A stretch of 40,508 bases of DNA from a virus (taxonomy: Duplodnaviria; Caudoviricetes): IMG/VR virus record IMGVR_UViG_3300048894_000019, positions 1 to 40,508 of that record; one strand, 5' to 3'. The number at the start of each line of letters is the position of its first letter. Position 1 is the stretch's first letter. Shown here in pieces: positions 1 through 40,508 of the stretch. The position numbers and the translations under genes were made by a program. Under the pieces are notes generated by a model that searched no databases, had not been told where the DNA came from, and saw only the letters and a list, made by a program, of their open reading frames with translations.

Positions 1-44
1 GTCCTGGGCGCATCGCGCCTCAGTTTCGACCCACCCCTTGCCGT

Positions 45-398
45 TCAGGTTCGCCCCCGGGCCGGCATGAACCCGTCGAAACTGAACGGCGCGCGCCTTT
101 CGAGCTCCGTCTTCCTGCGATGGCAGGCCTTGCAGATCGCCTGCAGATTCGCCAGATCGTCGCTCCCGCCGCGTGCCTTCGAGAGTACGTGGTCGACCTC
201 TACGGCTCGCGTATAGCGTCCACGGCCATAGCAGGGGATGCAGATGCCTCTGTCGCGCGTCAGGACCTGCAGCCTCAGCGCTTCCCATGCAGCGCCATAC
301 CCGCGGTCCTGCCTACTGCCGCGACGGCTGTCCGGCGCCCAGCCGTGCGTCTTCGGCGCGCGTGCGCGCGGCCGATGGACTGGAGGCGCGGTCGGCAT
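45..398 (-). CDS. HNH endonuclease, cos-packaging associated (HK97 gp74-like)
   Basis: CxxC...VDHV..K.RGGSDDLANLQAICKACH..K HNH motif; adjacent to terS once the two window ends are joined. Confidence 0.9.
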   Translation of the reverse strand: MPTAPPVHRPRARAPKTHGWAPDSRRGSRQDRGYGAAWEALRLQVLTRDRGICIPCYGRGRYTRAVEVDHVLSKARGGSDDLANLQAICKACHRRKTELERRAPFSFDGFMPARGRT

Positions 399-568
399 CA
401 GTGCGTGTCGATCGGCGTGCCGTCCAGATAGCGCGCTGGTTCGGCTTCCTGCTCATCTTCCCCATCGTCCAGCAGGACCTCGAGGATCGCCTGGTTGATG
501 ACGGTATAGCCGCGCAGCGCCTCGGTCAGTTCACCGATGGCAGCGATCAGCGCGCTATGGTCAGCCAT
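398..568 (-). CDS. small acidic hypothetical protein (56 aa, MADHSALIAAIGELTEAL...)
   Basis: Read manually (below ORF-track cutoff); stop overlaps the HNH start; fills the gap in the minus-strand late operon. Confidence 0.6.
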   Translation of the reverse strand: MADHSALIAAIGELTEALRGYTVINQAILEVLLDDGEDEQEAEPARYLDGTPIDTH

Positions 569-659
569 TCGCACGCTTCTCCTTGCGCGCGCGGATGATA
601 GCGGCAGCCTTTGCCATCAGCCGCCTCAGCGCCTCACGCCGTTCCGCGCATTTGCACAT
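561..659 (-). CDS. small basic hypothetical protein (32 aa, MCKCAERREALRRLMAK...)
   Basis: Read manually; start overlaps the o-spanin stop and stop overlaps the next ORF's start region. Confidence 0.45.
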   Translation of the reverse strand: MCKCAERREALRRLMAKAAAIIRARKEKRANG

Positions 660-949
660 CAGCGCACCGGCCCGCAATCGTCCGGCTTGACCGGTTGCCC
701 GGCGTCCAGCTTCGTCAGCAGACGCCGGATGCAGTTGTCGAAGTCGATCATCGCGCCGCGCGCGTTCTCATCCTCGAGCCTATCGCCCATCGCATCCGAG
801 GCTGGCATTGGCTTGATCGTCTGTTTCGTGGCCCAGGTCGGCAGCGGCTTGTAGCGCTCGACGACGACCGTGACGGTCTTCGGAATCGTTGGGGCACTCG
901 CGCATGCGGTCAGCAGCAGGATCGGCATCAGCCAGAGGATCCGGTTCAT
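659..949 (-). CDS. outer-membrane lipoprotein spanin (Rz1-like)
   Basis: Signal peptide with lipobox LLLTAC, Pro-rich; directly follows the Rz-like gene. Confidence 0.8.
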   Translation of the reverse strand: MNRILWLMPILLLTACASAPTIPKTVTVVVERYKPLPTWATKQTIKPMPASDAMGDRLEDENARGAMIDFDNCIRRLLTKLDAGQPVKPDDCGPVR

Positions 950-1431
950 AGCCCGCAGACCTTCTTCACGTCGGTGTTCAGCAGGACCGCACAGGGCGGA
1001 TTCTTCCGCGCCTGCTCGAGGCGCTTGCCGAAGCCTGCGATCGTGGCCGCCATCTGATCGGCAGCATGATCAGCCGCAATCTTCGCCTGATCGCTGTCCC
1101 GCTTCGCCTGCTCAGCCGCGGCGATGCGCGCGGCGTTGGCCTCGTTCTGGGCCGTAAGTGCACTGCCGGCGGCGCGCAAGGAAGCGGCGTCCGCGAGTAG
1201 TTGCCTGTCCTTCTTTGCGATTAGGCTGGCATCAGCCGCCTTCTGCCATTGCTCGCCCTTGTGTTCGAAGTAGAACGAGGCGATGACCGCGAGCACCAGG
1301 ACCAGCAGCATCTTCCAGTTGCCCTTGATGAAAGCCAGCGCGAGCACTGGCTGCAGCGCGCAGAGCGCGATCGCCAGCACGACCAGGCCGACGATCAGCC
1401 AGTGATGCCCGAGGAAGATCAGGATGCTCAC
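946..1431 (-). CDS. inner-membrane spanin (Rz-like)
   Basis: N-terminal hydrophobic segments followed by an Ala-rich coiled coil; position in the lysis cassette. Confidence 0.75.
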   Translation of the reverse strand: MSILIFLGHHWLIVGLVVLAIALCALQPVLALAFIKGNWKMLLVLVLAVIASFYFEHKGEQWQKAADASLIAKKDRQLLADAASLRAAGSALTAQNEANAARIAAAEQAKRDSDQAKIAADHAADQMAATIAGFGKRLEQARKNPPCAVLLNTDVKKVCGL

Positions 1432-1760
1432 GAAATCACCTCGCCACCTTGGATCGATCCCTTCCAGTGCTCATCATCGATCTCGGATGTCGGCGCAAGC
1501 GTTAGATCGTCGAAGCTCGCTCCCAAAGCCGTCCATCGAACATGGCTCGGGAACGGACCATCAGGAACGCCGCGGCCGTCGAACCAGCAGATTGCGTGAC
1601 CGATGCAGGTTTCGTCGCCTTCATTGCCGGCGCAGATTGGACAGATGAAACGCACGCCCTGCGCCTGCTCCGGCGCGAGCGATGCTGCACCGATTGCATA
1701 ACTCCCGTTCGGCTGGACGCCGACGAGCCATTGCGGATCGAGATCAGTCAATCTCACCAC
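1428..1760 (-). CDS. Cys/His metal-binding hypothetical protein (DUF6527-like)
   Basis: FICPIC...H...RWT...DLTLAPT...HWKGSIQGG pattern; overlaps both neighbours. Confidence 0.55.
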   Translation of the reverse strand: MVRLTDLDPQWLVGVQPNGSYAIGAASLAPEQAQGVRFICPICAGNEGDETCIGHAICWFDGRGVPDGPFPSHVRWTALGASFDDLTLAPTSEIDDEHWKGSIQGGEVIS

Positions 1761-2287
1761 GCGCCTCCGGAACAGGTATCAATTTCCCACTGCCGACGCA
1801 CGATGACGCCGTGGCAGTTGTTCGCACGGATCCGGCAGTCGCGACCGCTCGCGCGGAAATAGTGATCCAGCGCCCGACACGCAGCGACGTGATGATCGCT
1901 GTTGATAAGGCGCACAGCGTCAGCCTTGCAGAACCCTGCCGCACCGGTGTTCCACGCGAAATGTGCATACGCCAGCCATTCGTTCCAGCTCAGCCCGTCG
2001 CCGGTCAGGCAACGCGACATCGCGGCGCCGAGCCCGATCGCGTAATCCATTTCCAGCCGGTTGCATTCGGCATCGGAATAGATGTGATGGCCGTCGACCT
2101 GCGGGCCGGTGATGCCGGCGCAGACCGTCCAATAGTGCTCGCCCTGCAGCCGATATGGGACGCTTTTGTAGCCCTCGCCGGTGGGCCCTGGCTGGTGCAG
2201 GCTCAGCAGCAGGACCGGAATCAGCGCGAGCGGCAGGACCTTGTAACGGGTCCGAACGCTAGGCGCCGGCATCGTTGGTGTCGTCAT
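1754..2287 (-). CDS. endolysin, GH24 lysozyme, possible SAR type
   Basis: EGYKSVPY...WTVCAGITG, FAWNTGAAGFC, GVIVRRQWE motifs; weakly hydrophobic N-terminus; start uncertain (2287 or 2272). Confidence 0.85.
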   Translation of the reverse strand: MTTPTMPAPSVRTRYKVLPLALIPVLLLSLHQPGPTGEGYKSVPYRLQGEHYWTVCAGITGPQVDGHHIYSDAECNRLEMDYAIGLGAAMSRCLTGDGLSWNEWLAYAHFAWNTGAAGFCKADAVRLINSDHHVAACRALDHYFRASGRDCRIRANNCHGVIVRRQWEIDTCSGGAW

Positions 2288-2564
2288 GTTCCGGCTCTGG
2301 AGGCGTCTGCGCCTTGAGGCGCGCATACATCGAACCGAGGAAGACGCCAGCGACGAGTAGGCCGAACGCGATATTCGGCAGGACGTGCAGCCACGGCACG
2401 GACATGGCAGCCAAGCCGGCCGAATAGCCCAGCGCGACGAAGAAGCCGCTCAGGCTCCAGCGCACGGATCCGAAATGAAAGAAGCGCCGCCATTCCGGGA
2501 TGACCTTGCCGGCATCGACCTTCGCGTCGATCTTCGCGGCGACGTTGTCCGGAATGATGTTCAT
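2259..2564 (-). CDS. holin
   Basis: 101 aa, two TM segments, EWRRFFHFGSVRWS motif, immediately upstream of the endolysin. Confidence 0.7.
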   Translation of the reverse strand: MNIIPDNVAAKIDAKVDAGKVIPEWRRFFHFGSVRWSLSGFFVALGYSAGLAAMSVPWLHVLPNIAFGLLVAGVFLGSMYARLKAQTPPEPEHDDTNDAGA

Positions 2565-2884
2565 TTCACCGCCCTGACACCTTCGTAAACCTCCATCCGC
2601 CGCTTCAGGTCGTCGTTCGATTCCTTCAGCACGGCTAGGTCCTGCTTCATTTCAGGGACGCCCGCGATCGTCGTATTGATCCCAGCGAGCTGCACCTTCA
2701 CAGCAGCCATATCGACGGCGTTCTGCCATTGAAAGACGATCACGGTGCCGATCATGGTCACGAGCGCGCTCAGCAACAGCATGACGATGCCGCGATACCA
2801 GAACTGGAACGACTCCTCATGCACGCGCTTCGCCATGTGCGGCGCATCGGCCTTGATTTCGGCTTCATGCTGGCGCCAGTTCAT
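2561..2884 (-). CDS. membrane protein (single TM plus coiled coil; holin/antiholin-like)
   Basis: Start at MNWRQHE with upstream purine-rich RBS; one TM then coiled coil; first gene of the lysis cassette. Confidence 0.6.
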   Translation of the reverse strand: MNWRQHEAEIKADAPHMAKRVHEESFQFWYRGIVMLLLSALVTMIGTVIVFQWQNAVDMAAVKVQLAGINTTIAGVPEMKQDLAVLKESNDDLKRRMEVYEGVRAVK

Positions 2885-2928
2885 GCTTCCGCTTCCTTCA
2901 CGAAGGGCATGGCTGGCTCCGGATAAAT

Positions 2929-3015
2929 GCCGGCAGCAGTGGGGAGACTGCCGCCGGCGGCTTGACGAGGTGTCAAGCGAGCCCAGGGGATTGGGCGAGG
3001 TTGCGCTTTCGCGCA
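2929..3015 (-). ncRNA. candidate structured RNA: four tandem hairpins downstream of the tRNA
   Basis: Stems at 2929-2958 (12 bp, G-U only on the minus strand), 2960-2978 (7 bp), 2981-2996 (5 bp), 3002-3015 (5 bp, GAAA tetraloop). Confidence 0.45.
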
Positions 3016-3017
3016 TT

Positions 3018-3092
3018 TGGTAGCGGAAGTCCGATTTGAACGGACAACCTCCGGCTTATGAGACCGGCGATCTGCCATTGATCTATTCCGCT
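3018..3092 (-). tRNA. tRNA with CAT anticodon (Met/fMet-like; Ile2 not excluded)
   Basis: AGCGGAA/TTCCGCT acceptor stem plus ACCA, D arm GATC/GATC, anticodon arm CCGGT-CTCATAA-GCCGG, T arm GTCCG-TTCAAAT-CGGAC. Confidence 0.9.
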
Positions 3093-3105
3093 GAAAGCAG
3101 GCAAC

Positions 3106-3132
3106 AAAAATGCCGCCGACCTTTCGGTGGCA
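3106..3132 (-). terminator. intrinsic terminator (tR'-like) just after the late promoter
   Basis: 9-bp stem with one mismatch (3111-3119/3124-3132) followed by TTTTT on the minus strand. Confidence 0.65.
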
Positions 3133-3147
3133 GCATTGGATGCTGGC

Positions 3148-3175
3148 AAAATACGCCATTTCGCTGTGAAGTCAA
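3148..3175 (-). promoter_or_regulatory. late promoter (pR'-like)
   Basis: TTGACT-16 nt-TATTTT overlapping the end of the Q-like gene. Confidence 0.55.
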
Positions 3176-3741
3176 GCTGCGACGTGGTTCGCTGCGCAAA
3201 CCTTCTCACGTCTTTCGAGCAGATCAGCCAGTTCATGGCCCATGCGCGACTTGACCTCCGCGAGCGCGTTCTGCCGGATGCCCTCGAGCCATTGGCCGGC
3301 GACCTTGACGTGATGCGCCAGCGCGGACGGCTTGGTGCAAAGCAGATAGGCATATTCGCCTATATCGCCGCGGCTGAAGCGAAGGCTCGCCAGCTCGCGG
3401 ATCGCCAGCTCGCAGCCGAACCGGATCAGGCAGCGTTTCTCGCGGTCCATGCCGTCCTTCTCTTCCTGGTTCTCCCATGCTCGGCGCAGATGCTCGCGGT
3501 GCATCAGCGTGCAGCCGTAGTGCGTCTCCAGCACCATCGGCCCGATCCGGCCCTGCGTCTTGATGATCATCCCGAGCGCGCCGGCGATGGCCTGATCGCC
3601 GAGGCCGCCCGGATTCATCCCGCCGAAGCCGTCCCGGATATCGCGATATGCCGTTTTCGTCAGCATGGACGCAATGCGTTCCTCCATGGGCTTGGATTTG
3701 TCAGCCTTGTCCGACTGCCCCTCGACCTTTGGCCTCGCCAT
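3172..3741 (-). CDS. putative late antiterminator (Q-like)
   Basis: Position: last early gene before the promoter-terminator-tRNA-lysis block; helical C-terminus; family not confirmed. Confidence 0.55.
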   Translation of the reverse strand: MARPKVEGQSDKADKSKPMEERIASMLTKTAYRDIRDGFGGMNPGGLGDQAIAGALGMIIKTQGRIGPMVLETHYGCTLMHREHLRRAWENQEEKDGMDREKRCLIRFGCELAIRELASLRFSRGDIGEYAYLLCTKPSALAHHVKVAGQWLEGIRQNALAEVKSRMGHELADLLERREKVCAANHVAA

Positions 3742-3759
3742 TACCTTCCCCTCATCAGG

Positions 3760-3957
3760 TCATAGATGCCGAACACTTCGCTGCGGAAGTCGGCCAGATG
3801 GATCGCGCGTGAACGTGCCGATCTCGATGCTGCCCGGACGCATGAAGCGCGTGATCTCCGCGAACGGCGTCAGATAGAGCGTTCGCGCTGTCGGCGGTGC
3901 GAGCTCGGCCAGCTGCAGCCATGCCGATTCGACGACCAGTTCCAGCGCTTCGCTCAT
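3760..3957 (-). CDS. hypothetical protein
   Basis: Start at MSEALEL overlaps the upstream stop (ATGA). Confidence 0.5.
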   Translation of the reverse strand: MSEALELVVESAWLQLAELAPPTARTLYLTPFAEITRFMRPGSIEIGTFTRDPSGRLPQRSVRHL

Positions 3958-4151
3958 CGCTGGCCCTTCCTGCGCTGGTCCTCGATCAGCCATCCGCGCG
4001 CCCATTCGTGATTTAGCTCGCGCACGAGCTTCGTGCTGCCGCGGAACGGGTTGTCTGCAGCCTTGCCACCATTGCGCCGGCATTCCTCGCCGCGGCCGCG
4101 CGCTTCTTCGTAGCGCTTGCGGAGCGCGTCTGTGCGCAGATCGGCACTCAT
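3954..4151 (-). CDS. Rmf/CrpP-fold-like small protein
   Basis: G..CRRNG....DNPF........EWARGW pattern; start at MSADL coupled to the upstream stop. Confidence 0.5.
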   Translation of the reverse strand: MSADLRTDALRKRYEEARGRGEECRRNGGKAADNPFRGSTKLVRELNHEWARGWLIEDQRRKGQR

Positions 4152-4417
4152 CGCAGAACCTTGCGTTGTTCTAAATATCTGTCGATCGCCGAACCGATAG
4201 CCCATCCATGCGCAGGATGCGAAAAGAAATAAAAGATGAAGCAACAGATTCGCGCGAACGTCTCGCGCCGCGTTACATGCTCGCCAATCGCTTCCTCAAT
4301 GGTCATCTTGTTTAACCGATATCGGAGCGTGCGCTCAGGAATGCCGAAGCGTTTCGACAGCGCAGGAATCGTCACCCGTTCGCCCTCATATTCGAAATAG
4401 CGAATGATGCCTCTCAC
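4148..4417 (-). CDS. small HTH DNA-binding protein
   Basis: YEGERVTIPALSKRFGIPERTLRYRL..MTIEEAI. Confidence 0.65.
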   Translation of the reverse strand: MRGIIRYFEYEGERVTIPALSKRFGIPERTLRYRLNKMTIEEAIGEHVTRRETFARICCFIFYFFSHPAHGWAIGSAIDRYLEQRKVLR

Positions 4418-4965
4418 GCGCGCGATTCCAGGCCGAGATACCTCTCGATCTCTTCCCTGGCTGATTCCCAGCCTTCACAGACCAGGGCGCGATAGCCGTG
4501 ACCGTTCATGCGCGCGAGCCATGCTTGCTGGTCATCGCTAACGGTCGGCTTGCGCAAAAGCTCAGCGCGCGTTGCCTTCAGTTCGATGCGCAGTCCATGG
4601 AATGCTCCCCGTGGAACATCGAGGAAGATGTCCGGGACGCCTGGCCGCACGCCTTGCGCCTTCAGCCGGCCGCCCTCGCGTGCGTCACGCGCGCCGCCAT
4701 TCGGAACATGGAACAACATGTCGAGATCCGGATGCTTGCCCTTCGCGCGCGCCGCCCAGGTAAAGAGAGCCTCCTGGTGCGCGTCCTCGGGATGCTTGGG
4801 TTTCGCGCGTGGAGCGTTGATAGCTGGCGCGATCTTGCCCTTGCATCGTGGGCAATTCGTGGCGGCCGTATTGATCTGGAAGCCACAAGCGCAGGAACGG
4901 AACGGCATGGCGCATGATCGTGGCATGCGCTTGAGCTTGCTGCGCGCGGCCGTCGCAGCAGTCAT
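4414..4965 (-). CDS. VRR-NUC nuclease (resolvase-like) with N-terminal Zn ribbon
   Basis: E..HQ, FHVPNGG, GVRPGVPDI, IELKA, Q..W motifs; CxC...CPRC; start at MTAAT. Confidence 0.85.
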   Translation of the reverse strand: MTAATAARSKLKRMPRSCAMPFRSCACGFQINTAATNCPRCKGKIAPAINAPRAKPKHPEDAHQEALFTWAARAKGKHPDLDMLFHVPNGGARDAREGGRLKAQGVRPGVPDIFLDVPRGAFHGLRIELKATRAELLRKPTVSDDQQAWLARMNGHGYRALVCEGWESAREEIERYLGLESRA

Positions 4966-5156
4966 GGATTCACCCTGGCGCCGGTGCTGACATAGCGCGC
5001 GACGCCAGATGGATCGCGGTATGTTTCCCCTGGTCGATGCCGCAGCGCGCCGGATATCTCGGACTGGCTCACGCCAAGGAATAGCGCGATCTCGCGGCGG
5101 TTGCAGCGTTCCGCGCGCAGTGCCCGGATCGCCGTCGCGGTCGTTTGCGTCCTCAT
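4962..5156 (-). CDS. small HTH protein
   Basis: NRREIALFLGVSQSEISGAL helix-turn-helix; start coupled to the rep stop. Confidence 0.65.
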   Translation of the reverse strand: MRTQTTATAIRALRAERCNRREIALFLGVSQSEISGALRHRPGETYRDPSGVARYVSTGARVNP

Positions 5157-6199
5157 GCCGCCACCGGATATTTCGCATGCGCTGCAGCGACCAGGCGATC
5201 GCGCTCGGCCTCGTCGATCACGTCGAATCGGAACTGATCGGCGATAATCGCAAGCTCGCACTCGAGCGGATCCATGGGGTTGCCGTAGATGCTCGGCCGT
5301 GGCGTTGCCGCTGCAGCCACCGAACCCGCAACGCCAGGCGGCTTGTCCTCCCAGCGGCGGCCGTCGAGGTAGCGCTTCGGGTTGGGAATGTAGCTACGCA
5401 GCCATTGCGGATCGTGCTGCTTGCGGCGCGCGACATCGGCGAGGATCACTGGGCTCAGCGCATCGAGATCCATCGCCCGCCATTTGCGTTCGCATTCGAT
5501 CCTGGCGACCTGCACGGGGTAGATCGCCCAGAACGCGTCGAATGGTGACGGAGCCGATGCTTCGGCTTCCGGCTGTTCAGCGTCCAAACCCTCCCCCTCG
5601 CGTACGTGCGCGCCAGCGCGCGGCCGCGGCTTGGGCTTTTGATCTTGATTAGCTCTTCGTTCCGTGTCCCAATTTTGGGACTGCTTCGACGGAAAATTGG
5701 GACTGCTTCCATCCGAAGCAGTGCCGATTTCGGGACTGCTTGGTTCTTCAAGCGGTGCCTCTTCTGGGACTACTTCACCATCCGAAGCGGTCCCATTTTC
5801 GGAGCCGTCCCGTTTTTGGGACTGCTTGTCATCGGACGGCATATCGCCGCGCTGAGAGCCGCATACAGCCTCATTCTCAGAGCATTCAGCGGCGCTCGGT
5901 TCGGAAGATGTCCCAATTTCGGTACTGCTTGGCTTTGCGACCAGCCGATAGACCGTGATCGATTTCGTGCGTCCAGTCTTCTTGCCCGTGTCGACAATGA
6001 AGCCCCATTCCTGCAGTCGTGCCAGGCTTCTGAGCACTGTTTTCCTGTCGAGCTCGGTCACCTCGCATAGATAGGCAACGGACGCAAAGCCCAAAGCGGT
6101 CTCTTCGGCCGCCGCGTCGCCCAGCATGACCAGCACGAACTTCGCGGCGCTCTGTGGAACGTGTTGCCGGCGTGCCCAATTGAACCAATGAGCGCTCAT
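5153..6199 (-). CDS. replication initiation protein (N-terminal HTH; lambda O analogue)
   Basis: AKFVLVML.D.A...AFASVAYL.EVTELDRKTV.R.L..L...G; C-terminal FDAFWAIYP...YIPNP..YL..RRWED; internal iterons. Confidence 0.85.
   Translation of the reverse strand: MSAHWFNWARRQHVPQSAAKFVLVMLGDAAAEETALGFASVAYLCEVTELDRKTVLRSLARLQEWGFIVDTGKKTGRTKSITVYRLVAKPSSTEIGTSSEPSAAECSENEAVCGSQRGDMPSDDKQSQKRDGSENGTASDGEVVPEEAPLEEPSSPEIGTASDGSSPNFPSKQSQNWDTERRANQDQKPKPRPRAGAHVREGEGLDAEQPEAEASAPSPFDAFWAIYPVQVARIECERKWRAMDLDALSPVILADVARRKQHDPQWLRSYIPNPKRYLDGRRWEDKPPGVAGSVAAAATPRPSIYGNPMDPLECELAIIADQFRFDVIDEAERDRLVAAAHAKYPVAA
5666..5930. repeat. replication origin iterons inside the initiator gene
   Basis: GGGACTGCTT or 1-mismatch variants at 5677, 5699, 5732, 5766, 5818, 5921; several preceded by a GTCCC-like half-site forming near-palindromes such as GTCCCAATTTTGGGAC. 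Confidence 0.8.
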
Positions 6200-6516
6200 A
6201 GCTCGGATGTCCTGAAGATGCTTGCATTGATGCGGCTGTCGACGGCGTACGCCCTCCGCGCTGGCGCTTTTGGCTCAGCCGTCGTGGATCCGGAAGGGAT
6301 GGAAATACGCGTTCGCGCATGTCGTGTCTCGACATCGATGCCGAACTCTTCGGCCAGATAGGCCGTCCAGCGGAATGCTGTGGCGCGCGAGCATCCCCAA
6401 TGACGCATAACCTGGTCGATGGTAGGGAAATGGCTCAATGCGCTGGCCCATTTCCACAACCGGATTCCCAGCAACAGATGCGGCACGCGCGCCTCGGTGT
6501 CGAGACCGTTTCTCAT
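6196..6516 (-). CDS. HTH DNA-binding protein
   Basis: PTIDQVMRHWGCSRATAFRW HTH; ATGA overlaps at both ends. Confidence 0.7.
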   Translation of the reverse strand: MRNGLDTEARVPHLLLGIRLWKWASALSHFPTIDQVMRHWGCSRATAFRWTAYLAEEFGIDVETRHARTRISIPSGSTTAEPKAPARRAYAVDSRINASIFRTSEL

Positions 6517-6794
6517 GCGCGCGGACCGACTAGGCGAGGCTTTGATTCACCAGGCTGCTGGTCCGCTATTCCCAGCGGCGCGGGGCCGCGCGGTGCCTTC
6601 GGGATGAAGCCGCTGCCGTCCGATGTGCCGGTGATTTTCAGGAACTCGTTCTCGACCTTGGCCGAATTGATGATGGTCTGCGCGACCTCGGAGATTGCCT
6701 TCGCGCGGTCCAGCTCCATCGGTTTGTCCTTGTCCCGCAGATCCTCCAACGTCGCGAACAGATGCTCGCGCAGATCCTCGATCTTGGTTTTCAT
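6513..6794 (-). CDS. conserved phage hypothetical protein (partner of the adjacent HNH-like gene)
   Basis: MKTKIEDLREHLFATLEDL...RAKAISEVAQTIINSAKVE; ATGA coupling. Confidence 0.75.
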   Translation of the reverse strand: MKTKIEDLREHLFATLEDLRDKDKPMELDRAKAISEVAQTIINSAKVENEFLKITGTSDGSGFIPKAPRGPAPLGIADQQPGESKPRLVGPRA

Positions 6795-7492
6795 GCGCGT
6801 TTTCTCTCGCGATTGGTAATGCGATGTTTGATGGCCGCGTTGAGCTGGATTACCTGTTTGAGCGCAGGCGGCAGGTTGTGGATGGTGTTGCGCCGCATGT
6901 TTTCGGCGTGGGTGACGAGCTCGAGGCGGTCGACGGTGATCAGTGCGGGATCCATGGTCTTCATGCCCGCGCGAAAGCGCACGATGTGCCCGGACGGGAT
7001 CGGACCGTTTACCGACTCCCAAATAAGCCTGGTCACCGCGGTCCAGCGGCGCGCGGGATAGATCGACGGATCGTCGGTGACCTTCCTCTCGAGCTGCCCA
7101 TCGCGCGTTATGCGCAGGCTGCCGATCGGTTTGTAGTTCCGCGCTTCATGCGCAAGGCGGCCCTTCTTGAATTGTGTTTGCGACATACGGCCTGGCGCCC
7201 AGCCTGGGCGCCGCACGCCCTTGTTCGGTGGCGTCTGACCGGGCTTGAATTGATGCGCGATGCTTGCGGGATGCCTTCCCGCCTTCGTGCGCCCGCTCCA
7301 TTCACTGGCGAAGAATCTTGCCGACTTCTTCAGGCCGAGCTTTGCCGCCAGCTGATAGACGGCAGTGAGATCGCGCGCGACGAGATAGGCAATCAGAAAC
7401 GTCGGCCAGTTCGCATAGTTGATGCGCACTGTCTCGATATCATCGGCCGACCAGTAGCGCCTCGTGCGGTAGGTTCCGCGCGCGCGCGTCAT
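6791..7492 (-). CDS. HNH_3-like protein with degenerate active-site motif
   Basis: QFKPGQTPPNKG, TQFKKG, PIGSLR, RLIWESVNGPIPSGH, LELVTHAENMRRN. Confidence 0.75.
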   Translation of the reverse strand: MTRARGTYRTRRYWSADDIETVRINYANWPTFLIAYLVARDLTAVYQLAAKLGLKKSARFFASEWSGRTKAGRHPASIAHQFKPGQTPPNKGVRRPGWAPGRMSQTQFKKGRLAHEARNYKPIGSLRITRDGQLERKVTDDPSIYPARRWTAVTRLIWESVNGPIPSGHIVRFRAGMKTMDPALITVDRLELVTHAENMRRNTIHNLPPALKQVIQLNAAIKHRITNRERKRA

Positions 7493-7884
7493 TGCCGCGC
7501 CTTTGTCGGCCCGAGGCCAGCCGCGGCAAGCATCGCCGGGAGGCCTTGCGCGAACTCCGCCAGCGTCGCGAGCGCGTGCTGTTTCTGCGCTTCGGGATCC
7601 GACAGGAACTTGTCGATGAGGTAGAAGATCGGCGTGTAATCGCCGGTCTTGGCAAGATAGTCCTCGAACAGTTCCAGCCCGACATCGCGCCTGCGGTCGC
7701 CGGTGCCGCCGGACAGTTTCTCCGACAGCTTCGAGGGCGACTCGTCGAGCTTGACGGCGACGCGATCGAGGCCGCGCGAATACACGCCAGCGGCCACACA
7801 GGCGCGCAGCGATATGTGCTTGGCGCTGATGCCAGGCTCAAGGCTAAGCGTCAATTGGGATGCTTGGGGATGAATCGTTCCCAT
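7489..7884 (-). CDS. CII-like transcriptional regulator
   Basis: Follows cro; HTH-like LDRVAVKLDESPSKLSEKL. Confidence 0.6.
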   Translation of the reverse strand: MGTIHPQASQLTLSLEPGISAKHISLRACVAAGVYSRGLDRVAVKLDESPSKLSEKLSGGTGDRRRDVGLELFEDYLAKTGDYTPIFYLIDKFLSDPEAQKQHALATLAEFAQGLPAMLAAAGLGPTKARQ

Positions 7885-7943
7885 TGGTTCCCCTTCCCCG
7901 GGAAAAAAATAGCCCGACCCCTTGCGGAGCCGGACCGGTGTTG

Positions 7944-8180
7944 TTATGCAGCTTTTTCAGCAGCTTCCACGGATTGCATTGGCGCCGGGCCGAACACGTC
8001 CGGCCGCAGCTCATAGCGAGTGACCTTGCCGCCGGTTGCTTCTTCGATGGTGATGCAGTGCTGCGGCGGGATCTGTTTCCAGTTCCGCACCGCTTCGCGA
8101 GTTACGCCACAGATGGCAGCGACCGCCGCATAGGAACCGAATTCCTCGCGATCCTTGATTTCGTCGATTCCGATGTTCAT
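7944..8180 (-). CDS. cro: Cro-like repressor (YdaS family)
   Basis: FGSYAAVAAICGVTREAVRNW..IP...C..IEEATGGKVTRYELRPDVFG; divergent from cI. Confidence 0.85.
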   Translation of the reverse strand: MNIGIDEIKDREEFGSYAAVAAICGVTREAVRNWKQIPPQHCITIEEATGGKVTRYELRPDVFGPAPMQSVEAAEKAA

Positions 8181-8187
8181 GCGCGCA

Positions 8188-8251
8188 GTCAACCATGATT
8201 GACCGCGACTTGTCAACGATGGCTGACCCGATCCGGTCAACACTGGTTTAC
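8188..8251. promoter_or_regulatory. OR-like operator triplet
   Basis: 16-bp imperfect palindromes GTCAACCATGATTGAC (8188), GTCAACGATGGCTGAC (8212), GTCAACACTGGTTTAC (8236), exactly 24 bp apart; TTGACA on the minus strand at 8211-8216. Confidence 0.85.
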
Positions 8252-8914
8252 ATGGAGACCCTGGGCGAGCGGTTACGACTGGAGCGCGTTGGCGCCGGCC
8301 TCACGCAGCAGCAGCTCGCCGACGAAGCGGGAGTCACCAAACAGGCGGTCTCGCAGATCGAAAGCGGAGCAACGAAGAACCCGGAAGCGGCGACGCTAGA
8401 GCCGATCTGTCGGCGCCTAAATCTCAATATGCGCTGGCTGCAATCGAAGATCGGGCCGAAACATCCGGCGACAGCCGCGTCGTCCGACTCGTTCGACGAC
8501 GTCGCTGGTTACGCGCACGGCGCCGGGATGGGGGACGGCCAGGTCGCCGAGGACTTCGCCGAAACGCATCGATTGAAGTTCCGCGCCGAAAGCCTGCGCA
8601 GCAAGGGCCTCGACGCGAAGCGGCTGAAAGTCTATTACGGCCAAGGCGATTCGATGGAGCCAACGATCGAGCATGATGATGCGATCATGTTCGACACTGG
8701 CGACGCCATCCCGCGCGACGACAGCATCTTCGTGATCGAATCGATCGAGGATGGAACGATCGCGAAACGCCTGCGCAATTATGGCGGCCGCTGGTTCGTG
8801 GTGAGCGACAATAAGTCAGATCCCAAGTGGCGCGATCCGATCCCGCTTGACGACAAGCGCCGCGGGTTCCACATTGTCGGCCGCGTGCGCTGGATAGCGC
8901 GATGGAAGGACTGA
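8252..8914 (+). CDS. cI: CI-like repressor (XRE HTH plus S24 peptidase)
   Basis: LGERLR...GLTQQQLA...GVTKQAVSQIESG; GAG cleavage site; GDSMEPTI Ser and AKRL Lys; IVGRV. Confidence 0.93.
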   Translation: METLGERLRLERVGAGLTQQQLADEAGVTKQAVSQIESGATKNPEAATLEPICRRLNLNMRWLQSKIGPKHPATAASSDSFDDVAGYAHGAGMGDGQVAEDFAETHRLKFRAESLRSKGLDAKRLKVYYGQGDSMEPTIEHDDAIMFDTGDAIPRDDSIFVIESIEDGTIAKRLRNYGGRWFVVSDNKSDPKWRDPIPLDDKRRGFHIVGRVRWIARWKD

Positions 8915-8915
8915 A

Positions 8916-9461
8916 ATGCGAATCCTGAAGATCGTCACCCTGCTCTGCGCGATGCTATCAGGCAGCGCGATTGCCGCCGGCATGCAGCCAGCGCCCTCAA
9001 TGACGGTTGGTGGTTTCGTGATCGGGCAACCGCTGCCGCAAGACTGCGCAGCCAGCGACCAGGCGCCGTGCGTTCTACATGATGCGGCGGCCATTGGCGG
9101 AAAGACCAGGCTCAAATTTCAGGCAGAAACGCCAGGACTGAACGGACAGCATCTTCCGGAAGCGATTGTCGTCGATGGCAAGCTCGAAGGCGTTCGCATC
9201 TTCACGACAGGCATCGATTCGCAGCGAGCCTGGCTCAAGACGCTCAGCGACAAATATGGCAAGCCACTCGAGCTGGCAGACGTGCAGACGCGGAACCGAA
9301 TGGGCGCGACGTTCTCAGTGATTCGCGCGGGCTGGGTCTTTTCGGATCTCGTGGTCACGTTCGACGGCGCATCGAAGCAGATCGATCTCGGTGTCGTGAC
9401 AATCGAGACGCAGAAAGGAATGGCGGCCGAGGAAGCTACGCAGTCGCCAAGCTCGCTTTGA
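8916..9461 (+). CDS. secreted/periplasmic protein co-oriented with cI (lysogen-expressed moron)
   Basis: Sec signal MRILKIVTLLCAMLSGSAIA; starts 1 nt after the cI stop. Confidence 0.7.
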   Translation: MRILKIVTLLCAMLSGSAIAAGMQPAPSMTVGGFVIGQPLPQDCAASDQAPCVLHDAAAIGGKTRLKFQAETPGLNGQHLPEAIVVDGKLEGVRIFTTGIDSQRAWLKTLSDKYGKPLELADVQTRNRMGATFSVIRAGWVFSDLVVTFDGASKQIDLGVVTIETQKGMAAEEATQSPSSL

Positions 9462-9488
9462 GCCAGCGAAATCCCGGAATAACGAACG

Positions 9489-9896
9489 CTAGAGCTTCAC
9501 ATCAAGCCATATTCCGAGGCTTCGCCCACGCCCGCCGCCGATAATCAACGCGTTGCATTCCTGATGGGCGGCTTGATGATGTTTTCGATAGCGGCGGGCA
9601 TCGGCGCGCGCTAGATATGCCACCGTGCGGCCGTTGACATCAACGCGAACCGCATGATCGTCATACGGATTGCTGTCCTCAAATACGAGGACCGCTGTGC
9701 ATCCATGCCGAACCTCACCCTTTCCTGCCGCCGCGCGAAGGGCTGGCTGGTAGTGCGATTCCCCTACTGCCCCGATCGAATAGCCGTCAAAATCTGATTC
9801 TTGGCTGGAACTTGCACGCCGATCCGGCACGTTGACGCGAATCCGCGCCACAAGCACTAGCGCGACGACGACCACCAGCAACCAAAACCATCCCAT
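9489..9896 (-). CDS. membrane-anchored HIRAN-domain protein
   Basis: N-terminal TM (WFWLLVVVVALVLVA); VGESHYQ...L.FEDSNPYDDHAVRV..NG..VAYL HIRAN motif. Confidence 0.75.
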   Translation of the reverse strand: MGWFWLLVVVVALVLVARIRVNVPDRRASSSQESDFDGYSIGAVGESHYQPALRAAAGKGEVRHGCTAVLVFEDSNPYDDHAVRVDVNGRTVAYLARADARRYRKHHQAAHQECNALIIGGGRGRSLGIWLDVKL

Positions 9897-9919
9897 TTCT
9901 GGAGTATCTACGCCATTAG

Positions 9920-9958
9920 GTAAAGCATGGTTGACATGCTGCGTCAATCATGGTTGAC
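9920..9958. promoter_or_regulatory. OL-like operator pair / early rightward promoter
   Basis: GTAAAGCATGGTTGAC (9920) and GTCAATCATGGTTGAC (9943, exact reverse complement of the 8188 operator); TTGACA at 9931. Confidence 0.85.
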
Positions 9959-9983
9959 TGACTCCCATACACCGGGAGCCGAT

Positions 9984-10322
9984 ATGAACCAACGCGCCGC
10001 AATCACCCCTCTTCCGTTCAAGCCCAGCGCCGAGCTCGGCCTGCACGGCCCCGACCTGCTCGAGCAATTCGCCGAGCGGTACGCCAACAACGGTTTCGAG
10101 ATCGAGGCCGACGTCCTGCAGCGCTGCGCGAAGGAGTGGCGCGGCGAGCGTGACACCGGAGAAGTCCAGGCGCCGGCGGCCGCCGAGCGCGCGCCGGACG
10201 GCACGATCGTCTGCGAAATGATCGAGACCGATTTCCGTACTGGCCATATCCAGGTGCGCGCGATCGGCAAGTTCCGCGTCGGCGCGGGCCGCTACTGGCT
10301 GATGCCGCTGGTGCAATCATGA
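9984..10322 (+). CDS. hypothetical protein, first gene of the early operon
   Basis: GGGAG RBS upstream of MNQRAA; stop overlaps the next start. Confidence 0.7.
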   Translation: MNQRAAITPLPFKPSAELGLHGPDLLEQFAERYANNGFEIEADVLQRCAKEWRGERDTGEVQAPAAAERAPDGTIVCEMIETDFRTGHIQVRAIGKFRVGAGRYWLMPLVQS

Positions 10323-10714
10323 TCGCGCGCGCCAAGAAACCCGCGAAGCCAGCAGCAGCGACCGCGCCTTCCACCTTCACCGTCGGCGACCTCGCATGGT
10401 GCGTGCTTTGCGACGGCAAACCCGTCGATGCAGCCACCCACGAGAAGGCCGTTGCAGACCTGGGCGCCGACTGGCGCATGCCCACGCTCTACGAGCTCCA
10501 GTACGGCTCGCCGCTGGATCGCACGCGCTTCAATCCAGCCTTCGACGCCGCGAAGTACCCGATGTTGAAAGCCGGTTGGTATCGCTCAGGCGATCCGGCG
10601 GCTTGGTCTCCCGAGTCGTGCGCGTGGGGCGTCCATTTCGGCGGCGGCGTCGTCGGCGACTACCACCGCGGCTACGCCGGGTTCGCGTTGGCCGTGCGCC
10701 GCGCCAGTCAGTAA
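10319..10714 (+). CDS. DGR target protein 1 (DUF1566/CLec-like)
   Basis: DWRMPT..EL, NPAFD...P, C-terminal VR; paralog of target 3. Confidence 0.9.
   Translation: MIARAKKPAKPAAATAPSTFTVGDLAWCVLCDGKPVDAATHEKAVADLGADWRMPTLYELQYGSPLDRTRFNPAFDAAKYPMLKAGWYRSGDPAAWSPESCAWGVHFGGGVVGDYHRGYAGFALAVRRASQ
10596..10708 (+). repeat. DGR variable repeat VR1
   Basis: 113 bp matching the TR with 18 mismatches, all at TR adenines. Confidence 0.95.
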
Positions 10715-10747
10715 TTGGCCTTTCTGCGCTTCTTCGAGGTCGCTGCC

Positions 10748-10975
10748 ATGAAATGGAACGCGTTGTTCGCTGCTCATCCGCACTTGTCGCTGCTGTTCAT
10801 CGCCGTGATCATCGTCGTGCTGGTCGAGGCCGTGCTGTTCATCGCGCAATGCGTGCGCATGACCACGCACAGCGACTACCCGTTCGAACGGTGGGATGGC
10901 GAAGGCGGCCGCGTGCTGCCTGACGAAGGCGAACACCGCGGCTTCCCGTACACCGGCCAGGACGATGCGCCATGA
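10748..10975 (+). CDS. small membrane protein
   Basis: GAGGT RBS, MKWNALF..., one long TM segment. Confidence 0.65.
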   Translation: MKWNALFAAHPHLSLLFIAVIIVVLVEAVLFIAQCVRMTTHSDYPFERWDGEGGRVLPDEGEHRGFPYTGQDDAP

Positions 10976-11268
10976 GCCCGCGCGAGAAGGTCCTCGTGGG
11001 CGCGCCGCAATCCGCTGCGCTGGAAATGGTCGAGCTGGCTTTCCAGATCGCCAACAGCGCCGCGCGTTCGGATATCGAGTCGTACTGCCGCATGCGACAC
11101 GAAGCGGCAACGCCAGAGCCAGGATGGGGCAGCTACTGGTACGAGGTCGAAACCGCCGCGCCCGATGACAAACGCAACTACATCGATCCGGCCGTGCGCT
11201 TCCTGATGCTCAGCGGGCAGATCGAATTCAGTGCTGGGTGCGTGCGCTTCCTGGTGCCGCCAGCATGA
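10972..11268 (+). CDS. hypothetical protein
   Basis: ATGA coupling at both ends. Confidence 0.65.
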   Translation: MSPREKVLVGAPQSAALEMVELAFQIANSAARSDIESYCRMRHEAATPEPGWGSYWYEVETAAPDDKRNYIDPAVRFLMLSGQIEFSAGCVRFLVPPA

Positions 11269-11513
11269 GCACGGTCCTGCAGTTCCCACGCGCTAGACGC
11301 GCGCTGGCCGACTTGTCCCGTGCCGCCCTGGTGCGTCGCTGCAGGATCGGCGCGCGCATCGACGGCTGCAACGAGGCGCAGCGCTATGTCGTCGCGCATG
11401 CGGCCGGCATCCAGTTCGACCACGGCGCCAAGCCCGACGCGATCTACAACGCCGCGCGCGACCTTGCGAAGAAACTCGTGGCCATGCCGCACGACCAGGA
11501 GCCGCGCCCATGA
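11265..11513 (+). CDS. hypothetical protein
   Basis: Start at MSTVLQFP; ATGA coupling at both ends. Confidence 0.65.
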   Translation: MSTVLQFPRARRALADLSRAALVRRCRIGARIDGCNEAQRYVVAHAAGIQFDHGAKPDAIYNAARDLAKKLVAMPHDQEPRP

Positions 11514-12118
11514 CCTTGTCCGTGATCGTCGTCGCGGGCCTTGGCCGCTGCGGCACCACCATGGTGATGCACATGCTCAACGCGGGCGGAATGGACTGCA
11601 TCGGCAACCGCGCGGGATTCGAGGACGGCCGCACAATCGCGCCTATCGACCGCGACTGGTTCGCAAGCCTCGGCGGCAAGGCCGTCAAGGTGATCGATCC
11701 GCACCACAACACGATGGCCGGCGATGTCCCAAAGCGCGTGATCTGGCTCGACCGGGATCCGGTCGAACAAATGCGCTCGCACGTCAAGATTCAGGAACAA
11801 CTTCTCGGCCTCACGACCGACCGCCAGCAACGGCGCTCCATGCTCGGCAACCTATCGCGTGACCGACGCGCGGCGATGGCGGCCATTGGCAGCGCGCCCC
11901 TCCTGGTCCTGCGCTTCGAATCGCTGCTGGCGCGCGCGTGGCACAGCAGCGAGATCATCGCCACCTTCCTGCAGGACGCCGGTATCTCGGTCGACATCGA
12001 CGCGATGGCAGCCGTGGTCAAGCGCCGGGCGCCGGAGTGCGCTCCGGATCTGGCGATCGAGCTCGAGTATTCGCGCGTGGCCGATGCAGCCGAAGCGACC
12101 GTAGAAGCCCATCCATAA
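11510..12118 (+). CDS. sulfotransferase-family (P-loop) protein
   Basis: VVAGLGRCGTTMV 5'-PSB-like motif, IWLDRDP.E...S 3'-PB-like motif, LRFESLL. Confidence 0.7.
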   Translation: MTLSVIVVAGLGRCGTTMVMHMLNAGGMDCIGNRAGFEDGRTIAPIDRDWFASLGGKAVKVIDPHHNTMAGDVPKRVIWLDRDPVEQMRSHVKIQEQLLGLTTDRQQRRSMLGNLSRDRRAAMAAIGSAPLLVLRFESLLARAWHSSEIIATFLQDAGISVDIDAMAAVVKRRAPECAPDLAIELEYSRVADAAEATVEAHP

Positions 12119-12140
12119 CCGAATCACCCAGGGAATCCCC

Positions 12141-12656
12141 ATGGACATCGCGATCACCATTCACCTCGATCATTCGCCGCCGCAGGCCCCGACCGTTCTC
12201 GTCTTTCCAGGCGAGCAACAGGCATCCGCCAACGGAGCGCGCGATTCCCGCTTCGAACGGATCCTCGAGAACGGTGCGCACGTCGCCACGCTCGACCACA
12301 GCACCGGCCTGATGTGGTGCGTCACGTCGCTCGGCCGCGAGGATGCACCGGAGAAGCAGCAGGACCATACCGCGTGCGTCGCGCGCTGCAAGAACCTGCG
12401 CCTGCTGGGCTTTGATGACTGGCGTCTCGCAGAGCGCAGCGAGGCCGTGACGATCATCGACGACACGCGCCACGAGCCCGCGATCGACACCGCGTACTTC
12501 CCCGGAATCAAGCCGGCCTGGCACCGGCTCAACACCGCGGCGGCTTGGTCTCCCGAGTCGTTCGCGTGGTACGTCCATTTCGGCTACGGCTACGTCAGCT
12601 ACTACCACCGCGGCAGCTCCGGGTTCGCGTTGGCCGTGCGCCGCGCCAGTCAGTAA
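12141..12656 (+). CDS. DGR target protein 2 (DUF1566/CLec-like)
   Basis: DHSTGLMW, LLGFDDWRL, IID...PAIDTAYFP DUF1566 motifs; C-terminal VR. Confidence 0.92.
   Translation: MDIAITIHLDHSPPQAPTVLVFPGEQQASANGARDSRFERILENGAHVATLDHSTGLMWCVTSLGREDAPEKQQDHTACVARCKNLRLLGFDDWRLAERSEAVTIIDDTRHEPAIDTAYFPGIKPAWHRLNTAAAWSPESFAWYVHFGYGYVSYYHRGSSGFALAVRRASQ
12537..12650 (+). repeat. DGR variable repeat VR2
   Basis: 114 bp matching the TR with 14 mismatches, all at TR adenines. Confidence 0.95.
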
Positions 12657-12686
12657 TTGGCCTTTTTGTCCCACCAGGAGTGACCC

Positions 12687-13085
12687 ATGAAAGCAACACC
12701 AGCTGCGAAGAAAACCACGAAGCCGGCGCCCGCTTTGCCCGCGACCTTCACGGTCGGCGATCTCGAATGGTGCGTGCTTTGCGAAGGCAAGGAAGTCAAC
12801 GCCAGCACGCACGAGAAGGCCGTGGCCGCGCTCGGTGGCGACTGGCGCATGCCGACCCGGCAGGAACTCGAGTACGGCTCGCCGCTCGATCTGACGCGTT
12901 ACAACCCGGCGTTCGATGCCGAGAAGTACCCGATGCTGAAAGCGGGCTGGTACCGCTCGTGCACCGCGGCGGCTTGGTCTCCCGAGTCGTGCGCGTGGGG
13001 CGTCCTTTTCGACGTCGGCCTCGTCGGCTACGACCACCGCTCCTTCACCGGGTTCGCGTTGGCCGTGCGCCGCGCCAGTCAGTAA
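12687..13085 (+). CDS. DGR target protein 3 (DUF1566/CLec-like)
   Basis: AGGAG RBS; DWRMPT..EL; C-terminal VR; 59/72 aa identical to target 1 over the core. Confidence 0.92.
   Translation: MKATPAAKKTTKPAPALPATFTVGDLEWCVLCEGKEVNASTHEKAVAALGGDWRMPTRQELEYGSPLDLTRYNPAFDAEKYPMLKAGWYRSCTAAAWSPESCAWGVLFDVGLVGYDHRSFTGFALAVRRASQ
12966..13079 (+). repeat. DGR variable repeat VR3
   Basis: 114 bp matching the TR with 18 mismatches, all at TR adenines. Confidence 0.95.
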
Positions 13086-13107
13086 TTTGACCTTTGGCTG
13101 ATCTCAA

Positions 13108-13554
13108 ATGCCCTCACGCTTCCAGCTGCCGCCGATCATCAAAGCTGCCGAAAGGCTTCTCGTGGATATCGAGAACGCCGTCCGCAGGTTCCCGCGCTAC
13201 CACCGCTACCAGGTGGGCGCGGATCTGCGGCGGCGGGCGATGGACGCGTACCGCACCGCGTGGCGCGCCTGGCAGGACCGCAAGGCTCAGGCGCACTGGG
13301 TGGAGCAGCTGGTGTGGATCGTCGATGAGATCAAGCAGCACCTGCAGATTGGCAAGCAGCTGCACGCGTTCGTGAGTTTCGCCCAGTTCGAAATGCTCTT
13401 CCGCCAGGCGCAAGGGCTTGGCAAGCAGGCCGGCGGATGGCGCCGGGATCTGTCGCACCCCATTGTCCAGAATGCGGACGGCCGTCGTGCCGTTTCGCAG
13501 CGTGACGAGAAACTGAGTGCCCATGCCGCCTCGATGCTCGGGGCCAATCCATGA
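13108..13554 (+). CDS. avd: DGR accessory variability determinant (Avd, four-helix bundle)
   Basis: FPRYHRYQVGADLR...GKQAGGWRR motif; lies between a target gene and the TR. Confidence 0.88.
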   Translation: MPSRFQLPPIIKAAERLLVDIENAVRRFPRYHRYQVGADLRRRAMDAYRTAWRAWQDRKAQAHWVEQLVWIVDEIKQHLQIGKQLHAFVSFAQFEMLFRQAQGLGKQAGGWRRDLSHPIVQNADGRRAVSQRDEKLSAHAASMLGANP

Positions 13555-14846
13555 CGACGCCGCGCTACCCGCAAGGATGTCCGGCCCGGTCGCAAGTGCG
13601 TGGGAGAGCGGCGGCTTGGTCTCCCGAGTCGTACGCGTGGAACGTCAATTTCAACAACGGCAACGTCAACAACAACCACCGCAACAACACCGGGTTCGCG
13701 TTGGCCGTGCGCCGCGCCAGTGAGTTTCAGGGTGCCGAGGGTGTCTCCTTGCGATCGCTCCACGAAGCATGGCGCCGCGCGCGTCGCCAGAAGGTTCCGA
13801 GCCACAACCAGGCACGCTTCGACCGACGCTGGGGCGATGGCCTGCTACAGCTGCAGCGCGAGCTCCTGACGGGCACCTGGGCGCCGCGGCGCGCGACCTG
13901 TTTCATCGCGACCAGGCCGAAGGCGCGCGAGATCCATGCGCCGGACTTTGCCGATCGCGTCGTGCACCACTGGCTCGTGCCGCAGCTGGAGGCGATCTAC
14001 GAGCCGGGCTTCATCCACGACAGCTACGCCAACCGCGCCGGCAAGGGCAGCCATGCAGCGGTGCGGCGCCTGCAGGACTTCGTGCGCCAGGTCGCCAGCG
14101 GCCAGGGCAGCGGCTACTTCCTGCAGCTCGACATCCGCAACTTCTTCGTATCGATCCACCGGCCGACCTTGTGGGCGCTGCTCAGGCAGAGGATGCAAGC
14201 GCGCGGCGTGCCGGACGTCGTACAGCATGCCGTGCACGCGCTGCTGCGGCACGATCCGCTGCATGCCGGCGTCGACATGCGCGCGAGCAGCGACGAGGTC
14301 GCCATGGTGCCGGCGCACAAGCGCCTGGCGAACGCGGCGCCGGGCTGCGGCTTGCCGATCGGCAACCTCAGCAGCCAGTTCTTCGCAAACGTCTACCTCG
14401 ATGCCATCGACCAGTTCGTCAAGCACGTCCTGCGCGTGAAGCGGTACCTGCGCTATGTCGATGACTTCGTTCTGGTGCACCGCGACCGCGCCCAGCTCGC
14501 TGCCTGGCGCGATGCGATTGCCGACTTCCTCGCGACCAAGTTGCGCCTCAGCCTGAAAGCTGACGAACGCCTGCGGCCGCTGGGCGACGGCATCGACTTC
14601 CTCGGTTACATCGTGCGTCCGACGCATACCCTGGTCCGCCGGCGCGTGGTTGCGCATGCGCACGACGCCCTGGCGCGCTGGGAAGCCGTCCACGTTCGCG
14701 GCGCGCGGATCCACGCGACTGCAGATGCCAAGGCGCAGGTCCGGGCCCAACTCGCAAGCTACCAGGGCCATTTCACCCATGCGTCGACGCAAAGGCTTAG
14801 CGCGCGGATCCTCGAGCGCTTTCCATGGATCGAGGACGTCGCATGA
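13551..14846 (+). CDS. DGR reverse transcriptase
   Basis: PKAREIHAPDFADRVVHH, DSYANRAGKGSH, LQLDIRNFF, GLPIGNLSSQFFANVYL, RYVDDF, GIDFLGY; start may alternatively be TTG 13749. Confidence 0.95.
   Translation: MTTPRYPQGCPARSQVRGRAAAWSPESYAWNVNFNNGNVNNNHRNNTGFALAVRRASEFQGAEGVSLRSLHEAWRRARRQKVPSHNQARFDRRWGDGLLQLQRELLTGTWAPRRATCFIATRPKAREIHAPDFADRVVHHWLVPQLEAIYEPGFIHDSYANRAGKGSHAAVRRLQDFVRQVASGQGSGYFLQLDIRNFFVSIHRPTLWALLRQRMQARGVPDVVQHAVHALLRHDPLHAGVDMRASSDEVAMVPAHKRLANAAPGCGLPIGNLSSQFFANVYLDAIDQFVKHVLRVKRYLRYVDDFVLVHRDRAQLAAWRDAIADFLATKLRLSLKADERLRPLGDGIDFLGYIVRPTHTLVRRRVVAHAHDALARWEAVHVRGARIHATADAKAQVRAQLASYQGHFTHASTQRLSARILERFPWIEDVA
13608..13721 (+). ncRNA. DGR template repeat (TR)
   Basis: AAC-rich copy of the three VRs (10 AAY codons, 25 adenines), between avd and the RT core. 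Confidence 0.95.
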
Positions 14847-15052
14847 CGCTCACGCGCAAGGCTGACGTGCTCACGGTGCTGCAGGCCGGTGGGCATATCC
14901 GTGTCGACGCTCCGGACAAGCATCCGCGCCTGGTGCATCTGTTCGATCGCGAAGGCGCGCCGGTCGATGCATGGCAGACAGCCATCTCGTCGTGCTTGTT
15001 CAAGTGCGTCCCAGTCAACGGGGCGCCCATGCGCTGGGAGCTCGCCCAATGA
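14843..15052 (+). CDS. hypothetical protein
   Basis: MTLTRKADVL start coupled to the RT stop (ATGA). Confidence 0.6.
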   Translation: MTLTRKADVLTVLQAGGHIRVDAPDKHPRLVHLFDREGAPVDAWQTAISSCLFKCVPVNGAPMRWELAQ

Positions 15053-15294
15053 TCTGGGACAGGGATCTCTTCGAGCGCCAGCGACTGAGCCGCAGTGCGC
15101 AGATTGCAGTCTGCATGCGCGTGGCGAAGGCCGTGAACGAAGCCGTCTACCTGCAGAACCAGCTCGGCGACGAGGTGTTGAAAAACCTTGTGCATTGCCA
15201 GGTCGACGCCAATCGGGCGCTGCATGCAGCGCGTTCAACGCCGGTCCGAATGCCGCGCGCGCATCCAAGAACGGCAAAACAGGTGACCCCATGA
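15049..15294 (+). CDS. hypothetical protein
   Basis: MIWDRDLF; ATGA coupling at both ends. Confidence 0.55.
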   Translation: MIWDRDLFERQRLSRSAQIAVCMRVAKAVNEAVYLQNQLGDEVLKNLVHCQVDANRALHAARSTPVRMPRAHPRTAKQVTP

Positions 15295-15860
15295 TCTCCG
15301 CCGGGCTTTCAGTCAACGTCCATTCCGCCGGTTCTGAAATGCGCGCGATCTGCAGCGTGGATGTTTGCCGGCATTCGTGGGTTGTTGCCTATCTGCCGAT
15401 GGACATGGGTAAGTTCGCGAAGCTGCTCAAGGGCGCAGCTTGTCCCATGTGCGGCGACGACAAGCCGAATATCGCCCCTTCGATGCCGGTGGCGGATCTC
15501 GGCGGCGCGACTATAGGGGCCCTGCCTGCCGCGGCAATGGCATGGCTGAGTGGCAACGATCGCGGCATGTCTTCCCAGGCAATCTTTGATCACATGGCTT
15601 CAGGCCGTTGCAAGGGTGACTACCCGTACGCTCCGGACGACTTGGGGCGCTGCTTGCGCCTGCTGGACGCAGTGTCGGAATGGAAGCAGCGCATCGAGGA
15701 AATGCGAGTCTATAGCCGCACCTGGGCACTGTACGCGGTGCATTGGGGAGAACTTGCACAGCTGATGACCGACGAGGTCGGCATCGACTGGTCCAAGGGA
15801 AGGAGCGCGCCGAAGACCTATGACCGCATGCAGCAGCTGCAGCGGATGGCGGACGTTTAG
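15291..15860 (+). CDS. hypothetical protein with Zn ribbon
   Basis: C..C.H.W...CPMCG, then WL..NDRGMSS.AI...YP..PDDLGRCL.LL; start 15291 or 15339. Confidence 0.7.
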   Translation: MISAGLSVNVHSAGSEMRAICSVDVCRHSWVVAYLPMDMGKFAKLLKGAACPMCGDDKPNIAPSMPVADLGGATIGALPAAAMAWLSGNDRGMSSQAIFDHMASGRCKGDYPYAPDDLGRCLRLLDAVSEWKQRIEEMRVYSRTWALYAVHWGELAQLMTDEVGIDWSKGRSAPKTYDRMQQLQRMADV

Positions 15861-15863
15861 TCG

Positions 15864-16217
15864 ATGAACCTTCCCGAACAACCGGACCTGCTAATCGAAG
15901 CGCAGCGCATGCGCGACGAAGGCATGCGGTTGGCGCTGGAGCATGCCGAACTGATCGAGGACCACTGGGGAGAAATTGCCTATGCCTTCCTGGTTGCGTA
16001 TGCACAACGCACGAGCTTGTTCATCAGCGAGGACGTGAGCGACGCGAGCAAGGCGGATACCGCGTTCCCGCAGCCTCCGACAGACCGCGCTTGGGGCTCG
16101 ATCTACAAGCGCGCGATCCGGGCCGGGATAATCGTCCAGGCCGGCGCTGGCCGCAGCAGGCGGCGCCATGCATCGATCTGTCCGCTCTGGCGCTCGACAT
16201 TGTTTCCGAGTCGTTGA
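15864..16217 (+). CDS. hypothetical protein
   Basis: RDEGM..A, PPTDRAWG...RAGII, W.S pattern typical of phage early proteins. Confidence 0.7.
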   Translation: MNLPEQPDLLIEAQRMRDEGMRLALEHAELIEDHWGEIAYAFLVAYAQRTSLFISEDVSDASKADTAFPQPPTDRAWGSIYKRAIRAGIIVQAGAGRSRRRHASICPLWRSTLFPSR

Positions 16218-16218
16218 C

Positions 16219-16566
16219 ATGACAACTGTTGCCCCACAGCGGATCCAGCTGCGCCGTTCGAAAGGCTGGCGGATGCCGGCCAACACGGTGAAGGTCGATC
16301 GCACCACGCCGTGGGGCAATCCTTTCGTCGTCGGCAAGGACGGCACGCGCGCGGAGTGCGTGCGCTGGTTCGAACTATTGATGGCTGGCTACCTGATGCT
16401 CAGTGCCGACTGCAACGCCCAAGACGCTCTTCGCAAACGCCTTCTCGCTGAAAAGAAACACGGCTTCCCATCCCTGCGCGGCAAGAACCTCGCGTGCTGG
16501 TGTCCGAGCGGAGCGCCGTGCCATGCCGACATTCTGCTGAAAGTCGTCAACGAGGCTACGCCATGA
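16219..16566 (+). CDS. DUF4326 protein
   Basis: RIQLRRSKGWRMP, VDRTTPWGNPF, LRGKNLACWC....CHADIL. Confidence 0.85.
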   Translation: MTTVAPQRIQLRRSKGWRMPANTVKVDRTTPWGNPFVVGKDGTRAECVRWFELLMAGYLMLSADCNAQDALRKRLLAEKKHGFPSLRGKNLACWCPSGAPCHADILLKVVNEATP

Positions 16567-16736
16567 TCGCCCAGGTGACGGATATCACCGAAGCCGGCAT
16601 CCGCCAGCAGGTTGCCACGCAGGTCGCGAAGTCCGGCGGAGCGACACTGACCGATAGCCAGTTCCTCGCATTGTTCGGCCTGCTCGACCAGGCGCGCGCA
16701 GAGATTGCATTGCTGCGTGGGGCATCGACCGAATGA
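16563..16736 (+). CDS. hypothetical protein
   Basis: MIAQVTDI; ATGA coupling at both ends. Confidence 0.55.
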   Translation: MIAQVTDITEAGIRQQVATQVAKSGGATLTDSQFLALFGLLDQARAEIALLRGASTE

Positions 16737-17227
16737 ACGCAATCATTAGCGAGTGCGGGCGCTATCGCTATAGTCTGCAACGCGAAGCCGATCCGGATGG
16801 CCGCGAGTCCGTACTGTTCGTCATGCTCAATCCGAGCACTGCGGACGCTATGCAGGATGACCCGACGATTCGTCGCTGTGTCGGATTTGCCCGCGCATGG
16901 GGCGCGTCTGAGCTGCTCGTCGGAAATCTATTTGCCTACCGCGCCACGCAGCCAGACGAATTGTATTCCGCTCTAGACCCCATCGGTCCGGATAACGATT
17001 TTTGGCTACGATCGCTTTCTGCTCGATCAGCGATGGTTGTCTGCGCATGGGGAGCGCACCCAATGGCAAAGCGCCGCGCCATCGAAGTCCGCGCCATGCT
17101 GGGGCGAGAGATTCACCATCTTGGATTAACGAAAGACGGCGCACCGAAGCATCCGCTTTACCTGCCTGCGATCTTGAGGCCGATGCTATGGGATCTAACG
17201 CCAGTCACGTTTGCGCCTAAGTCATAA
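16733..17227 (+). CDS. DUF1643 protein
   Basis: CGRYRYSL.R, FVMLNPSTADA..DDPTIRRC..FA, NLFAYRAT.P, VCAWG, G.PKHPLY. Confidence 0.9.
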   Translation: MNAIISECGRYRYSLQREADPDGRESVLFVMLNPSTADAMQDDPTIRRCVGFARAWGASELLVGNLFAYRATQPDELYSALDPIGPDNDFWLRSLSARSAMVVCAWGAHPMAKRRAIEVRAMLGREIHHLGLTKDGAPKHPLYLPAILRPMLWDLTPVTFAPKS

Positions 17228-17237
17228 GAGGTGATGC

Positions 17238-17573
17238 ATGGGCTGGTCGATTGGCTACGACGACAACTGGCAGCGCGATATCGGCTATGGCGTTCCGGCC
17301 TATTGCGATCATCCTGGCTGCGGCGAAGTCATCGACCGTGGGCTTTCATACGTCTGCTGCGACCAAGAGCCATATGGCGGCGACAAAGGGTGCGGCTTGT
17401 TCTTTTGCAGCAGGCATCGCGGCCATAAGTGCAACCACAAGGGATTCGCTGCGACACCTGATCATCCCGACTGGATCAAATGGAAGCTCACCGACAAGAG
17501 TTGGCGACAGTGGCGCAAAGAGAATCCCGAACAAGTAGCCGCAATGAAGGCTGCTAGCAGAGAGGGTCTATGA
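17238..17573 (+). CDS. Cys-rich conserved phage protein
   Basis: RDIGYGVPAYCDHPGC...IDRGLSYVC...GCGLFFC..H; GAGGTG RBS. Confidence 0.75.
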   Translation: MGWSIGYDDNWQRDIGYGVPAYCDHPGCGEVIDRGLSYVCCDQEPYGGDKGCGLFFCSRHRGHKCNHKGFAATPDHPDWIKWKLTDKSWRQWRKENPEQVAAMKAASREGL

Positions 17574-17785
17574 GCGCGACCTGGTTAACGCCGGAGGAAG
17601 TCTGCGAACTGACCGCGCGCAAGCGCTGGCAGGCGCAATGCCGCGCGCTGACCGCGATGGCAGTCCCATACAAGCCGAACGCGGTCGGGCGCCCGCTGGT
17701 GGAGCGCAGCGCCGTCGTGTCGTATTGTGAGCGTCCCAAGCGCCGCCCGGATTCCCCGGACTGGTCCTCACTGAAAACCGCCTGA
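17570..17785 (+). CDS. excisionase-like protein (DUF4224)
   Basis: WLTPEEV.ELT......Q...L......N..GRPLV...PDWS; directly upstream of the integrase. Confidence 0.75.
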   Translation: MSATWLTPEEVCELTARKRWQAQCRALTAMAVPYKPNAVGRPLVERSAVVSYCERPKRRPDSPDWSSLKTA

Positions 17786-18729
17786 TGGGCCGCAAGCGCA
17801 TCACCGACAAGCATCTGCCGCACCGCATGCGCCGCAAGGGCGCAGCGTTCTACCACGTCGCCAAAGGCCATTGGACGCCGCTGGGGAGCGACTACGGGGA
17901 GGCGCTGGCAGAATGGAGCAAGCTCGAAGGCGCTACGCACAGGCCCGTCCTGACCGTCGCCGATGCGCTCGCCGCGTACCTGGTCGATCGCGCGAAGACC
18001 CTATCCGACAAGACGCTGACCGGATACAAGGCACAGGCCGCGACGCTGGGCAAGGTGTTTGGCGCGATGCGCCTGTCCGATGTGAAGCGCGAACACGTCT
18101 TCACCTACCTGCGCAAGCGCGGGAACGTCGCCGGCAACCGCGAGCGGGATCTGCTGCGCGCCGCGTTCAATCACGCGCTGAACCTCGGTTATGAAGGCAA
18201 GAATCCCTGCTTGAAGATGCAGGCGCGCAATCGTGAAGCGCCGCGAGAGCGTTATGTCACCGATGCCGAGCTCGCCGCACTGATCGCTGCATGCGGACTG
18301 CGGCTCGCGCGGCTGGTGCAATGGCTGTATCTGACGGGTATGCGGATTGGGGATGCGATCGCGTTCCCGTTGACCGGTGCGGACACGGATGGGATTCGCT
18401 GGCGCGAAGGCAAGACCGGGAAGCCACGGTTCATCGAGTGGAGTCCGGAACTGCTGGCGTTATGGAAGGCTGCGCAGGGCTCGCGCATCGGTGCGCAGCC
18501 GGTGTTCCTCGGGCAGCGCGGCCCGTACACCCTGAGCGGGCTTGAGTCGACGTGGGCGCGCGTGCGCGAGCGTGCGGGCATCCTCGACGTGCGCTTGCAC
18601 GACCTGCGGGCTAAGGCATCGTCCGATGTGTCGCTGGCGCATGCCCAGGCGTTGCTAGGGCATTCCAATTCCGAGACGACGACGAAGCATTACCGCCGTC
18701 GCGTGGAAGGGGTGAAACCGGTCCGATAG
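17785..18729 (+). CDS. int: tyrosine integrase
   Basis: LTGMR, KTG, HDLRAK, LLGH, KHY catalytic residues; next to attP. Confidence 0.93.
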   Translation: MGRKRITDKHLPHRMRRKGAAFYHVAKGHWTPLGSDYGEALAEWSKLEGATHRPVLTVADALAAYLVDRAKTLSDKTLTGYKAQAATLGKVFGAMRLSDVKREHVFTYLRKRGNVAGNRERDLLRAAFNHALNLGYEGKNPCLKMQARNREAPRERYVTDAELAALIAACGLRLARLVQWLYLTGMRIGDAIAFPLTGADTDGIRWREGKTGKPRFIEWSPELLALWKAAQGSRIGAQPVFLGQRGPYTLSGLESTWARVRERAGILDVRLHDLRAKASSDVSLAHAQALLGHSNSETTTKHYRRRVEGVKPVR

Positions 18730-18965
18730 GAGAAGATCGCCGGGAAAGGGGAAGCGTTCAGATTCGCGAATCCCCTGAAAGCCGCACCAGATGGTGCCGT
18801 TGAGAGGAGTCGAACCTCCGACCTACTGATTACGAATCAGCGTGCAGCACGCGCGCAAGGCACCGCCAGCGCTACCGAATCAGCAAACTGACGGCTTCCC
18901 CTATTGCAGAATTATCCACCGCTAAAGCCCGCATGTTTGCGTGCGGTTCGGCGCGATAGGAGAAG
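18726..18965. repeat. putative integrase arm-binding sites (ATAGGRGAAG)
   Basis: ATAGGAGAAG 18726, AAAGGGGAAG 18745, inverted ATAGGGGAAG 18895-18904, ATAGGAGAAG 18956, flanking the att core. Confidence 0.65.
18792..18840 (-). other. attP core: 3' half of tRNA-Thr(CGT)
   Basis: CTGATTCGTAATCAG-TAGGTC-GGAGGTTCGACTCCTCT-CAACGGC-ACCA; the 5' tRNA half is absent. Confidence 0.88.
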
Positions 18966-18970
18966 AGATT

Positions 18971-19675
18971 TCAGACGCCGATCGTGCTGAATCCGGTCGG
19001 CAATGAATACTGGATTGACGAAGGCGTCGCGAGCAGCGTGAAGTTGTGCGCGCCGGCTCCGAAATAGCCAGAGATCATCGGGAAGAAATTGGTTCCCGCA
19101 CCCACGATATACATATAGCCAGTATCCGCAACCGGATCGCCACCGCCCTGCCAGACACCATTTTGCCGGACAAAGATCGTGCCGCTTCCGGCATTCCAGC
19201 CGATGCCGATATTGTCGCCACCACCATAGGCTGCGCCATAGAGCCCATCATCATTTCCGCCGTGGTACTTGTGGCCGGCGTTCGAGTTGTAGCCGAATCC
19301 GAAGTTATCTGATCCGCAATAGTTCGAGAGTGATGCCGCTGGATCGCCCAGGCCGACCATCAGGCCCGCATCCGATCCGCTGCCGCCGATCAGGACCTCG
19401 AAATAGAGCTTTCCTGCCGTGAAGTTATGATCAGCGCGCCCCGACACCCAACCATCCGAACCGGTGCGCACGGCGACCAGGTTGCCGCCGCTGAGCGTGA
19501 ACGCCGCATTGAAGTCGGACGGATTCCAGAGGACGGTGACGCCGCCACCGCCGCCGGTTGCGAAGATGTATGGATTGATCAGCCCGCGTTGGTGCTGCGG
19601 GAACGCGGGATTGCAGCGTAGCCGTTTCGGAAGCGCCAGCCCTTCGCGCAGGCGCCTCGGCAGGATCAGGCTCAC
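18971..19675 (-). CDS. SPRY/ConA-like domain tail-associated protein
   Basis: WNPSD....LSGGNL, GKLYFEV, GDNIGIG.N...G.IF..NG.WQ, P.GF motifs; last gene of the tail module. Confidence 0.7.
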   Translation of the reverse strand: MSLILPRRLREGLALPKRLRCNPAFPQHQRGLINPYIFATGGGGGVTVLWNPSDFNAAFTLSGGNLVAVRTGSDGWVSGRADHNFTAGKLYFEVLIGGSGSDAGLMVGLGDPAASLSNYCGSDNFGFGYNSNAGHKYHGGNDDGLYGAAYGGGDNIGIGWNAGSGTIFVRQNGVWQGGGDPVADTGYMYIVGAGTNFFPMISGYFGAGAHNFTLLATPSSIQYSLPTGFSTIGV

Positions 19676-19676
19676 G

Positions 19677-20471
19677 TCAGACCGTCCCGATCAATGCGAC
19701 CTTGACGCCATCGCAGCCGGTGCCGGCCGTATCGATGGAGAATGCGATCTCGTCGTCGTCCGCGAACGTAATCGCGCCCGTCAGGACATACGGCGTCGCG
19801 GCCGTGACCGATGTTTTCTCGCCGGAGTCGATGCTGATCTTCGTGCTGAAGATCGACGTGCCGTTCTTCTTGATATCGACGGTTGGATTGCCGGAGCTGC
19901 TGGCATCGGTGCAGCTGAGCCTGACGTCGGTCAGCGTGAACGCGCGTCGCGCCCTGGTCGTGAGCTTCGTGCCGGTCGTGACCGCTGTCGTCTCATCGCT
20001 GAGCGCGTATTCCCAGACTTCCTTCGTCCCGGTCGAAAAGGCCGCCAGCGCCTGGCCGCTTGCGCGGTCATAGGACACGCAGCGCCAATGGCCGGAGCCT
20101 TCAGAAACGAAGATCGCGCAATCGCCTGCAGCCGTGGTGATGTTCGCTGCCGTCGGCAGGATCAGCGCTGTCGCGTCGTAGGTCAGCGTCAGGATGCCGG
20201 TGAAGACGACGATGCGCAGAATGCCTGCGGCGACGTTGTCGAATGCCGTGATCGTGGTCGTTCCAGTGACGTGAACGAACATGCCCGTCGCGGCGCCGAT
20301 GTTCGTCGTGCCGGCCGAGGCGATATCGGCGCCTTTCGTGCCATTGAACAGATCGGCAATCGCCTTCGTCAGCATGCCTCCGGACGTACCGCCTGCCTGT
20401 TGTCCGACAAGGCGCTCCGTCCCGTCGAGCGTCAACGGATTGGCGACATAGAGTTCGTTCGGGGTTGTCAT
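19677..20471 (-). CDS. tail fibre / tail tip accessory protein
   Basis: Thr/Gly/Ala-rich, DIASAGTTNIGAATG, LILP.AANITTAAGD motifs; follows the central tail protein. Confidence 0.7.
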   Translation of the reverse strand: MTTPNELYVANPLTLDGTERLVGQQAGGTSGGMLTKAIADLFNGTKGADIASAGTTNIGAATGMFVHVTGTTTITAFDNVAAGILRIVVFTGILTLTYDATALILPTAANITTAAGDCAIFVSEGSGHWRCVSYDRASGQALAAFSTGTKEVWEYALSDETTAVTTGTKLTTRARRAFTLTDVRLSCTDASSSGNPTVDIKKNGTSIFSTKISIDSGEKTSVTAATPYVLTGAITFADDDEIAFSIDTAGTGCDGVKVALIGTV

Positions 20472-23425
20472 GGGAGCGTTACCTCAAGAAATGCGCCAGT
20501 CGATGTCGTGACCTTGTCGCCGGTGCTGGTCGTCTCGAATGTGAAGTTCGCCGGGCCGGTAAATCGCGGATCGAACAGCACGCTATAGGTCGCGTTATTC
20601 GCTGCCGGCGTGCCGATCGAGACAGGACGGAAGATCAGCGTCCGACCGGAGAGATTCACGTCGAGCGGCAGGAAGAGGACGTTCTGCAGCATCACGAACC
20701 TGTTACCTGTGCCATGAACTGCCGCCGTCGTGCCGAGCAGCCCGCGCGAGACATCGGTCAGGTCGTAATCCGCGCCGAAGGTCGGCGTCTCGGTCTTGAA
20801 CTGGCCGATCTCCGATACGTTCGCAGTGATGATCGCGAAACCGTTCGCGCGCGCTTCGAGCTGCGCATCGGTCACGGAGACCAGCTGTCCATCGGCGAAC
20901 ATTTCGACCGGGATCGGTTCCGTGCTCGTCCCGATATCCGCCGTCAGCTGGCCCATTTCGCTGGCCGTCATCAGCTGCGCCACGGAGGTGAAGCTGACGC
21001 CGCTGTCGACGGAAAGCTGCAGATCGCAGCCGATCCAGCCCGGAAGTAGACCCTGCACGGCGATATACATGCCAGGCGATGCATCCTGCGTGCGCAGCCG
21101 CGGCAAATTCATCGCGGCGAAGACCGTCGGCCCCTTCATGCTAGAGATCGGAGGCGTCGGCGCGGGCCCGCTCGCAGCGGTTGCGACGGACGTGTAGGCA
21201 CTCTGCCGATCGCGCACCGCTTCGAATAGCGTCTCGTCGCTTTCTAGCGTTCCCTTCTGGACGCGGTAGCGCGTGCCGTTGTAGGTGAACCGATCGCTCG
21301 GCGTCATCTGCGAGTATTCCTCGGGCAGATGCCGCTTCCAGGTTCCCTGCGCCTCGGTCCAGGCGATCTTCAGCAGGATATCGGCCATCTGCACCGCTTC
21401 GGCCGGAACCAGCGAGAGCGGCAATTGCACCGTGACCTCGCCGACGGCGCGCACGTCATCGGTGCGGCGCTCGGCGGTCTGTGTGGTTGGCGCATAGTCC
21501 GCGGTCGGATCGGCAGAAACGAGGTTCAGCTTGCGCGGGAACTCAACCGCCTGCGCGCGCGTGGTCGTATCGTTGTCGTCCTCGAGCAGGAGCTCATCAT
21601 CGCCAATCGTGAACTGCGAATTGCCGCCGCGCGGAACCCCGCGCAGCTTCTTGTCCCATTCCGGGAAGTCGAAGAAGTAGCCCTGCTGAAGCGTCTTGAT
21701 CGCCTCGGATGCCGCGATCTGCTGGCCGATCAGGAAGCCGCGCACGTCGTTCGTGAGTGCGCTCACGTCGATCTGCGTGCTGTCGATGCCTACGCGCGCA
21801 CAGATATCCGCCACGATCGCACCGAGTTCGTCAGAGCACGAACCGAGGATCGCGGTCGGCGGTCCGACGATATTGCCCTGGTAATCAACGCCGTAGTCCG
21901 GCGCGTCCGGCATGCGCAGCAGGTCCGGCGAGAATCCGACGAACCCGGACGTTGCCGTCTTGCCCTCGGCCGTGTTCGCGAGCATGCCGAATTGCGTCTG
22001 CGTCATGAAGCAACGGCTGATGCCGAGATAGAACGAGTTGTCGTCCTGCGTCCAGCTCAGGCCATCCGGACCGAAATAGATGCCGGTGATGTCGGTCGCA
22101 TAGAACAGACCGTCGAAGAAGGCGACGCCGCTCCAGTCGCCGATATGCAACGCCCAGCTCGCACCGCCATCGGTCGAGCGTGCGTATTGGCTGCCGCCCA
22201 GCGCAGCGATCAGGACAGTGCCGTCGCCGGCGAATCCGAGCACCTTCGCGCCCGCGGATGCTGCAAGGCTGCAGCCGGCGAGCGAGGATCCGGAGAGGAT
22301 TTTCCCGCTGTCCGTGCCGACGAGATAGACGCTGCCGATCTTCGCGATCGCGGTCACGTCACCGTATGCGAATCCGAAATCGTGCGTCGTGGCCGGCGAC
22401 TGCGGCTGGAAAATTTGTGATGTCGATGCGCCGAAGACGCCGCACCACGCATCGCCGTCAATCACCGCTGCGGAGCCGTTTACCGGACGCAGCGGCAATG
22501 TCGGCAGCTCATCCCAAGTCCCGCCGGTCGAGCTGCTCGCATAATGCGTCGCAAAACCGTCGGAGGTCATGTACCACTGGTCCGTATGCCACAGGTTGTC
22601 GCAACCCCATGTTCCGGACCAGCCAAGCTGCGTCGTGAAGTCGATCAGCCCCCATGTCGCGCCGTTGTCCTGCGAGATCGCGAGCGAGCCATTGTTGCCG
22701 CCGATGGCCCAGATGCCGCCACCGCCAGCCGTGCAAAGGACTGTCTGCGCCGTTCCCGTATTGCCGTCGCGCCATGCAATGCCCGGCGCCGGCGGCGCGA
22801 CGCAGGTCCGCACTTCCCACTTGTACTGCGGAATCGCGCCCTGCATGTCGGTCAGATCGTCGTCGGTGACCACGCAATAAGCGGTGCCGCGGTGCGCGCA
22901 GACGTTGCCGGAGCCGCCGCCATTGGCCGAAGGCAGCGACTCGAGCGTCGGATCCGGCATCTGGGTTTCGTCGCCCAGATAGAAGCGCATCTTGCTCGCC
23001 GTAGCCGCTGAATCGGCAGCAATAGGCGAGCCGGAATTCGTCTTGTCGTAGATCAGCTTGTCGTTGCGCCAGACGCGCAGGACGCCGGTAATCGGCCCCT
23101 CGCAGATGCGGATGGCATAGCTGCGCGTGTAGGTGTAGGTGATCTGGACCGGGCCGCCCTTGCCCTGCTGCTGTTCCTGCTTGTGCTCGACCAGCGGACC
23201 GATCTGGATCAAGTTGCCGGCGCATGCGGCAATGCCATAGATGATCGGACGCGGAACGCCTTCGGATGCAGTCTGCCCCTGCGCATCTGTCAGTCGCTGG
23301 CCCTGAATCTTCTGCGGATCGACGATGCCGCCAATGATCGAGCCGATCATCCAGCCAAGCTGCGGTGCGCCGACGAAGAAACCGATGGTTGCGCCGACGA
23401 TGCCGCCGATCGTGCTGCCGCTCAT
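20468..23425 (-). CDS. central tail tip / host-specificity protein (GTA megatron / Phage-tail_3-like) with inserted beta-propeller
   Basis: GVPRPIIYG...GN, ICEGPI....RVW, AHRGTAY; Asp-box-like S.D.GATW repeats. Confidence 0.8.
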   Translation of the reverse strand: MSGSTIGGIVGATIGFFVGAPQLGWMIGSIIGGIVDPQKIQGQRLTDAQGQTASEGVPRPIIYGIAACAGNLIQIGPLVEHKQEQQQGKGGPVQITYTYTRSYAIRICEGPITGVLRVWRNDKLIYDKTNSGSPIAADSAATASKMRFYLGDETQMPDPTLESLPSANGGGSGNVCAHRGTAYCVVTDDDLTDMQGAIPQYKWEVRTCVAPPAPGIAWRDGNTGTAQTVLCTAGGGGIWAIGGNNGSLAISQDNGATWGLIDFTTQLGWSGTWGCDNLWHTDQWYMTSDGFATHYASSSTGGTWDELPTLPLRPVNGSAAVIDGDAWCGVFGASTSQIFQPQSPATTHDFGFAYGDVTAIAKIGSVYLVGTDSGKILSGSSLAGCSLAASAGAKVLGFAGDGTVLIAALGGSQYARSTDGGASWALHIGDWSGVAFFDGLFYATDITGIYFGPDGLSWTQDDNSFYLGISRCFMTQTQFGMLANTAEGKTATSGFVGFSPDLLRMPDAPDYGVDYQGNIVGPPTAILGSCSDELGAIVADICARVGIDSTQIDVSALTNDVRGFLIGQQIAASEAIKTLQQGYFFDFPEWDKKLRGVPRGGNSQFTIGDDELLLEDDNDTTTRAQAVEFPRKLNLVSADPTADYAPTTQTAERRTDDVRAVGEVTVQLPLSLVPAEAVQMADILLKIAWTEAQGTWKRHLPEEYSQMTPSDRFTYNGTRYRVQKGTLESDETLFEAVRDRQSAYTSVATAASGPAPTPPISSMKGPTVFAAMNLPRLRTQDASPGMYIAVQGLLPGWIGCDLQLSVDSGVSFTSVAQLMTASEMGQLTADIGTSTEPIPVEMFADGQLVSVTDAQLEARANGFAIITANVSEIGQFKTETPTFGADYDLTDVSRGLLGTTAAVHGTGNRFVMLQNVLFLPLDVNLSGRTLIFRPVSIGTPAANNATYSVLFDPRFTGPANFTFETTSTGDKVTTSTGAFLEVTLP

Positions 23426-23862
23426 GGACGGAACGCCTCACAGATGCGCCGCGGCCATGGATCGGCGAGCGCATGTTCCACAACGCGGCCGGCCTGCGCG
23501 AAAGCATGGATGATCGCGAGGCCGCCCAGCGGGTAATCGGTCACGATCGCGATATGGTTCGGCTCTTCGTGCCATTTTATCATCAGCACGTCGCCGGGAC
23601 GGATATCGGACAGCGGGATCGGATCGCCGATCTGCTCGACCACCGCAGCACGCAGGCCGTCGTTCAATGGATCGCGTCCGTAGGCCCGCCGATCGCTCGC
23701 CACGGCGCCCACGTCCGCCAGCGCGAGGATGACCAGCCCGATGCAATCCAGCCGCGCGCGCGAGCGGCCGTGGTGCCGGAATGGGACGTTGAGATAGGTT
23801 CTGGCAGCCGCGATGAAGCCGGCGCGCTGTGCGTCGGTCAGGGGAGCGATCAGGCGGCTCAT
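23422..23862 (-). CDS. NlpC/P60 tail-associated peptidase
   Basis: AAR.YL.VPFRHHGR....DCIGL, PGDVL, HIAI, IIHA. Confidence 0.88.
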   Translation of the reverse strand: MSRLIAPLTDAQRAGFIAAARTYLNVPFRHHGRSRARLDCIGLVILALADVGAVASDRRAYGRDPLNDGLRAAVVEQIGDPIPLSDIRPGDVLMIKWHEEPNHIAIVTDYPLGGLAIIHAFAQAGRVVEHALADPWPRRICEAFRP

Positions 23863-24863
23863 GTCGGCAGCGATTCGCCAGTGCCGCCGCTCAGGGACTT
23901 GGAGATATTCGCGCCCGGCGTGCTCGCCTTAGCGCCATCACTCGGATTGATCGCCGGTTCACCGCGGAAATGCAGCGCCCATTGCGTCAGCCAGTAGGTG
24001 TCCTGGCACGAGGAATGCCCGTTCTTGTTCTTCGTGCAGTCCGGGCGAATCTTGAACGTATCGCCGATGACCGTCGGAAAGGTGAACGGGAACTGCAGCT
24101 GGATCGCGCCGGATGCTAGATAGGATTCGATCTCGCGCGTCAGCCCGGCATTGTCGCCGGTCAGCATTTCGACAACGCCGGGCGCGAACTCGCCATCAGT
24201 CGGATGCGCGCCACCGAGCGCGGAATCGGTGAATTGCAGATCCGGCTCCGAACCGACGGACGTGACCGAACAGCCGGTGACCCAGAGCGTCGACACGTCG
24301 AAGCCGCATGGAAAGCGTTCCTCGATGACGCCGCCACCAGTGCCGATCGGCTGGCTACCAAAGCGCGCGCGGCAGCTAATTGAATCGAGCTCGCCGATGG
24401 TCTGCTTCAGCTGCTGCGACAGGCTGCGCAGCTCGAGGACGGTGACCTGGCTGAACTGGTTCGTCTGCTCGCCGATCGTGCCGCTAATCATGACCTCGTG
24501 GCGGCCAGTGGTCAGGTCGTTGTAATTGAGCCGATACACAACGAACGGACACTTGTCGAGCGCGCCGGAGTCGATCTGCGCCTGCGTGAAGCCCTGCAGC
24601 TCATAGGTCGCGATCGGATACAGGACTTGCGCCTCGGCGTTGTCGACGCCCATGTCCTCGGACGCCGCGATCGCCGACATATCCAAGCCGGTATGCGCGC
24701 GGTAGGTGATGGCGCCGTTCCCATCGTCATAGACGACGTCATGCGTGAGCGTGGTGAAGCCGCGATAACTGTCATCCGGCAACGGCCCGACGAGCAGCAG
24801 ATCGGTCAGCGTCGTGCTGGACAGCTGCTTGTGATCGAGCAGCTGGATCGGAATCGTCTTCAT
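23859..24863 (-). CDS. baseplate hub protein (DUF2163)
   Basis: GFTT..HDV, CRARFG, GDTF...PDC.K....C, FRGEP; start at MKTIP. Confidence 0.85.
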   Translation of the reverse strand: MKTIPIQLLDHKQLSSTTLTDLLLVGPLPDDSYRGFTTLTHDVVYDDGNGAITYRAHTGLDMSAIAASEDMGVDNAEAQVLYPIATYELQGFTQAQIDSGALDKCPFVVYRLNYNDLTTGRHEVMISGTIGEQTNQFSQVTVLELRSLSQQLKQTIGELDSISCRARFGSQPIGTGGGVIEERFPCGFDVSTLWVTGCSVTSVGSEPDLQFTDSALGGAHPTDGEFAPGVVEMLTGDNAGLTREIESYLASGAIQLQFPFTFPTVIGDTFKIRPDCTKNKNGHSSCQDTYWLTQWALHFRGEPAINPSDGAKASTPGANISKSLSGGTGESLPT

Positions 24864-25465
24864 TCGCCGAAGACTTCCTGAATCTCGACGGTGCCGTTGA
24901 TGACGTAGCCGTCGGCGCTCGCGTTGTCGATCGAGAATGGTAGCCAGTCGGTGTTGAAGCGCACCGGGACGCGGAACTCGCCGGACCAGGTCAGCGGCTT
25001 GCCTGCGGTCCATGCCGTTGTCGGCGTGAATAGGCCCGTCGCCACGTCGAGCGTGCCGGACTTCGCGATGCCGTCCTGATACAGCACGAAGCCGGCGGCC
25101 ACCGGGCGCGTGATCGGCCGGACGTAGGACTGAGAGCCTGCGGTCGAGGTCTTGACCAGCTGCACCGCGGTCGACCCTGCTGGCGTATTGCCCAGCGGTT
25201 CCTTGTTCGCCTGGAAGTCCAGGAAGTCCTTGAACAGGAATCCGAAGGTCTGCGCCTGGCACGCCTGGAAGACGCGCTTGATCTCGGTGTAATCGCTCGG
25301 GGAGATATTGACGAAGGGCGCCGTCCAGCGGTGCCGTGCCTGCGCCCAGTTCGCATTCCTGCGCTCGTGCGCATTGCGCAGCACGGAAATGCGCGTGGAG
25401 AATTCGGGGCCGCCGACGAAGGCATAGGCGACGCAGGGATCGAGCTCGATCGCGAGGATGGTCAT
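24860..25465 (-). CDS. distal tail protein (DUF2460)
   Basis: GGPEFSTRI......ERRNANW, F.FKDF.D, GEF.VPVRF..D. Confidence 0.87.
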   Translation of the reverse strand: MTILAIELDPCVAYAFVGGPEFSTRISVLRNAHERRNANWAQARHRWTAPFVNISPSDYTEIKRVFQACQAQTFGFLFKDFLDFQANKEPLGNTPAGSTAVQLVKTSTAGSQSYVRPITRPVAAGFVLYQDGIAKSGTLDVATGLFTPTTAWTAGKPLTWSGEFRVPVRFNTDWLPFSIDNASADGYVINGTVEIQEVFGE

Positions 25466-27957
25466 GCTGCATTGCGCCCCACCGCGCGGCGTTGCTGAAT
25501 CGCTTCTTCCTGGCGCATCTGCGCGGCGGTCTTCTGCGTCACGGAGCCATTGACATAGAAATTCTGGACGACCGATCCACCGCCGCCCGACATGACCACG
25601 CCGAGCTTCCCGTTCACGCGCTTGAGCGGCATCACGGCTTCAGGTCCGGCCTCGCCCATCAGACCCATGCCGGATGCCATCGGGAACAGCGTCGGCGAGT
25701 TGACGATGCCGCCGCGCGCGAACGGGATCGGCTCGCCATCCATGAAGGCGCCACCCATTGCCCAGCCGCCTACCGCAGCGACAGCGGCTTCCTCGTCGGC
25801 GCCGTATCCGCCGCCTCCGCCACTACCGAGCAGAGAATTGAACAAGCTGCTGAAAATGCCTCCGAACGATCCGCCGCCGTTCTGTCCCTGCTGCCCGAAT
25901 AGCTTCTCGGCGAAGTTCTGCGCGATCAGGCGTGAAATATCCGCCGCGATGGAATTCGCGAAGTCCTTGAACGCCTGCGCTGCCGACTTGCTGCCGGTCA
26001 TCAGGTCGTCGAAGAAGTTCGCCATATCGCCGCGGAGCGAGTCCTGCAACGAGATCAGCTTGTTCTGACGCTCGAGCGCATCGTTCGCTGCGAGCACGGC
26101 ATCGTGGTACTTCTTCTGATCCTCGACGGACAGGTTCTTCAGCTGGTTGAACGTCGCCTGCGCCGCGCTGTTCATCTGCGTCAGGTTGAGCTGGTCGGTC
26201 AGATCGCGAAGGATTGCGGCACCGGGATCAAGCTCGTCCTGCGCGGCTTTGGCGGCCAGCTCGTGGCCTTTTGCCAGCAATGCTTCCGCCTGCGTAAGCT
26301 CGGCGTCTGAATATTTCAGAGCGACGGCGTTCTTTTTCAGCGCATCGAGTGCGACTGCGTATCGGTTTGCTTCTTCGGTCACCGGCCCGAAATCGTGCGC
26401 CCTGATCGCATCGTCAGCGATCTTCAGTTGTTGTATCAGGAGCCCTTCCGCTTTATTCAGTTCCTCGACGCTGAGCTTGCCCTTATTCGCAAGCTGGATG
26501 AAGTTCTCGAACTCCTTGTCATATTTGCGCTGCGCCTGCCCTGCAGGTCCATCGAGGCTGTCCTCCAGCTCCTTCTCTTTTTCATAGAACGATTCGATCG
26601 CCTTGTTTACCTCGTCGGAATCGTCCTTGGCAGCCCGCGCATGCTTGACGTGCGCATTGGCCGATGCTTCGAGGAACTCCTTCAGCCGTTTAGCCGCCTC
26701 GCCTTCGCGATTCTTCGCGTCCGCGGCGGCATCTGTTGCGGCCGTGTCGGTCTTCGTGGCGGCGGTTCCGCCGGCGACGCCGTATTTACTTGGGTCGATG
26801 CCCGCAGCAATGGCGGCGGCCCGGGCCAGATCGGCGTTGTCCTTCGCGAGCTGCGCCTGCACTTCAGCAAGGCGCTTGCGCTCGAAATCGAGCTGCGCCT
26901 GCGGCGCGATGGGATGGATGAATGCATTGCCGCCCAGAGCTTGCTGCGTCTCGGCGTCCTGCGTGAAGGTCAGCGCAATGTTACCGAAGCCTGACTTCGA
27001 CCAGCTCTGAATCTGCTTGATGCGTGCCTGGATGCGATCGACTTCGTCGTTCTCGCGCTGGATATCGCCCTGTGCTGCGCCGTAGGAAGCGGCGGCTGAA
27101 TTCTTCGCCAGTTCGGCAACCGCTTGCCCAGCCTGCGCCGCCCATGAAATGACAGTCGAGAATGCTGTGATTGCGCCTTCAGCTATCGACTTGAAGCCGC
27201 TCGTGATATCCGGATCGCTAAGCTTGTTGACGAATTCCTTCAGGTCGGGAAGGACATCGCGCTCGATGCTCAGCGCTACGCCCTCCATCACAAGGCCCAA
27301 TGCCTTGATCGATTCCTCGAACTCCCGCGCGTCGTCCAGGTCCTTTTGCGTGAGATTCAGGCCGAACTTCTTCGAGAGCGCTTCGAAGCCGGCGAGACCA
27401 TCGGTCGCCTTGTCGAACAGCGGGATCAGTTCAGTGCCGAACCGCTGGCCGAATAGCTTGACCGCGAGGCCGGTCTTGTCGACGCCATCTGGCAAGTCGT
27501 GGAACAGCTTCACGACCTTGTCGAGCGCCTGGTCGGCCGTATCCTTCGCGGTGATCCCGAATAACGCCAGTGCGTTCTTCGCCTCCTTGGAGCCGGCCGC
27601 AGCCTCAAGCATCGTCTCGGAGACTTTCTGGCTGACCTTGCGGACGGCTTCGAAGTCGACGCCCGCGAGCTTTGCAGCCGTGCTCAGGCCCGATAGCGCC
27701 TCGGCACTCAGGCCCGTCTTCTCATGCAGCTTGTCGAGCTCGACCTGGCTTTCCACCAGCGCTTCGACGGCATGAGCGATGTGCTCCACCGCATCTTTAA
27801 GGAATTCGCCCATCGCCGTGCCGATGGCGATCGTCGATGCGCTGATCTCCTTCGACTTCTGCTCCGCGATACGCGCGGCCCGGCCCATATCGGACTCGAA
27901 ACCAGCCGTCCGCATCAGCAGGTCGACGAACAATGTCCCAAGCGATCCGAATGCCAT
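25462..27957 (-). CDS. tape measure protein
   Basis: 831 aa helical, Ala-rich; LGTLFVDL...TAGFESD N-terminus; FARGG...MGEAGPEAVMPL C-terminus. Confidence 0.93.
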   Translation of the reverse strand: MAFGSLGTLFVDLLMRTAGFESDMGRAARIAEQKSKEISASTIAIGTAMGEFLKDAVEHIAHAVEALVESQVELDKLHEKTGLSAEALSGLSTAAKLAGVDFEAVRKVSQKVSETMLEAAAGSKEAKNALALFGITAKDTADQALDKVVKLFHDLPDGVDKTGLAVKLFGQRFGTELIPLFDKATDGLAGFEALSKKFGLNLTQKDLDDAREFEESIKALGLVMEGVALSIERDVLPDLKEFVNKLSDPDITSGFKSIAEGAITAFSTVISWAAQAGQAVAELAKNSAAASYGAAQGDIQRENDEVDRIQARIKQIQSWSKSGFGNIALTFTQDAETQQALGGNAFIHPIAPQAQLDFERKRLAEVQAQLAKDNADLARAAAIAAGIDPSKYGVAGGTAATKTDTAATDAAADAKNREGEAAKRLKEFLEASANAHVKHARAAKDDSDEVNKAIESFYEKEKELEDSLDGPAGQAQRKYDKEFENFIQLANKGKLSVEELNKAEGLLIQQLKIADDAIRAHDFGPVTEEANRYAVALDALKKNAVALKYSDAELTQAEALLAKGHELAAKAAQDELDPGAAILRDLTDQLNLTQMNSAAQATFNQLKNLSVEDQKKYHDAVLAANDALERQNKLISLQDSLRGDMANFFDDLMTGSKSAAQAFKDFANSIAADISRLIAQNFAEKLFGQQGQNGGGSFGGIFSSLFNSLLGSGGGGGYGADEEAAVAAVGGWAMGGAFMDGEPIPFARGGIVNSPTLFPMASGMGLMGEAGPEAVMPLKRVNGKLGVVMSGGGGSVVQNFYVNGSVTQKTAAQMRQEEAIQQRRAVGRNAA

Positions 27958-28221
27958 TTAATTACCCTTGAACAGGTCGTCGATCGATGTTTCGGGAGGT
28001 TTGTCGTAGGGCAGGAAGTCGTGCAAAGCGCCTCCCCGCACCGAGGCCGCGACCCGCGCTGCGGGCTGGTCGTGCTTGCGCGAAAGCGTCATCGGCCCAT
28101 GCGCATCGCGATAAGCGATCCAGCGCCGGAACTCGGCGAACGACATGCGCGCCTGCAGTTCCGCAACCGTCCCGCCGAGGTTCAGTGCGAGTTCGCACCA
28201 CAGATCCTCGACGGGTGTTAG
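27958..28221 (-). CDS. tail assembly chaperone, frameshift extension (gpT-like)
   Basis: -1 frame open from the slippery site: LTPVEDLWCELALNLGGTVAELQARMSFAEFRRW. Confidence 0.8.
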   Translation of the reverse strand, partial: LTPVEDLWCELALNLGGTVAELQARMSFAEFRRWIAYRDAHGPMTLSRKHDQPAARVAASVRGGALHDFLPYDKPPETSIDDLFKGN

Positions 28222-28553
28222 TTTTTTGCAGCTTCGGCGCCCAGGCGATTGACCTCTATCACCGCGTTGAATAGCGGCTTGGACACGTCCTCGCGCAGCT
28301 TCAGGACTTCGTCATAGGTGAAGCGGTTGCCGTCCTTGTCCTCGACCGTCGCTGCGAGTAGCGCGGCGAGGAAGAATGTCTCGCCCTGCGATGCATTGAC
28401 CTGCAGCGCGGCCTTTTCGAGGTATCCGATCTCCCGGACATACAGCGTCAGGTCCTCGCCGCCATGCTTGACGACGACCGGCGTGCGCTGGTCCGCGAAT
28501 GAACCGGCGAATTGTGAAGACAGGGATTTGTTGCCGATGATCTTGCTTGCCAT
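28218..28553 (-). CDS. tail assembly chaperone (gpG-like)
   Basis: Between the major tail and tape measure genes; ends GCA AAA AAC TAA. Confidence 0.85.
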   Translation of the reverse strand: MASKIIGNKSLSSQFAGSFADQRTPVVVKHGGEDLTLYVREIGYLEKAALQVNASQGETFFLAALLAATVEDKDGNRFTYDEVLKLREDVSKPLFNAVIEVNRLGAEAAKN

Positions 28554-28649
28554 GTGAACTTCCTGCAGATGGACGCGACGACATAAGGCACGGCTAACGC
28601 CCCAGAGGTCGCCGCATCCAAGCTGAAATGCAGCCGTTGAGAGAGCCGT

Positions 28650-29117
28650 TTATGCCTTCGGGACCAGCACGCGATGGCTGGTCATCTGGACGCCGATCTG
28701 CGAGGTGACGAGCTTGTTCAGGCCGAAGTCGAACGGCAGGTTGCTGATGTAGCCGTCGAAGGTGAGCCAACTGCGCGTGGTCGGCAGATCGAACTGCCCG
28801 TTCGTGTCGACGGTCGGCGGCGCCGAGCCATCGCTCCAGCCGATCGCCCAATGCGCCACCGCACCGGATGCCTCGATCTCGTTCAGATCGACATGGCTTT
28901 CGTCGGCTACGTCGAAGTTGATCGTGAATTGCGCATTGCCGGGCGATTCCAGGCCCGCCTTGTAGCTGCGGGAAATCAGGTCTTCGAGGCAGGTGTCCTC
29001 GAGCTGGTCGCGGCTGCCGGAAATACCGGTAACAGACGTGGCGCAGCCGACCTTGATCAGTTCCCGGTTCGAGGGGTCGATGAGGTAGAGACTTGTTCCT
29101 TGCGATTTCATGCTCAT
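28650..29117 (-). CDS. major tail tube protein
   Basis: KSQGTSLY, EDTCL....SY..GL..PG, FDGYI..LPFD; synteny. Confidence 0.85.
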   Translation of the reverse strand: MSMKSQGTSLYLIDPSNRELIKVGCATSVTGISGSRDQLEDTCLEDLISRSYKAGLESPGNAQFTINFDVADESHVDLNEIEASGAVAHWAIGWSDGSAPPTVDTNGQFDLPTTRSWLTFDGYISNLPFDFGLNKLVTSQIGVQMTSHRVLVPKA

Positions 29118-29148
29118 GGGAGGTTGTCCTTGCGGGTTTTTCGGCAAT

Positions 29149-29169
29149 AAAAAACCCGCTTTCGCGGGC
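29149..29169 (-). terminator. intrinsic terminator upstream of the tail tube gene
   Basis: CCCGC-GAAA-GCGGG followed by TTTTTT. Confidence 0.7.
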
Positions 29170-29214
29170 TGCTGTCTCGACGTGCCGGATTGCCGCCGGC
29201 GGTCGGGATTCGGG

Positions 29215-29580
29215 TTATCGGGCTTTGAAGAAGTCGAACGTCATGCGGTAGCGATACGCCTGCGTGTCGGGATCGCGCTCGGTGTTGCCGAAGTCGGTCA
29301 TGTATGCCGCCGGCTCCAGCGCATCGCGGACGGCCTTCGCCACCGCCAGGCACGAATCGCCATCGCTCGCCCAGACGTCGATCTGGGTGCCATAGTTGTC
29401 CATGTCAGGCAGCTGGCCGAGGAAGTTCTCCGGCGTGCCGGTGATGATCTGCCAGGTCACATACGGGTATTGCGGCGATTGCGGCGCCTCGTCGAACGGA
29501 TAGATGCGCGGCTTCGGATGGCCGAGCAGCTGCGTCACCGGGCCGGATGCTTTCAGGAGCAGCAGGACCGGTGGAATCAT
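29215..29580 (-). CDS. tail terminator (DUF3168)
   Basis: RIYPF.EAPQ...PYVTWQ, QIDVWA. Confidence 0.85.
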   Translation of the reverse strand: MIPPVLLLLKASGPVTQLLGHPKPRIYPFDEAPQSPQYPYVTWQIITGTPENFLGQLPDMDNYGTQIDVWASDGDSCLAVAKAVRDALEPAAYMTDFGNTERDPDTQAYRYRMTFDFFKAR

Positions 29581-30080
29581 GACCGCTTCACCTTCGCTGC
29601 TGCCTTCGCGATGCCGTCGGTCAGCTCCGAGACGATCACCGCCAGCGCTTCATCCCGTTTTGATTCGAATGCTGGACGCAAGAACGGCTTCGCATGCATC
29701 TTCGCGGTACCGAACTCCAGGAAGCGCCACCAGTAGGTCGTGCCGACCGTGGTGTATTTCTTGCCCGTCCTGCCCTTCTGCCGGTTGCGGCGCGTGTTCG
29801 CGTAGGACTTCGCGCCACCTCGCACGCCGACCCGATAGCGCTCGCCCTGCAGGCCGATGCGTTCCGGATGCGCGTCGCGCTGCGAGACGACGTTGTCGCG
29901 CACATGCGGTCCCGGCTTGCTGGCGTCGTAGGCAACACGCCGGCGCGCTTCGTCGCGGATCACGTTCGCGGCCTTGCGCATCGCGGTCTTCACCGGTCCG
30001 CCGCTCTTCGAGACGACCTCGGCCGGAAGCGCCTTCAGCGCATCGAGCAGGCCGGCAAGTCCTTGGACTTCACCCTCCAT
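29577..30080 (-). CDS. HK97 gp10-like neck protein
   Basis: GL..L...L..L, YWWRFLEFGT.KM.AKPFLRPAF. Confidence 0.88.
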   Translation of the reverse strand: MEGEVQGLAGLLDALKALPAEVVSKSGGPVKTAMRKAANVIRDEARRRVAYDASKPGPHVRDNVVSQRDAHPERIGLQGERYRVGVRGGAKSYANTRRNRQKGRTGKKYTTVGTTYWWRFLEFGTAKMHAKPFLRPAFESKRDEALAVIVSELTDGIAKAAAKVKRS

Positions 30081-30417
30081 CGGTCAGGCCCTCGGAAAGC
30101 ATCAGCGTCAGCCAGCGGCGGAACGTCGGATCCGGCTGGATGGCGACGATGTTGTAGTTCTTGCCCAGGTGAACCAGGCGCATCTTCTCGGTGACGCCGG
30201 ACTGGCAACGGATCGTCGCGCGGACCTTCGCCTCGTGCTGCTGCGCATTCGCCGCGATCAGCTCGCGACCGGACAGCGGGACCATTTCGACCGGTTCGTC
30301 GACGAGGAAGTCCGTCCAGATCACGGTCACCGAGCCGGAATCGGAATCCGACGACACTTCCTCGACCGGATATTGGATCGTGCAGCGATGGCGCAGCCGC
30401 GGCGCGAGGTTCTTCAT
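30070..30417 (-). CDS. head-tail adaptor / head closure protein
   Basis: LRHR.TIQ, PLSGRE, IR......MR....YNI. Confidence 0.88.
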   Translation of the reverse strand: MKNLAPRLRHRCTIQYPVEEVSSDSDSGSVTVIWTDFLVDEPVEMVPLSGRELIAANAQQHEAKVRATIRCQSGVTEKMRLVHLGKNYNIVAIQPDPTFRRWLTLMLSEGLTDGG

Positions 30418-30779
30418 CAGAAGCCCAGGCGATAGCGATAGGGCCAGAGCAGACCTTCCGCCGTCTTGCGGAGACCTTCACGCTCCGCGGTATCGGCCGC
30501 GTCGTACTTCGCCTGGACGAGGAAATAGACCGCCACGCGCACCGATGGCGCAACGTCGTCGCTGTCCGATGCCGCTTCCTGCGAATCCGAATCCGAGTCG
30601 AAGTCCGAATCCGACAGGAACTCCGGCGCCTCGGCATCCGTGCGCGGAAGATCCTCGCGATTCATGAACTGCGCGGCCTCGTTCTCGGCCGCATCGATCA
30701 GCGTCTGGATCAGCAGGTCGTCGCTGGTATGGGTCACGCGCAGATGACGCTTGACCTCGGCGAGCGTGATCACACTCAT
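30417..30779 (-). CDS. head-tail connector (gp6-like) with Ser-Asp insertion
   Basis: ITLAEVKRHLRV....DD.LIQ.LIDAA...LLWPYR. Confidence 0.88.
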   Translation of the reverse strand: MSVITLAEVKRHLRVTHTSDDLLIQTLIDAAENEAAQFMNREDLPRTDAEAPEFLSDSDFDSDSDSQEAASDSDDVAPSVRVAVYFLVQAKYDAADTAEREGLRKTAEGLLWPYRYRLGF

Positions 30780-31453
30780 GCGGCAGCCTCCAGCCAGATA
30801 TCGTCGTGCTCGCGCGGCGCCCATTCGGGCAACGCCGGGCAGCCCAGGGTGAAATGCGCGATTGCGAGGTTGTCCGGCTTCGGCTGCATGCCGACCAGCC
30901 AGTTGAAGCGGCCCGGGAGCTTCCCGATCTCGCTATCGGCCAGCCATCCGAACGCATGCAGGTCGCGCCCTGGCCATTGGTTCAGCGTGGTCAGGTTCAA
31001 GCGGCGATTCGCCGGGTGATCGCAATTCCAGAGCACCACGCTCGACCAGAGCTTGCGCGTATAGGACTGCTGCGGCTGGCCGTCCATCTTCGTGCCGGAG
31101 ACGAGCATCGACGCGTGCTGCACGACCAGGACGGCCTTGCTCGGATCGGCGAACTTCAGCAGTTCATGCGGATCCTGCAGGAACACCACGTCGGCATCGA
31201 CAAAGAGCGCCCAGCCGGAATGCTGCAGCAGCGGCACGAAGAACCGGCTGATCGCGAAGTCGGTCGACTGCGGCGCAGCGGAATTCAGGTCGTACAGCTG
31301 CCCGCGGCGATCGGTCGGACGGGTCAGCAGGCCAGCAGCGCGCAAGCGGTCCTCATACAGGCCGACCGGATCGCAGCCGAACTTCCGCGCGGTCTTGCAC
31401 GCGACGTCGAAGGCCGCCTGCTCGCGGTTGTCATAGCCGACCCATATCTTCAT
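30776..31453 (-). CDS. GT-A fold glycosyltransferase (DXD)
   Basis: IWVGYD.RE, STDF..SRF.VP, ALFVDADVVF, RKLWSSV, HFT.G.P. Confidence 0.8.
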   Translation of the reverse strand: MKIWVGYDNREQAAFDVACKTARKFGCDPVGLYEDRLRAAGLLTRPTDRRGQLYDLNSAAPQSTDFAISRFFVPLLQHSGWALFVDADVVFLQDPHELLKFADPSKAVLVVQHASMLVSGTKMDGQPQQSYTRKLWSSVVLWNCDHPANRRLNLTTLNQWPGRDLHAFGWLADSEIGKLPGRFNWLVGMQPKPDNLAIAHFTLGCPALPEWAPREHDDIWLEAAA

Positions 31454-31983
31454 TTCGTTGCCTCGAGGCGCATGTCGCGGTATGCGCGCTTCGCGTGGAA
31501 CTGCGGCTCGCGCACGCGGATCTTGTGGAAACCGGCACGCTTGAGCTCGCCGCGCAGCTCGTCGACCTGCCAGCCCCACTTGTGCAGCATCAGGACGTCC
31601 TTGTATCCGGGATCGCCGTAGATGCCCCAGATGCCGTGTCGCGGGTTGTCCGTGCGCAGGAAGTTCTGACAGCACTTGACCAGGTCCGGCAGCTCGAGCA
31701 CGAGCCGGCCGCCAGGCTTGAGCACGCGGCGCCATTCCTTCAGCGTATCCAGCGCCTCCCAGCGATAGACGTGCTCGAGGACGTGGATCGCCATGGCCTC
31801 GTCCGCGTAATCGTCCGGCAAGGGAATCGCACGGATGTCGCACTGCACGTCATGCGATGGATCGAGCCCTACCGATGTCCAGCCTTCGAACTTCTTGTCG
31901 CCGGCGCCGATGTTCAGGCGGACAGGCGCGTCTTTAGATACTTCCACGCGATCGCTGCCTCTGAAGGTCGGTATTGCCACCAT
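31450..31983 (-). CDS. SAM-dependent methyltransferase
   Basis: LNIGAG, HVLEH, EWRRVLKPGG.L....PD. Confidence 0.88.
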   Translation of the reverse strand: MVAIPTFRGSDRVEVSKDAPVRLNIGAGDKKFEGWTSVGLDPSHDVQCDIRAIPLPDDYADEAMAIHVLEHVYRWEALDTLKEWRRVLKPGGRLVLELPDLVKCCQNFLRTDNPRHGIWGIYGDPGYKDVLMLHKWGWQVDELRGELKRAGFHKIRVREPQFHAKRAYRDMRLEATK

Positions 31984-32726
31984 GCCGCGCTATGCAAAAA
32001 CCGCAGCCGTTCTTCCCTGCTCGGCCGCAGCGGGTCGGCGATGTTGCTGCCGTACAACGCCGCCGCAATGCCGTCCTCGCAGACGACCGGAATGCCCGCG
32101 ATGCAGGCATCGATCGCCGTGTTGCTATGCCGGCAGACCAGCAGCGAGGCACCGCGGATCACGTCCTCAATCGGTCCAGCCGCAGCCATCCGGCAACCCG
32201 GCACGAGCGCGTCCGTCGGCTTCTTCGGCCGATAGATGACCTCGCGCCCCGGATACGCCGCGCGGATTGCACGGAACGTGCGCAGCTCCCACGATTGCCC
32301 CGTCTCGCCGGCAACCTGGCGCGACTTCATGCCCATTCCCGTCAGCACGATCGGACCCTTGCGGTTCCAGTCGTTGCGCAGCTCGATCCTGGACGCTTCC
32401 CACCGGTGCGCCGGTTCCTCGCGGATCCATTGCTGCGGGTGATCAGCGTCGATCGTGACCCGCATCGCTGCATCGCCGTTCTTCTCGCGCTGCCAATAGC
32501 CCAGATCCCAGCCGACGACATGCCGGCCGGACTTCAGGTGCGCGAGCCAGTTCTGCCGACGCTCCGGATGCCCGATGCCGTAGGTCATCAGCACGTCGCG
32601 CGCGCCCTTGTAGAACTCGCGCGGCTGCGCCGAGACACCGCATGATGGCGCCGCCTTGACCATCGCTTCCAGAATGTCGCGGCCCCTGGAGGCCATGTCC
32701 CAATTCAGCAGGACTTCGAAGCGCAT
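31914..32726 (-). CDS. GT-B / KpsS-like glycosyltransferase
   Basis: DLGYW, VIYRPK, SNTAIDA.IAGIPV, W.QY...E. Confidence 0.6.
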   Translation of the reverse strand: MRFEVLLNWDMASRGRDILEAMVKAAPSCGVSAQPREFYKGARDVLMTYGIGHPERRQNWLAHLKSGRHVVGWDLGYWQREKNGDAAMRVTIDADHPQQWIREEPAHRWEASRIELRNDWNRKGPIVLTGMGMKSRQVAGETGQSWELRTFRAIRAAYPGREVIYRPKKPTDALVPGCRMAAAGPIEDVIRGASLLVCRHSNTAIDACIAGIPVVCEDGIAAALYGSNIADPLRPSREERLRFLHSAAWWQYRPSEAAIAWKYLKTRLSA

Positions 32727-33559
32727 TCGAGAAACGCCTTGTAATCCGATGCTGCTTCGGCCAATGGATAGGCCATCTTCCGCAGCCGTTTGTGAACCTC
32801 GATGCGGTTCGCCTGCGGTGTCAGCCAGTCCAGCGCCATCGCGAGCGATTTCGGCGAGTCGACGAAGTATTCAGCCCCGCACGCGACTTCCTGATAGCCC
32901 TTCTCCAGCTGGCCCACGAACGGGGTGCCGCTGCCGAAGCAGTTCTCCAGCTTCACCGCCGACTTCCAGTTTCGCGCGCAATAGCTCGCCCACTGCCCGT
33001 CCCGGAATGCGACCGCGATATCCAGCTGCGCCAGGCTTGCCGGGTTCACCACGAAGCGCCAGCCGCGCCGCTCGCATTCCTCGCTGAGCAGGCGATGCCA
33101 GCGGCCCAGGTACTGCGCCGCGCCTTCGTAACCGATCGTCCGCACGATCGGATTGACCGGGTTCGTCGCCAGTCCCGGCCGCGCGTGATGCCGCAGCGTC
33201 ATCGATGGCCCGTCAAAGCCCACGTCCGCGCCCATGCCACGGTTAGGCCATACGACCGCGCAGGGAGCGATCTGGGCGATCCGCTCGCGCATCCATGCAA
33301 TCGCCTGGGCCCGCGTCCATTCCTCGCACGCCGGCTGCGGGTAGCAGTCGACGACGTCGAAAACGACCGGGACGCCCGAGCGCTTGATCGCGTCGAGCGT
33401 TTCCGCGCGCGCCTTCTTCACCAGGACGATCAGATCGTGCGCCTTGCACTGCTCGACCGTTGCATGCGGCGCGATCGTCGCGCCCAATGCGTTGCCCAGC
33501 TGCTCGCCACGAACGATCCACGATCCAGCGGAGCCACCGCCGGCGAATAGCACCTTCAT
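32705..33559 (-). CDS. GT-B-like glycosyltransferase
   Basis: GSW.VRGEQL, VFDVVD, IGYEG, LDIAVAFR, KSAVKLEN..G.GTP. Confidence 0.6.
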   Translation of the reverse strand: MKVLFAGGGSAGSWIVRGEQLGNALGATIAPHATVEQCKAHDLIVLVKKARAETLDAIKRSGVPVVFDVVDCYPQPACEEWTRAQAIAWMRERIAQIAPCAVVWPNRGMGADVGFDGPSMTLRHHARPGLATNPVNPIVRTIGYEGAAQYLGRWHRLLSEECERRGWRFVVNPASLAQLDIAVAFRDGQWASYCARNWKSAVKLENCFGSGTPFVGQLEKGYQEVACGAEYFVDSPKSLAMALDWLTPQANRIEVHKRLRKMAYPLAEAASDYKAFLECASKSC

Positions 33560-34281
33560 GCAAGCAGCCTCGTGAATGCCTCGCCGGACTTGATCTCGCC
33601 AAGGCGCCATTGCGCCCATGCCAGCCGGCGAAACATCGCCAGCCGGCCTTCCTCGGTGTTGTCCTGCTCGCCGACCCAGCCTGGCATCCACGACCGCACC
33701 GGGATGCCCCAGAGCAGCGCCTTGATCGCCGCGCCACTGCCCCACGTCCAGACGCAGCGCGCACGCGCCAGATCGTCTTCCAGCGGCACGCAGCGGTTCA
33801 CGCCGGGATGCGGGCGAACACGGCCGCCTGATTCCTTGCGCGCCCAATCCGGCCAGCCCAGCGGCATCGCAACGCCCGGCGGACCGATACCGCGCTGCGG
33901 CAGGATGACGACCTCATCGCCACCGGCGCGGAACGCCGGGAGATCGACGCCAAGCGCATCCCATCGCGTGGAATCGCCGACCGGAAACCCGCCAGCGGTG
34001 TTGTGGTAATTGCGGGCGATCGAATACCACCGCTCGCCCTGAAACTCGTTCCCCCACGCCGCGTTTTCAGCGATCAGCACCGGCAGGCCGTGAAACTCGA
34101 AAGCATCGGCCGCGCGTGCGTTCTCGCGGTAGCGGTTCCAGATCACCAGCACATCGGTCTTATCCGGCCGCGTGGTGACCTCCGGAAAGACGCAATATCC
34201 GAGCCTTTCCAGTCCCTGCGTGAAGGCGTCGCTGCGGTAATGCACGCCGGGACGGATCCCGAGGAACGCCCTCACAAGCAT
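33556..34281 (-). CDS. GT-B / KpsS-like glycosyltransferase (paralog-like to 31914-32726)
   Basis: VRPHP, TWGSGAAIKALLWGIPV, LAWAQW...EI.SG; start ATG 34281 or GTG 34275. Confidence 0.6.
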   Translation of the reverse strand: MLVRAFLGIRPGVHYRSDAFTQGLERLGYCVFPEVTTRPDKTDVLVIWNRYRENARAADAFEFHGLPVLIAENAAWGNEFQGERWYSIARNYHNTAGGFPVGDSTRWDALGVDLPAFRAGGDEVVILPQRGIGPPGVAMPLGWPDWARKESGGRVRPHPGVNRCVPLEDDLARARCVWTWGSGAAIKALLWGIPVRSWMPGWVGEQDNTEEGRLAMFRRLAWAQWRLGEIKSGEAFTRLLA

Positions 34282-34889
34282 TCCTCGAGCGGCACACATG
34301 GAAAGCAGCGCAGCGCGGTCTCGCGTGTGGCGTTGATGATCTCCACGCCGCGCACTGCCATCGCCATCGCCCTGAATGCATCGATCCAGCGCGGCATGCG
34401 GTCGACGACTGGATTACCGATGCCGGCATGGTTGCCGTGCCAGTGCAGCTTCCCGCCCGTCGCCTGCATGTCGTAGCCCAGCAGGATCACGCGCGCGGCG
34501 CCGAACAGGATCGCCAGCTGCACCGCCTGAAACCCGCTGTTGCCACCTTGCCGGATCACGCCTTCATGCACCGGCATGCCGCCGCCCGGTTCCGAGCGAA
34601 TGAAGTTCAGCCCGTACTGCACGCAAGCGCGCTGGCTCGTCGTCCAGAGCTCGTATTCACCGCGCAGCGTGTCCGCATAAGCCTTCCACCAGGTGAAGTC
34701 CATCGCATAGAGCGCATCCGCGAATGGCGCGCGCTGAATGCTGGTGTTGACGGCTATGACTTTGCGCGGCGCGTCGTTGTCCGTTTCGGCTGCGCGCCAT
34801 CGGCCGACGGCTTCGCAATCGGCTGCCGTGAGACTCGGGCCGCTGGCGATGCAGACGACGTCCGCGCCTTGCCAGCGGCCGCCGTAGGG
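34272..34889 (-). CDS. GT29/Maf-like (ASGPSL) glycosyltransferase-like domain lacking its own start codon
   Basis: Frame upstream of the track ATG (34703) encodes PYGGRWQGADVVCIASGPSLT...VIAVN...DALYAMD; downstream GNSGFQA, ILLGYDM, IINAT..TAL. Confidence 0.7.
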   Translation of the reverse strand, partial: PYGGRWQGADVVCIASGPSLTAADCEAVGRWRAAETDNDAPRKVIAVNTSIQRAPFADALYAMDFTWWKAYADTLRGEYELWTTSQRACVQYGLNFIRSEPGGGMPVHEGVIRQGGNSGFQAVQLAILFGAARVILLGYDMQATGGKLHWHGNHAGIGNPVVDRMPRWIDAFRAMAMAVRGVEIINATRETALRCFPCVPLEECL

Positions 34890-35047
34890 TTGGCCTTGTT
34901 CTCGGCCTTCGGCGCCATCTTGTTCTGCGCGGGCTGATGCATCTTCGCGAGGCCTTTCGCGACCAGCTCCAGCGCCTGCCTTTCCACCTTTTCAACGATC
35001 TCGCCGGGGTGATGCCCGTCGAAGGGTTCCACGACTCGGATTTGCAT
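34754..35047 (-). CDS. small capsid-adjacent protein
   Basis: AAGGA RBS; PGEIVE...A.ELVAKGLA, NKMAPKAENK; follows the capsid gene. Confidence 0.7.
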   Translation of the reverse strand: MQIRVVEPFDGHHPGEIVEKVERQALELVAKGLAKMHQPAQNKMAPKAENKANPTAAAGKARTSSASPAARVSRQPIAKPSADGAQPKRTTTRRAKS

Positions 35048-35058
35048 CGCCGTTCCTT

Positions 35059-35087
35059 AAAAAGCAGGGCGACCGAAGCCGCCCTGC
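35059..35087 (-). terminator. intrinsic terminator after the major capsid gene
   Basis: GCAGGGCGGC-TTCG-GTCGCCCTGC followed by TTTTT. Confidence 0.75.
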
Positions 35088-35104
35088 CAGGTCTTGCCGC
35101 CAGA

Positions 35105-36334
35105 TCAGTGCGAGGCGGACTCGAAGGTGCCCTTGACGAACGCTTCCGGGCGATAGATCGCGAGTGCAAGGCGTTCCTCGATGCGGATCGTTGCCATGTT
35201 CCGCTCGAAGTTGTCCTTGTTCTCGTAGCTGATCGCCACGTTCGCGTCCTGCCGGTCGAGGATCTGCGCGTGCGCCGCGAAGTCACCGACGAGGAACTTG
35301 CCGGACGTCATCGCCTGCGTCGACACCACCGGACGGCCCCAGAGGCGGCCAGTCGTGGTGTTGTCGGGGTTGCCGTACAGATACCGGCCGAGGGTGTCCT
35401 TCAGCAGCTCGATGCCAGCCCACTGAATCGGGTTCATCACGATCCCAGTCGTGTTGGCGAACGCGATCTCGACCTGCAACATCGCCAGGCGCAGCTTGTC
35501 GATGTCCTGGATGCTACCGCCCACGATCGGATCGTAGGTGCCAGCGGCATACGCCGTCGCTGCGGTGTAGATGCCCTCCAGGTGCTGACCCGTGCCGGAG
35601 CCGGTGAGCAGCTCGCCTTCCTCGATCAGCTTCAGCCCGTAGATTCCGCGACCCCGGATATAGCTCAGGATGTACGGAATGTCATCGAGCATCTGCAGGC
35701 TGATATCGAACAGGTGAGCGATCGTGCGCACCGTTCCAGTGATCAGCTCGAAGGTCAGATCCGACTTCGGCTTGAGGCTGCCTTCCGAAACCGGCGCCGC
35801 GTTGTTCGTGTAGCCCGACTCGCGCGGGTAGAACACGACCGACTTCGACGTGCGGCCCGGCATCAGCAGATCGCGGACGGTGAGCTGACGCTGCAGCGGG
35901 ACCAGCGGCAACGGCAGGATCTGATCGCCCGGGAAGTTCAGCGCCGTGCCGGTCACGCCGGTATTCGTCAGCGCCTTACGGTCGATCGGGATGTTCAGCG
36001 CGCGGCCGCGGTGATGGTTCGGGTTCGCGATGAAGTCCTTCGCGCCCTGGTCCTCGAGCGCCTTCGTGAAGGCCTCTTCCAGCCCGTCCGGACCTTCGGA
36101 GCGGACATCGAGGTTCTTCAGGCTCTTCGCGATCGACTGCTGCAGGTCCAGCATTTGTTGCTGGATTTCGCCCTGCTTGGTGAGCGCTTCGTCGACGCGG
36201 CCCTTCAGTTCGGCGTCCGCGGCTTCTTTCGCGGCAACCTTGTCGAGCAATTCCTTGCCGACGCCCTTGACCTCATCGGTCGCTTTCTTCATGGCGACCG
36301 CAAGGGCCGCCAAGTCTTTCTCGTTCTCGTCCAT
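35105..36334 (-). CDS. major capsid protein, HK97 family
   Basis: Coiled-coil delta domain; VSEG..KP.S, IAH....S.QMLDD, G.GTG..L.GI, NF.RNM..IR.EERL. Confidence 0.95.
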   Translation of the reverse strand: MDENEKDLAALAVAMKKATDEVKGVGKELLDKVAAKEAADAELKGRVDEALTKQGEIQQQMLDLQQSIAKSLKNLDVRSEGPDGLEEAFTKALEDQGAKDFIANPNHHRGRALNIPIDRKALTNTGVTGTALNFPGDQILPLPLVPLQRQLTVRDLLMPGRTSKSVVFYPRESGYTNNAAPVSEGSLKPKSDLTFELITGTVRTIAHLFDISLQMLDDIPYILSYIRGRGIYGLKLIEEGELLTGSGTGQHLEGIYTAATAYAAGTYDPIVGGSIQDIDKLRLAMLQVEIAFANTTGIVMNPIQWAGIELLKDTLGRYLYGNPDNTTTGRLWGRPVVSTQAMTSGKFLVGDFAAHAQILDRQDANVAISYENKDNFERNMATIRIEERLALAIYRPEAFVKGTFESASH

Positions 36335-36348
36335 TTCGTTGCTCCAGT

Positions 36349-37020
36349 TCAGGATGTGAGAGCGGCCAAGGCTCGCTTGACCGTGTTCGCCTCTTCGTCG
36401 TTGCCGACCTCACGCCGGAGCAACTTGCTCAGGCCGCCATTGGCGATGGCTTTGGCCTGAGAGCTCGAAAAGCCTGCCTCGCGCAGGAGCTTTTCGAATT
36501 GCGGAAGCGTCGGCAGCTCGCCGGACGCCAGTTTTTGTTTGACCGTGTCGATCAGCGCGTCCTCGTTCGCCGGGAACGTGACGATGCTGATCTCCTGCAG
36601 GTCGAGCTTCGTGAGCGTGCGGATCCGCGTCTTCTCGTCGTAGCTGTCCGCGCGGACGTAGTAGCCAATCGAGAGGCCTTTCACGACGCGGCGCTTCATC
36701 AGCGCATGCGCCTCGCGCGCCTGGGCGACTTCGTTGATCATCAGGAAGCCGGCAACCTTCAGTCCGGTGTCGTCTTCTTCGAGCGTGTCGTAACCGCCGA
36801 TCGGCTGGTCGGAGTTGTGCTGCCAGAGCGCCGGCATCGGATCGCCGGATGCGGCGAGCTCCTGCAGGCTTTCGGCGAAGGCGCCCTTCGCGACGACTTC
36901 GTTGTAGCAGTCGACGGTGCCAAAGACCGAGCCGTAGCCGGTAAAGGTGCCGTCCTCGTTCACAGCGCTCGCCTTGAAGGCGAACTGCTTGTGCTTGAGC
37001 TGCGCGTGTTTGTGATTCAT
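36349..37020 (-). CDS. prohead protease, HK97 family
   Basis: F.GYGSVF..VD, LWQH....PIG, GLSIGY, EISIVTFPAN. Confidence 0.95.
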   Translation of the reverse strand: MNHKHAQLKHKQFAFKASAVNEDGTFTGYGSVFGTVDCYNEVVAKGAFAESLQELAASGDPMPALWQHNSDQPIGGYDTLEEDDTGLKVAGFLMINEVAQAREAHALMKRRVVKGLSIGYYVRADSYDEKTRIRTLTKLDLQEISIVTFPANEDALIDTVKQKLASGELPTLPQFEKLLREAGFSSSQAKAIANGGLSKLLRREVGNDEEANTVKRALAALTS

Positions 37021-38390
37021 GTCGGAACCTCGGTCGGGTCGGCCGGTTTCGGTGGAATGGCGGTCGGTTCGGCCGGCAGCGGTGCGCCTGGCGTGACCGT
37101 GCCGATCTTGTCGAGCGGGAACATGGCCGATTGCACCGTGAGCACGTCGGCATTACCGCCTTTCTGCGGCATGTTCTCTTTGACGCGGACCTCGTCGCGG
37201 GTCCACAGGCCGTTGTTCACCATCGCCGAGTAGAACGTCGCGCGTGCGGCGGAATCGGCACGCAGCAGGCCCTCGACGCTGAACTCGGCCGTATAACGCG
37301 GCTTGTCCGCCGGCGCCATCAGGCTGCGACGGATCGATTGCTCGATCTTCGACAGCCATGGCCGCAGGCAGAAGGTCAGGAACGATTGCGTCTGCTGCTC
37401 GAGGCCGGTTCCCCAGTTCGAATAGCGCTCGCCGTGGCCGATCAAGGTCGGTGGAACGCCGAACCATCGGCAGATTTCGTCGATATGGAACTTGCGGGTT
37501 TCCAGCAGCTGCGAATCGCTCGGATTGAGCGTCATCTGCGAATAACCCATGCCTCCTTCGAGGATCATCGACTTGCCGGCGTTCTTCGCGCCGCTGAACT
37601 CCTGCAGCGATGCTTTCATTTCCTGGCGCTGGTCCTTCTTCAGCCACAGGCCCGGAGGCGTCGTGACATAGCCCGCCGCGCTCATGCCGCTGTTGAAGAA
37701 CGATTGCGCCGCATCCTCGGCCGACATGGCGCCGCCGAAGACGCCGGATCCGTAGAAGATCGGCGACAGGCCGGTCCGGCCGTCGAGCGTGAACGCCGGC
37801 AGGTGCCAGATTTTGTCCTCCGAAAGGACGCGATACTTCCCCCAGATGTCGACGATGGTGTATTCGAGCGAACCATCGATCAGGTAGCGCCAACTCGCAC
37901 GCGTGAGCGGAATCGGGTCGAGCGATACCAGCTGATCGCCGACGAAGTTCTTCTCCGCGATCGCGTTCCCGCGCAGCAGCATCCACGACACCATGACCTG
38001 CCAGAAGTCCACCGCCGACATGTCCGGGTTCGGCTGGTTATGCAGCAGCTCGTAAAGTCGATGTCCCGGCTGCGCCTTGCGGCCGCCATCGGGCAGCGTG
38101 CGATAGATCCCCAGCGGAAGCGTCGCGATCGTGCTCGACAGCAATCGCACGCAGGCCATTGCCGCGGCGAGCTGCAGGATCCCCTGTTCGGAAATCGCGC
38201 GCCCTGGACGGTCGGCAATCGCCCACTCGCGGTTGTATTCGAAGCCATCGCCCGATGCAGACGGGATGCCATAGGCGTCCCAGCCGCGGTTGTCGAAACC
38301 GAAGGAACCCTTCACGTCCAGCGGGTTGATCGGCGCAGGCGTCTTCGTCGAGCCAGCCTTGCGGCGGCCCAGCAGCGGGAGTCCGAGCAT
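37017..38390 (-). CDS. portal protein, HK97 family
   Basis: ACV..LS..IATLPL, PNP.MS, L.GNA, GLSPI, ICR.FGVPP, T.DEVR..EN. Confidence 0.95.
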   Translation of the reverse strand: MLGLPLLGRRKAGSTKTPAPINPLDVKGSFGFDNRGWDAYGIPSASGDGFEYNREWAIADRPGRAISEQGILQLAAAMACVRLLSSTIATLPLGIYRTLPDGGRKAQPGHRLYELLHNQPNPDMSAVDFWQVMVSWMLLRGNAIAEKNFVGDQLVSLDPIPLTRASWRYLIDGSLEYTIVDIWGKYRVLSEDKIWHLPAFTLDGRTGLSPIFYGSGVFGGAMSAEDAAQSFFNSGMSAAGYVTTPPGLWLKKDQRQEMKASLQEFSGAKNAGKSMILEGGMGYSQMTLNPSDSQLLETRKFHIDEICRWFGVPPTLIGHGERYSNWGTGLEQQTQSFLTFCLRPWLSKIEQSIRRSLMAPADKPRYTAEFSVEGLLRADSAARATFYSAMVNNGLWTRDEVRVKENMPQKGGNADVLTVQSAMFPLDKIGTVTPGAPLPAEPTAIPPKPADPTEVPT

Positions 38391-38396
38391 GCGTTA

Positions 38397-40073
38397 TCAG
38401 CCTATGACGGGGTTGGCGAAGAAGCCGTTCTTGTCGCCGGTGACATCTGCTGCCAGGAACCGCCCAGCTGCCATGATCAAAGCGACCGGGCCGTCGATCT
38501 TGCAGCGCGGATCGCTTTCGTTTTCCTTGCGCGGATAAATGTTCTCTTTCGCGTCGATCTTGGCCGAGACGTTGCCGATCATCCACGTCATCATCGGGTT
38601 TCCGTCCTGCCAGAGCGTGCGATTGAGCACGCGCGCCTCGACTTCCTTCATCGGCTGCGACATGTTGCGCACCGTCTGATTGAAATCGACGACCGGAATG
38701 CTGCTATCGGTCAGCCGCGTGATCAAATAATTCGCCTGCCAGTCGTCGAAAGCGACGTCCTGGAGGTCAACTTTTCCAGCCAAATTGACGATTTCTGCCT
38801 CGATAAAGGCGTAATCCGTCATATTTCCCGGCGTAAGCGTCAAAAACCCCGCCGAAGCGAAGTCCCGATACTTATCGTTGTCCTCTGCGGCCGATTCGGG
38901 CGCATAGAACTTCGGAATGCAGTGCAGATGTCCGCCCTTCTCGAACAACAGGACCAGCGCGGCGACGTCCTTCTTGCTCGCGAGGTCAACGGCCATCCAG
39001 CAGGGACAGCCGGCGAAATCCTCCACCTTCAGCGCGCGCTTCTGCCGCTGCCAGGCAAGCATGTTCATCCATGCCGTGCGCGCGCCGACCCATTGGTCCA
39101 GGTGCTTTGTGCGATAGGCGTTCTGCTTGCTCGCCGAGCGCCGCGCCTGGTCGAGCTGCGCCAGCAGGAAATCGCCGAACACCGAGACGCCATAATTCGG
39201 GTTCGCCTTGATCAGGCTCGCCGGATCGTCCCAGGCATCGGTTTCGTCGATGCCGTAGATGATCCCGAAGATCGTCTCGTCCTTGACCTGACCCTCGAGG
39301 ATGCGAATCACGTCCCGCCGTTTCTCGTAACACGGACCGCCGAGGTTCGATCCTGCCGTGGTGATGATCGACAGCAGCGGCTGTTGCCGAGCACCCATGC
39401 CCGTCTGCATGGCATCGACCATCTGGTCGGTGTCGTGCTCGTGGTATTCGTCGACCATGGCCGCGTGCGGACTCGAACCGTCGCCCGGCTTCCCGATCAG
39501 CGGTTCGAACTTCGACATGTCCTCCATGACGAACATAGTTCCTGGGTTCTTCGGATTGCCCGCCTGCTCAATACCGAAGCGCTCACGAAGCCCAGGGCTC
39601 TTCTTGACCATCTGCCAAGCGGGACCGAAGACCTCCATGGCCTGTTTCTCGGTCGTTGCGCCCGAATAGATCTCGGCTCCGGCCTCGCCATCGGCAGCAA
39701 ATAGATAAATCCCGCGTGCAGCGAGTCGGGTCGACTTGCCGTTCTTGCGCGGGATCTCTTCGTAGGATTCCCGGAAGCGCCGCAAACCGGTTCGCTTGTG
39801 GATCCAACCGAAGAGGTTGCATTCGATGAAACATTGCCAGGGACCGAACGTCAGCCGCTCCCGATGCGCAGCCCATTTGCCCTTGATGTGCGGCATCAGC
39901 TGCATGAAGCGTATGGCGCGATCTGCAGCAAGCGCGTCGAACCGATAGGGCCAGTCCTTCCGTTTCAGATCCTCGACGAACCGCTTGCACGCCAGACGGA
40001 CATAGTTGCCTGCCGGGATCCGGCCAGCCAGAACGTCGCTGGCGTAGCCCTTCGCGGATTCGGTCGGCGTCAT
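38397..40073 (-). CDS. terL: terminase large subunit
   Basis: IPRKNGKS Walker A, VDEYH Walker B, ITTAG, VDLAS..D, KIDG..A. Confidence 0.96.
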   Translation of the reverse strand: MTPTESAKGYASDVLAGRIPAGNYVRLACKRFVEDLKRKDWPYRFDALAADRAIRFMQLMPHIKGKWAAHRERLTFGPWQCFIECNLFGWIHKRTGLRRFRESYEEIPRKNGKSTRLAARGIYLFAADGEAGAEIYSGATTEKQAMEVFGPAWQMVKKSPGLRERFGIEQAGNPKNPGTMFVMEDMSKFEPLIGKPGDGSSPHAAMVDEYHEHDTDQMVDAMQTGMGARQQPLLSIITTAGSNLGGPCYEKRRDVIRILEGQVKDETIFGIIYGIDETDAWDDPASLIKANPNYGVSVFGDFLLAQLDQARRSASKQNAYRTKHLDQWVGARTAWMNMLAWQRQKRALKVEDFAGCPCWMAVDLASKKDVAALVLLFEKGGHLHCIPKFYAPESAAEDNDKYRDFASAGFLTLTPGNMTDYAFIEAEIVNLAGKVDLQDVAFDDWQANYLITRLTDSSIPVVDFNQTVRNMSQPMKEVEARVLNRTLWQDGNPMMTWMIGNVSAKIDAKENIYPRKENESDPRCKIDGPVALIMAAGRFLAADVTGDKNGFFANPVIG

Positions 40074-40074
40074 G

Positions 40075-40455
40075 TCAGAACTCGTTGAACGGGTTGTCCT
40101 CCGGCGGCGGATTCGTCCCGAACTTCTGTCGATCTGCTGGCGTCAAGCCGAGCCGCGCCAGGCAGCCGATCATGTGTCCCATCTTCGCGGCCGGCATGGC
40201 CTTCGGATCGTCGCGGAATTCGGCGACCAGAACGGCAGTTGTCTCCAGGACAATCCGATCCGATCCGGTCAACACGCCTTTCAGCGCATAGGTCTTGAGC
40301 TCGGCCCAGACCTTCTTTGCCGATCGGTGCAGATGCGTCGGAACCGCGCCCAGGGGAAGTTCGGACTTCGCCGGCTTCTTCTTGTAGCGCTGGGGGTCGT
40401 GACGCTTTGCCCCTTTCAGCGCCGCAAGTTCTTCCGGTTGGCGGTGCCGTGCCAT
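40075..40455 (-). CDS. terS: terminase small subunit (P27-like)
   Basis: P.HL...AKKVW, LT..D, LGLTPADR; directly upstream of terL. Confidence 0.88.
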   Translation of the reverse strand: MARHRQPEELAALKGAKRHDPQRYKKKPAKSELPLGAVPTHLHRSAKKVWAELKTYALKGVLTGSDRIVLETTAVLVAEFRDDPKAMPAAKMGHMIGCLARLGLTPADRQKFGTNPPPEDNPFNEF

Positions 40456-40508
40456 TGCATCAATGCCTCAATCCTTGAAACGGAATTCTGCGGAAGCGTG
40501 AAAAATGC

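Follow-up and report, generated by a model that had tools for sequence, protein, structure and literature searches.

A three-target diversity-generating retroelement of small lectin-fold proteins in the putative early operon of a lambdoid soil phage, and its recurrence among temperate phages

The genome of a temperate lambdoid siphophage from soil carries a complete diversity-generating retroelement (DGR), with template repeat/variable repeat (TR/VR) pairs, avd, a reverse transcriptase (RT) and CLec targets. The reading of this cassette as early and CI-controlled, and not as part of a tail fibre, is well supported by its sequence context. Judged on the same grounds, its target proteins are very probably early, non-virion products. 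We tentatively propose that the DGR varies small, soluble binders of the lectin fold, which would work inside the cell early in infection or induction, most likely on variable host proteins (e.g., anti-phage defence components). That their partner is specifically a host protein, or their role counter-defence, is put forward just as tentatively, as is the preliminary suggestion of anti-defence or host-takeover factors.

The window (the whole stretch of DNA analysed, 40,508 nucleotides; IMG/VR record IMGVR_UViG_3300048894_000019) is the whole phage genome, and every virion gene identified in it by Pfam and PHROG matches lies on the - strand. The features that bear on the cassette are as follows.

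7944..8180, - strand: cro-like gene (gene call; cluster representative matches the phrog_35 repressor)
8188-8203, 8212-8227 and 8236-8251: OR, three 16-bp palindromic operator-like sites between cro and cI
8252..8914, + strand: CI-like repressor with HTH and S24 (probable start 8252; ORF open from 8195)
9920-9935 and 9943-9958: OL, two copies of the OR operator, within 9920..9958
10319..10714, + strand: target 1, CLec/Lcl_C, 131 aa, second gene after OL
10596..10708, + strand: VR1, 18 adenine-specific differences over 113 nt, against TR 13609-13721
12141..12656, + strand: target 2, 171 aa, a low-confidence N-terminal extension and then an Lcl_C domain
12537..12650, + strand: VR2, 14 differences, each at a TR adenine
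12687..13085, + strand: target 3, 132 aa, paralogue of target 1 (75% aa identity)
12966..13079, + strand: VR3, 18 differences, each at a TR adenine
13108..13554, + strand: avd (phrog_3206, E 1.6e-14)
13551..14846, + strand: DGR reverse transcriptase (PF00078; phrog_1423, E 1e-94)
13608..13721, + strand: TR, 114 nt, 25 adenines, 10 AAY codons
17570..18729, + strand: xis and tyrosine integrase, at the end of the co-directional run that holds the cassette

A search of the full window, both strands included, with the 114-nt TR agreed with a preliminary description, made from the letters alone, of one TR and three VRs with 18, 14 and 18 mismatches; no TR-like repeat besides these four was found. 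As TR holds only 25 adenines in its 114 nt, the fall of 50/50 differences at adenines is far beyond chance (taking VR1 one base longer at its 5' end adds one non-A mismatch). The VR ends fall in the last codons of each target ORF, and the ten AAY codons allow 15^10 = 5.8e11 variants per target, the figure given before. PHROG and Pfam matches likewise bear out avd and an intact RT (the SQ and YVDD motifs of that description) downstream of the targets. Specifically, avd scores under the Pfam bAvd and NCBIfam cut-offs, the RT ORF is open with motifs GNLSSQ and YVDD intact, and the RT ATG overlaps the avd stop codon (ATGA). TR itself sits in frame within the RT ORF, a point absent from the preliminary description. 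No GC-rich hairpin of the BPP-1 type after the VRs beats shuffled sequences (z 1.16, 0.21 and -0.59), and such a hairpin is probably not required in this class, because Table S1 of Wu et al., in the available part of that source, also says “no” for two relatives (PMC5758913). The TR region matched no Rfam family. A retron, a group II intron or a DRT was rejected on the presence of TR/VR pairs plus avd, and an assembly artefact because the three VRs differ from one another, all lie in intact ORFs, and the layout recurs elsewhere.

The surroundings of the cassette have the features of a lambdoid pL operon: the OR operator recurs upstream, xis/int point the same way, and cro/cII diverge from cI. 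The OL sites at 9920 and 9943 copy OR, upholding the claim that the targets lie downstream of OL-like operators on the strand opposite the virion genes. A pL promoter presumably lies at OL, with TTGACA at 9931-9936 inside it; a scan for consensus sigma-70 promoters called none there.

None of the three window targets passes the thresholds of a hydrophobic-segment scan, which the control ORFs 8916 and 10748 do; with a single Lcl_C/CLec domain in each, this fits the earlier account of 131-171 aa proteins lacking signal peptide and TM segment. Matches to Lcl_C (PF07603), a domain that overlaps the VRs, reach 32.1, 70.3 and 39.0 bits for targets 1, 2 and 3, of which the first falls below the 34.9-bit cut-off. 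Structure prediction, suggested beforehand as a check, gave confident single-domain models (pLDDT 89.8 and 93.5) matching CLec folds, with 8q4e as best structural match. The closest solved folds are extracellular adhesin domains—the Lcl C-terminal domain (Z 11.8, rmsd 2.1, 97 aligned) and Bd2740 (Z 11.2, rmsd 2.2, 93 aligned)—and Mtd matches at Z 7.8 (rmsd 3.0, 110 aligned). The targets resemble no PADLOC model and no named NCBIfam family; a homologue search with target 3 returned itself and one 60% relative, and target 2 had no tblastn match among cultured phages. An Lcl_C profile search returned 68,303 matches, dominated by long multi-copy Lcl_C proteins. Across relatives (201 proteins, 98 loci), targets span 113-264 aa (95th percentile 198), and 4/201 carry a hydrophobic flag, including one cellular target whose N-terminus resembles a signal peptide; targets of more distant cellular RTs often have such N-termini, as judged by eye. 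Roughly a quarter to a third of targets bear an N-terminal extension, with alternating hydrophobic residues in 37/54 long representatives, and a profile of this extension matches targets only.

The search for homologous cassettes that had been proposed found the same layout in many phages, near cI and xis/int, among 100 loci that are not independent and amount to 55 RT groups. Either a co-directional cI or an opposite-strand cro/cII was present in 77/87 loci with at least 6 kb upstream (neither in the other 10/87), and xis/int lay downstream in 61/74 loci with at least 3 kb downstream. We then sought between cI and RT an operator pair derived from each locus's own OR, with another phage's OR as control. 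A pair was found upstream in 48/63 loci with cI (window and Magia included) vs 40/630 controls, the remaining 15/63 giving none; it lay upstream of 102/103 targets, and the distal target was the first gene after it in 12/24 cases, where 2.6 were expected. RT trees (FastTree and a 39-row IQ-TREE) place the layout in two separate RT lineages, the second including the cultured phages Magia and Haboob. Early placement under CI, and a role other than that of a tail fibre, are well supported as first read by context, i.e., by operators, gene order and relatives. Our literature search among openly readable papers found no paper stating an early-operon DGR placement and no expression or virion proteomics results for these phages; the phPA-G paper mentions no DGR, Avd, reverse transcriptase, mass spectrometry or proteomics.

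These relatives also bear on whether the targets are virion parts after all, either receptor-binding tips that can detach or decorations, which would be synthesised early and then join the particle to serve ordinary tropism switching. Adhesin tip domains are the closest folds, the N-terminal extension might attach to a fibre, the authors of the Magia paper propose host-range change (PMC7883833), and Roux et al., in the available part of that source, leave uncharacterised structural proteins open (PMC8144416). Yet, when 43 whole virus records were searched, 42 gave 93 full Lcl_C matches, each of them (93/93) on the strand of the RT and no more than 7 kb upstream of it, and 0/93 outside the early region. 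The window's own tail-end genes carry no VR, as the preliminary description had said of the tail genes and the both-strand scan agrees. Moreover, the cassette occurs with P22-type (portal, 3/43) and HK97-type (7/43) virions and in the myophage Magia alike (no tail-sheath match was found in the 43 records), and virion-type DGRs (BPP-1, phiARM81mr and two Vibrio phages) sit in virion modules with targets of 381-578 aa. We consider such a virion role very unlikely. Among large co-directional ORFs, 0/71 match virion Pfam families and 19 match DNA-metabolism, regulatory or DUF families. Two co-occurring clusters do have “head and packaging” as best PHROG category: a partial terminase-large match on the RT strand in 7 loci and a terminase-small-like gene on the opposite strand in 5.

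Residue usage at the AAY positions is biased. Across 156 unique VRs, Tyr, Gly and Ser are enriched ~1.6-fold, and Cys occurs 6 times vs 146 expected. One informative orthologue pair (L031/L054) differs at 13/23 TR-adenine sites, 0/87 other VR sites and 8/316 sites in the remainder of the gene; 11/12 independent orthologue pairs are identical in the VR, several looking like one genome in two collections. The sequencing comparison drew on five DNA runs as assembled contigs only, data in which VR polymorphism is not visible: long contigs held the cassette with few or no differing letters, X2 contigs left the VR2 core uncovered, and an X5 contig with 3 differing letters in 12500-12576 gives a weak hint only. 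A 102-nt X5 piece with 10 differences from VR3 was rejected as a new allele, the same 10 separating the window's VR1 from VR3.

The products might instead be free lectins, set loose at lysis, that serve as receptor decoys or attach to matrix or to neighbouring cells; alternatively, the cassette may be an almost neutral passenger in an early region prone to exchange. In keeping with this, Lcl_C occurs mainly in large proteins, many of them multi-copy, and the early region is a mosaic. However, because extra copies head the operon, cassettes are intact in 55 RT groups and VR amino-acid use is biased, selection on the cassette seems probable, and a product released at lysis ought to be under late control. 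Both variants appear quite improbable.

In the BPP-1 model, RT-Avd copies TR RNA with errors at adenines, and the cDNA replaces each VR. Were this to hold here, targets, Avd and RT would be made together in the early lytic phase, because loss of CI binding would fire pL; new VR alleles would be packaged and then tried in the next host, where the Tyr/Gly/Ser-rich variable face may bind a protein. The favoured partner, as above, is a variable host protein, but the same early, soluble anatomy would also fit if the binders aimed at other mobile elements, i.e., prophage repressors, exclusion or defence proteins, or proteins of co-infecting phages, in an antirepressor- or Nun-like manner. The position directly after OL would suit a product that is required without delay, operators differ between phages of the set, so that repressor specificities vary and offer a variable target, and one such operon holds a KilAC antirepressor. 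On the other hand, the targets have no sequence or fold link to known antirepressors, and CI repression, by silencing the genes in a lysogen, argues against standing exclusion; we regard this alternative as unlikely. We think it unlikely, too, that the role of the binders is to adjust host physiology, or the choice between lysis and lysogeny, from one host species to another by way of proteases, RNA polymerase factors or envelope assembly motors, as a post-entry host-range adaptation and not as counter-defence. The neighbouring cIII/N/recombination-type early genes and the many host genera in the RT lineage would accord with that idea, yet conserved host machines do not obviously need continuous hypervariation or the two to four target paralogues found per phage.

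Phage DGRs have been read almost wholly through BPP-1 tropism switching, and surveys keep one large cluster as “non-structural/unknown.” With members of that cluster apparently under an immunity repressor, often first in the early operon, the question narrows to the intracellular partner and becomes testable in cultured phages and in prophages of laboratory-tractable Xanthomonadales. Perhaps—we put this quite tentatively—temperate phages of Proteobacteria acquired, on at least two occasions, a cellular DGR of the adhesin type, shed the signal peptide of its targets and brought these under control of the immunity repressor, in many cases at the head of the early genes; they would then possess antibody-like, continuously re-randomised binders that work inside the cell, aimed at defence proteins of the host or at rival prophages. 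Should the partners prove to be defence proteins, the system would be a case of counter-defence by programmed hypermutation, and would offer a natural binder scaffold of 130 aa that comes with its own diversifier.

Much of the anatomy is already in print: short CLec2/DUF1566 targets, multi-target cassettes, members of the RT family, the cultured-phage layout and the idea of non-structural phage targets. In the part of the source available, Wu et al. (2018) describe CLec2/category d DGRs with short, DUF1566-only, multiple and non-adjacent targets, and the window shares its target class with their Stenotrophomonas sp. SKA14 and Rhodanobacter thiooxydans LCS2 (PMC5758913). The R. thiooxydans contig is our locus L088, whose RT is 62% identical to the window's and which lies between cII/cro/cI and integrase; the phage-homologue column of the Wu table, as available, is empty for both rows (PMC5758913). 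Clade 3/target cluster PC_00009 of Roux et al. (2021) is Proteobacterial, often prophage-borne, with Legionella-type targets listed as “non-structural/unknown” (PMC8144416, as available). Its likeness to the window is by description, and the available text gives it neither operon context nor function. The second DGR target of Quimbyvirus, far from the structural module and on the opposite strand, has a proposed role in phage-host conflict (Benler et al., 2021, PMC8008677, as available); Quimbyvirus, however, infects Bacteroidetes, its RT is frameshifted and it has one structural target as well, whereas all the window's targets lie in the early run.

The BPP-1 DGR (mtd-avd-TR-brt) shares TR/VR adenine specificity, Avd, RT and the CLec fold with the window. 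It differs in its one 381-aa virion target beside tail genes, its TR separate from brt, and an RT 30% identical to the window's; the window targets, unlike Mtd, have no virion-module placement and no fibre or anchor domains. The closest resemblance in layout is to cultured phages, namely Magia (MT701587; a Burkholderia phage), Haboob, phPA-G, LPPA56, Cruim01, vB_Sb_QDWS and vB_E192a, which have small Lcl_C-like targets, two to three A-specific VRs per phage, and avd and RT among early or recombination genes, as in the window. cI lies upstream in Magia, Haboob and phPA-G, and integrase downstream in Magia, QDWS, E192a and LPPA56. The RTs of this Magia group are 37-41% identical to the window's and form a separate clade (AU p 0.0026). 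For Magia itself, the published description lists two targets and suggests host-range change, with early placement not discussed (PMC7883833); in that phage, gene 57 is the first after the operator pair.

The window carries a real and well-formed DGR of a class already known. The preliminary description had reported one TR (13608-13721) serving three VRs, and a scan of both window strands returned those three and no more; they differ from it at 18, 14, and 18 positions, every one a TR adenine (the alignment of VR1 to the TR spans 113 nt, not 114). Each VR terminates within the last codons of its ORF (131-171 aa), and avd followed by an open RT with SQ and YVDD motifs lies downstream of the targets, as had been stated. 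The TR is in frame within the RT ORF, and the start codon (ATG) of this ORF overlaps the avd stop (window 13551-13721). This overlap and an open frame through the TR recur in 88 of 99 loci (45 RT groups), and in two loci (L063, L069) the TR is in a different frame from the RT and the ORF is open nevertheless; the RT product may carry an N-terminal extension encoded by the TR. In phage Cruim01, the avd-RT interval (L167:5687-5879) bears an annotated RT-15 RNA motif; at the equivalent window position there was no Rfam match.

Gene calls and Pfam/PHROG-type profile matches give this 40.5-kb virus record a complete, lambdoid gene layout:

Minus strand: terminase, HK97-type portal, protease, capsid, lambda-like tail, lysis, replication, cII, and cro
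Plus strand: cI and a single gene run from 9984 to xis/int (ending 18729)
31450-31947, minus strand: methyltransferase, within a six-gene block
31914-32726, minus strand: weak surface-carbohydrate match, same block
32705-33559, minus strand: glycosyltransferase-like fold, same block
34272-34703, minus strand: sialyltransferase-like (PHROG match), same block

The six-gene block (30776-34703, minus strand) separates the major capsid from the head-tail adaptor and is possibly a virion glycosylation cassette. A signal-peptide-like gene (8916-9461, plus) directly behind cI is faced by a weak HIRAN-like ORF (9489-9947, minus), an arrangement between cI and OL typical of a moron or exclusion slot; in two other DGR-bearing prophages the moron slot behind cI holds a HipA_2 kinase (L007:4576-6167, which also has DUF3037, and L093:4756-5505). 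The interval from target 1 to target 2 holds a P-loop gene resembling sulfotransferases (11510-12118, plus; PF13469, E 9e-6). We also observed a tRNA-Met near the lysis genes (3018-3092, minus) and, next to the integrase, a weakly scoring tRNA-like stretch (18795-18870, minus; E 0.75) that may be an attachment site or core. Among the matches listed for the RT, Luteimonas notoginsengisoli ranked first of the named genomes (73%) and the next were mostly other Xanthomonadales, from which we infer a Xanthomonadales-type host.

About 640 IMG/VR stretches match the RT peptides, and 77 of the best 80 of these contain one to four A-specific VRs each (the remaining three have a divergent target or an RT close to the contig end). 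From 80 genome loci we took L081-L099 and L106 plus three cellular comparators; gene calling, by a model that had been trained on the window, covered 106 sequences. Layout was counted over 100 loci in 55 RT groups, once the cellular loci (three), the annotated phages (two), and a single locus lacking an RT call had been set aside. Where upstream DNA sufficed, cI or cro/cII was seen in 77 of 87 loci (39/46 RT groups), and xis/int lay downstream in 61 of 74 (41/48 RT groups). In the window, a 16-bp palindrome occurs in three copies between cro and cI and in two at 9920-9958, and target 1 comes second among the genes behind the latter pair. When each phage's own OR served as query and the ORs of other phages as control, an operator pair appeared in the cI-RT interval of 48/63 loci with own versus 40/630 with foreign ORs. 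Behind such a pair lay 102 of 103 targets, and distal targets directly followed one as first gene in 12 of 24 cases (2.6 expected by slot), although these loci are related rather than independent events and the first-gene state occurs in 11/26 RT groups. Early, CI-controlled expression of soluble target proteins seems very probable from this genomic context; the earlier proposal to that effect stands as regards context, namely operators, gene order, and the comparison with relatives.

Further comparisons bear on the alternative that the targets are virion tips, which we regard as improbable. All 93 full Lcl_C matches in 42 of 43 whole virus records lie on the RT strand, ≤7 kb upstream of the RT. 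Among 71 large co-directional ORFs no virion Pfam family was found (52 had no match at all), and the best matches of 106 cluster representatives included no tail or connector family, though in two cases they were terminase-like. The cassette is also carried by a myophage, and portals in cassette-bearing records are P22-type (3/43) or HK97-type (7/43), most records matching neither model.

The target cluster comprises 201 proteins from 98 loci (median 146 aa), in every case on the RT strand, with four flagged hydrophobic. Long and short targets co-occur in 59 of 85 multi-target loci. The long class (~180 aa; L001-L099 and window 12141-12230) has an N-terminal extension of alternating hydrophobic residues, present in 37/54 long representatives versus 12/83 short ones and 179/818 other ORFs. 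AlphaFold models (pLDDT 89.8 and 93.5) each show one CLec domain, and the first ~30 residues of target 2 are modelled at low confidence without regular structure. Targets 1 and 3 have basic N-terminal tails rich in Lys/Ala/Pro (window 10319-10370 and 12687-12745), and their pI values are 8.8 and 7.7 (family median 5.2).

Of 12 independent orthologue pairs among relatives, 11 are identical in the VR and one differs, at 13/23 adenine sites and 0/87 other VR sites. At variable codons, Tyr, Gly, and Ser are overrepresented and Cys is underrepresented in a rough test whose expectation derives from observed base frequencies. That the targets are a released lectin, or the cassette a passenger, is improbable. 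DGR chemistry is established and would supply the mutagenesis. Soluble targets made at once, as several paralogues and constantly re-randomized, would meet a variable intracellular partner, and from these properties such a partner appears most likely. We tentatively rank first, ahead of all rivals, that the targets bind host proteins, chiefly defence components. Binders acting on rival prophage or phage proteins are a less likely reading, and action on conserved host machinery is less likely again.

A second RT lineage comes from seven cultured phages of Pseudomonas, Burkholderia, and Shewanella, which have 2-3 A-specific VRs in small genes among early/recombination genes; when 11 target proteins, drawn from five of these phages, were tested, 10 gave a weak Lcl_C match. 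In the tree, the RTs of these phages fall into their own clade, distinct from the 56-row clade containing the window RT, and an AU test run after the tree was seen rejects a single clade (p 0.0026; 39 rows, LG+G4). Cellular RTs, whose targets often have signal-peptide-like starts, fall between both phage clades. This topology would follow from either two recruitments or replacement of an RT.

In the literature searched, we found no statement on early-operon placement of such targets, and the portions available of PMC3575424, PMC10053308, and bioRxiv 2024.11.15.621889 held nothing decisive. Sections of Wu et al. 2018 (PMC5758913) describe short DUF1566-only CLec2 targets, put multi-target DGRs at ~15%, and include two Xanthomonadales elements there without phage assignment, one being our Rhodanobacter thiooxydans LCS2 contig (L088); the SKA14 element is also shown in MyDGR. 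PC_00009 is placed in a non-structural/unknown class in the relevant part of Roux et al. 2021 (PMC8144416), the Magia announcement (PMC7883833) notes a DGR and suggests host range, and an excerpt of Benler et al. 2021 (PMC8008677) proposes that a non-structural target of Quimbyvirus functions in conflict. The early-operon context of this known DGR class is common, yet seems undescribed. In structure comparisons of the target models, the closest solved fold is the Legionella Lcl C-terminal domain (Z 11.8, rmsd 2.1, 97 aligned), followed by Bdellovibrio Bd2740 (Z 11.2, rmsd 2.2, 93 aligned), whereas Mtd matches a window target model at Z 7.8.
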